A stretch of 64,000 bases of DNA, taken from assembly GCA_964016885.1 (NCBI GenBank), contig OZ024750.1, positions 29,574,001 to 29,638,000 of the forward strand, given 5' to 3'. The notes below the pieces were generated by a model. That model did not search any database, was not told the DNA's origin, and was given only the letters and a program-made list of their open reading frames with translations. Positions 1 through 64,000 of this stretch are shown piece by piece (the stretch's first letter is position 1; each line of letters starts with the position of its first letter). This DNA is from Eledone cirrhosa. Its lineage: Eukaryota. Both the position numbers and the translations under genes were made by a program.

Positions 1-155
1 TTACTTATTACACTATACCTACTTACCCTCACTCACCCCATTAATATTACTTATTACACTATACCTACTTACACCCACCCCATTAATATTACTTATTACA
101 CTATACCTACTTACCCCCACACCATTAATATTACTTATTACACTATACCAACTTA
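1..155. repeat. ~41-bp tandem repeat (truncated by the window edge)
   Basis: ccattaatattacttattacactatacctactta recurs 3-4 times. Confidence 0.85.
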
Positions 156-879
156 TATATACTATTGTATTTTCGTGGTAAAAGCTTTACCTCACATAAT
201 ATCAAATCTATAATATTTTGATATTATTTATTTAAAAAAAAAGTAGAAACATTTATTTATTTTGAGAACAATACCTTAACATCAGTATGAGCGGCCAGTT
301 ACAGCCGGTTTGAACAGAAAGAGGTGAGAGAATTCTGGCTGGATGTGGCCGGTTTAAATGCTAAAGTGTTAAATATGGGAAGACATACGATAAAGTCGAC
401 CGAGATATAATATACAATGGCTGAATAAAAAAGTGTGTTAGTCACGGCTGAAGTACATTTGATCATAATCCTTGTGTATCCTGTTTAATGTGGGTCAAAC
501 ACAACCTTTACCCCCTGTACTGACTTATCCCCACCCCCTCCCTATCCAACACCTTTACCTGGTATCATGGTAACATACCTTTACATTTTGACTCTTTAAC
601 ACCCTGTGATAATTCAGCAAAAGATTATCTTTTGACAGGTTTATTAATTCAAATGTTTGTGGTACCTTTACTAGTAGACATCGTCCTCATCACTGGTTTA
701 ACGGCCATTTTTCTACTCTAGCATGGATTTGACAAGTTGTCCCATTGTGAGAAAAGTCAGATCAGATGACCGTGTCTTGCTTATACAGAACTATTTCTCG
801 TTTGGTTTCTACTGTTGCATGTCCTTCTTAATGCCAATCACATTTACAGTATGGACATATTATTGGAAAATGTATATTA

Positions 880-1170
880 GTCTTCTTCTTCTACTTTGCC
901 TTCTTCTTTTTTTTCTTTTCTTTTTCTTTTTTTTCTTTTCTTTTTCTTTTTTCTTTTTCTTTTTCTTTTTCTTTTACTTCTTTTTCTTCTTTTTCTCCTA
1001 TATCTCCTTATTCTTCTTTTTCTTTGCCTTTTTTTCTTTCTTTTTTTCTTTTCTTTTTCTTCTTTGCCTTTTTTTCTTTTCTTCTTCTTTGCCTTTTTTC
1101 TTTATCTTCTTTTTTCTTTTTCTTCTTTGCCTTTTTTTCTTTTCTTCTTCTTCTTTGCCTTCTTCCTCCC
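880..1170. repeat. Polypyrimidine (TTTC/TTC)n tract
   Basis: Direct inspection. Confidence 0.9.
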
Positions 1171-2314
1171 ACTTATTCCTGAGAGGGTCACGGGGGCAGC
1201 ATCCTCAAACACCCTTTCCAGTGTGTCCTGTCAGAAGCAACCATATCCAAGCAAGACTAGTCGGATTAGAGTAAAGATGTTAATTTTTTATGTGATGCAG
1301 TCATCATAATGCTGTTTATAGTAGTTTTCAAAATGTCTTTTTGCTAATACGGTTTCATACAGTACAGGACATTAAGCGTTAATCTGGACTGCAGTTATAC
1401 TGTCAGCTGTGTCAATATATTTATTGTAGTGGCTCTTTAGTTTGTCTAAACATCTGCAGTCACTATGTGTATTGTTTATTACGATAATTAGATTCGACAG
1501 ACACATACCATGCTAGCGTGGAGGATGGACGTTAAACGATGATGATGATGATGTCTTTTTTTTTTTTTTTTTTTCTTTTATACAGCAAACTTCTGAAATA
1601 ACAGAAAACCTAAGCTAAAAATACTTTTCAAGATTGTACTAAACACATTTCGTATAAACACTTCTGTAAAATTATATTATTGATTGAATTTTAACTTTTT
1701 TTTTTTTGATTTTTCAAATTTTTGTTAAAGTCTAGGTTACTACCTGTACATTCAGTAGCTAATATAATATTTAACCCTTTCATAACCATATTTCTAATGA
1801 AAAATACATTGTATTTTAATTATTGTTTTTTTTTTATGTTTTTTTTATCAATCGACAAGATCCCAGACCTCATTTGCTTAACAAGTGGGTTGGAGCACAT
1901 CCAATTGGACCGAAGAAACAATGTTTCCATTGGTCTTTCCAAATTGCTAATACTATTTGCCGATTGCAAATCCAAGCAGAAGGTGCAACGTGAAATAAAG
2001 TGTCTTGTTCAAAGACATAATGCATCGCCTAGTCTGGGAATTGAAATCACAACCTCAGGATTGCGAATCTAATTCTCTAACCATTCAGCCACAAATCTTC
2101 ACTTAATTACTGTATATACTCAAATATAAGCTGACCCCTATTTTATGTCTGAGAAACAGGCAAAAAGCTTTGTCTTTCACTCTTTCAGGGTTGATAAAAT
2201 AAAGTATTAGTAATGTACTAGGGTCGATTTAATCGATTTTCCCCTTCCCCAAAATTGTTGGCCTTCTGCCTAAATCAGAAGCCATTATTAAGATGGTGCT
2301 GTAATATAACTTAA

Positions 2315-2535
2315 CGCTTTACCATTTAAACCGGCCATATCCGGCCAGAATTCTCTCACCTCTTTCTCTTCAAACTGGCTATAACCGGCTGTTCATACTT
2401 ACGTTAAGGTATTGTTTTCAAAATAAATAATATCAAAATCTCATAGATTCAATATTATGTGAGATAATTATGTGAGGTTAAGCCTTTACCATGAAAATAT
2501 AATAGTATATATAGAGTAATGTAAATGCTAAAGGG
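2315..2535. mobile_element. piggyBac-like MITE family B
   Basis: TTAA-flanked, end ...AAATGCTAAAGGG-TTAA. Copies at ~150-368, 4750-4850, 33358-33564, 35149-35480 (SINE-interrupted) and 39170-39365. Confidence 0.7.
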
Positions 2536-4859
2536 TTAAGAAGAGGTTCTTATTTCAAATTGTGTTGAAAGGTTTTTTAAATTTAAATATGAACATTTTA
2601 AAACAAACGATTTTGTACCATAAAATCAGGGGCAATTTCAGGTGGGTTGGTATCAAAAGGGTAAACACAACCCTCTCTAAACCAGACTGAAGAATATTAC
2701 ATACTAGAGAATATTAGATTTTTTTTTTCTTCATTGCCCACTTATTCATGAGAGGGTCGTGGAGGAAGTGTCCTCAAACACTCCTTCCAGCAGGTCCTAT
2801 CAGAAGCAACCATCTCCAATTGATATGGCTGGATCCCCAAGCAAGACCAGCCAACCTCATGGATTCAGTAGTTAAATATTTGTCTTTTATTGTTAACTTT
2901 TAACATCCTGTACCACATGAAAGAATCTTTGTTAAACTATGTTCTACACACCAGCTTAATAATGAGAAAGTTAGATATATTATTAAAATCCCTTCAAATT
3001 CTTGAGTATTTTCAAAATTATTTGAAAATCATAGGCATCATCATCATCATAGTTTTTACATCCGTTTTTCTATGCCTGCATGGTTTGGATGGGTGTTTCT
3101 CAGCACAGCATCTTTCCACTTTCTATATTCCTTTGTCATCTCTGTAAGTCTCAGCAATTTGGGGCAATCTTCTACAAAACAGCTCTATGACTGCATCACA
3201 TTAAAAATTGAAGTTCCTGGTGTAATACTGACCATTTTAGTAGGAAAGATACTATAAACATTTGAATTAACAAACCTATTTTTAGTTATTATCTGCTGAA
3301 TCATTACAGGATGTTAAGAGTTAATTTGAGGGTTAGTTATTTCAGCCTCGCCAACCCGCAATTGGCCAAGTGTGGTGAGTATGGCTTCACCCTTGACATG
3401 AGCAAAACCAAACAGAAAGTAGTTGAGGTCGAGCAAGGAGGGGATTCCTTCAATAGGAGTGAGAAGGCCCTGGATTGGGTTGGATATTTCACTAAACCTC
3501 TCATTATTCTTGATTATTTTGATAACAAAACACAAAGGCAGAATAATCTTATTAGAAGTATGGTCAGAAAAGGGTGAACGGTATTCATTGTACCATTTCT
3601 CTAGTTCTTATTTTTCTGTATTCCCTTTATTTACATGATAAATACATTTTAAAAAATAAGACAAAAGAAATATCCTAGACAATGGAAAATTTGCAATAAT
3701 GATGGCTTAAATGCCCCTGAGGTTGCTATTATTTGACAGGTTTCAGCTGGTTCTTCCTCATACATTTCTTGTGAAGATTCTTTGTTATATCCTAAGCAAT
3801 AGGAGGTCAGTATGAGGTCAGTGAGTCATTATTACAACAACAGGCTCCCTCTCTCCATGTCCCCCCCCCCCCCCCCCCCATCCCGGCTCCTTTTCTCCAT
3901 GTTTCTTTACAGCTGCTTATATTTGATTAACTTTCTCATTACCATATTTCTGTTGTTTTCAAATAATTTTGAATATAATGAAGAATTGGAAGGGATTTAG
4001 TAATATAACTTGCTCATTATTAAGTTGTGTGGAACATAGCTTAACAAAGATTTTTACATAAAATTAGGATTAAAAGATTTAAATTGAAATTTATTAATAT
4101 AACTAACTTTCTCATGATTAAGTTGATGTTTGAAGCATAACTTAACAAAGGTTTTTTTTTGCATAAAATTATGTTAGAAGGTTTAAATTTAGAAGGTTTT
4201 TTTTTGCATAAAATTATGTTAGAAGGTTTAAATTTAGAAGGTTTAAAGTTAGAAGGTTTAAACTAACTTTCTCATTATTAAGTTGATGCTTGGAACATAA
4301 CTTAACAAAGGTTTTTACATAAAATTATGATGAAAAGTTTAAATTTAAATCACTGATCACATTAACACTTTCTCTACCATATTTCCAGTGAAATATACTG
4401 TCGATAATTTTCAAATAATTAAAAAAATAATCAAGAATTTAGATTGATTTAGTAATATAATTAACTTTTTCTTTATAAGATGTTGTTTGGAACATAACTT
4501 AACAAAGGTTCTTACATAGAATTATGATGGAATTTAAAACAAACCGCTTTGTATTATAAACCAGGGAGATTTCAGGTGGTTTAGTATCAAAATGATTTTG
4601 TTCTTGTTTGGATCATAACTTAACAAAGATTCTTACATAGAATTATGATGGAAGGTTTATATATAAATATGAACACTTTAAAACAAAAAGTTTAGTGGTA
4701 TAGAACTGGGGATGGCTTCTGACAGTTTGGTATCAAAATAGTTAATTAACCCTTTAGAATTTACATTACTCTATATTTACTATTATATTTTCATGGTATA
4801 AGCTTTACCTCATATAATTATCTCACACAATTTCGAATCTATGGGATTATTATTAACAG

Positions 4860-5408
4860 TATGTGCCTGTTGCTTGGATGTGAAAGACTGGGAGAGGGCA
4901 CTTGCCCTAGTTGTCATGGTGACCATGGCTTTTTGTGGGTTTCCTCCTTGTGTGACACTCGGAAATTCTCACCTATTGGTGAATTTACTTTGTTTGAATT
5001 TGTTTTTATATCTCGTTATATGACTTTTTTTACACGCTAAACCTCCCCACTTTTCTGGGTTGTTCTGAATGTACTGTCCTTAATGTTTTTCGTCATGTAA
5101 GCTCTGCGTGGCTAGGGCCTGCCCTGAACATGTGCCTGTAGTATTGAAGGAGGACAACTGGCAAAGGGCGCTCCCCTTGCGGCCAGGGTGACTGTAATTT
5201 TTGTGGTCTTTCTCCACAAGTAACCCTTTGTGTCTCCTCACCTTTGGGGAGTTTTTGTTTTTTTAAAAATGTTTATTTTTTAAATCTCTGTTATAAATTT
5301 TATTTTACACAAAAAAACCCCCAAAAAACTCACACTGTATCGTCCTGTAATGTCTTCAATGTTTCCTTAATGTGAGCCCTGTGTGGCTAATAAAGAAAGC
5401 ATTATTAT
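4860..5408 (+). mobile_element. Unclassified retroposon 3' ends (AATAAA + ATT tail), tandem copies
   Basis: Two similar segments starting tgtgcctgt. The end gccctgtgtggctaataaa resembles 7375-7415 (gcccttgtggccaataaa + (att)n). Confidence 0.45.
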
Positions 5409-5625
5409 TGGGGTGGTGGACGGGCAGAATCGGTAGAGCGTTGGACAACATGCTTCATGAGATAGAGTTACGGCTCTTTACATTCTGAGTTCAAATCCTG
5501 CCAAGGTTAGCTTTGCCTTTCATCCTTACGGGATCGATAAAATAAAGTACCAGTAACACACTGGGGTTGATTTAATCGACTTTCCCCTCCCCCAAATTGC
5601 TGGCCTTAAGCCTAAATCTGAAATT
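5409..5625 (+). mobile_element. tRNA-derived SINE (Meta-domain-like body)
   Basis: A box GGCAGAATCGG, B box GAGTTCAAATCC, body GCCTTTCATCC...GATAAAATAAAGTACCAG, (ATT)n tail. More than 10 full or partial copies in the window. Confidence 0.85.
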
Positions 5626-6376
5626 ATTATTATTAGAAGTAGTATTATTAATATTAGTATTATTAGTAGTAGTGATATAGTCATATTAGTGTGTATGGCA
5701 TTGGGAGCTTTTGACATCCTATGTTTTACACACCAATCAAAAATAAATAAATATGTTGTAATTATTATCATGTAACATAAAAAGTATATTTTATTGGGTC
5801 ATTTTCTGGATTATCTCATCAAATACTTATCTAATGTCCCTGAGAAATTTCCTTTATCACTTGCTACAAGCAATAGTATTTTGACCTTTTTGTTTAAATA
5901 AATATCTCTTAACTTTAAGTTTTTGGTGTATTAATAGCTGAAGTATTTCTAAATTATGAGATAGCGTAAAGTTAAAAATGTCACATGGTTTATAACTGTC
6001 ATGGGCAAACTGTGGCCTGCAAGCCGCATGTGGTCCGTTTGGGTTTCTGAATGGCATGCCTAATTTCAAAATTGCTTTCAATTTTTTGGTAGTGCGCCTC
6101 ACCTTAAGATGAAGCACATCCTATGTGGTCCACTGCTTGAAAAAGGTTGCCCATGCCAGGTTTATTATATGCTTTCAGACCAGTTTTACTAGATTAAAGA
6201 TTTCATTAAAATTTTTCTTAATCAATATATTTAAGGACCCCTTTGGTCACGAATGACAATGGGGTTTGTACTTAGAAAGTTCCCGTCCATGGACGAATCC
6301 CGGGCTAGGTATTTTTGTAGAAGACCAGCTGTCGTCCATCCATACCTGTCTCCTCTCTCTATGCCACCGATGTTGA

Positions 6377-6635
6377 CTAAGGGAAAAGCAAAGGCTGATA
6401 CAGCTTGGCACCAGTGATGTGACAACACACACATATATATATATATTATATATACACTATAATATACACCATATATGATGTTGTCCTAGGGAAAAGCAAA
6501 GGCTGATACAGCTTGGCACCAGTGATGTGACAACACACACATATATATATATATTATATATACACTATAATATACACCATATATGATGTTGTCCTAGGGA
6601 AAAGCAAAGGCTGATACAGCTTGGCACCAGTGACA
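6377..6635. repeat. ~109-bp tandem duplication (about 2.4 copies)
   Basis: gggaaaagcaaaggctgatacagcttggcaccagtga occurs 3 times. Confidence 0.85.
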
Positions 6636-7509
6636 TTGCAACTCATTTCTACAGCTGAGTGAACTGGAGCAATGTGAACAACACATTGTCCAGTCCTAGA
6701 ATCGATCTCACAACCTCATGACTGTGAAACCAACTCTCTACCCACTAAGCCACACACCTTCACATATAAATATATTTACACTTTAACAAATAAGTTTCTC
6801 TTCTATCATAGAATCTTTCTTACTGTCTTTATGTCAGCTAGGTAAATCAACTTTACTGAACTTTAATATATATTACTTGTAGGTGTCTTTGTGTTGATGT
6901 TAGCCAGGTAGATTAACTTTATTCTGCTTTAATCAGAAGCGTAACTAGGGTATGGCAAGGGCGTCACATGATGAAGGTAACATTGTTACCTCAAGTATAC
7001 ACCATGTTCCCTTTTCTCTCTGTATGTATGTACATATCTCTCGCTTGACACTTTCCCTCTCTATATAAAGGGAGCTTGATGGACAGACAAACAGACCTCT
7101 TATCATAATATAGATTAATATAATAAGAAGTCTGATCATGCACCTGTAGGCTGGTGAAATTGAGGAGGAGAGGGGTGCCCTTCGCAGGTGCCCTCGAAGT
7201 GCCGGGGGGTTCAGGATTGGTGGGGTACCTAAATCAACCCTGGGTGGATATCCCCCCTATTTGAAAATTTTCATTGTTGTATTTTTCTTGTTTTTTGTTA
7301 TTGTTTTCCTATTTTTTACTCAAATTTTGTGTAAAAACCCCACTGTCTCCGTCTATTGTATTGTCCCCTATATGTCGGCCCTTGTGGCCAATAAATTAAA
7401 CCATTATTATTATTATTATTTTACATTGCCTTGCCCTACTGGCATGGATTGGCCAGTTCCTCATGGTCCCAAGTCAATGAGGACTTGTCCAGCTAATACC
7501 AATCAATAA

Positions 7510-7685
7510 TTGTTTCTACTTTAGGCACAAGGCCAGCAATTACCCAGTGCATTACTGGTACTTTATTTTATCGACCCCGTAAGGATGAAAGGCAAAGTCA
7601 ACCTCGGCGGGATTTGAACTCAGATCGTAAAGGGACGTAACTATGCTGGAAAGCATGGCGTCCGACTCTCTACCGATACTGCCAA
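7510..7685 (-). mobile_element. tRNA-derived SINE (same family)
   Basis: Reverse complement of the B box and GCCTTTCATCCTTACGGGGTCGATAAAAT body. Confidence 0.8.
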
Positions 7686-7993
7686 ATAATATTGATTAGA
7701 AATAGAAGTGTTCCGAAATCTGTGTTAATAGATTCTGATCCACAATTTGCTGTGTTGTATTTGGAAGTGGTATTTAAATCATGAGTTTAATAGACCATGA
7801 ACTCTATAGTGGTGTAACTTGTTTAAGACAATGTCCAACAGCTTCAATGATAAAGGTTTGAGTTGATTAAAACAAAAAAAAAAACCCTCCCCAAAAAAAC
7901 CATTGCATGTGAATTTATGACCATTTTCTTTTAACATGGTCAAAGGGGAAATTTTCTGAACAATGTATTTCAATAGAGGGAAACACTAACTTT

Positions 7994-8290
7994 ATCATCA
8001 TCATCATGGTTTTTAACTCTGTTTTCCCATGCTCACATAGGTTAGATGAGTCCTCTCTAGTATCATATTTCTTCACGTTTCTTTCCCATGTCAACTCTTT
8101 TGTGAAGTTCAGTTTGTTGAGACCAGCTTTCACCACATCTACCCACATCTTTTTTCCTCTTCCCTGGTTTCATTCCATTTGAAACTCCTGCCTCTTCTTC
8201 ACCAAACAATCACCATCCAAACACATTACATGTCTGTACCAGTGCAACCTTCCCTCCTGCATGCTACATCTGCTTCTTCTTATGCAGTTT
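7994..8290 (-). mobile_element. Degenerate RTE LINE 3' fragment
   Basis: WVDVVKAGLNKLNFTKELTWER resembles the C-terminus of the 24097 ORF. Ends in the shared terminal motif and (GAT)n. Confidence 0.65.
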
Positions 8291-8422
8291 TTCTTTCAGC
8301 TAATCCATGTGAACAACAAGTTATACTCTGCTGATATTTGATAAAAGGGTTAATCTTTTCTTTCTTCTATCTCTGACATTTCTATTCCTTTTTCCAATTT
8401 ACAAAAGTAATTATACACTTAA

Positions 8423-9150
8423 CCCTTTTGATACCAAACCACCTGAAACTGCCCCTGGTTCTATGATACAAAATTATTTTAAAGTGTTTATATTTATCTA
8501 AAAACTTTCCATCATGATTTTATGTTACAACCTATGTTAAGTTATGTTCCAAACACCCCTAATTCTATGATACAGAACTATTTATTTTAAATTGTTTATA
8601 TTTATCTAAAAACTTTCCATCAGGATTTTATCTAAGAACCTATATTAAGTTATGTTCCAAATACACCTGGTTCTATGATACAAAATTATTTTAAAGTGTT
8701 TATATATGATTTTATGTAAGAACTTATGTTGCTATGTTCCAAACACCACTGGTTCTATGAAACAGAACTATTTATTTTAAAGTGTTTATAGTTATCTAAA
8801 AGCTTTCCATCATCATTTTATGTAAGAACCTATGTTAAGTTATGTTCCAAACACCAGCTTAATAATGAGAAAATTAGTTATATTACTAAACACCTTCAAA
8901 TTGTTGATTATTTGAAAACCATAGGCAGTGTCTTTCGTTAAAAGATAACAAAAGAGTGAAAGTATTTATATTTATCTAATAACTTTCCATCATAATTTTT
9001 ATGTAGGAACCAATGTTAAGTTCCAAACACTATCTTAATTATAAGAAACTTTGTTATATAATGAAACCCCCTTCAAATTCTTTATTATTTTCAAAATAAT
9101 TTGAAAATCCTTAGACAGTGTCTTTCATTAGAAATATGATAACAAAAGGG
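8423..9150. mobile_element. piggyBac-like MITE family A with internal tandem duplications
   Basis: TTAA-CCCTTTTG...CAAAAGGG-TTAA. Related copies at ~1775-2662, ~3930-4742 (clustered) and 34399-34652. Confidence 0.75.
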
Positions 9151-10127
9151 TTAAAGATTTCACCAGAGGCATTTATTTCTCGGGGTGTGGGATTGAATCT
9201 TTATTGGCTGTTAATGGAAGATAAAAAGAAAAAAGCCTTCTGTAAACAGATTATTATCAGCATCATTAGTCATGGAATTATGTAGGTCAGCATGAGGCCA
9301 GTTTTACTATCAGTTTGAGGCTAGACAGAGCATATTTCTCAATCCTAAAAAGATATATTTAATTAAACTTTCACCACCACCACCATCTTCATCACCTCCA
9401 CCTTCATCATTACCACCATCATCACCACCATCGCCATCACCTTCATCATCATCATCACTATCACCATCACCCACCACCATCATCATCATCATCATCACCA
9501 TCATCACTTTCATCTCCATCATCATCATCATAGCTTTTATGTCAACTTTTCCATGTTCGCATGGGTTGGATGGGGCTTTTTGGGGCAATGTTTTACAGAT
9601 GATGACCTGTTTTTAGTTGTTTAGTAAGATAAACGGGGATACACTGTACCTATTGTAAACCAGGTACACAGGGATACAGTGTACCTATTGTAAACCAGGT
9701 ACACAGGGATACAGTGTACCTATTATAAACTAGATAAACATGGCTCTATTAAATAAATTTCGTTTTTGTATTTAAGTTAATGCTAACATATTTGACTTAG
9801 GAATCGCTTTAATAAGCTCACTAGTAATAATTTGTTGACATTACTTATCACTAATTGAACTAAATATTCTATTGATAGTAGCTATGGTTATTTCTTTATG
9901 AAGTACCACCTGCCGCCTATCTCTCTTGTTTAACCTTTTTCTGTGTATTTGTTGTACTAGAAATAAAACTTATCCTCACCTTTTATGTCAACTTTTCCAT
10001 GCCAGCATGAGTTGAATGAGGATTTTTGAGGCTGTTTTCTATGATCTGATACAATACTTCTTCTGATGTCAGCCCAAAATCTATATTTTGGTATATACTA
10101 TTGATCTTTGTTGATGCATGGATTTTT

Positions 10128-10925
10128 GTACCTATTCTAAACCAGATACACACATGGATATGGTGTACCTATTCTAAACCAGATACACACAGGGCTACAG
10201 TGTACCTACTCTAAACCAGATATACACAGGCATATGGTGTACCTATTCTAAACCAGATATACACAAGGATATGGTGTACCTATTCTGAACCAGATACACA
10301 CGGGGTTATGGTGTACCTATTCTAAACCAGAAATACACAGGGCTACAGTGTACCTATTGTAAACCAGATACACACAGGGATATGGTGTACCTACTCTAAA
10401 CCAGATATACACAGGCATATGGTGTACCTACTCTAAACCAGATATACACAGGCATATGGTGTACCTATTCTAAACCAGATATACACAGGGATATGGTGTA
10501 CCTATTCTAAACCAGATATACACAGGGATATGGTGTACCTATTCTGAACCAGTTACACACAGGGCTACAGTGTACCTAATGTAAACCAGATACGCACAGG
10601 GCTACAATGTACTTATTGTAAACCAGATATACACAGGGATATAGTTTACCTACTCACACAGGGATATAGTTTACCTACTCTAAACCAGATATACACAGGG
10701 ATATGGTATACCTACTCTAAACCAGTTACACACAGGGCTACACTGTATCTATTGCAACCCAGATACACACAAGGATATGGTGTACATATTGTAAACCAGA
10801 TATACTCAGGCATATGGTGTATCTATTATAAACATACAGGTATACAGTGTACTTATTGTAAACAAGATATACACCGGAATACAGTGTACCTATTGCAAAC
10901 CAGGAATAGGTACACAGGAATACTG
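10128..10925. repeat. 37-bp minisatellite (~21 copies)
   Basis: Unit gtacctattctaaaccagatatacacagggatatggt. Same family at ~9635-9740 and ~48757-49145. Confidence 0.92.
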
Positions 10926-11445
10926 CTGGATGCATGGATTTTTGTTGGTCAAGTCATAATCAAATGTCACCATTTGTTTAAACAGTGTCAATATGAAGAC
11001 CCATGCAGAAACAGGCATTTGTGTGTGTATCATCGTATATCAATTTTCCCTACTAGCATGGATTGGATGGGTTGTCACAGACTTCTTCAGTACTGAAGCA
11101 GAATTACTGAACTCTCAGATGAGTCAGTAGTAAGTAAGCATCTTTCTTACTTATATTGCCACACTCTACTGGCTGCCTGGGCTGACCAGAGGCCAGTATC
11201 TTTGCTTACAAACGTTCCCAAGCTCTGCCAAGTTCATTTCATCATGGTACCAGCACTAGGTAGGTTGTCATCTCTTTGACACAGCAGAAGAGTCCTTCAA
11301 ACCCTTTATTTCCCAGGTTTTCTACAGTTGGATGCCCCTCCTGTCTTCATCCACTACGCAGTATGTATTACTGGGTGCATTTATTGTGTAGATCACTAAC
11401 ACTAAGGTATCATGTCTTTGACACAACTGAAGGATCCTCCCAACC

Positions 11446-11496
<51 letters not shown>

Positions 11497-11874
11497 AATG
11501 GCAGACAACAGAGGCCACGTGTTGTTCCTCTCCGACTAAAAACTTCCCCTCCTCGGAAAACCCCCAGTTGATGGATGCGAAATCCGAAATATAGGGACAT
11601 TTAAATCACTTCCAAGTTAACTCTAGCTTGTGTTATTATTTTTACACTCTTTCCTATGTTCCTCTACACCCTATACGTCTCATTCTACATTTCCTCTTAC
11701 ATCTCTCTCATCACCACCTGATTCTGTTGCCCAGTGATTTACCCATCTGCATTGTTGAGTCTTCCAAAACGACCAATTTTATTATTCCACAATGCTTCAT
11801 GCAAACTTCAACACTCTCTTATATATATATGTATATGTATGTATGTATGTATGTAAAAGGTAAACAGAAATAAC

Positions 11875-12220
11875 AACATAATCGGTACAGTATATGGAAG
11901 GGATATATTAGGTTAACGCTTGATATAGCAGGAAGAGGGTCTTAATGTTTGTTTTGGATGCTATTCCTTCATCAGAAGAAAGAATATATATATATATATA
12001 TCATGCCTCTACCACTATCCCGAGTTAGGTATTCTCACCACCACTACATCCTCTACATTATTGGAGATCACCCTTTCCCCCACCTATCACCCTGTCAAAT
12101 AACACTGCACCTATAACCTCATGCTTATCTCCCTTTTCTTCTCTTCTTCCTACCCCTGCAGAGGAGGGAGGGCTCTTCAGATGGAACAATGTTCGTATCA
12201 TGAAAATGAATGCAATAAAC
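11875..12220 (-). mobile_element. Possible Penelope-like remnant
   Basis: Minus strand CTGATGAAGGA...TCCAAAAC at 11951-11975 resembles a Penelope pLTR hammerhead-like motif. Confidence 0.3.
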
Positions 12221-12993
12221 CCTGTAAGGTAGTCAAAGATAGGAAGGGCATACCAGTGTAGAAACCATGCCTGCCAAAAGGTTGAGAGGACACTTGCGTC
12301 AATGATGCGAAAACCTCTTTAGTTTTGGTGATCTATGTGATAAATACACGTGGTACATGCTGTCAAGTGGTTGGGGATATGAAGAGCATCCAGCCATAGA
12401 AAGCTTGCCAAACAAGGAGTTGGGAGGCTCCTTCAGTTGTGTCAAAGCATGACAACCTTCTTAGAGCTGGTGCCATGATCAAATGCACTTAATAGAGCAT
12501 GGGACCATATGTAAGTATAGCGAGATACAGGCTTTTGTCCCGTCTGGGAGGTCAGCAGACCTTCTTCAATACTGAGTCAGCCTGTGAAGACCAGTTATAC
12601 ATTGGTGATGATGATGAACTCTATCATAATACAGCAACTGTAAAATGGGAAATTTAAAAATACTGTTTTTAACAGAATTATTTTATATTCATATTACAAT
12701 AATTGTATACAACCATATTATTTCATGGTTCTAGGACTAAATATAGGCCCCTGAGTAGGAGAACTTGACCCCTTGTAAGCAAATTTAGCTCAAGTTTGGA
12801 ATTTCTGTTCTACTCTTTTACAAAGACATCAAATAAGGCAGTCCTACATATGAAAATATGTGATGGTTGCACCTGGGACACTTTGATCATATGTCTGCTG
12901 GAACAGAGCTGACTTATGGCTAAACAACACCAATAACAATATTTTTTTACAGATATTAAAAAAAATCTTCCTGTTTGTTCTGTCTTTTCAGAT

Positions 12994-13176
12994 ATGGAAT
13001 TCTGTAGGCTGCTGCTTTCTGTGATTGTTAAACTATACCGATTGACGTTACTCCCTGTTTTTAACATAATCTTTCGCATTGTTAATTATGCACCGCCAGC
13101 TTCTGTGCCGCCAGTTACTAATCCGTTGCTTCTCAAAAGTGCCACCGCATTAAGTAAGATGATACGTAACAAAGAA
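12994..13176 (+). CDS. FAAH2: FAAH2-like fatty acid amide hydrolase, coding exon 1 (N-terminal hydrophobic anchor)
   Basis: ATG at 12994 gives MEFCRLLLSVIVKLY...VPPVTNPLLLKSATALSKMIRNKE, matching the FAAH2 N-terminal PxxxPLLLxSxxxLxxxIR pattern. GTAAGT donor at 13177 (phase 0). Preceded by polypyrimidine-CAG ending at 12991. Confidence 0.88.
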
Positions 13177-13271
13177 GTAAGTGATTTCGTTTAATTTAAT
13201 TTCACCAGAAAACAATTCCATGGTCACTACATGACACATTTTCCATTTGTTTGGCATCACTTATAATATTT

Positions 13272-13316
<45 letters not shown>

Positions 13317-13334
13317 GAAAATAAAGTTTTTTTA

Positions 13335-13495
13335 AAATATCTCACGTGCCAACCCTTACCTATGGTCATGAATCTTGGGTAATGACTGAAAGAATATGAT
13401 CGCGAATACAAGCGGCCAAAATGAGGTTCCTCCAAAGGGTCTTTGGAGTAACGTTACTCGATAAAGTGTGTAGATCAGAGATCAGAGAGTCACTG
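13335..13495 (+). mobile_element. RTE LINE fragment
   Basis: Translates LTYGHESWVMTERI*SRIQAAKMRFLQR. Confidence 0.65.
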
Positions 13496-13714
13496 TCGTA
13501 TTTCTGGTAAATGTCATTAAAATGTCAACAGTGAATGGTGCAGATATCAGACAATGCTTTGAGTATCTTTTTATTGGCTGACTTGACCAAGGACAGTCAG
13601 AATAGCTGCCAGTTTCATTGAAGATGTCCACAACATGTTGACCAGCAGTTGCTGACCATCTAACTGCAGTAACTATGGCTTGATATGGACATTTCAGTTT
13701 ATGAAGTTGGACAT

Positions 13715-14005
13715 TTCTTAATTACATGTCTGGTGACAAACCTTTCATTTAACCATCACAATCATGTCTGATGATAAACCTTTCTATTTAACCATCACAA
13801 TCACATATCTGATGATAAACAGTTCCATTTAACCATCGCAATCACATATCTGGTGATAAACCTTTTCATTTAACTATCACAATGACATATCTGGTGATAA
13901 ACATTTCTTTTTAACCATCACAATCACATGTCTGGTGATAAATCTTCCACTTAACCATCACAATCACATGTCTGATGATAAACCTTCCATTTAACCATCA
14001 CAACA
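13715..14005. repeat. ~41-bp minisatellite
   Basis: ttaaccatcacaatcacatgtctggtgataaaccttcca, about 7 copies. Confidence 0.9.
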
Positions 14006-14175
14006 AATCTTAAGATAACAAAATCAATTAGTTATTGTTAACCATCTTGGTGTTATCAGCGATATAAGTCGCCAATAAAGTGATCTCTTAATACATAATA
14101 CAGAGTCAAGGAAAGTAATTCATAAAAAACTTCAGCCTCCTAAAGATTAATCTGATTTAGACAGGCTACCAAATA

Positions 14176-14501
14176 CAGTGGAACCTTGGTTCAAGAACTT
14201 AATTCATTCCTGAAGGCCGTTCATCACCTGAAATCTTTGAAAACCAAAACTGTTTTTCCCATATGAAATATTGAGAGAGAAATACAGTGAGAGAGAAAGA
14301 CTGTGTGAATGACAGATAGTTATCAACATAGTAACTAACTACACAGCAAGTGACGCTTTCCAGCCAATACTCCAAGCTTGTTGCCAACCATTATTGCTGA
14401 CTTGCATGTTCGTTACTTGAGACACCGTTCATGAACCGAGATGTTTTATGTTTGGAAAATGTGTTCATGATGAGAGATGTTAGTATACTGAGTTTCCACT
14501 G
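14176..14501. mobile_element. pogo/Tigger-like MITE
   Basis: TA TSD, TIR CAGTGGAA...TTCCACTG. Homologous to 52314-52624. Confidence 0.75.
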
Positions 14502-14588
14502 TATTAGAATTAAAATACATTTTTTTCTAAAATGGTCTTCAACAATTACATTTATAAGTTATTTAAGTTGTATATTTATATATTTCAG

Positions 14589-14808
14589 GTAAAATGTACT
14601 GAAGTTTTAGAAGCTTTTATAGAAAGATCCAAGTTAGTGAATGTGACAATAAATTCAATCTGCTCTGATTGCTATGAAGTGGCCCGCCAACAAGCACTTG
14701 AGGTAAACAAAATATTAGAGCAAGACGATATTCCAGATGAATATTCAGAAAAAAATGCCCCCTTTCTTGGGGTGCCTCTTTCTGTTAAGGAGGCTTTTGC
14801 TTTAACAG
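14589..14808 (+). CDS. FAAH2: FAAH2-like exon 2 (catalytic Lys)
   Basis: tttcAG acceptor. VKCTEVLEAFIER...PFLGVPLSVKEAFALT(G) carries the amidase GVPxxxK motif. GTAAAT donor, phase 1. Confidence 0.93.
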
Positions 14809-14879
14809 GTAAATACTAATTTTTAAAATATAATGTTATAATGAAATATGTATGTATATGCGTATATATGTATATTATA

Positions 14880-15769
14880 CAAGGTCTGATGGAAAAGTAT
14901 CCAACTTTATTTGTTTCCATGGAAAGTAATGGCGTTAGGGAGACAAAAGTGTGCAGAGTGGAGTCATATATACTCATGCACACGCATGGCTTTTGGCAAG
15001 CTTGCTGGATATGTCAGTCGCTGTCAGGCAGCTTATGTGATATTCTGTACTGCTTACTTATTGCATTTTCATTTTGCCCAATACTGTCAACAAGGAACTT
15101 GAGTTTCTAAATATCGTGATAACTGTAGATGTGACATTGGTGTAAGGGTTTGACCTGGAAACCAAACCTCAGTCATTACAGTGGGAGCATCAAACATTGT
15201 GAAGGCTCAAAAAAGTATGTAAGGTACAAACCACAATCAAGGTAATGCTGATTGTTTCCTACAATTGCTGAGGTATTATGCATCAGGAATAGGTACCAGA
15301 AGAACAAAGTGTTATGAAGGAATACTACCAGAAAGTTCTCTGATGTCTTCATGATGCAGTTCAGTGCAAGAGACCAGATCTGTCTGTGGACCTCACAAAA
15401 CTGACAGCTGCATTATGACAATGCTCTTGTTCATTCAATGTAGCTGATCCAAAGACATTTCACTCATTCACCAGGTTCCCAACTCTTCAGACATAACTCC
15501 TTTTAACTTTTGGTTATTCCCAAAACTGAAGGTGACACTAATGGCTGGTGGTTTAAGAGCCAGGAAGACTTCATGTGGACTGTTACAATGGAGCTGAGAG
15601 CTAATCCAGAAGAAGCTTTCTAGATATTCTTTGAACAATAGAAGCATCACTGAATTAATGTGTGGAGGTACACGTGTTCTACTTCAAAGAGGATTAGCAA
15701 TTGAACCCCACCAAATATGTAATTTTTTTCCCCAGCCTAAAGTTAAATGCTTTTTTTTTACAGACCTTG
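14880..15769 (+). mobile_element. Degenerate mariner transposon
   Basis: TA-flanked TIRs CAAGGTCTG...CAGACCTTG. Internal remnants DLETKPQSLQWEH, LHYDNALVH, SDITPFNFWLFPKLK match mariner transposase motifs. Confidence 0.8.
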
Positions 15770-15894
15770 TATATATATGTATCGACAGTCGATCGACTTT
15801 CGTCAAATTGGACTGAGGAAACAATGTTTCCATTGATCTTTCCAATTGCTAATACTATCTGTCAGTCACAAATCCAGGTAGAAAGAGCAATGTC

Positions 15895-16006
15895 AAATAT
15901 AGTGTCTTGCTCAAGGACATAACACATCACCCGGTCTCCGGAAATCGAACTCACAAGCTCACGGTTGCGAAATCATTTATCTACCCACTCAGTCACGCGC
16001 CTTCAC
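15895..16006 (-). mobile_element. CORE-type tRNA SINE (second family)
   Basis: Reverse complement shows a tRNA head (GACTGAGTGG...GAGTTCGATTTCC) then TGTCCTTGAGCAAGACAC, a CORE-like segment. Other copies at ~1985-2103 (-), 6660-6763 (-), 39435-39545 (+), 49975-50092 (-) and 59900-60010 (+). Confidence 0.7.
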
Positions 16007-16849
16007 ATAATATATATGTATGTGTGTGTGTGTATATGATGCGCATATTATATAGCATGCGTATGTGTGTATATATATGATATATGTATTATAGAGTATA
16101 TGTGTGAGCATGATGTGTATATTATAAAACGTGGTGTGTATATGATATGCATATTATTGTCTTCTCATTATTTTGATGCTCTATTAACTAAATAAGAAAT
16201 GTATCATTATAAATATGTTGTGGTTGTTGTTGTTGTTATTGTTGTTTAGTCCTGGTTCACACTGCCTGAACAAGTCTATGACCCCAAAATAGCCAGTAAT
16301 ATATTTATGACCAACCCATGCAAGCATAGAAAAGTGGACTTAAAAACAATGATGATAATGATGATGATTTAATATGTTGTAGTTTGCTTGAAGCATTGTA
16401 TGTAATATATTATATAATGCAGAAAGTTGTATAAGGCTAAACAATGCAAAATGGATGATATCATCCATTTTGCATTGTTTCACCTTATCTAACTTTCCAC
16501 ATTATATAAATGGTCTTAGACCCCCTCATATGTCATAGTGTCCACCAAGGTCATTGGTAGTTAAGGCCATAGAATGTATCACCAATTTATTTCAATTAAA
16601 CTAAATGTGATAAAGACTGTACAATAGGGCAACAAAAAGAAAAGAAAAATGAGTATAAAAAAAAAGAATTAAGCAACAAAAGAAAAAGGGAGAGGAAGAA
16701 CGACATATTCTACACCCCAATCTGAGCCGTGTTTCAACTGCACCTCATACCCCTCAGACAAAAGGAGATAGGCATTGCCTTGGAGAATGGCCAGTGACAC
16801 CCACTGCAACAGCCACTCCACCTCACGGGGCTTCTTTCTCAGGTGGGGG

Positions 16850-17635
16850 CTATTGTCTCTCAGATTTTATAGAGGAAACCATCTCAACAGTGACCAGGTG
16901 GGCTACTGTCTTTCAGATTTTATGGAGGAAACCATCAGTTTGGTGACCCAGCACACCTGAGGTGTTGACTGTACCAGATGGGCTGCTTGCTGTCTTTAAG
17001 ATTTTATGGAAGAAACCATCAGTTTGGTGGCTGAGCACACCTGAGGTGTTGACTGTACCAGGTGGACTGCTTGCTGTCTTTCAGATTTTATGGAAGAAAC
17101 CATCAGTTTGGTGACCCAGCACACCTGAGGTGTTGACTGTACCAGGTGGACTGCTTGCTGTCTTTCAGATTTTATGGAAGAAACCATCAGTTTGGTGACC
17201 CAGCACACCTGAGGTGTTGACTGTACCAGGTGGACTGCTTGCTGTCTTTCAGATTTTATGGAAGAAACCATCAGTTTGGTGGCTGAGCACACCTGAGGTG
17301 TTGACTGTACCAGGTGGGCTGCTGTCTTTCAGATTTTATGGAAGAAACCATCAGTTTGGTGGCTGAGCACACCTGAGGTGTTGACTGTACCAGGTGGGCT
17401 GCTGTCTTTCAGATTTTATGGAAGAAACCATCAGTTTGGTGGCTGAGCACACCTGAGGTGTTGACTGTACCAGGTGGGCTGCTGTCTTTCAGATTTTATG
17501 GAAGAAACCATCAGTTTGGTGGCTGAGCACACCTGAGGTGTTGACTGTACCAGGTGGGCTGCTGTCTTTCAGATTTTATGGAGGAAACCATCAGTTTGGT
17601 GACCCAGTAGTACACCTGAGGTGTTAACTGTGACC
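16850..17635. repeat. 84/80-bp minisatellite
   Basis: Unit contains the palindrome ACACCTGAGGTGT. Period shifts from 84 to 80 bp along the array. Confidence 0.92.
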
Positions 17636-18429
17636 ATCATAAAAAGGGGGACCAAGGACACCTAAGGTGTCGACAGCAACCAGTATGAAAAGGAAATGGC
17701 TCACAATATTATTTATAACTCTCCTCCCTTTAGTCTCCAGAAGTTGTCCTAGAATTTAACCCTACAAGTACAGCATATGGCTCACATTTTAAATACACCA
17801 AGAAATTAATTGAATAATACTTGGCTGCCGTATTGTAGGAGTTAAACAATTGTATAAAATACCCCTTACTTCTTACTGACACACATGTCTGCAAGTGTGC
17901 GTGTGTACAAGTATGAATGTGTGTGTGTGTGTGTAAGTTTGTGTACAAATGTGTGTGTTTGTAGGAGTGTGTGTAAGTGAATGTACAAGTGTGTGTGTGT
18001 TTTTGTGCAAGTATATGTGTGTGTTTGTGTGCAAGTGTATATGTGTGTGCAAGTGTGTGTGTTTGTCTGTAAGAGTGTGTGTAAGTGCATGTGCAAGTGT
18101 GTGTTTGTCTGTAGGTATGTATCTATGGTCAACAATTTTGCTGAAGCCTACATGTCTCAAATTTGATTTATTTTCTTCTTTTTTCTGTCATGTGTATGTG
18201 ACAGTCCATTTTATTACAAGTATTCAGGCCAGGTCTCCAGTTTTCGGAACACTTTCTTCTGTCTTCCCAGTTATGGAGGCTCTAAAAAGGGTCAATAACA
18301 CTGCCTTCTACCCTCTAACAAAAATATGTAACCCATAAATAAATCATATGTATTTAACACTGATTACTTAAATATTTAATGTACAGTTTGAAATGTAGCC
18401 TAAATTTCACATCTGGCTTGAATTTACTA

Positions 18430-19088
18430 CCAGCTTTACACAGCCCTGTGTTATGTGAAAGATCTGAGTTTATTACTAACTTTACACAGCCCTGTGTTAT
18501 GTGAAAGATCTGAGTATTGTAAGCTTTACACAGCCCTGTGTTATGTGAAAGATCTGAATTTATTACTAACTTTACACAGCCCTGTGTTATGTGAAAGATC
18601 TGAGTATTGTAAGCTTTACACAGCCCTGTGTTATGTAAAAGATCTGAGTTTATTACTAACTTTACACATCCCTGTGTTATGTGAAAGACCTGAGTATTGT
18701 AAGCTTTACACAGCTCTGTGTTATGTGAAATACCTGAGTATTGTAAGCTTTACACAGCCCTGTGTTATGTGAAAGACCTGAGTATTGTAAGCTTTACACA
18801 GCCCTGTGTTATGTGAAAGATCTGAGTATTGTAAGCTTTACACAGCCCTGTGTTATGTGAAAGATCTGAGTATTGTAAGCTTTACACAGCCCTGTGTTAT
18901 GTGAAAGACCTGAGTATTGTAAGCTTTACATAGCCCTGTGTTATGTGAAAGACCTGAGTATTGTAAGCTTTACACAGCCCTGTGTTATGTGAAAAATCTG
19001 AGTATTGTAAGCTTTACACAGCCCTGTGTTATGTGAAAGATCTAAGCCTATTACCAACTTTACACAGCCCTGTGTGTTATGTGAAAGA
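18430..19088. repeat. 44/46-bp minisatellite (5' part is a 90-bp dimer)
   Basis: agctttacacagccctgtgttatgtgaaagatctgagtattgta, with internal hairpin ACACAG-cc-CTGTGT. Confidence 0.92.
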
Positions 19089-20003
19089 AAGACCATATTT
19101 TGTATTAATATTATTGAAGATGTGTTGAAGACAAATGAAATGAGAGCAATTAGTTTTGTCTTTGAGGAAGCAGCTGTTTCTTATTAAAGTAAATATACTG
19201 GGAGATATTGAATTACAGAGATGTAGTTTAGAGTTCAGAAAGTAAGTCCACTTTCATCACAGCTACTGAACACTTTAATTCATCAAAGATCATAATATGC
19301 CATATGTGTTTGTGTCTTTATATGAAGCGACGTTGTAGGTTGTTAATGAAAGAGGATGATAAACACAACAAATACCAATAATTCTGGTTGGATATATAAC
19401 TTTACTTCACTTCAGCAAAAAGAAAAAAAAATATGATTACTTTGAATCCTAAATATAAAGTTTGATTGTCTATAAGGCTTCTGTGTTGTGTTAGTCTCCT
19501 TGTTTAATATGTGATGTCTGATTAAAAAGTGACAAGCAGTGAGACAGTATGTACCAGCAGAGGTAGTAGTAAGCTCACAGTGGCAAGGAGGCTATGTTGT
19601 CTATATGAAGAGGCAGATGTCTGGGGTTGAAGTGCCAATGGAGGAATTGCTGTCGGGCTCTTGTGAGGATCAGAGATTTTTTTGCTAAGTGCTACATCAC
19701 GCTACTTGCTTGAGCAACTCGAAGTGATCCTTCTCTTCCGAGGAACCCGAGTAGAATGATCCAAAGAAAAACTTATAAACTTATCTCATTTAACCTCAAG
19801 TTGGCCAGCCTCTCCAGACCACTGACACCAACCTGAGATAATGAGAAGTAGCAGCCAGATGTCACTCAGCGAATAAATTCCGCTTCAACATATATATATA
19901 TACAAAGAGAGAGAGATAAAGAAAAGCGGGTCTGTGGTGAGACCACTAATCATTGGAGTACTCAATGCATGGGGAGATGTAGAATAGTATAGATAGGTGA
20001 AAC

Positions 20004-20109
<106 letters not shown>

Positions 20110-20724
20110 CTATATATATATATATATCTATATATATCTATATATCTATATATCTATATATATATATATATCTATATATATATATATATCTATATATATA
20201 TATATATCTATATATATATATATATCTATATATATATATATATCTATATATATATATATATCTATATATATATATATATCTCTATATATATATATATCTC
20301 TATATATATATATATCTCTATATATCTATATCTATATATCTATATATATATATCTATATATATATATCTATATATATATATCTATATATATATATCTATA
20401 TATATATATCTATATATATATATCTATATATCTATATATATATATCTATATATCTATATATATATATCTATATATATATATCTATATATCTATATATATA
20501 TATCTATATATATCTATATATATATATCTATATATATATATCTATATATATATATCTATATATATATATCTATATATCTATATATATATATATCTATATA
20601 TATATATATATATATATCTATATATATATATATATATATAGATATATATATATATAGATATATATATATATAGATATATATAGATATATATATATATATC
20701 TATATATATATATATCTATATATA

Positions 20725-20765
<41 letters not shown>

Positions 20766-20856
20766 ATATATATATATATATATATATCTATATATATATC
20801 TATATATATATCTATATATATATATATATATATCTATATATATATATATATATATA

Positions 20857-20891
<35 letters not shown>

Positions 20892-21920
20892 ATATATATA
20901 TATATCTATATATATATATCTATATATATATATATCTATATATCTATATCTATATATATATATATCTATATATATATATATCTATATATATATATCTATA
21001 TATATATATATCTATATATATATATATCTATATATATATATCTATATATATATATCTATATATATATATATCTATATATATATATATATCTATATATATA
21101 TATATCTATATATATATATATATATATATATCTATATTTATATATATCTATATCTATATCTCTATATATCTATATATATATATATATATATCTATATATA
21201 TCTATATATATCTATATATATCTATATATATATCTATATATATCTATATATATATCTATATATATCTATATATATATCTATATATATCTATATATATATC
21301 TATATATATATCTATATATATATATATATCTATATATATATATATCTATATATATATATATATCTATATATATATATCTATATATATATATCTATATATA
21401 TATATCTATATATATATATATATCTCTATATATATATCTATATATATCTATATATATCTATATATATCTATATATATATATATCTATATATATATATCTA
21501 TATATATATATCTATATATATATATATATATATATCTATATATATATATATATATCTATATATATATATCTATATATATATCTATATATATATATCTATA
21601 TATATATATCTATATATATATATCTATATATATATATCTATATATATATATCTATATATATATATATCTATATATATATATCTATATATATATATATCTA
21701 TATATATATATATCTATATATATATATATCTATATATCTATATATATATCTATATATATATCTATATATATATCTATCTATATATCTATATATATCTATC
21801 TATATATCTATATATATATCTATATATATATCTATATATATATCTATATATATATATCTATATATATATATCTATATATATATATCTATATATATATCTA
21901 TCTATATATATATATATCTA

Positions 21921-22469
21921 TTAGACGGTAGTCACGGAATAGGCAGACCTAGAAAAACCTGGGACGAGCTGATAAACTCCGACATCACACACTTACACCT
22001 CTCCAAGAGAATGTCACTGGACCGAGACCTTTGGCGGTACTCAGTAACAGAGAAGACCCGCCTTACCTAAATATATAGTAAAACCTACTCCAGCCAGTAG
22101 GCATCTCTAACAAAATACACCCCGTCCCACCACCCCGCCCCCACCCCATCCACACCACCCCGTTCTATGTAAAGTTATGTTGTGCCGCGCCATCGAGGCC
22201 GAAACAAATGAGATCGTGTAGGTGTCACGACAAAAAAACACACAGTCCACGCTGTAATGTGGCCGTGTAGGCAACACGGTAAAAACCTCCCAGACCCACA
22301 CTGTAAATGTGGTTGGTGTTAGGAAGGGCATCCAACTGTAGAAAACCTGCCAGACAGTCCTATGCGAGCAAGACAATCACTCTTGCCTCAAGTGGGACTA
22401 CCCCCGTCCAAACCCATGCAAGCGTGGAACACGGACGTTAAACGTTGATGATGATGATGATGATGATGA
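21921..22469 (+). mobile_element. RTE LINE 3' fragment (second family) with 3'UTR and (GAT)n tail
   Basis: 21921-22070 translates [22 protein letters not shown]...[16 protein letters not shown]-stop. Then ~375 nt of UTR ending ccatgcaagcgtgg...ggacgttaaacg and (tga)n. Confidence 0.85.
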
Positions 22470-22814
22470 TATATATATATATATCTAGATATATATATAT
22501 ATATATATCTATATATATATATATATATATCTCTATATATATATATATATATATATCTATATATATATATATATATATATCTATATCTATATATATATAT
22601 CTATATATATATCTATATATATATATATATATATCTATATATATATATATATATATCTATATATATATATATCTATATATATATATATATATATATCTAT
22701 ATATATATATATCTATATATATATATATCTATATATATATATATCTATATATATATATATCTATATATATATATATATATCTATATATATATCTATATAT
22801 ATAGATATATATAT

Positions 22815-22849
<35 letters not shown>

Positions 22850-23327
22850 TATATATATATATAGATCTATATATATATATATATATATATCTATATATAT
22901 ATCTATATATATATATATATATCTATATATATATCTATATATATATCTATATATATCTATATATATCTATATATATATCTATATATATATATCTATATAT
23001 ATCTATATATATATATCTATATATATATATCTATATATATCTCTATATATATATCTATATATATCTATCTATATATATCTATATATATATATCTATATAT
23101 ATCTATATATATATATCTATATATATATCTATATATATCTATATATATATATCTATATATATCTATATATATATATCTATATATATCTATATATATATCT
23201 ATATATATATATCTATATATATATATATATATATCTATATATATATCTATATATATATATATATCTATATATATCTATATATATATCTATATATATATAT
23301 CTATATATCTATATCTATATATATATA

Positions 23328-23360
<33 letters not shown>

Positions 23361-23500
23361 ATATATATATATCTATATATATATATCTATATATATATAT
23401 ATATATATCTATATATATATATATATCTATATATATATATCTATATATATATATCTATATCTATATATATATATCTATATATATATATATATATATATAT

Positions 23501-23753
23501 CTTCAACATCACACCAGGACACGTCAAAACAGAAACTGACCACACAAAATTCAAGAAGTCTTTGGACAAATTCCTCCAAGTAATCCCGGACAAACCACCC
23601 ACACCCGGATATGTCTCCGCAAACAGTAATTCTCTTCTCGAATGGGCCATGGTGCCCAAATCCTGAATTGAAAGACTTCGCCAGGTGGTGCTATTAAGTT
23701 AGACATGGCCTGGGCCAATACTGGCCAAAACATTTCAAAGTTATTCAAAGTTA
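23501..23753 (+). mobile_element. CR1/L2-group LINE 3' fragment
   Basis: Translates [48 protein letters not shown]...stop, a typical CR1-group ORF2 C-terminus (FN..P...FK..LD.FL). Confidence 0.7.
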
Positions 23754-23976
23754 TATCTATATATATATATATATATATCTATATATATATATATATATCT
23801 ATATATATATATCTATATATATCTATATATATATATATCTATATATATATATATATCTATATATCTATATATATATATATCTATATATCTATATATATAT
23901 ATCTATATATCTATATATATATATCTATATATATATATATATCTATATCTATATCTATATATCTATATATATCTAT

Positions 23977-26807
23977 AGTAATCGAATAATTAAGCTTAGA
24001 TTAGTTGAAGGTAGGAGACTACTGACAATCATCTCGGTCTATGCTCCCCAAGCAGGCCTAGGCAAAGATGAGAAAGACTGCTTTTATGAGCAACTCTTGC
24101 AAACAACCACAATGACAGAGGACGGAGACATCGTTATGCTAGCAGGAGACTTCAATGGTCATGTTGGACAGCTCCAGGATGGTTACACTGGGGTACATGG
24201 TGGGCACGGTTACGGTTCAAGAAATGAAGAAGGAGTGAGACTTCTTGAATTTTGTGATGCAAGTACATTGACTATTTGCAACACAAACTTCCAGAAACCT
24301 GCCAATCACCTAATAACCTACAAATCTGGTGAGCACATAAGCCAGATTGACTTCCTGCTAGTTAGGCAGCGGGACAGGCAGATAGTGTCTAATACCAAGG
24401 CATACCCTGGGGAAGAATGTACCCCACAGCATAGGTTAGTTGTTAGTGATATCTCAGTAAGCAAGAGATGGAATGAGACATATAGGAAGGTGTGGAGAAG
24501 AAAGGTCTGGAAGCTAAAAGACCTTTCACTAAAATTCAAATTTAGGAAAGCCCTTCAAGATGTATATGACGAAAAAGAAGACGATTTAGAGACGTATGAC
24601 ATAGATAATAACTGGAAGTTCTTACGTGACAACTTGCTGCAGGCTACTGATGAAACCTGTGGCTGGAGCAGAGCTCCAACCAGACAGAGAGTGACCTGGT
24701 GGTGGAACAGCACAGTAGATAAGGCTATTAGAGACAAAAGACTAGCATGGAAGGCTTGGAAAAAGGGTGGGAGTAGGGAAGAATATACAGCCACTAAGAG
24801 AGAAGCTAGACGTCAGGTGTACTTAGCATGCAGGGAGGCAGAGAGTAGGAAGTTTGCCAATGTTCTGCGACGGGAAGATCAGAGGCGTGCGGTGTTCCAC
24901 ATTGCAAGGCAGTGTGTCAATGCAAATCAGGATGTTGTTGGTGATAAATGTGTCCGGGATGATGCCGGTGTACTTAGTGTCACGAATGACCAGAAAAAGG
25001 AGGCCTGGAAATGTCATTATGAGAGACTGATGAATGTGGAGAACGAATGGGAGAGAGAGAAATTACCCTTGGTAGATCCGACAGAGGGACCAGCTATTGA
25101 GATTGACGAATATAGGGTCCAAGAGGCGATTAGGGAAATGAAAAATGGTAAGGTGGCCGGACCATCGGGAATAGTTGCTGAGATGCTGAAGGCATCAGGG
25201 GACGTAGGCACTAAACTGGTTGCACGCATCATCAATCAGGCTATATATGGTGGTGTCATACCCAAAGACTGGTGCAGCAGTATTCTCATAAATTGCTACA
25301 AAGGTAAAGGGGATGCTTTGGAGAGGAGCAATTATAGGGGTATAAAGCTGATAGATCAGGTTATGAAAGTGGCAGAAAGGATTTTAGCACAACTAATTAG
25401 AGAAAGGGTCAAACTAGATGAGATGCAGTTTGGTTTTGTGCCTGGGAAGAGTACAACAGATGCCCTCTTCTTGGTGAGACAAATGCAAGAGAGGTTCTTA
25501 GAGAAGAATAAGCCACTATACTTAGCCTTTGTTGACCTAGAGAAGGCCTTTGATAGGGTACCCCGATCTGTCATCTGGTGGTCCCTAAGGAAGCTGGGTG
25601 TTGAGGAATGGCTTGTGAGGACAGTGCAAACTTTGTACAGAGGTACTCTCAGTAAAGTCAGGGTAGGAATGGAGTTTAGTGAGGAATTCCAGATACAAGT
25701 AGGAGTACATCAGGGTTCGGTCCTCAGCCCGCTCGTGTTCATTATAGTCCTCCAAGCCATAACAGAGGAGTTTAAGACTGGCTGTCCATGGGAACTTCTC
25801 TATGCTGACGATCTGGCTCTTATGGCAGAATTAGTAGAGGAGCTAGAGAATAAATTCCGGCTATGGAAACAGCAGTTGGAAGCAAGAGGACTGAGAGTAA
25901 ATCTAGCTAAGACAAAAGTGTTGATGAGTAGAAAAGAGGACAAAACCCTGATTCCGTCAGGGAAATGGCCATGTTCGATATGCAGAAAAGGAACTGGCAT
26001 AAATTCTATAAAATGCACACAATGCAGGTCCTGGGTACACAAGAGATGTAGCGGGATAGCAGGCAAACTAACAGGTAGGGAGAAATATGTATGCAGTAGA
26101 TGTACAGGGAAATTAGACAGTAGAAGTCGCACTGATAGACACATTTTTCAAATGCGAGAGGGCGCTATAGAAGTGGTGGATAGCTTCCGGTACCTAGGAG
26201 ATCAGATTAGCATGGGAGGAGGGTGTTCCGAGGCCATAGTATCTAGAATAAGGACGGGTTGGAAGAAGTTTAGGGAGCTGCTTCCTCTGTTGACGAAGAA
26301 GGGTTTCTCCCTGCGTACGAAAGGCCGGTTGTATGATGCCTGTGTGAGGAGCGCGATGCTGCATGGTAGTGAGACATGGGCAGCAACCGCAGAGGATATG
26401 CGACGGCTGGAGAGAAATGAGGCAAGCATGCTCCGTTGGATGTGCAGTGTAAATGTGCGTGAACTACCCAGCATAAATGTATTGAGAGAGAAACTGTGTC
26501 TGAGAGGGATAGAATGTAGTGTACGGGAGAGGAGACTGAGGTGGTATGGACATGTGATGCGCATGGAGGATGACCGATGGGTGAAGAAGTGCCAGGAAAT
26601 GCCAGTTGAGGGAAGACGTGGTAGAGGTAGACCACGAAAAACATGGGCGGAGGTGGTGAGATCAGACCTCAGATCATTGAAGCTCACGGTGGAGATGACG
26701 AGGGACCGTGACGAGTGGAGAGATGCTGTGCTGAATAAGACCCGTCCCACCCTTGCAAGCAGGGAAAAACGGACGTAAAATGATGATGATGATGATGATG
26801 ATGATGA
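23977..26807 (+). mobile_element. RTE-clade LINE, 5'-truncated, uninterrupted ORF (partial APE endonuclease + RT + Cys-rich finger), (GAT)n tail
   Basis: Frame is open from 23977 (SNRIIKLRL...ISVYAPQ) to the stop at 26778. Motifs: [72 protein letters not shown]. The (GAT)n tail follows the stop directly. Confidence 0.96.
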
Positions 26808-26893
26808 TATATATATCTATATATATATCTATATATATATCTATATATCTATATATCTATATATATATCTATATATATATCTATATATATATA

Positions 26894-26959
<66 letters not shown>

Positions 26960-27192
26960 CACACACACACATCAAATTAGCGAGAATCGCATTTTGGGTG
27001 TTGGAAATTAGCGAAAAACAACTTCCGAAATGTGTGGCAAGCGCTCAATAGAAACGAGTGAACTAGGTCAATAACAATACGTTAAAAGGCCAAACATACT
27101 GAGACGATGGTTAAACCATTAACCGCAAAGCCATAGAAGCGAGCAAGCTGTTCGGGTCAAACAAATAATAAAATATGATTGAAAAAAAAAAA

Positions 27193-27255
<63 letters not shown>

Positions 27256-27594
27256 CTGGCTATATTAAATTTACACCCACAAACATACACACAATTTTTT
27301 CTTATCTCAGTCATGTTGCTACAATAAGAAGTTCCTTTTCTAGCCACAAGGTCCTACATTTGTCCCTGTAAATAGTTATTTATATGCTGAACTTTTATCT
27401 AATTTCATCCTAGAAAAATCATTCTTATCTTTAATCACTCCAAAGTATCATTAATCAACATAAGCTATAGGGTTTCTCGTATGCAAACCGTTAATTTATC
27501 AAAACATAAATTTCTCAGGTTCTATGATTGTTCATATATCCATTATTCTCAGTATATAGGGTAGAACAATGCTAGACTACAAAAATTCAATAAT

Positions 27595-27735
27595 TTTAAT
27601 GTCATTACTGATGACACTAATGGTTTAGCTGTTGTCATTGATAAGATTAATGGTATAGCTGTCATTATTGATGACACTAACGGTATAGCTGTAATTATTG
27701 ATGACACTAATGGTATTGCTGTCATTATTGATAAC
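27595..27735. repeat. 30-bp minisatellite
   Basis: gtcattattgatgacactaatggtatagct, about 4.5 copies. Confidence 0.85.
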
Positions 27736-28834
27736 ACAGTTCTTTCAGTTTATCATAGGTTTTGTGATATTTCTACAAAAGACGACATAACCTGATGTCT
27801 TTCAGGATTTGTGAGTAGTTTGTGTGTGTGACTGGTGTATTTTATGTCAATTTGATAGGTGGTAGGTTATCAACCTGTCACATGGTCGGGCTGCCAGTGA
27901 CTAAATTAGCAGCCTCCTTCAAGCTTGCTTGAATATAGTGATTTATGGACACCCTACTGGATAAAAATCAAAACCCATCAAAGAGCAGAGGAACTCAGGA
28001 TAATTAATGGCCATTCAATACAGGTAGACAGAGCTCGTTAGCCTTGGTTGAAGGATCACTCTGATTTCAAAACTGGTGTAGATGAGTTTCCTTAGACCCC
28101 TTGGTGACAACCTTTCAAATGGGTAGACATCGCTTGTTAGCTTTGGTTGCTAGCCTGTCTAGATCAGGAGCATGCAACAGGCAACCCATGATCCACAATC
28201 CGGCTCGCCAGATGTCCATTTAAAATGTTTACCTTGTAGGCTAATTTAGAATTTTTTTCGTAACTGTAATACAATTTTCTGTTAGTTGACCTATACTGAA
28301 GGGCTTCACTGATAGTTATGTGTGTTATAATTTCCAGTTCTCTGTTATGGAAAGAAGTTGTGGTGAATCTTTGGAATAGTGCTTAATAAATATTAATGGC
28401 CCTAATGGCTTAATAAATATTAATGGCCCTAATGTTCAAAAGTAGCCCGCCAATGATATAAATTACACACTCTTGATCTAGAAAGATCACCTTGATGTCA
28501 AAAGCAGGGTTTCCTTAGTCACCTTGTGACAAATTTCACGTGGTCAACAGCTTCATCCTTGTGATGAAGGTGGTTGGCACTATGTCTAAAAGAAGAATCA
28601 CTTTGATGTCAAAACCAGGATAGATGGGTCACCTTGGTGACAACCTTTCAAGTGGTCAACAGCTTCATCCTTATGATGAAGAGGGATGAGCTGCAGCTCA
28701 GTAACCAACTCCTGAGTAATGGTCTGACGAGGATTTGGGACCCATGGACATCACATTTTTTCCCTGACCCTCAGCTATGAGGATGGGAAAAGACCAAGAC
28801 CAGGCTTAATCTGGTGCCCCATTTAACATTGCCA

Positions 28835-31060
28835 CCACCTGGCCCACTGTTACAGACAGTCAGATAAGGTGTCTAGTTTAATACCACCACTACCACAAAC
28901 ACCTGACCTACTGTTACAGACAGTTAGATAAGGTGTCTACTTTAATACCACCACTACCACAAACACCTGACCCACTGTTACAAACAGTCAGATAAGGTGT
29001 CTAGTTTAATACCACCACTACCACAAACACCTGACCTACTGTTACAGACAGTCAGATAAGGTGTCTAGTTTAATACCACCACTACCACAAACACCTGACC
29101 CACTGTTACAAACAGTCAGATAAGGTGTCTAGTTTAATACCACCACTACCACAAACACCTGACCCACTGTTACAAACAGTCAGATAAGGTGTCTAGTTTA
29201 ATACCACCACTACCACAAACACCTGACCCACTGTTACAAACAGTCAGATAAGGTGTCTAGTTTAATACCACCACTACCACAAACACCTGACCCACTGTTA
29301 CAAACAGTCAGATAAGGTGTCTAGTTTAATACCACCACTACCACAAACACCTGACCCACTGTTACAGACAGTTAGATCAGATGTCTAGTTTAATACCACC
29401 ACTACCACAAACACCTGACCCACTGTTACAAACAGTCAGATAAGGTGTCTACTTTAATACCACCACTACCACAAACACCTGACCCACTGTTACAAACAGT
29501 CAGATAAGGTGTCTAGTTTAATACCACCACTACCACAAACACCTGACCCACTGTTACAAACAGTCAGATAAGGTGTCTAGTTTAATACCACCACTACCAC
29601 AAACACCTGACCCACTGTTACAGACAGTCAGATAAGGTGTCTAGTTTAATACCACCACTACCACAAACACCTGACCCACTGTTACAGACAGTCAGATAAG
29701 GTGTCTAGTTTAATACCACCACTACCACAAACACCTGACCCACTGTTACAAACAGTCAGATAAGGTGTCTAGTTTAATACCACCACTACCACAAACACTG
29801 TTACAAACAGTCAGATAAGGTGTCTAGTTTAATACCACCACTACCACAAACACCTGACCTACTGTTACAGACAGTCAGATAAGGTGTCTAGTTTAATACC
29901 ACCACTACCACAAACACCTGACCCACTGTTACAGACAGTTAGATCAGATGTCTAGTTTAATACCACCACTACCACAAACACCTGACCCACTGTTACAGAC
30001 AGTCAGATAAGGTGTCTAGTTTAATACCACCACTACCACAAACACCTGACCCACTGTTACAAACAGTCAGATAAGGTGTCTAGTTTAATACCACCACTAC
30101 CACAAACACCTGACCCACTGTTACAGACAGTTAGATCAGATGTCTAGTTTAATACCACCACTACCACAAACACCTGACCCACTGTTACAGACAGTTAGAT
30201 CAGATGTCTAGTTTAATACCACCACTACCACAAACACCTGACCCACTGTTACAGACAGTTAGATCAGATGTCTAGTTTAATACCACCACTACCACAAACA
30301 CCTGACCCACTGTTACAGACAGTTAGATCAGATGTCTAGTTTAATACCACCACTACCACAAACACCTGACCCACTGTTACAGACAGTTAGATCAGATGTC
30401 TAGTTTAATACCACCACTACCACAAACACCTGACCTACTGTTATAGACAGTCAGATAAGGTGTCTACTTTAATACCATCACTACCACAAACACCTGACCC
30501 ACTGTTACAGACAGTTAGATCAGATGTCTAGTTTAATACCACCACTACCACAAACACCTGACCCACTGTTACAGACAGTTAGATCAGATGTCTAGTTTAA
30601 TACCACCACTACCACAAACACCTGACCCACTGTTACAGTCAGTCAGATAAGGTGTCTACTTTAATACCACCACTACCACAAACACCTGACCCACTGTTAC
30701 AGACAGTCAGGTAAGGTGTCTAGTTTAATACCACCACTACCACAAACACCTGACCCACTGTTACAGACAGTTAGATCAAATGTCTAGTTTAATACCACCA
30801 CTACCACAAACACCTGACCCACTGTTACAGACAGTTAGATCAGATGTCTAGTTTAATACCACCACTACCACAAACACCTGACCCACTGTTACAGACAGTC
30901 AGATAAGGTGTCTACTTTAATACCACCACTACCACAAACACCTGACCCACTGTTACAGACAGTCAGATAAGGTGTCTAGTTTAATACCACCACTACCACA
31001 AACACCTGACCCACTGTTACAGACAGTCAGATAAGGTGTCTAGTTTAATACCACCACTAC
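28835..31060. repeat. 64-bp minisatellite (~35 copies)
   Basis: accaccactaccacaaacacctgacccactgttacagacagtcagataaggtgtctagtttaat. Confidence 0.95.
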
Positions 31061-31488
31061 CTAATCTACAGTTCGAGACTGTTTTATCAGGTGTCTAGTT
31101 TAACACCACCACCACCTAATCTACAGTTCGAGACCGTCTTATCAGGTGTCTAGTTTAACACCACCACCACCTGATCTACAGTTTGAGACCGTCTTATCAG
31201 GTGTCTAGTTTAACACCACCACCACCTGATCTACAGTTTGAGACCGTCTTATCAGGTGTCTAGTTTAACACCACCACCACCTGATCTACAGTTTGAGACC
31301 GTCTTATCAGGTGTCTAGTTTAACACCACCACCACCTGATCTACAGTTTTAGACTGTCTTATCAGGTGTCTAGTTTAACACCACCACCACCTAATCTACA
31401 GTTTGAGACCGTCTTATCAGGTGTCTAGTTTAACACCACCACCACCTGATCTACAGTTTGAGACTGTCTTATCAGGTGTCTAGTTTAA
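31060..31488. repeat. 55-bp minisatellite (~8 copies) related to the 64-bp unit
   Basis: accaccaccacctgatctacagtttgagaccgtcttatcaggtgtctagtttaac. Confidence 0.93.
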
Positions 31489-31919
31489 GGATTACCAGTT
31501 ATTTTGATATGTTGTCACTACCTATATGTAACCATAAGTAATGGTTTATAAAGCCTCCTTTTTACTTCCCACCAATCTCCGAGCTGATGTAAAAGGTCAT
31601 GGCTACCACCCCTCCAAAGTCATTAAATAAAATAAGTTTAATTAACAGGAAATTAGAAGATATTGCTTAATTGCTGAAGACCTTAGATGAGCATACACAC
31701 CTCATGTAGAAAGAGTAAAAATAAAAATACATGTTTAGTCTGCTAAACATGTATTTTTATTTTTACTCTTAGTGTAACATATATGAAACAATATTTCCAT
31801 TGGTCTTTTCAATTACTATTAATCATCACTATATCAGAAAATATTATATAGATTCTCATATTCTTCACTAGTTATGTACAGTAATGTCTGATAAGTTTTG
31901 TTTCTGTTTTTTTTTGTAG

Positions 31920-32129
31920 GTATGCCGAACACATCAGGTTTAGTAATCCGTAAAAACACTATTGCTACTAAAGATGCAGACGTGGTTGCTAAGTTGCGGC
32001 AATCTGGTCTCATTCCATACGTAGTGACTAACATAAGTGAGCTCTGCATGTGGTATGAATCAGCTAACAACATATATGGAAGATCCAGTAATCCTTACAA
32101 TAACAGTCGAATTGCTGGAGGCAGTTCAG
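31920..32129 (+). CDS. FAAH2: FAAH2-like exon 3 (amidase signature, GGSS)
   Basis: tgtAG acceptor. (G)MPNTSGL...TNISELCMWYESANNIYGRSSNPYNNSRIAGGSS(G). GTAAAC donor, phase 1. Confidence 0.95.
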
Positions 32130-33357
32130 GTAAACCCTTTTATTTTATTCTAAATATATTCAATTAAGCCATTTCCCCTTCCCGTTGCTACTACAATAGC
32201 CTCTGCTCCTTAGACATGTCTGACTTCATGCCACTTCTACTCAAGTACCCCTAGCTCACTCATCTCTCTTCCGAGAAGGATTGTCAAGGTTCTCTGTTAC
32301 AAACTATAAAGCCCTTTTTTTTGTTTTTTTCAATATTTTAGTGATATATATATGCCGGCGTACAAGTTGTCATTTGGAGCCTAAAAATATATCTCCAAAA
32401 CCAGGGGTCAACTTGTCTGCCAAATATAAAATGTGTAAGCATGCATGCTGCTTCACCTGAACTACATCTCAGAATTTTAGGGGTTGACCTATGCGCTGGA
32501 TCAACTTGTACACTGGCATAAATGGTAGTTTGTGAGGCTTCACCCAGATGACGGGAGACCTACCCCTCCACCCAGCTATCGTGTTGATCAGATAATAACC
32601 CCTGTTCTTTCTCCTGCATATAACATTGAATAATTAATGAACTACTATTTCAAAACTGGTGGTGAAATATTATATACAATAGGACAGGACAAGGTGATGG
32701 TGATGGTGGTGTTGATGTTGTTGTTGTTTAGCCCTAGGTCAGCCCTGATCAAGTAGACCTGTGATCAAAGAAATTTCAGCCATTATAATTCTTTTGTTTG
32801 TTTTTTCCAAGGCATAGTGCTGTGGATTACATTATCTAATATAACCTTTTTTTCCTAAGATAGTAAGATGTGATTTGAAAGAGATTTGGCTGCTATTTCT
32901 AGCATCTTGGATGACCATGCTGCAGCTCTTTCATTGTTGGTGGTGGTAGTAGATGTGGTGGTGGTGGGGATAGTGGTGGTAGTAGTTGTTGTGGTGGTAG
33001 TGGTGTGGGTTTTGATAGTGGTGGTGGTGGTAATGGTGATAGTGGCAGTGTTGGTTATGGTGATAGTGGTGGTATTGGTAGTCGTGGTAGTGGTGGTGGT
33101 TATAAATTGTCTGTAAATATTTTGGCTTTAACACTGCCTTTATATACAGGTTAGATAACAGTTTGCTGTATTGTAGTATTTCTAATACAGTAAACATTGA
33201 TCAATCTCAGCAGCTGGGGATTAACCCTACAATGAACTGGTATCCCATCCAGGAGAGAATCTTGTGTTCTCAGTCACTTAGCACCAACAAAACCGAGATA
33301 AACTCGGGCCTCATAAGCTGAACCTTCAGACTTGGAATAGATTTTAACCTTCCTTAA

Positions 33358-33564
33358 TCTTTCAGCATTTACATTACTCTATATATGCTAATGTATTTTC
33401 GCGGTAAAGGCTTTACCTCACATAATATCAAATCTATGAGATTTTGATATTATTTATTTTGAGAACAATACCGTAACGTCAGTATGAGCAGCTGGTTACA
33501 GCCAGTTTGACAGAAAGAAGTGAGAGAATTCTGGCTGGATATGGCTGGTTTAAATGCTAAAAGG
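33358..33564. mobile_element. piggyBac-like MITE family B
   Basis: TTAA...AGCATTTACATTACTCTAT...GGTTTAAATGCTAAAAGG-TTAA. Confidence 0.7.
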
Positions 33565-33864
33565 TTAACATAGATTGAGCTCATAAAACTAATCTAGGAA
33601 TTCTCATTCTAGTTATAATTCTGCTGGTTTCATCTACTCTAGCTGGACCTTATCTGTTTCCTTTTTGTTTCCTTTTTATTTTTGGTTTTAATCCAGTTTT
33701 TTTCATCCCTAAAGGGAGAATAATGTCTTTTTATTTATTTATTTACTTTTGTTAGTTAAATTGTTTATTTGTTTTTTTCCAATTAATTACCCTTTGCTAA
33801 ATTAAGAGTAGAATCTAATTTTTATGAAATAAGTAAGCTCAAGAAAGCAGAGTCATATGTTTTG

Positions 33865-34370
33865 ACCAAGGGCTCAACATAACAATTGAAATAAGGTTTG
33901 ATCAGGGGCTTAACACAACAGTTGAAGTAAGGTTTGATCAGGGGCTCAACACAACAACTCTAGTAAGGTTTGATCAGTGTTTCAACACAACAGCTGAAGT
34001 AAAGTTTGATCAGGGGCTCAACACATCAACTCTAGTAAGGTTTGATCAGGGGCTCAACACAACAACTCTAGTAAGGTTTGATCAGGGGCTCAACACAACT
34101 CTAGTAAGGTTTGATCAGTGTCTCAACACAACAGCTGAAGTAAAGTTTGATAAGGGGCTCAACACAACTCTAGTAAGGTTTGATCAGTGTCTCAACACAA
34201 TAGCTGAAGTAAAGTTTGATCAGGGGCTCAACGCAACAACTCTAGTAAGGTTTGATCAGGGGCACAACACAACAGCTGTAGTAAGGTTTGATCACGGGTT
34301 CAACACACCAGCTGAAGTAAAATTTGATCAGGGGTTCATTACAACAACTGTAGTAAGGTTTGATCAGATG
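33865..34370. repeat. ~33-36-bp minisatellite
   Basis: tttgatcaggggctcaacacaacaactctagtaagg, about 14 copies. Confidence 0.9.
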
Positions 34371-34398
34371 ACCTTGGGCTTAGTATTCACTACTTTAA

Positions 34399-34652
34399 CC
34401 CAGCCTTTACTATATTTCTAATGAAAGACACTGTTTATGATTTTTAAATCATTTTGAAAATAATCGAGAATTTAGGAAGATTTAGTAAAATAACTAACTT
34501 TCTCATTATCAAGCTAGTGTCTAGAGCATAACTTAAGAAAGGTTTTTACATTAAATTATGATGGAAGGTTTTTAGATAAATATAAACACTTTAAAACAAA
34601 TAGTTTTCAATTGTAGAAACAGGAAACGTTTGATGGTTTGGTACCAAAAGGG
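34399..34652. mobile_element. piggyBac-like MITE family A
   Basis: TTAA-CCC...AAAAGGG-TTAA. Internal similarity to the reverse complement of 8423-9150. Confidence 0.7.
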
Positions 34653-34819
34653 TTAAGTGTGCTCTCCATGAGATTTATATTGTTACTCGGAGTAGCATGA
34701 GTGTATATTCCATCTAGGTGTTTAGTGAGTGTTTTAGTGTAAGTCTCACATTGCACTCCAGTGCGAAATTAGTGTGAGTCCAGTGTTGCACTTCATAGAG
34801 AAGTTAGTTTTTTACAGCT

Positions 34820-35095
34820 GCCCAAATGATATTAAGAACGATGGCGAGACTAGATCAAACAGCAAATAGTAATCACAAGATCAGGGCTCAACTAGGGGCT
34901 CCAAGATCTGCATTAAGACCCCACAATACTCTGTGGAAAGATTGCACTCTCTACAAGAGCATCAAGTTGAAGCTTCTGAAGACTAGTTTGGTTGGTGGCA
35001 CTGAATGGCTGTGAGACCTGGACACTGAAGACCATTGGTGTTAACAAACTGATGTCATTTGAGACAACATGTTGCAGGAGGACACTGCATATCAG
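34820..35095 (+). mobile_element. Degenerate RTE LINE fragment
   Basis: IRAQLG...LWKD...IKLKLLKTSL, then frameshifted ETWTL...FETTCCRRTL. Similar to the post-RT region. Confidence 0.5.
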
Positions 35096-35252
35096 TCAGT
35101 CCTGGAGGAGATGGGAACAAAGAGGCAAACAGATAGTTGGGACTTTAACCCTTTAGCATTTACATTACTCTATATTTACAATTATATTTTCATGGCAAAG
35201 GCTTTACCTCACATAATATTGAATCTATGAGATTTTGATATTATTTATTTTG

Positions 35253-35443
35253 TGTAGGGCGGTGAATTGGCAGTATTGGGAGAGGGTCGGACGCCATGCT
35301 TTGACGTATAGAGTTACGGCCCTTGCCATTCTGAGTTCAAATCCCGCGGAGGTTAACTTTGCCTTTCATCCTTACGGGGTCGATAAAATAAAGTACCAGT
35401 AATGCACTGGGTATTTGCTGGCCTTGTGCGTAACGTAGAAACA
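35253..35443 (+). mobile_element. tRNA-derived SINE with 13-bp TSD, nested in a piggyBac-like MITE
   Basis: TSD ATTATTTATTTTG at 35240-35252 and 35444-35456. Confidence 0.88.
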
Positions 35444-35550
35444 ATTATTTATTTTGAGAACAATACCTTAACATCAGCTATGGGGCTGATTATATTTGAT
35501 GTTGTTGTTGTTTAAAATTGTTATGTATGGTTTTATTTTGTATTGATTAG

Positions 35551-35670
35551 GTGGTGAGGGATGCCTGATCGGTGCTGGAGCTTCAGTTATTGGAGTCGGC
35601 TCCGATATAGGTGGCAGTATTCGTATACCATCCTTTTTTAATGGAATATTTGGTCATAAAACATCTACAG
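35551..35670 (+). CDS. FAAH2: FAAH2-like exon 4 (nucleophile Ser, GSDIGGSIR)
   Basis: Not in the ORF track. Manual translation: (G)[39 protein letters not shown](G). AG/GT boundaries, phase 1-1. Confidence 0.95.
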
Positions 35671-35899
35671 GTAAATATTAGGTCATTAATTAATCTGTTT
35701 GTTGTTGTTGTTGTTGTTATTAGTTTCTGCATCTCTGTATATGTGTGTCTGTATATGTGTGTGGAGGAGGTATGTGTGTATTTATATATGTGTATGTGTG
35801 CATTTGTGTGTGTATATGTATGTGTTTGTGTGTATCTGTGTATATGTATATTTTTTGTCACCATTGTTTTATCAGGTGGAGTCTTCATGTTGCAAAGTA

Positions 35900-36620
35900 C
35901 AACCCATTTAAAACATGTGGTATATTCATGTTGCCATATACAGCACATTTAAAACATGTGGTATCTTCATGTTGCCATATACAGCACATTTAAAAGATGT
36001 GGTATATTCATGTTGCCATATACAGCACATTTAAAACATGTGGTTTCTTCATGTTGCCATATACAGCACATTTAAAACATGTGGTTTCTTCATGTTGCCA
36101 TATACAGCACATTTAAAACATGTGGTATCTTCATGTTGCCATATACAGCACATTTAAAACATGTGGTTTCTTCATGTTGCCATATACAGCACATTTAAAA
36201 CATGTGGTTTCTTCATGTTGCCATATACAGCACATTTAAAACATGTGGTTTCTTCATGTTGCTATATACAGCACATTTAAAACATGTGGTATCTTCATGT
36301 TGCCATATACAGCACATTTAAAACATGTGGTTTCTTCATGTTGCTATATACAGCACATTTAAAACATGTGGTATCTTCATGTTGCCATATACAGCACATT
36401 TAAAACATGTGGTTTCTTCATGTTGCTATATACAGCACATTTAAAACATGTGGTATCTTCATGTTGCCATATACAGCACATTTAAAACATGTGGTTTCTT
36501 CATGTTGCTATATACAGCACATTTAAAACATGTATCTTCATGTTGCCATATACAGCACATTTAAAACATGTGGTTTCTTCATGTTGCAATATACAGTACA
36601 TTTAAAAACATGTGGCATTT
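35900..36620. repeat. 41-bp minisatellite (~17 copies)
   Basis: catttaaaacatgtggtttcttcatgttgccatatacagca. Confidence 0.93.
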
Positions 36621-37113
36621 TCATCTTTGATTCCAACATCCAGTTTAGAATAGCATCCATGCATGTTGTAAGAGGCAACTAAAAGGGTTGGTACCAGGTG
36701 GGTATCTGGCTGTAAAACATTCTCATCATGAATATGATACCTGTGATGGGGACAGACATGTCTCTCTCTCTCTCTCCCTCTCTCTCTCTCTCTCATACTC
36801 TCATACATATTTAACTATTAGGAACAGGAAAGATCCCAATTTATCGATTTTTGTCCAGTAAATAGTAATTTTTTCCCTTTGTATTTTTTCTCTAATTCCT
36901 TTTATATTCACCATCATCATCATTGTTTATACATCAACCTTTCCATGTTGGCATGGGTTGGACTAGACTTTTTGAGGCAATGTTTTACAATTGGTTGGTC
37001 TTTTTGACATCAACCCATTTAGTTGCTTCTAATGATATGCAGGCATACAGTTTATCTATTCTAAACTGGATACAACATGGCATTATACTCATAATACAAT
37101 TTTCTTTTTCTAG

Positions 37114-37268
37114 GAATTGTTTCCAATGAAGGACAGTTTCCTAATGCAAGTGGTGTACAAGCAGAACTTTTGTCCGTGGGACCCATGTGTCGATATGCAG
37201 AAGACCTCAAGCCAATGTTACGCATCATGGCTGGAGAAAATGCCAAGAAACTCAATCTTGATGAACCT
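37114..37268 (+). CDS. FAAH2: FAAH2-like exon 5
   Basis: tttctAG acceptor. (G)IVSNEGQFP...SVGPMCRYAEDLKPMLRIMAGENAKKLNLDEP. GTAATA donor, phase 0. Confidence 0.92.
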
Positions 37269-37419
37269 GTAATATATTTTTCATTAATACTTTATATTAT
37301 ACATGTATTGTTTTTAAATATGTTTCTACATGAATTTATTTATTATATCAGCTATAAAATGAAAAGTGTTCTCAACAGAAATACTAAAGTCTCTTGCTTG
37401 CAATATATTTTGCTTGGTA

Positions 37420-38100
37420 CCAAGATGAGATTTTACAACAGCAATGTGCTTTCAACACTCCTGTACAGGTGTGAAACATGGAATGTGAAGACCAGCCAAG
37501 AGATCCAATGATGCTTTTGACACCAAATGCCTACGGAAAAATCCTTGGCATCAGGTGGGGTGACTTCATCACTGAATAAGGAGTCTGTCAATGAACTCCC
37601 TAACAATGTACAAGTGATGAGTAGGTTGGTTGGTTGGGACATGTCACATAACTCTGAACCCACCAATAATGTGTGTCTAACATCAAGTGTTGAGTTGGTT
37701 GGTTGGGACATGTCACATAACTCTGAACCCACCAATAATGTGTGTCTAACATCAAGTGTTGAGTTGGTTGGTTGGGACATGTCACATGACTCTGAACCCA
37801 CCAATAATGTGCGTCTAACATCAAGTGTTGAGTTGGTTGGTTGGGACATGTCACATGACTCTGAACCCACCAACAACATGTGTCTAACATCAAGTACAAG
37901 TGTTGACTTGATTGGTTGGGACATGTCACATAACTCTGAACCCACCAATAATGTGCGTCTAGCATCAAGTGTGTTGAGTTGGTTGGTTGGGACATGTCAC
38001 ATGACTCTCAAGAGAGAGAGAGACATGCTTATGAGGTCCTGTACTGGTAACCACATGGAAAGAGGCGAAGAGGACGTCTGAAGATGAACTGGCAGCAGAC
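37420..38100 (+). mobile_element. RTE LINE fragment containing a 69-bp minisatellite
   Basis: KMRFYNSNVLSTLLYRCETW, then repeated WLGHV-encoding units, then a GKRRRGRLK-like end. Confidence 0.7.
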
Positions 38101-38466
38101 AATTATTCCATGACAGTCTCTTGGCCAGCCTAGGAACTTTACAGCCAACCCTTGTATGTATGTATGTATGTATGTGTGTATGTTTACATTTTACATCCAA
38201 TGATGTAGACCAGTTCTTCTTTTTGGGTAAATGCATTCGATGTTTAGAGAGTGGGATTGGCCTCGTGCAAAGCCTTTCGTCATTTAAAGAAGTTTCAGGC
38301 ACAGGCATCGCTTGATATGTGACATTATTTTTGTGATGGATGGCATTGCTGGCCATGGGCAGGTTCCTGGCAGGACTGAAGGGCCATGTCTGTGATGCTC
38401 ATGCTTGAGTGTCAAGTGATGGCATTACTTGAAGTCAAGTTGCAACCATCATTATGTAGTAATCAA

Positions 38467-38610
38467 TGCAAAGAGTTACGTCCCTTTACGATCTGAGTTC
38501 AAATCCCGCCGAGGTTAACTTTGCCTTTCATCCTTACGGCGGCGATAAAATAAAGTACCAGTAATGTACTGGGATAATTGCTGGCCTTGTGCCAATAGTA
38601 GAAACAATTG
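38467..38610 (+). mobile_element. 5'-truncated SINE with 12-bp TSD
   Basis: TSD TGTAGTAATCAA at 38455-38466 and 38611-38622. B box and body present. Confidence 0.85.
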
Positions 38611-38692
38611 TGTAGTAATCAACCTATGAACTTTTCAGCCAACCTTCATATACTGTTTATTTATTTGCTTAATTAATGTATTTCCTTTTAAG

Positions 38693-38791
38693 GTCGACAT
38701 CAGCAAACTAAAAATCTTTTATATGGAAGATGATGAAGGGGGTTTATTTTCAAGTACTGTCCAACCAGATATGAAAGCTTCAATCCACAAA
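38693..38791 (+). CDS. FAAH2: FAAH2-like exon 6
   Basis: Not in the ORF track. tttaAG acceptor. VDISKLKIFYMEDDEGGLFSSTVQPDMKASIHK (33 codons). GTAAGA donor, phase 0-0. Confidence 0.9.
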
Positions 38792-38847
38792 GTAAGACAG
38801 AATCATATTTTAGACATTTCTTTCTTTCACTATTTGTTGCTTTAGCT

Positions 38848-39164
38848 CAGGGGTGTGCAACATATTCCATTGGCGAGGCCACTTTTGAACATTGGAACAA
38901 CTATTAGGGCTATTAATATTTATTAAGCACTATTCCAAAGATTCACCATAACTTCTTTCCATAACATGGAACTTCGAAATTATAACACACATAACCCTAT
39001 CAATGAAGCCCTTTAGTATAAGTCAACTAACAGAAAATTGTATTATGGTTACAAAAAAAATTCTAAATAAGCATACAAAGTAAAAAAAAACGGTCATCGC
39101 GGGCCACTCTGACTGGTCTGGTGGGCCAGATTATGGCCCGCGGGCTGCCTGTTGCACACCCCTA
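38848..39164. mobile_element. hAT (Charlie-like) MITE
   Basis: TIR CAGGGGTGTGCAAC...GTTGCACACCCCTA. Degenerate 8-bp TSD (ctttagct/ttttaact). Inverted homolog at ~28164-28460, related element at ~5995-6160. Confidence 0.75.
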
Positions 39165-39889
39165 TTTTAACTCTTTAGCATTTACATTACTCTATATTTA
39201 CTATTATATTTTCATGGTAAACACTTCATCTCACATAATATTGAATCTATGAGATTTTGATATTTATTTTGAGAACAATACCTTATCATAAATATGAGCA
39301 GCTGGTTTGAACAAAAAGAGGTGAGAGAATTCTGGCCGGATACAGCCAGTTTAAATGCCAAAGGGTTAAACATTTATTTATTTCATTATTTGTTGTTACT
39401 TTAAGATAATCAATTAGATTAAATATATTTTAATGATGTGTGGCTTAGTGGTTAGGGTGTTGTTTTCATGATTGTAAGGTTATGAGTTTAATCCCTGGGT
39501 CGTGTTGTACATTGTCTCCTTGAGCAAAGCACTTCATTCTACTCTGATGAAATATGAGTGCCAGCAATAGCTGACGGTGAGAGAGGAGGTAGTCTTGTGA
39601 TGGATTGGCATCTGCCCAAGGGGGAGTCTTTGGCTCACAGTTGCTTAATGCCACAAAATCAGGATTAACTCCAACTCCAAGGAACCTCCAGGTTCAACGA
39701 AGACTTCAACCTTTAAATATACTCTGATTTCTTCAATATATCTTACACTGTCAAACACTGCTTCACAGAGGCTCACAGTTGCTTAATGTCACACAAAACT
39801 AGGATTAACTCTAATCCCAGTCAGCTTCTAGGTTCAACGAAGACTCAAACCTTTAGATATACTGATTTCTTCAATATATCCTACACTGT

Positions 39890-40240
39890 CAAACACTGCT
39901 TTACCTTTCATCTTTCCAAGGTCAATGAAATAAAGTACCAGTAAAGTACTGGGGTTCAATGTAATTGACCTTCTGCTGCCCCCAAATTGTTAGACTTGTG
40001 CTTAAATTAGAAATCATTAAAGGTAGTGGGTTGGCAGAATTGATAGAGCGTTAGATAACATGTCATTCTGGTATTTGTTCTGACTCTTTACATTCTGAGT
40101 TCAAATCCCACTGAGCTCAACTTGGTCCATCATCCATCCAGGGTTGATAAAATAAAGTACCAGTCAAATACTGGGGTTTATATACAATTGATTCTCCCCT
40201 TCTCCACAAAATTACTGGCTTTGTGTCTAAATCAGAAACA
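39890..40240 (+). mobile_element. Two tandem diverged SINE copies
   Basis: Body motif AAATAAAGTACCAGT occurs twice. A/B boxes in the second copy (~40020-40110). Confidence 0.7.
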
Positions 40241-40292
40241 TTTAAATTAAAACAAGTTATTATCTTTGGAATGCAGAGAGTGAAATTTAGAA

Positions 40293-40502
40293 TTGAAATA
40301 GAAATAGAAGCTAGATTGTAATATTTTTTACTATAATATAGTCTAATGATGGGGCGTATAAACCCACTGAATGGAAAAAAATGGGTATCAGCTCCCATGT
40401 GTGCTGATACCCAACTTTTTTTGTTCAGTAGGTTCTTATGCCCCATTATTAGACTATATTGTAGTAAAAAATATTACAATGTAGCTTCTATTTCTATTTC
40501 AA
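40293..40502. repeat. Inverted repeat, 100-nt arms, 10-nt loop
   Basis: 40293-40392 versus the reverse complement of 40403-40502, roughly 88% identical by eye. Confidence 0.92.
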
Positions 40503-40556
40503 GTCATAATATTTATTTATTCATGGTTAATGAGTTTTTATTTTTTTTATTTCAAG

Positions 40557-41162
40557 GTAGTAAAACACTTTAAAGACAAATATGGAATTGATGCCGAGCC
40601 TGTTTCTATATCTCAGATGAAATACAGTTTTGAGATCTGGACAGCTAAACTTTCTGCTAAACCCACAGAGAAAGAAAGTTTAAATACTTTCTGTTACTTT
40701 ATGACCAATGGCCAGTATTCCTTGAATCCAGTTATTGAATTCCTTAAATGGGTGGTATATCAATCTGACCACACGATACCTGCTATTGCCCTATCTCTTT
40801 CTGAGTTCATATTGGACAAATTGGATACTTCCATCACTGATGAGATGTTTCTAGCATTTGGAGAAACTTTAAAGAAGAAAATGGTAAACCTTCTAGGAGA
40901 AAATGGAATATTTTTGTTTCCTCCTCATCCACGTGTAGCACCATACCACAACCAACCATTAACGACACCATTTGATTTTTCTTACACGGCTATCTTCAAC
41001 TACCTCGGATTTCCCGTTACACAATGTCCTGTTGGATTAAACTGTCAAGGTTTACCTCTCGGTGTACAAGTTGTTGGATCGAAGCTAGCTGACCGTATTA
41101 CAATTTCTGTTGCTCAGGAAATTGAAGCTGCATTTGGTGGCTGGGTAAATCCAAATGCTTAA
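40557..41162 (+). CDS. FAAH2: FAAH2-like terminal coding exon 7
   Basis: ttcaAG acceptor. VVKHF...FLFPPHPRVAPYH...YTAIFNYLGFPVTQCPVGLNCQGLPLGVQVVG...AFGGWVNPNA-stop. Spliced CDS totals 1593 nt = 530 aa plus stop. Confidence 0.95.
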   Translation, partial: VVKHFKDKYGIDAEPVSISQMKYSFEIWTAKLSAKPTEKESLNTFCYFMTNGQYSLNPVIEFLKWVVYQSDHTIPAIALSLSEFILDKLDTSITDEMFLAFGETLKKKMVNLLGENGIFLFPPHPRVAPYHNQPLTTPFDFSYTAIFNYLGFPVTQCPVGLNCQGLPLGVQVVGSKLADRITISVAQEIEAAFGGWVNPNA

Positions 41163-41244
41163 ATTTAGTTCATTTTATATTATTTTTTCAGTTTCCCTAT
41201 TTTTTTGTTAATCAAACAAGAAAGAAAAAAAAAAGAGTAAAAAA

Positions 41245-41250
41245 AATAAA
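41245..41250 (+). promoter_or_regulatory. Candidate polyadenylation signal of FAAH2
   Basis: AATAAA ~80 nt after the stop, but inside an A-rich tract, so weak. Confidence 0.25.
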
Positions 41251-41354
41251 TTACTAGAAAATTATTTTCTTAAAATACTGCAAGATCAAAATTTATTCTT
41301 TTAAACCAAAGAAACTAAAGAATATATACAAGGTGGAATTTTACCATAAAGATA

Positions 41355-42220
41355 TGTATGTATTTTTGTATGTGTGTGTGTATGTGTGAGTATGTGGGTG
41401 TGTTTATATTTGTAAGGATTTGACTGATATGTATTTTTGTATGCGCGTGTATGTGTGTCTGTGTATGTGTGGGGGTGAATATATAGCTGTGTTTATATTT
41501 GTAAGGATTTGATTGATCTGTATGTATTTGTGTGTGTGTGTGTGTGTTTATTTTTAGTGTGTGTGTGGTGGTGGTGGGGGTTAATTTTCTAAGGATTTGA
41601 CTGATATGTATGTGTGTCTCTGTAAGTATGTCTATGTGTGTGCACCTGTGAATATGTTTGCATGTGTAAGTGTGTGTGTGTGTGTATATGTAAGTATGTG
41701 GTTATATTTGTGAAGATTTGACTATGTATGTATATTTGTGTAGTGTGTGTGTGTATATATGGTTATATTTGTAAGGATTTGACTATGCATGTATGTATAT
41801 TTGTGTGTGAGTGAGTGTAGATATGTATGTGTGAGTGAGTGTAGATATGTATGCATGTGTGTGTGTGTATATGTGTGTGTATATGTGTGTGTATGTGGTT
41901 ATAATTGTAACAATTTCACTGCTATATATGCCAGCAATGATGTATGTACATAAATACTTCAACCATATTTATAATGCATTGATACCAATCAGTACTGCTG
42001 TGTTTATATACACACATATATATATACATGTTTATATATATATGTATGTATATATATATATATATGTGTTTGTATGTATATGTGTATTTTTGTATTTGTA
42101 TGTAATATGTATGTGCGTGTATATATATATATGTTTGTGTGTGTATATATATATATGTGTGTATTTGTGTGTATATATACATGTGTATATAAATATATAC
42201 GTGTGTGTGTATATATATAC

Positions 42221-42264
<44 letters not shown>

Positions 42265-42273
42265 TCTATATAC

Positions 42274-42316
<43 letters not shown>

Positions 42317-42325
42317 TCTATATAC

Positions 42326-42378
<53 letters not shown>

Positions 42379-43070
42379 TCTATATACATATGTATATATG
42401 TGATTATATATATATATATATATATATATGAGTCTATATACATATGTATATATGTGTTTATATATACATATGTATATATATGTGTGTGTGGATATACATG
42501 TGTATATATATGTACATATATATGTATATATATGTGTGTATATATATATATGTATATATATGTGTGTATATATATATATGTGTGTATATATACATATGTA
42601 TATATATGTGTGTGTGGATATACATGTGTATATATATGTACATATATATGTATATATATGTGTGTATATATACATATGTATATATATATGTGTGTATATA
42701 TACATATGTATATATATATGTGTGTATATATACATATGTATATATATATGTGTGTATATATACATATGTATATATATATGTGTGTATATATATACATATG
42801 TATATATATATATATGTGTGTATATATATACATATGTATATATATATATATATGTGTGTGCACGTGCATAAATGTATATGTGCATGTATGTATATGTATA
42901 TATACATATATAATATATATATATATATAGTTTGTGTGTGTATACTTTTGTATGTTTCTCTTCCTGTATATGTGTATTATGTATGTATGTATACATATGT
43001 ATGTGTACATATACATACGTATACATACATATATATGTGTACATATATATATGTATGTATCTATGTATAT
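41355..43070. repeat. Degenerate (TG/TA)n microsatellite field
   Basis: Direct inspection. Confidence 0.9.
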
Positions 43071-43071
43071 G

Positions 43072-43345
43072 AAGGACTCATTGAAAAAGACTGGTTTGAT
43101 GGTGGCTGACCGGGAGATAGAAGCTCTTGAAAGAGAAACTTGGTATGGAATGGTGAATGATGGGGTCCATAATTTTGAGGACAGATGCGTAGAGCACGAG
43201 AAGATTAAATGGGATGTGCACAAGCAATGCCCTGGTCTATCTCTCGAAATGATTGGTGACTCCATTGAATCTACCGACTGTAGAAAGATTTGCTTGAGCA
43301 AATCTGGTCTCAGGAGCCACAGTTGCAGCCATGTTCAAAGAGAAC
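43072..43345 (+). mobile_element. RTE-BovB-like 3' ORF fragment with C2H2-type finger
   Basis: KDSLKKTG...[20 protein letters not shown]...[14 protein letters not shown]. Confidence 0.6.
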
Positions 43346-43536
43346 CAGTGAACTATGATCTCCACAGTATTGTTAAGGTTCACAGGCAACTTGATGCAAG
43401 ACCTGAGGCCAGGAAGATCCATAGTTGTCAAGGAGGGCAAGCCTCTAGTACTAGTAGGCTTGAAAAGCCATATTCGAGTGTCACACATCTGAATTTGACA
43501 AGTGATTGCAATACTCTTAGTAGAGTATGCAGCCAT

Positions 43537-45605
43537 CATGTATGTACACATCTATGTATGTACATATCTGTGTATGTACACATCTGTGTGTATGTACATA
43601 TCTGTGTAGGTACATATCTGTGTATGTATATATCTGTGTATGTACATATCTGTGTATGTACATATCTGTGTATGTACATATCTGTGTATGTACATATCTG
43701 TGTATGTACATATCTGTGTATGTACATATCTGTGTATGTACATATCTGTGTATGTACATATCTGTGTATGTATATATCTGTGTATGTACACATCTATGTA
43801 TGTACATATCTGTGTATGTATATATCTGTGTATGTACATATCTGTGTATGTACATATCTGTGTATGTACACATCTATGTATGTACACATCTGTGTAGGTA
43901 CATATCTGTGTATGTATATATCTGTGTATGTATATATCTGTGTATGTATATATCTGTGTATGTACATATCTGTGTATGTACATATATGTGTATGTACATA
44001 TGTGTATGTACATATCTGTGTAGGTACATATCTGTGTATGTACATATCTGTGTATGTACACATCTGTGTATGTATATATCTGTGTATGTACATATCTGTG
44101 TATGTACATATCTGTGTATGTACATATCTGTGTATGTATATATCTGTGTATGTACACATCTGTGTATGTACATATCTATATATGTACATATCTGTGTATG
44201 TACACATCTATGTATGTACATATCTGTGTATGTACATATCTGTGTATGTACACATCTATGTATGTACATATCTGTGTATGTACATATCTGTGTATGTACA
44301 TATCTGTGTATGTATATATCTGTGTAGGTACATATCTGTGTATGTACATATCTGTGTATGTATATATCTGTGTAGGTACATATCTGTGTATGTACATATC
44401 TGTGTAGGTACATATCTGTGTATGTACATATCTGTGTAGGTACATATCTGTGTATGTACACATCTGTGTATGTACATATCTGTGTATGTATATATCTGTG
44501 TAGGTACATATCTGTGTAGGTACATATCTGTGTATGTACATATCTGTGTATGTACATATCTGTGTGTATGTACATATCTGTGTATGTATATATCTGTGTA
44601 TGTATATATCTGTGTATGTACATATCTGTGTATGTACATATCTGTGTATGTACATATCTGTGTATGTACATATCTGTGTATGTACATATCTGTGTATGTA
44701 CATATCTGTGTATGTACATATCTGTGTATGTATATATCTGTGTATGTACATATGTGTATGTATATATCTCTGTATGTACACATCTGTGTAGGTACATATC
44801 TCTGTATGTACATATCTGTGTATGTACATATGTGTGTATGTACATATCTGTGTATGTACATATCTGTGTATGTACATATCTGTGTATGTACATATCTGTG
44901 TAGGTACATATGTGTAGGTACATATCTGTGTATGTACATATCTGTGTAGGTACATATGTGTAGGTACATATCTGTGTATGTACATATCTGTGTAGGTACA
45001 TATGTGTAGGTACATATCTGTGTATGTACATATCTATATATGTACATATCTATATATGTACATATCTGTGTATGTACATATCTATATATGTACATATCTG
45101 TGTATGTACATATCTGTGTATGTACATATCTGTGTATGTACATATCTGTGTATGTACATATCTGTGTATGTACATATCTGTGTATGTACATATCTGTGTA
45201 TGTACATATCTGTGTATGTACATATCTGTGTATGTACATATCTGTGTATGTACACATCTGTGTATGTACATATCTGTGTATGTATATATCTGTGTATGTA
45301 CATATCTGTGTATGTACATATCTGTGTATGTACATATCTGTGTATGTACATATCTATATATGTACATATCTGTGTATGTACATATCTGTGTATGTACATA
45401 TCTGTGTATGTACATATCTGTGTATGTACATATCTATATATGTACATATCTATATATGTACATATCTATATATGTACATATCTATATATGTACATATCTA
45501 TATATGTACATATCTATATATGTACATATCTATATATGTACATATCTGTGTATGTACATATCTGTGTATGTACATATCTGTGTATGTACATATCTGTGTA
45601 TGTGT
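43537..45605. repeat. 16-bp minisatellite (tgtatgtacatatctg)n, ~2 kb
   Basis: Direct inspection. Confidence 0.95.
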
Positions 45606-45704
45606 GTTTAATCATACCACATCCATCCCCTCCCTCTTCAAGTCTTGAAATATAAATGTGATAAAGCTCATACATCGCCTAAATTTATATTTCAATCATA
45701 GATC

Positions 45705-46090
45705 CCCCCTCTCTCTCTCTCTCAATCTTTTTTTCTGTGTCTCTCAATCTGTCTCTCTCAATCTGTCTGTCTCTCACTCCCTCTGTCTCTCACTCCCTCT
45801 GTCTCTCACTCCCTCTGTCTCTCACTCCCTCTGTCTCTCACTCCCTCTGTCTCTCACTCCCTCTGTCTCTCACTCCCTCTGTCTCTCACTCCCTCTGTCT
45901 CTCACTCCCTCTGTCTCTCACTTCCTCTGTCTCTCACTCCCTCTCACTCTTTCTCACTCCCCCTCACTCCCTCTCACTCTTTCTCACTCCCCCTCACTCC
46001 CTCTCACTCTTTCTCACTCTCTCTCATTCTCTCTGTCTCTCAATCTCTCTCTATCTCTCCACCAATCTCTGTTACTCCCTCTCTCTGAAT
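45705..46090. repeat. CT-rich 16-bp repeat (ctcactccctctgtct)n
   Basis: Direct inspection. Confidence 0.9.
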
Positions 46091-46504
46091 CTATCTATTG
46101 TTTGTGTAATAGTAAAGATATGTCATAAACCTATGACATGTCTCAGATAATACATTATTAAAATGACAGTTTACTCTTAAGAAGTCCTAAATAGGTGATA
46201 TATATCTTTAGTAGAGGATGCTTGAGAAAATAACAGTTTTTCATACTTAAACCTCATCCTTTGTATCACCTTTATATTTTTATCCTATTAGTAACATTCC
46301 ATTTTATTTCTTTGAATAAGAATTTGGATAATTTAATCTGACTTCAATCTTATTTCAAAGTAACTTTCATTTATATATGAATATTAACTTGAAATTACTC
46401 ATTATTTCTCAAATATATGTAATAATTTTCATAAGAGTCTAGATTATTATATATAATTTTTAGATATTATTGTAATTTATAGGGGAAGGTGAAAACCGCC
46501 GGCA

Positions 46505-46605
46505 ATGCCGAGCAGTTTCAGTTTGTATTTGGTAAGCCTTTTCATAGGTATATGCTCCTGAAAAGGCTTGCCAAATACTAGCCGAAACTGCTGGGCATAG
46601 CAGTT
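46505..46605. other. Foldback (40-nt arms) with a hammerhead-like core
   Basis: Arms 46505-46544 and 46559-46598. The + strand reads CTGAAAA-GGCT..AGCC-GAAA-CTGCT..AGCAG-TT. Confidence 0.55.
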
Positions 46606-46985
46606 GCGTTTTTAGCTACTCTGCTTCTTCCCATGCATATCGAGTGCTCCCCTGATTTGTGGTCTCCCTGATCTCAGCACCACAGATTTTATACATGTAT
46701 ATATATATATAATTTAGTTTATTCAGTAATTTTGTTGGTTACTGGTGCTGGAACCAAAGTTAGCCCTTCAAAGCTATTGCAGAGTGTTTATGTTAAGTTT
46801 AATATGACAGTTTCACTTTAAAATGTTTTTATTGAATATTAATCAATACACATGTTTCACAGAAGATTGGCTTCAGGTCATCTGTGATGATTAATATACA
46901 ATAAAAACATTTTAAAGTGAAACTTCGTCACATCAAACTCAATACAAACACACACACACACACACACACACATATGTATTTTAGA

Positions 46986-47398
46986 GAAAATAGAAGACCA
47001 GATTACAATATATTCCTTTAATGTTACACAATAGCATAATACATATTTCTATGGCCAGCTTACGGCATCAGACCATGGCGCAATATAATCAGCGACAACA
47101 TCAGATGTAATGAATATAAAAGAATGAAAATATTTAGTTAAGTAATCCCAAGGAGACCATCCATCGTAGTAATTGCAATGCTGGCTGGGTGGCTTCTGTA
47201 TCGATTTTTTGTTTATATTCTGCTGTAACCCAGTAGGGAATGCTGAGCTAAACCTTTTAAATCTTTATATTCATTACATCTGATGTCATCACTGATTGTC
47301 TTGTGTCATGGTCTGATGACGTAAGTCGGCCATAGAAATATGTATTATGTGATTGTGTAATGTTAACGGAATGTATTGGAATCCGGCCTTCTATTTTC
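46986..47398. repeat. Foldback element, ~138-nt inverted arms
   Basis: 46986-47123 versus the reverse complement of ~47262-47398. Confidence 0.88.
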
Positions 47399-47747
47399 AT
47401 TGCATCAACCACGAGATTCCTCATCTGTGATGGTTGATATGCATAACGTTGAGTGCTTTTGTTTATTGCATCATAGTCTGCTAATCAGAATGACTAGATC
47501 TACCCATTAGTTAAATCATCCAACATAAACGGTGTGTGTGTATTCACACACACACACACACATATATATATATGCACGTGTGTGTATATATATATGTATA
47601 TATATATATATGCACGTGTGTGTACACACACACACGTGTGTGTATGTATATATATATATATGCACGTGTGTGTACACACACACACACGTGTGTGTATCTA
47701 TATATATATGCACATGTGTGTGTATATGCACGTGTTTATACACACAC

Positions 47748-47785
<38 letters not shown>

Positions 47786-48756
47786 TGGAGATGAGGAATT
47801 TGGGGTGGTAAATATGTTCATGTCCAACAAAATGTCTAACAGTATTTAGTAACGACCCTCTACATTCTGATTTCAACCCCCAACCTTTTCAGGTCAATCT
47901 ATCTTTTGTTCCCTTTCCAGTAATAAATGTACATGGCTTGATTCAATAAATTATTCCCACATCCTAACACATCTAGAAAAATAAATATATATTTTAGAGA
48001 TATAAGCAGTTCAAATATCCGGTTATGTGTTTCACAATTTTAATGGAAATTATTAGAAATATTTCTGTTGTGAAGCAGCTTAACGATGTAATTTGAGTGT
48101 TTGGTTGTCTTCTGACTACAAGTGTGAAGAATGTTTGTTAGTTTGGAATAGTTGCCATTAGAGGAAGTCTACAACTGTTTCTGTCACAAACAAAGGATTA
48201 ACATAAATGACATGTTTTTACAATTTATGTTAGTTTGTGTTCCTATCAATAGGTCTCCTGGCATGTCAAAGAGAGAAAGAGAGAGAGAGAGATATATACA
48301 TAGAGTTAACCTCGGTTCTTTTCTTCTTTGTCACAATCTACGAGACCACATGATGAAAGAAAGTTATGATGACAAGGGGATCACTCAGAGCACTTATTCT
48401 TTTGACATAATGCTTTCTTCACCCTTCAATTTCATATTCCTTTTGAAGCTATAATTATATGGTATTGATGTGGATATGAGTTGAACTTTACAAGGGAGCA
48501 AGTTGTTAGTCTTCTTACTCATGGACTACTATGTCAACTATAATAAACATTCTCATAGTCAATCTCTATTGTGTCCTATGGAAGTGATAGACTGCAGGAT
48601 TAAATACGATAAGGATCATAAAACCCCCTTTCCCTGATAGAGCAGAGTTTAGCTCTGCAGACCCATGACAAACTTACCTACCATGGGGCTCTTCCTGAGG
48701 CAATGTCTTTCCTAATCCAACACTTTTAGTTGACTTTTAACAAATTGCAGGATAAA

Positions 48757-49145
48757 GTGTACCTATTGTAAACCAGATATACACAGGAACATGGTGTATA
48801 TATTCTAAACCAGCTACACAGGGGTATGCTGAACCTATTGTAAACCATGTACACACAGGGATACAGTGTACCTATTGTAAACTATGTACACACAGGGATA
48901 CAGTGTACCTATTGTAAACTATGTACACACAGGGACATAGTGTGCCTATTGTAAACCAGATACACACAGGGACATAGTGTGCCTATCGTAAACCAGATAC
49001 ACACAGGGACATAGTGTGCCTATCGTAAACCAGATACACATAGGAGTACGGTGTATGTAATGTAAACCAGAGACATGACACACCTTTTGTAAACCAGATA
49101 CATACAAGAACACGGTGTATCTATTCTAAACCAGATATACACAGC
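48757..49145. repeat. 37-bp minisatellite, same family as 10128-10925
   Basis: gtgtacctattgtaaaccagatacacacagggacata units. Confidence 0.88.
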
Positions 49146-50218
49146 AAGTGCAGGGTTAAATGTTTAAAATTAATTAATTACATCCCTTTACATTCTGAGA
49201 TCAAATCCTGTCATGGTTGACTTTGCTTAAGCTGTCAGGGATTGAAAAAATACCAGTAATGTACTGAGATAATTGAGTAAAATCTTCCAAAAATTGTGTT
49301 TTAGTTTCTGAGTTAGAAGTAATTATTATTCTATGTTCTTAGCTGTTCACTCTGGTGGGGTTAATAAAATCAGTACCAGTAATGTAATTGGGTTCATTTA
49401 TTTGTCTGTTCCCTCCAGCAAATTTTACAGCCTTATGCTTAATCAAAAGATGTCATTATTATTAGTATTATAAACAAATAAATTATGTATTATTATGTAA
49501 TAAAAACAATCAGTCTCTCTTTATTATTACAAATATTGTTGTATTATTATGATTACATGTATTAAACTGATGTTGCTGTGTATGTTGTCTTAGTTCAGTG
49601 AGAGAATGACACATTGATTAAATATAAGCAGGTTCCAAACGGAAACACATAAAAAGATATCAGATTTATTTTTATACTTATTGTCTCATGTCTAAAAAAA
49701 AATTCTAAAGTCTGTCTCAAGCTTGGCAGCTCATCAGACCAATGCTTATCCGGGTTTCTGACACGACAGAGGGTACAAGACTCTCTCCACCCCTGGACAT
49801 GACACCAGTCTATCACAGGGTTAAAGTCTGTCTCAAGTCCAGAGGCTGATCAAGCCGGTGCTTATCCCGGTTTTCATGCCACAGAGTACAAGATTTCCCT
49901 GGATAAAATGTCAGTCCATCACAGGGTTAAACTCCCAGCTATTTGCTGGTTCTCATTGTTTAGCTAGTATACTGGAGTAACATAAAATGAATTGTTTTGC
50001 TCAAAACACAACACACAACCTGGTCCAGCAATCGAACCCATGACATTATGATCATACGCCCAACACTCTTAACACTAGGACATGTGCATCCACTGTTTCA
50101 TACCTTTGTAATAATTGCAGGAGTAAATTAAAAATAATAATGGTATATATGGTCAGACAAGGATTTGGGACACATTGATGTCATATTTTTCTCAATGAGA
50201 AACATGGACATACAGCAC

Positions 50219-50253
<35 letters not shown>

Positions 50254-51439
50254 CATATGGGCATTCATGCAATTATCCATGGTCCTGGGCTCTCAGCATC
50301 ATATATATATATATATGGGCATTCATGCAAGTATCCATGGTCCCTGGCCTTTAGCATCATATATATGAGCATTCATGCAATTATCTATGCTCCCAACCCC
50401 TCAGTATCATATATATGGGCATTCATGCAATTATCCATAGTCCCGGGCCCTCAACAATGAGGATCGGAAGAGACTAGATCGATGTGTGATAAATATATCT
50501 TGCTGTGAATAACACGACTACGTCGGTATTGTGCTAGCAGTGGTGTATACATGTATTTCACGGTTATCTTGTGTGTGGGGAGCATATGTATGGCCCGTCT
50601 CGAGGTCCCAACAGACAGAGTGGAGAAAACGTGGCCTCTGATGACGGCGAAGATGTGTTAAAATAGTAATTTGTACTTGCAGGGCTCGCTCTTGTGGGTA
50701 GCCAACTCCAATCTGATAATAGTGACTAGCGATGTGATCCAGGGACCAAGAACACCGGAAGTCTCACTATTACAGGTTCGACCACAAATACGAATCTTGT
50801 AACTTAAACTGTCTATTTGTTATATTAGATCAACGTCAAGTTGAAAATATTTGGGAGAAAGAAAAGAAAAAGAAAAAGAGATCATTTTCAAGGGAGGTAA
50901 ATCTGCAACACTTACTATTTTTGGCTATTAACAGATACAGTTATCTCCCATTGAAAGCTTCTTTATTTTTGAGGAAAGAAACAAGTTAAATTAATTTTAA
51001 ATAGTTTTTAATTAATTTTATATGAAGAAACGTACGGCAGCATTCTAGTTATTCAAAATAATTTCAAATTTAAACTTTTGTTTCTGTCATTGGAATACGG
51101 GCGTCTTACTGAAAGGTATTCCAATTTCCATATTTTTTTAACAGTAATAATTTTATTCACCGTTGTATAACATTACCAATTTTTCACAATTCTTTCAGAA
51201 TGACAATTAAATACAATGGTGCGTTATATTTGTAAGATTCCTAGCAATAATTAATTGTATTTATTATATATTGACTCTGAAAGAATTGTTAACAGTTTGT
51301 AATGTTCTGGCTACGGTTCGTTTATCCATCCCTTTCGCTTGCCTTTTGATGTATGTCGTCCAACATGTGTGTATTACCTGCTTGTTTTCTTTTCTCCTTT
51401 TTCCCATTATTAAATCGACCCCAGTGCATGACTGGTAAT

Positions 51440-51720
51440 AATAATAACAGCAATAATTTAAAAAAAAACAAAGGAAACAAAAGAAAAAAAAGAATTGGAA
51501 AATAGAGAAAAAAGAGGAAAAGAAAAGAGCGGGGAGGGGATGGCGCGAACTCTGGTGTCGCAGAAGAGATAGGAGGAGTGATTGGGCTTTGGGGCTGGGC
51601 CAGAAGGGTTGCTCCCCGCGGACAATGGCCAGTGACACCCGCAGCAACAACCACCCAACCTCGCAGGGCTCCTTCCGCCGCCAACTTGCGGAGGAGCCTG
51701 GCTGTACGGGGTCCATGTAC
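51440..51720 (-). mobile_element. GC-rich dispersed repeat (probable retroposon 3' end)
   Basis: AATGGCCAGTGACACCC.C.GCAACA shared with 16786-16840. Both copies are preceded by A-rich tracts. Confidence 0.45.
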
Positions 51721-51762
51721 GCCTGATTTCTCGTTGTTATACGTGTTAATATTTTCATTTGT

Positions 51763-51946
51763 GGTGGATTGGCAGTATCGGTAGAGGGTCGGACGCTATG
51801 CTTTGACGCACAGAGTTACGGTCCTTGCCATTCTGAGTTCGAATCCCGCCGAGGTTAACTTTGCCTTTTATCCTTACGGGGTCGATAAAATAAAGTACCA
51901 GTAATGCACTGGGTATTTGCTGGCCTTGTGCCAAAAAATAGGAACA
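51763..51946 (+). mobile_element. tRNA-derived SINE with 12-bp TSD
   Basis: TSD ATTTTCATTTGT at 51751-51762 and 51947-51958. Nearly identical to 35253-35443. Confidence 0.88.
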
Positions 51947-52313
51947 ATTTTCATTTGTAATGTTATTTATACAACTGAAATTCCATATTTTCCTTCTGTG
52001 TATTGTTCTATGCTTCTCTGTTCGTCTATTTCTTTTCTTTCATCTCGTTTATCGCTAAACTATGTTGAATGATACATTTTTCATCGTGAAACGACTTGTT
52101 ATTTCACAACCAATTACTATCCTCGTTTTCTGATAAATATGGAGCAAATCAATATTTTATTTATTTTTCTGTCTGAGGTGTGGGTGGAAGGTAAGTCTTA
52201 CTTCTATGAACAACATCAAGACAAAAAAAACAAAACTGTGATATCTAATTTCGTTGTAACTTTTAACATCCTGTACCACATCAAAACATAGGAATTAATA
52301 GCTGATAAACATA

Positions 52314-52624
52314 CTGTGGAACCTCGATTCACAAACTTAATTCGTTCCTGAAGGCCTTTCGTCACCCGAAATGTTCGTAAACTGAAACTATATTTTTCAT
52401 ACGAAATGTTGAGAGAAATGGTGAGAGAGACTGTGTGTGAAAGACAGATAGATATTACCATAGTAACTAACTACAGAGCAAGTGATGCTTTCCCACCGAT
52501 ACTCCAAGCTTGTTACTAACCGTTGTTGCCGGCTTGTGTGTTCGTAACTCAAGACACCGTTCGTGAACTGAGATGTTTTATGCTCGGGAGGGGGGGGGAT
52601 TCTTCGTGAACCGAGGTTCCACTG
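52314..52624. mobile_element. pogo/Tigger-like MITE (second copy)
   Basis: TA TSD, CTGTGGAACCTCG...CGAGGTTCCACTG. Internal similarity to 14176-14501. Confidence 0.8.
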
Positions 52625-54629
52625 TATTTTAGTTTTTAAAATGTTTGTTGCTAATTGTATTTAATTTATCAAACATAAACTGCTTAGCTAAAACGATACC
52701 CTTCCTACCACATTACAGCATAGACTGGGTACATTTTATCGCCTCACTGACACAAGAGAGGTGGTTTTGAGGACTGAAGTGTTTCTTCTATAATATTTCA
52801 GTCATTATTTCAGAGTTACTGTTCTAAACATGTCTTGATGTGATTTATAGATTCTATCTTTCCTCCGTGTGGTAAGATCATGGAACTACACATGAGGGGG
52901 TGTTGGGGATTAGAAACTGTAACACTGGCTATGGAAGGGGTAAAGTGTTTAGCTTTCTAATTATTGGTTTAAACTATTAAACCGATAGTGGCTAAGTATA
53001 ATTCTTTGGATGGGTCAAAAGGAGCAACAGATAGCAACAGAGTAACAAAAAAAATCTTCTATCTTTAAAGTTATGAAAAACCTAACTCAGAAAACATTTG
53101 ATACTATATTAAGTTTACATTTCATACCAGTAATATTCGGTAGTAAACTCAGTTAACCAGTCGAAAGAAATATTAAGACTATTGAAGAAGGGTCCTGATT
53201 CGTGAACATAATTCAATGTATTATTTTCTATCATTTGGGTGGTAGACTTAATCAGTCACCCGGTTTAACACAACCACTTGGGTACCTTTAGCAGAGTCCA
53301 CACAGTTGTAAACATCCAGGCTAGGTGTGTAGTTTGGGGATACTTCCTTCATTCCTTCCACCAGTCTTGGAGGCCCTTAAAAGAGTCAAGGGCAATACCC
53401 TTTCCTCCCTGACTAAACAACAAAGAAAAAAATCAACTTCGGGCATCAAATAAAAACAAAAAAAAAAAGTATAGTATCAAATTTTATTTTCGACATTTTT
53501 TTATTCATTGAATATTTTAATATTTAACGGGAAAATATAGATTTACATTTATTTTCACCCCCCCCCCCCCCCGTCCTCACCAAAACTGAATTTCACATCA
53601 ACAATAGCTAATTCCAACAAATATATATGTTAATAAATATAATATTTCATGATAAAGCATTTGATAAAAGAAGTTATCACACATTACTTCTGAAGAAGCC
53701 ATTCAACTGAAACAGAAATACAAACACCATTTAAGTTTATTATTTATTTATGGCTGAGGGTTTGATCACAGCACATTTGTTTCTAGTTGGTTGGGCAAAT
53801 ATTTTTACCTGTTCAAGCACTCTCTCATATCTACCTGGCTATATGTGGTCAAGCAGAGATGGCCAAGCTTACTACTCAACAACATCAATAACCCACAGAC
53901 ATTTAACTGCGGTAATAGAAAGTGTTTTGTGAAGAAAACTGTAAAGTTCCAACAATTATTTTATTATGCAAATATGGATTATCTCCCTTCCATTGGTCTG
54001 TTACTATTGCCACCTCCCCCTCTACAAATATAAACTCCATATATTTATTACTCTCTCTCTCTCTCCCCATACGCCACTGTCGACATCACCACCTATAAAA
54101 TTAACAACTCCACTATCACATTTCTGGATTTTATTTCTATATTCAATTTTAATCTAGATTGGATGAGTTTAAAAATATGGGTGATGTGACAGCCATATTC
54201 AGCTAGGTTGAACATATGACCAAATAAAGTAGAGTGGTGAAACTTGCCTAAGGGCAGAACAATATGACCAACATAACAAACATCCAGTTATGACTGAAAC
54301 TGAAGTAATAAACCAGGTCATAAGATCATTACTGAGAGCAGAGTTTAAATTTATTGAAATAAATTTAGTTATGTGGTTCAGTAATCCAATTTCAGGGCCA
54401 ATCAGCAACAGATTAGGGTCCATCCAAATTTCTCATGTCATCCCTTTGCTCCTTGACAAAAGCTCATTGATAAGACAAAAGCCTTTATTCATAAGAGAAT
54501 ATATTAAGGATCTGTTAGAGATATTTTAAGGAATTACCCCCCTGTTTATATGTTAAGGGTCCACTCTCTCTTCTGATATTTTTCAGTAGAGAACTATTTA
54601 CCATATAACTGAATATTTGACAACCTATT

Positions 54630-55210
54630 TAACACTGACCACTGTTCACTAAAACATGTCATAACACTGATCACTGTTCACTAAGACATGTCATAACACT
54701 GACCACTAAGGCATATCATAACACTGATCACTGCTCACTTAGATGTCTTATCGACAAACACTGTTTACTAAGGCATGTCATAACACTGATCACTGTTCAC
54801 TAAGACATGTCATAACACTGATCACTGCTCACTTAGATATGTCTTATCGACAAACACTGTTTACTAAGGCATATCATAACACTGATCACTGTTCACTAAG
54901 ATATGTCATAACACTGACCACTAAGGCATGTCATAACACTGATCACTGCTCACTTAGATATGTCTTATCGACAAACACTGATTACTAAGGCATATCATAA
55001 CACTGATCACTGTTCACTTAGATATGCCATAACAACAAACACTGTTCACCAAGACATGTCATAATACTGACCACTGTTCACTAAAACGTCATAACACTGA
55101 CCACTGTTCTCTAAGATGTGTCATAACACTGACCACTGATATATATCATTACACTGTTCACCAAGACACGTCATAACAATGATCAGTTTTCACTACGACA
55201 TGTCACAACA
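54630..55210. repeat. ~32-bp minisatellite with higher-order variants, probably in the 3'UTR of the Orange-domain gene
   Basis: cataacactgatcactgttcactaagacatgt units. Confidence 0.85.
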
Positions 55211-55438
55211 ATGGCACTTGTTCCAATATCATCTGACGTTAACAGCTTACTCAAGTGATCAGTTGTAAGTGATCAATTATAATAGGATATCAATATGTTG
55301 CTGTTCATTGCCCCACAGTATGATGTTCACCTCTGTGCCTAAGTTAACCAGCCATAACAATATTTTGGTGATGTTTACTCCCTCTCTTCAATATCTCACA
55401 GTAATTTATTTAATCTACAATAAACCTCCCCAGACTCC

Positions 55439-56271
55439 TCACTTTGCAAACTCCTCATTCATAACAAGTTCTTCCTCTACATAGGAAGAATCCTCTTCAA
55501 AAAATGGGTTTTCATTTTCCAGAAGAACAATCAACTCTTGAGCAACTGTGGCTATGGAGAGGTTTAGCTGGCTCCATTTGGCATTGTCATCCACTGTGAC
55601 CGAATTAGAATTCTCTAAACGTCTCTTTTTACATAGATTTTCTTTTTCTATGGGACAATTAGCTTCACAGTCTGATGGAGATAACGAAAGTTCTTTTCTC
55701 TTTCTTGTAGTTCTATTATTATGTAGTTGATTATTATTATTATTGCTATTATTGTTGTTGTTGTTATTGCTGTTGTTATTGTTATCGTGGCAACAGTTTC
55801 CGTTTAGAGTGTCTGATTTGTTTGGGTATATCTGTGTGTGTGTAATGGTAGTTGAAGTGACAGGCGTACTGTCAATACCGTTACAAGGTTCAGAGTCTGG
55901 GTGTGTGAGTAATGGTAGTTCGGGGTTAGAACTGGTGTTGGGAGGAGAAGATTTGGGGGTTGTGCTTTTGTTCAGATCTTCACTATCTTCTGACTTGTCT
56001 AAGTTGCCAAACTCGGTGTCAATCAATGACTGAATGTCCATTCGGAGTTGATGTTGTTCCAGATGCTGCTGTAATCCTAGTATAAGTGGGTCATCTTCAG
56101 CAATTTTCTCAACTTCTATCATATACCGCAATGCTTCGTAGCTGCAATCTCGGTAGCCAAGAAGGAAAAGGGATTTCTTGTTTATTTCCTGGTTGTCTTT
56201 CACAGGAATTAATGTAGGGATTTCTGGTAGCATATAACAGGTTTTTGGTGTCACAGGTGATGTAGATTTAG
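55439..56271 (-). CDS. Orange-domain protein, terminal coding exon
   Basis: Acceptor ttgtttttgtttcAG (minus strand), phase 1. LFLLGYRDCSYEALRYMIEVEKIAEDDPLILGLQQHL fits the Hairy/Hey Orange pattern GY/FxxCxxExxRY...DPL...L..HL. Followed by a Ser/Pro region, poly-Asn, RKRK...KKRR NLS-like motifs and an acidic C-terminus. Confidence 0.8.
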
Positions 56272-56936
56272 CTGAAACAAAAACAAAACAATTAGATATC
56301 TATCGTCAATTTTGCAACCGTGTGTGTGTGTGTACGGACACACACACACACATATATGTATACATACATACATACACATATAAGTGCCACTTTAGTGGTT
56401 GGTCTACTTGCACATTTACACTCCAGTATACAGTATCAATGACTATAGAATGAGATCAGAACAAAGAGGAGACAGAGTGGCAAGAATAGTTGTTGAGAAG
56501 GTCACAGGATGTGTGACAAAAGAGCTTTAACAATTAACAATGAAACAACCGTCTAGTTACTAAACTAACCAATGAATAGATTAGTTACTTAACTAATAAT
56601 AAACTGAATTGAAACTCAACTGGCTACATGACTCTACCAAAGTATAACAATATTTGTTTTAACACATTTCATATCAAGAATTTTGCGAAACAAATACAAA
56701 AACGAAGTGTGTGTGTGTGTATTCTCTGAACCACAAGGTAAACTGCAACACTTAACTTTTATTCATTATGCCATTGTCCTCTATGGCAATTAAGTAATGG
56801 AAATTAGGGGTTTAAAATCTAATCAATTTATATTGTCTAAGGCTTAATGTTCTTTCTTAATTAAATGTTCCCATGTGGTGTTTAGACTAATTTTACTGAG
56901 AATCTTGTGAATATTGTTTGGGAATATCTTGTTTAC

Positions 56937-57134
56937 CATTTTGATATTGTGTCTGCAGCTCTTCCCTTGTAATTATGTAACACCTTCCCACTCCCACCAC
57001 TCTTATCTTCACCTTCCCACTCCTCTTATCTTCATCTTCCCACTCCCACCACTCACAATTCTCACTTTTATCTTCACCCTTTCTCCAACTTCCATTCATC
57101 TCTGTCGTTTGACAGTCTCCTACTTCTACAATAT
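56937..57134 (-). CDS. Probable upstream exon of the Orange-domain gene (ATG at 57099, or open from the acceptor at 57134)
   Basis: Open frame MNGSWRKGEDKSENCEWWEWEDEDKRSGKVKIRVVGVGRCYIITREELQTQYQN ends at a GTAAAC donor in phase 1, matching the phase-1 acceptor at 56271. aactAG acceptor ends at 57135. Confidence 0.6.
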
Positions 57135-58239
57135 CTAGTTTGTGTGACAGCAAATAAAAACATATTCCAATTATTATGTGTGTCTACCTTGTATGATGGT
57201 TGTGCTGATGACTGCAAAAAAACACCCACTTCAACCTGTTAGGTGGTTATGCTGGTGCCACGATAAAAAGCACCCAGTCCGCCCTGTTAGATGGTCATTT
57301 TGGTCTCATCATAAAAAGCACCCAGTACACCCTGTTAGATGGTCGTTCTGGTGTCATCATAAAGGGCACCCAGTCCGCCCTGTTAGTCGTTCTGGTGTCA
57401 CCATAAAAAGCACCCAGTACACCCTGTTAGATGGTCGTTTTGGTGCCATGAGGAAACCACCCAGTCTACACCATAATGTGGTTAGTGTTAGAAGGGGTAT
57501 CAAGCAGTAGAAACCAAACCAAAATACAGATCTGTGTTATTTTCATAAGTTAGGTTTCCAATTATGTTTTTTGAGAGATTTTTACTGTCTTTAGATAAAT
57601 ACAGTTATCCAATTATTTCATGTAGAAATATCAGATAGAAATTAATTATACAGGACTAGAACTGTTTCATTTGTTTCAAATCATTAAGAAAGACTTCCAG
57701 ACTTCCATGGTGATTTCAAATAAATGAAACAGTTCTAGTCCTGTAGAAGTCATTTCTATCTGAAATAAATATATATCTCCACTACTAATGTAGTGGAGAT
57801 ATATATTTAACTTTGCTGTCTTCATGATACCCTTTCGGAAAACCATTCTTAATCTCTCCTCCCTCATCTCTCCATCTCACAAAAAAAAATTAATATAGAA
57901 ATGGCTTCTACAGGACTGTTTCCTGTAAAAGCCATTTCTATATTAAATTTTTTTGTATACACTATTAAAATATTGAGTACCTTACTTACTGAGGTTACCC
58001 CCGATTGAACCCGGGATTTTATATATATATATATATATATATATACATACACACACAGACACAGACACACACACACGCACGTAGTTCAAGGTAAACAAAA
58101 CGGATACAATACAAAATCTTATTAGTTTCACGCTTGTTGGAAAGAGAGAGAGAGAGAGAGATGGTAATAACGGTGTAAATGGTTGCGTTGGAAAACATTT
58201 AAAATGCTCACACACAAGACTACATACTTTGTAGGAATT

Positions 58240-58722
58240 GTGTGGGGTGGAGTGAGGTGGTGTGGTATGGTGTGGTGTGGTATAATGTAGTGTGGTTTGG
58301 TGTGGTAAGGTGTGGTGTGGTGTGGTATGGTATGGTGTGGTGTAATGTGGTGTGGTATAATGTAGTGTGGTTTGGTGTGGTATGGTATGGTATGATGTGG
58401 TGTGGTGTGGTATGGTGTGGTGTGGTGTGGTATGGTATGGTGTGGTGTAATGTGGTGTGGTATAATGTAGTGTGGTATGGTATGGTGTGGTGTAATGTGG
58501 TGTGGTATAATGTAGTGTGGTTTGGTGTGGTATGGTATGGTATGATGTGGTGTGGTGTGGTATGGTGTGGTGTGGTGTAATGTGGTGTGGTATAATGTAG
58601 TGTGGTATGGTATGGTGTGGTGTAATGTGGTGTGGTATAATGTAATGTAGTGTGGCGTGGTGTGGTATGGTATAATGTGGTGTAGTGTGGTGTGGTATAA
58701 TGTGGTGGAGTGTGGTGTGGTA
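58240..58722. repeat. Pentanucleotide (TGTGG/TATGG)n
   Basis: Direct inspection. Confidence 0.92.
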
Positions 58723-59062
58723 TATGTAGTCTGATATATGTAATGTAAAGTATGTCGTTAAATGCAAAGCATGGCTTCACTCTGGCATCCAGATGGATGC
58801 CAATCCGAACGGATACGTCAGTGATGAGATGGTATGAAGAGAAGCTAGCCGTCTACTCAATATAACTTGCACATAAAAAATATATTTTTGTACTGGCGCC
58901 CCCTCTCTTTACATCTATCTACCTATAGCTATATCTCTCTAGGAGAGAGAGATACATACATACATACATACATACATACATACTATGTGTGTGTGTGTGT
59001 ATTTTTATGTGTGTGTGTGTATCTCACTACATCTCCTCTCTCTCTCTCTCTATATATATATA

Positions 59063-59105
<43 letters not shown>

Positions 59106-59158
59106 GCCCCTCGCTATCTCTACATCTCCATCCATCTATCTATCTTTAAAGGTCCAGA

Positions 59159-59229
59159 TGACGTCTGTCTAGACTCTAGACAAGAACGAAATGCTAACCG
59201 TTCAGCCATAAATAAAATCAGTGACGTCT
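59159..59229. promoter_or_regulatory. Pair of CRE-like sites
   Basis: TGACGTCT at 59159-59166 and 59222-59229 (7/8 match to TGACGTCA), upstream of the minus-strand gene. Confidence 0.3.
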
Positions 59230-59341
59230 AGTCATGGCACCAAATCGCCAAACATTCAGCAGGCAACAGTTTTGTGTTGCCTGTTTTAAAAACGTAAGAC
59301 CGAGTAATAATTAGGTTGTAAAATGATAGTTATTTGCTGAT

Positions 59342-59380
<39 letters not shown>

Positions 59381-60490
59381 CACATACACAAACGTGCGCA
59401 GTAATCTCACACATACACGCACGGGTTGACACACACACATACATGCAGCACGGGTTCACAGACACACACATACAGTTACATGTACACGCATACACGCACG
59501 GGCTCACACACACACACATAGATGCAGCACGGGTTCACAGACACACACACACAGTTACATGTACACGCATACACGCACAACACACATACATACATACACA
59601 CAGTACGGGTTCACACACACACACACACACACAGACACGCGCATGCACGAGCTCACATGCATGCACCGGCTCACAGACACATACGTCCATGGCACACACA
59701 CACACACACACATACGCACAGGGCACACACACGAGCACGGGCCCAAACACACACACATATATATACACACACACACACACGGGCACAGGCCCACACACAT
59801 ACATGCACAGGCACACACACACACAGCTAGTTGTCAATTTTATCTCAGAAACCTCCTCCCACTTTTCTTTGTTGACATTAAGCTCCAGGTTATTATTAAT
59901 GGAGGTGTGTGGCTGAGGGGTTAGGAAGTGGGATTCACAATTGTAAGGTTGTGAGTTTGATTCCCGAGCTGGGCGATGCATTATGTCCTTCAGTAAGACC
60001 CTTTATTTCACGTTACTCTTTCTGTCAGGACTTGCAACCGGTAGCTAGTATTACCAACAGAAAAACCGAACGGACACATTGTTTCCTCGGTCCGATTTGA
60101 CGAGTTTCACCTCCTCTTGCTAAACGAATGAGGTCTTGAATCTTGTTGATCGATTCTATCGATCGATTATTGGCAGGTATGTGGCAGTAAAGTAGTGTAA
60201 AGATCAATTAGAAATCCTTCAGACCGAAATAAGTGCCAAATAACAGACTTCCGATCTCTCTTTCTTTGTTTCTTTCTCTCGGATACATTTGAAGGTTTAA
60301 TAAGTCAAGTATAGGAGTTGATTTAACCAACTTTGCCCCTTCTCTCCCCAACCCCAAATTTGCTGGCTTTCTGCTTGAATTAGATATCAGTAAGACCAGC
60401 AACTGGTTAGATAAAACCTACGTGTCCTGACCATCAAGAGAATTAGAATTATTTCACTTTGTTTACCTTTAACAACGAGACCTAAATTCT

Positions 60491-60546
<56 letters not shown>

Positions 60547-61137
60547 TCCTTTCGATGTCGATAAAAAAAAAGCACCAGTCTAATACTAGGGTCGATTCTT
60601 CCTCTCTCTGGAAGAAATCTGCTGGAGAGGGATGGGCTCCGCCAGGCTTAAAATGCCCCTGCGACTATCAGGAGTTACGGGGCCACACACACACACCTTA
60701 TATTTGACATTTCAAATTATTTAAAGGTACTGGATTTAGATACAAAACTAAACAAGCTACAGATTTTGGACCTCGCCTTATACAGAAGCGACCTAAAAAT
60801 AATTAAAAGGCACACACACACACATATATTCAAATTTTGAGACCTTCTGGTGTAATTTTTTTAAAACAAGGAGTCACCGAACTTTATATAGCCCAGGGCC
60901 TCACCAAGCCTTAATCCAACACTGGTTATGTAGTGCATTACCAATTTAAATAAATACATGTATATATTTATATACACACAATTGTGTATGTTTTTATAAG
61001 TCTTTTGATACAACTCTCGCCTTCATTCACAGTATGTAGGGCAAGTCAGCCTTAATGAAGCTACCCTACAAACTACACCCACCAATCGTCTTTAAGAAGA
61101 CCCCATTGAAAACTAACCACTACCACCGCTGTCATAC

Positions 61138-61171
<34 letters not shown>

Positions 61172-61747
61172 CATATATAGAAGTGGAAGCTTAGTAAAAT
61201 CGAAGCTTTGGCTGTGGCCAAGCAAAGTCGACCTACAATAAGGAATGAGTAGCAAAGCACTCAATAAGGGTTGGTCCTTAGAGTAATAACATACGTTTAA
61301 ATAGCTTGACAAATTGAAAATTGCGGTAGGCAAAACCCAACCATACAATACCAAAACAACGAAAGAACTAATCAGGTTAAAACATATATATATAAAACAT
61401 ATATATATTTCGTTCTCTCTCCATTTTGCCATATCCTCTCAGTTGCCCCAACAGTCGTGCTACTCTTCCAATCTATTTAAATACCTCACTACCCCCTTCG
61501 TCTTCCATAATCTCACGCAACCTCCAACACTTCAATTGCGCATGCTCATCTGTTATGGCACATGTTCACCTTAATCACTCAATTCCCTGTCATAAACAAC
61601 CACCACGACCACCACCACCACCACGACATCCACGTCTCTGTTGCAATAAGTTACTCGTTTAAAGGTTTAATTTGACAATTTGTTTGTTTTCTAAACACTG
61701 GAGATTTTCTTTCTAGTTTAAATCAACAATAAAAAACATTATTAATT

Positions 61748-62105
61748 GCGGCATAGAGTTACGGCTCTTTACATTCTGAGTTCAAATCCCGCCGAGGTTA
61801 GCTTTGCCTTTCATCGTTTTGGGGGTCGATAAAATAAAGCACTGGTAACGTTCTGGGGGTTGATTTAATCGACTTTCCCCGCCACCAAAATTGTTGGCCT
61901 TGTGCCTAAATCAGAAACCATTAATGATAATAATTGTTTTTACTTTTGGAACAAGGCCAGCAATTTGAAGGGAAGAGGGGAAAGTCGATTAAATCGATCC
62001 CAGTGCCTTAACTGGTACTTTATTTTATCGGCGGGATTTGAACTCAGGACGTAAAGAATCGTAACTATATACCGCAAAGCATGTTATCCGACGCTCCACC
62101 GATTA
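61748..62105. mobile_element. Tail-to-tail inverted pair of SINEs
   Basis: + copy at ~61748-61922 and - copy at ~61933-62105. Confidence 0.75.
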
Positions 62106-64000
62106 CTGTCAATCCACAGCGATTTTATAAATAACGACTGTACTATTTAAAGAAAATATTACATCTTCCACTATATAATAGACTTGTTGTTATTTACGTT
62201 TTTGTAAATATCCTTGGTGTTGTTTAGCTGCTGGTCAATTCAAAGTATTTCAGGGGTATAGAGGACTACCTTATCCAATGTGCCTGCCTTCCTTTTTTAG
62301 GGAGATTTCACATCTATTTTTAACTGGCCGAACGACCATGTAACGAGGTTCCCTTTCTTGTAAATATTTTTAAAATTCTTTTCTACTAACGATAAAATAA
62401 AAGCCGGTCAAATATTGATATCGATCTAATCTACAATCCCTCCCTCCTTCCCAGAATGTTGTGGACTTGTGCCTAATGGTAAAAAAATCATTATTTGTAT
62501 TGTTATTTAGATTATAAGTGGATTCCCATCGTGATCGGTCTAACTTTTTATCTCATTGGGGTCGATAAAATAAGTAGAAAAATCATTCTGGGGCCGTCGT
62601 TGCTTAAAATAAGTACCAGCCATACACTTGGGTTGATTTACTAAACTATGTCTCCCTTACACATCTGTGACCTTGTGCTAATGTAAAACTATTTATTCAT
62701 AAGGCATGTTGACACTGCAACGAAAAAGCTGTCCCTGTTGAAGCTATTTCACTATATTAGTTATTTAAATATGTTTTAGAAAGGCATGAGATCACAACAT
62801 CTCCTTTCACCCACTTTAAAATATGTATGTATATATATCCACACACACATACACATACATAAACACACACATACACATACATAAACACACACACACACAT
62901 GTATATGACCAAATGATAAACAGACGAAACTCCAGAGTGACAGGACTCACTTTTTAGCCCTAATAATAATGAATATATATATATATTCTACCCAGTTAAA
63001 ATAAATTATTTTCCAGAGGCTCTTTTCTTCCCTTTGAAGGGGACAGGGTTGTTCTTCAACCTTGATTAAACAGGCTTGTGGTCAAAGGTAGTATCCAGCC
63101 GTGACCATCTCGTCTTTTTAGAGTTATCTAAGACAACATCGATTGGGTTCAGGGAACAATCAGCCTGTCATGTTGTTAATTAGTCCCAAATCAACGTTGA
63201 TGGGCAAACTAAAGGTATTTTTAACTATGACCACCCCATCTCGTGTTTTAAGGGTTTCTTTTTAGGACTACTACACAATTAATGTGTCCTTCCTTGAAGG
63301 AGGGTGTGATTGGAACTCAGCCTTATTTCTAGCCATTACAGCAACCACGTAAAGGCACTCACGTTGATTGGGGAGGTTGTTTACTTTTAAAACTGTTGTG
63401 AATCTTAAGATTTGCAAACTCTAGTTCGGCGTCTCACTGTTCCCAGATCAAATATCTTTGTAGCCAATTGTTCCGGCTTTTGATAAAATAATAACTGTTA
63501 ATAAAATAAGTAACAGTGGTACACTAAGCTCAATAAATTTTCTATGATCTCCGGTACAAACAGACTTGATAAACTAATGAAAAGAAATACTCAGTCCTTG
63601 ACTTACCTATAAACTAAATAAGCTATAGCCTTAGGGTCACACACCCTCGAGGGTCTAGTTTTTATTCTTTAAACACTAAATTATCAAAAATGATACATAC
63701 ACACCACACACAAACACACACACAACACACACACACTCACATTAATATAAAAAAAATAATAATCATGTATATTTATATTTAAAAAAATTACACGAATGTT
63801 TTTAGAGAAGGGCCTCTAATGTCATATAGCTTAGGGTCTCAGCAGGTGAAAGGCCGGCCCTGGAAATACACCTTTGAAGCATTAAAACTTCGATATGTTG
63901 ATAGGTATTTTAAAGTAACAACTAGAACTCGATTTTTAATACGTACGGGAAAGCTATAAACACCGCAACACCTTATCTCATTATCACACGTAAACAAAAT

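What the first reader, a model, noticed from the sequence alone, without database searches (positions are those of the whole stretch)
55439..57134. Orange-domain protein apparently lacking bHLH and WRPW, with an unfamiliar Trp-rich N-terminal module
Seen: two phase-matched exons (57099-56937 + 56271-55439) give ~331 aa containing an Orange-like segment (GYRDCSYEALRYM...DPLILGLQQHL). The ~85 aa before it carry WWEWEDED-KRSGKVKIRVVGVGRCYIITREEL rather than a basic helix-loop-helix. The C-terminus has RKRK/KKRR and an acidic amphipathic ELIVLL tail, not WRPW/YRPW. Established: in Hes/Hey proteins the Orange domain normally closely follows a bHLH, and WRPW recruits Groucho. Inference: an Orange-only protein could be a non-DNA-binding antagonist or cofactor of Notch-effector bHLH-O factors (analogous to Id proteins), and the N-terminal motif may be an undescribed lophotrochozoan domain.
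Basis: partly seen in the sequence, partly recalled or inferred. Interest (0 to 1): 0.75.

Follow-up and report, generated by a model that had tools for sequence, protein, structure and literature searches.

The report
Octopus Orange-only candidate Hes antagonist

Summary
Half right. The 833-nt exon 56271-55439 is real. It encodes an Orange domain, two basic clusters and a conserved acidic amphipathic tail, with no WRPW/YRPW. The Trp-rich first exon (57099-56937) is not supported: it is C-free G/A tandem-repeat DNA, and WWEWE and VVGVG are one 19-mer read in two frames. Orthologous Octopus proteins map instead to exons 38-44 kb upstream, and to a candidate six-codon alternative first exon 0.85 kb past the window end. 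The intron phases match those of this genome's own Hes/Hey/Helt/Cwo genes. Only a weak helix-1 remnant of the bHLH survives. The gene belongs to a wide family (120 cluster representatives; named ones from molluscs, nemerteans and arthropods). Of these, 80 share the C-terminal helix, none has WRPW/YRPW, and two nemertean members still carry a degenerate bHLH. The proposed mechanism is already shown for Drosophila Insensible (Orange, no bHLH, sequesters Hes proteins). Orthology to Insensible and binding were not tested. Verdict: a new variant of a known kind; the family as such was not found in print.

The parts
55439..56271 (-). Last coding exon (exon D, 833 nt with stop, starts in phase 1): Orange domain, low-complexity linker, basic clusters, C-terminal helix and acidic tail
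   Evidence: Open frame; 76% identity to O. vulgaris P0001 over the exon; a contig of run X4 lies on 55792-56271 and stops at the acceptor
56009..56170 (-). Orange domain with extended second helix; family-type G where the six canonical Orange domains of this genome have R
   Evidence: Pfam weak; family profile vs 2db7 E 2.3e-5; model pLDDT 85-97 per block, top fold hit 2db7; 96% identical to Octopus, 76% to P0011; R invariant in 6 of 6 canonical, G in 109 of 120 family representatives
55619..55705 (-). Two basic clusters (RKRK, KKRR) 21 residues apart; predicted nuclear localisation signal (inferred)
   Evidence: Sequence; basic clusters also in the Octopus orthologues; not seen as such in P0011
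55517..55576 (-). Conserved C-terminal amphipathic helix (family pattern I-A-S-L-T/A-E-E-L/I-L-S-L-L-E), followed by an acidic tail to the stop
   Evidence: 80 of 120 representatives score above the best shuffled control (53 seeds, 27 non-seeds); mean D/E fraction around the motif end 0.43; no match in the Orange-exon frames of the six canonical genes; helix in both models
56937..57099 (-).
56272..64000 (-). In-window part of the intron upstream of exon D. The upstream exons lie beyond the window end (numbering continued = G000:C10 position minus 29,574,000): candidate alternative first exon 64846-64831 (ATG, M-K-Y-K-S, phase-1 donor); exon C 94150-94081 (70 nt, phase 0-1, helix-2 pattern lost); exon B 100210-100103 (108 nt, phase 0-0, no basic region, conserved helix with weak likeness to bHLH helix 1); candidate ATG-ending exon A 102687-102621
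   Evidence: Exons B and C: genome search E 6.5e-15 and tblastn with Octopus orthologues, AG..GT boundaries, exon B helix 96% identical to Octopus and 76% to P0011, exon C 57% and 39%, 3.2 bits on a bHLH profile with 7 of 1000 shuffles as high. Alternative exon: one of 3 candidates of a relaxed scan, resembles the MKYRSG start of annotated isoform X2. Exon A: nearest of 7 scored ATG|GT donors, splice signals only. Splicing not shown by reads

Best explanation
This is a Hes/Hey-derived gene that keeps the Orange module but has lost the basic region, helix 2 and WRPW/YRPW, and its product likely works in the nucleus as a non-DNA-binding decoy that pairs Orange-to-Orange with Hes/Hey-class repressors and would lower the number of active dimers. 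Shown: gene anatomy, domain loss, descent signs (intron phases, nemertean members with a bHLH), conservation of the Orange, the N-terminal helix and the C-terminal helix. Inferred: nuclear location; binding to octopus Hes/Hey proteins; antagonism (by analogy with Insensible); a second partner-binding role for the acidic amphipathic tail, which Insensible is not described as having.
For: Descent: exons B and C have phases 0-0 and 0-1 and exon D starts in phase 1. The helix-1 exons of 6 of 6 canonical bHLH-Orange genes of this genome are phase 0-0 (84-102 nt; ours 108). The helix-2 exons of 5 of 6 are phase 0-1 (73-97 nt; ours 70); the sixth lacks that intron. PMC4172395 reports the same three-intron pattern for Platynereis Hes1-10 (passage). 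Two nemertean proteins carry HLH, family-type Orange and the C-terminal motif together, and one of them, P0095, has this exon as its only match in the genome. Loss of DNA binding: no basic region or helix 2 in the spliced model or in the Octopus orthologues; HLH in 2 of 124 proteins scanned; WRPW/YRPW/FRPW in 0 of 120. Orange fold kept, with selective conservation: Orange 96/76%, linker 63/18%. Precedent: Insensible binds Dpn and Hes1 through its Orange, its Orange alone suffices, and it blocks Dpn dimers (PMC6295162). Orange strengthens Hes/Hey dimers, and Helt uses its Orange to bind Hes5 (PMC1950541).
Against: There is no functional evidence for this gene or any non-fly member, and no link to Insensible's sequence was made. 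The family Orange differs from all six canonical ones at a position that is invariant among them (G for R), which could change partner choice. Insensible has its Orange at the C-terminus and is 176 aa; here the Orange is followed by about 190 residues and a conserved helix that pure sequestration does not explain. The octopus Orange scores below the Pfam cut-off, the VIA Z of 7.5 is tied with unrelated hairpins, and for a second family model 2db7 was not among the 50 rows listed. The helix-1 likeness is weak: 7-23 of 1000 shuffles score as high. Many representatives are unnamed contig predictions that may lack 5' exons, so 2 of 124 may understate how many keep a bHLH (P0076, nearly P0114's twin, looks like such a case).
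Confidence: 0.58

Rival explanations
1. Adaptor rather than decoy: the Orange docks on DNA-bound Hes/Hey dimers (or self-dimerises) and the acidic amphipathic tail recruits a co-activator or a degradation machine, so the protein rewires or removes the repressor.
For: The tail helix is conserved in 80 of 120 representatives, is followed by acidic residues, and 52 of 53 seeds have a [LI]xx[LM][LIMF] pattern, partly by construction of the seed pattern. It is not confidently packed on the Orange in a compact member's model (pTM 0.46 with mean pLDDT 78), so it looks free to bind. The likeness to acidic LxxLL-type activation motifs is recalled, not tested.
Against: 40 of 120 representatives, the named arthropod ones among them, lack the motif, so it is not needed family-wide. 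Only 21 of 53 seeds have a strict LxxLL. No partner was identified.
Confidence: 0.2
2. The Orange has been redirected to partners other than bHLH-Orange proteins (for example a Su(H)/CSL co-repressor complex or a BOIP-like protein), so the protein is not a Hes antagonist.
For: The family Orange forms its own side of the tree (98/93 against 5 canonical; SH-aLRT 90 against 6) and has the G-for-R change. Insensible was first described as a nuclear inhibitor of Notch target expression (PMC4046977, passages). Hey1 Orange binds BOIP, listed apart from the bHLH partners (PMC1950541).
Against: The later Insensible study found no effect on a Notch reporter in neuroblasts and direct Orange-Orange binding (PMC6295162). 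Core Orange residues G, C, E, R, Y, V, E and L are shared with octopus Hey and Helt.
Confidence: 0.17
3. One reading: 57099-56937 is a real (perhaps minor) exon that adds a Trp-rich module.
For: ATG, open frame and phase-matched GT donor are present; the gene does appear to use alternative first exons.
Against: Repeat origin of the motif; adjoining dispersed repeat; 9 other equally phase-matched open frames in the intron; weakest donor of the three scored, 1.6 against 6.0 and 3.6 with my rough weights; no homologue among 151 proteins.
Confidence: 0.03

Closest known systems
Drosophila Insensible (Insb, CG6520); PMC6295162, PMC4046977
   Same: Orange module without a bHLH; one leftover helix likened to a bHLH helix; basic nuclear signal; invertebrate-only so far. 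The proposed mode of action is taken from it.
   Different: Insb is 176 aa with the Orange in its last 54 residues, an N-terminal nuclear signal and a central helix likened to helix 2. The octopus protein is about 337 aa (long form), has the Orange in the first half, a remnant likened to helix 1, late basic clusters and a conserved acidic C-terminal helix. Orthology was not tested because no Insb sequence was available from the tools.
Hey, Hes, Helt and Clockwork orange/Stich bHLH-Orange repressors (HEY1 Orange, PDB 2DB7)
   Same: Orange fold and core residues; same intron phases around the former bHLH and before the Orange; nemertean relatives keep a bHLH that is 38-41% identical to octopus Hey, their best match of six.
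   Different: No basic region, no helix 2, no WRPW/YRPW; G for R in Orange helix 2; a C-terminal helix not found in the six canonical Orange exons. This genome holds separate Hes (3), Hey, Helt and Cwo-like genes (names assigned by me from motifs, Helt and Cwo partly from recall).
Id/Emc proteins and Hes6
   Same: Antagonists that act by sequestration (PMC1950541, PMC6295162).
   Different: They pair through an intact HLH; this protein lacks helix 2 and would have to pair through Orange.

Membership tests
bHLH-Orange (Hes/Hey/Helt/Cwo) transcription factors | Basic region plus two-helix HLH | tested here: not met
   No Pfam HLH in P0001 or P0011; own bHLH profile gives 3.2 bits for the N-terminus against 45-46 bits for the nemertean proteins
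bHLH-Orange (Hes/Hey/Helt/Cwo) transcription factors | Orange domain | tested here: met
   Weak alone; 106 of 124 relatives hit Hairy_orange at E 0.05 or better, about 20 at or above the cut-off by my count; profile and fold matches to 2db7
bHLH-Orange (Hes/Hey/Helt/Cwo) transcription factors | C-terminal WRPW/YRPW (Hes, Hey) | tested here: not met
   Ends EFAK; 0 of 120 representatives hold [WYF]RPW
bHLH-Orange (Hes/Hey/Helt/Cwo) transcription factors | Introns before and after the helix-1 exon (phase 0) and between bHLH and Orange (phase 1) | tested here: met
   the exon B donor lies one residue later after the helix-1 proline than in Hey, Helt and Cwo (by eye); exon joins inferred from orthologous proteins
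Insensible-type Orange-only antagonists | Orange present, bHLH absent | tested here: met
Insensible-type Orange-only antagonists | Orange at the C-terminus of a short protein | tested here: not met
   About 190 residues and a conserved helix follow the Orange. Some insect-type hits such as P0049 do have this layout
Insensible-type Orange-only antagonists | Sequence orthology with Drosophila Insb | not testable with these tools
   No Insb sequence among the named hits; the papers' alignments are pictures
Insensible-type Orange-only antagonists | Orange-Orange binding to Hes proteins and loss of Hes dimers | not testable with these tools
Insensible-type Orange-only antagonists | Nuclear protein of neural precursors | tested here: inconclusive
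   Two basic clusters 21 residues apart; gene ids not found in the searchable supplement files of an octopus brain atlas
Id/Emc | Intact HLH without basic region, no Orange | tested here: not met
   Helix 2 absent and Orange present

The most novel reading that the evidence does not exclude
The gene represents an overlooked, ancient branch of the Hes/Hey superfamily, shared by molluscs, nemerteans and arthropods and including fly Insensible. It shed its bHLH stepwise (near-intact in Tubulanus, eroded in Lineus, one helix in cephalopods, undetectable in most) and serves as a protostome-wide Orange-based brake on Notch effectors, with a lophotrochozoan acidic tail adding a cofactor-recruiting function.
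Probability: 0.35. Interest if true: 0.72.

Novelty: new variant of a known kind. Interest (0 to 1): 0.5.

Why it matters
Insensible has been treated as a fast-evolving insect protein (PMC6295162). The lophotrochozoan survey whose methods passage I read used bHLH domains as queries (PMC8166818), which would miss an Orange-only gene. If this family is what it looks like, Orange-based antagonism of Notch effectors is old and widespread. Octopus neurogenesis would gain a single-copy, testable candidate for timing exit from the progenitor state, and the nemertean-to-cephalopod series would be a natural record of a transcription factor turning into its own inhibitor. The conserved acidic tail is a short motif with no recurring Pfam match here and is easy to assay.

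Tried and rejected
RNA evidence: no RNA holder listed (four runs of unrecorded kind, one study). Complex prediction (family Orange with octopus Hes Orange) was not available; no verdict. Idea that the octopus N-terminal helix equals the central helix of the insect-type proteins: no match, 729-1000 of 1000 shuffles as good; rejected. miR-279 8-mer sites as in the insb 3' UTR (PMC5800810): none within 5.4 kb downstream on the sense strand, only two 7-mers about 5 kb away; 2 matches in the window against 2.9 expected; rejected. C-terminal helix folding back on the Orange: pTM 0.40 and 0.46, and no VIA row spans both parts; not supported, not excluded. Which canonical family is the parent: unresolved; Hey plus family is not rejected (p-AU 0.57); an 8-row bHLH+Orange tree puts the two nemertean proteins together at 88/87 on long branches. 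The tree used 37 hand-picked stored proteins plus the window's own, and lost one canonical gene to a pattern miss. One search used every fourth representative plus up to 5 named ones and all 6 canonical genes. All family rows were found by likeness to the query, which favours their clustering. The Hey exon offsets were 3 nt off and were corrected. A word-index search with P0095 at E 1e-8 returned only itself (threshold too strict), and one with alignment A1 returned 9 proteins, so taxon range rests on few names. P0083, P0091 and P0096 were dropped as spurious before the counts of 120. The Atlas top hit for P0001 was an Orange-only, mostly arthropod cluster of 52 members at 0.83, a lead only; a second Atlas query gave no answer. 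A strict scan for the alternative first exon found nothing; a relaxed one gave 3 candidates. 'insb' in PMC13172424 and PMC9238270 was a funding acronym or web address.

Full report
SETTING. The window is G000:C10:29,574,001-29,638,000 of a 3.0-Gb genome. The closest proteins come from Octopus vulgaris, O. sinensis and O. bimaculoides, at 76% identity over exon D, so the animal is inferred to be an octopod. Positions above 64000 continue the window numbering.

1. THE OBSERVATION. The large exon is real. 56271-55439 follows an AG, is open to a TGA and encodes the Orange-like segment, RKRK, KKRR and the ELIVLL helix. A contig of run X4 (kind not on record; 88 million letters; one study) lies on 55792-56271, stops exactly at this acceptor and carries 367 further letters beyond it; I read it as a spliced transcript, which is an inference. 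The Orange call is weak for the octopus sequence alone (E 0.027, 15.2 bits, cut-off 25.3) but firm for the family. Of 124 proteins scanned, 106 hit Hairy_orange at E 0.05 or better. A 93-sequence profile finds HEY1 Orange 2db7 at E 2.3e-5. The model of the O. vulgaris orthologue has 2db7 first in Foldseek (rmsd 0.9 A, E 0.13) and VIA (Z 7.5, tied with unrelated hairpins). For a second, compact member 2db7 was not among the 50 VIA rows.

The small exon is not supported. Its first 100 coding bases hold no C. A 19-mer occurs at 57054 and 57002, 52 nt apart, and reads EWWEWE in one place and RVVGVG in the other; TRF calls the stretch a 2.8-copy tandem repeat. The bases just 5' are a dispersed repeat (39 of 40 other matches). 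Phase matching is cheap: 23 donors in 10 open frames of 50 codons or more fit 56271 within the same intron. The peptide matches 0 of 151 stored proteins and no Pfam family.

2. THE REAL GENE. The N-terminus of the Octopus orthologues maps to exon B (100210-100103, 108 nt, phase 0-0) and exon C (94150-94081, 70 nt, phase 0-1), both AG..GT. A candidate ATG-ending exon lies at 102687-102621 and a candidate alternative first exon at 64846-64831; the latter resembles the MKYRSG start of annotated isoform X2. B+C+D translate to 336 residues without the start Met. These joins rest on orthologous proteins and splice signals, not on reads. Conservation is patchy, as expected for a disordered protein with binding elements. 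Against O. vulgaris and the unnamed P0011: exon B helix 96/76%, Orange 96/76%, linker 63/18%, C-terminal helix 89/70%. Two distant family queries each hit only this locus, so it appears single-copy (only the best candidates are scored).

3. DESCENT FROM A bHLH-ORANGE GENE. The genome has six canonical Orange genes. In 6 of 6 the helix-1 exon is phase 0-0 (84-102 nt). In 5 of 6 the helix-2 exon is phase 0-1 (73-97 nt) and a candidate phase-1 acceptor precedes the Orange. Exons B, C and D repeat this layout; PMC4172395 describes the intron positions for Platynereis Hes1-10. Exon B has no basic region but keeps a helix with weak likeness to helix 1 (about 3 bits; 7-23 of 1000 shuffles as high across three sequences and two profiles); exon C has no helix-2 pattern. 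Two nemertean proteins, from Tubulanus (P0095) and Lineus (P0114), have a Pfam HLH, the family-type Orange and the C-terminal motif. They score 45-46 bits on my bHLH profile and are closest to Hey among the six (38-41%). The parent family is unresolved.

4. THE FAMILY. The exhaustive search gave 123 representatives at E 0.001 or better; 3 were dropped as spurious. Of the remaining 120, none has [WYF]RPW, 72 have the Orange within 50 residues of the start, and 80 carry the C-terminal helix above the best shuffled score. G replaces an R that is invariant in the six canonical domains in 109 of 120. Trees of 48-60 columns place the family apart from the canonical genes (98/93; SH-aLRT 90), with the caveats of short alignments, one source species for the canonical side and selection by likeness. 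Names were looked up for 24 clusters: Octopus, Pomacea, Tubulanus, Lineus, Schistocerca and Pollicipes; most are unnamed. The named arthropod members lack the tail helix. Some unnamed predictions may be missing 5' exons.

5. MECHANISM. Without a basic region or helix 2 the protein cannot form a normal bHLH dimer on DNA, and without WRPW it lacks the Groucho motif (PMC1950541). What remains is a pairing module, basic clusters and an acidic amphipathic helix that is not confidently packed on the Orange (pTM 0.40 and 0.46). The tested precedent is Insensible: Orange, no bHLH, its Orange alone binds Dpn, it binds Hes1, and it blocks Dpn and E(spl) dimers (PMC6295162). I commit to the decoy model at 0.58. 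Binding, location and function are all inferred.

6. NOVELTY. The mechanism is known, so this is not categorically new. Databases already label some members 'Orange domain-containing protein'. Ten paper searches turned up no description of a mollusc or nemertean Orange-only family, of the C-terminal motif, or of the gene ids; most hits were seen only as listings, and the library lacks most subscription papers. PMC4046977 says only that insb orthologues could be identified in invertebrates. What I saw of each paper: passages for PMC4172395, PMC1950541, PMC5381572, PMC8166818, PMC7738191, PMC12983829, PMC4046977, PMC5800810, PMC8657492, PMC13172424 and PMC9238270; passages, section 9 and supplement legends for PMC6295162 (one file not searched, figures are pictures); a supplement search only for PMC9712504 (one PDF unread). 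The unread Insb alignments bear on orthology.

7. VERDICT. Observation partly confirmed; interpretation partly supported; new variant of a known kind; interest 0.5. The headline Trp-rich module falls, but the gene marks an apparently uncatalogued Orange-only branch with natural intermediates of bHLH loss and a conserved, unexplained tail.

Noticed in passing
window 14514-41162 (+): Multi-exon amidase-family gene (Pfam Amidase on two exon frames; FAAH-like by recall), lying tail to tail with the Orange gene.
   Followed up: partly
window 23698-26778 (+): Uninterrupted 1026-codon frame with endonuclease, reverse transcriptase and PHD-like finger, a LINE-type element inside the amidase gene.
   Followed up: partly
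window 55985, 55995, 56000: Run X4 (another sample) differs at three places in exon D. Two are A-to-G on the coding strand, one of them K to R as in O. vulgaris; the third is not of the editing type, so alleles are at least as likely as A-to-I editing.
   Followed up: no
window 57217-57449: 48-bp minisatellite of about 5 copies in the intron.
   Followed up: no
L006:968-963 (-); window 54120, 53770, 53681 (-): A CACGAG N-box-like site about 120 nt before the candidate alternative start codon and three K-box-like 6-mers downstream of the stop; motif names recalled, not tested against chance.
   Followed up: no
Proteins P0049, P0142, P0093, P0116, P0132, P0067, P0109: A subgroup (two named Schistocerca) with a conserved central helix and a late Orange domain, the layout described for Insensible; the best candidates for its orthologues.
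   Followed up: partly
Proteins P0052, P0123: Unnamed members with other bHLH remnants: a basic-region-like stretch in P0052 (not above shuffles) and a helix-1-like stretch in P0123 (3 of 500 shuffles).
   Followed up: partly
Proteins P0051, P0058, P0059, P0092, P0102, P0122: Subgroup that lacks the acidic helix and ends in SPSI or TPSL; the four looked up carry no name, taxon unknown.
   Followed up: no
L026-L031 (G000 C399, C28, C4, C24, C4, C1): Six canonical bHLH-Orange genes in this genome, including a Helt-like one; the Hes gene on C28 lacks the intron between bHLH and Orange.
   Followed up: partly
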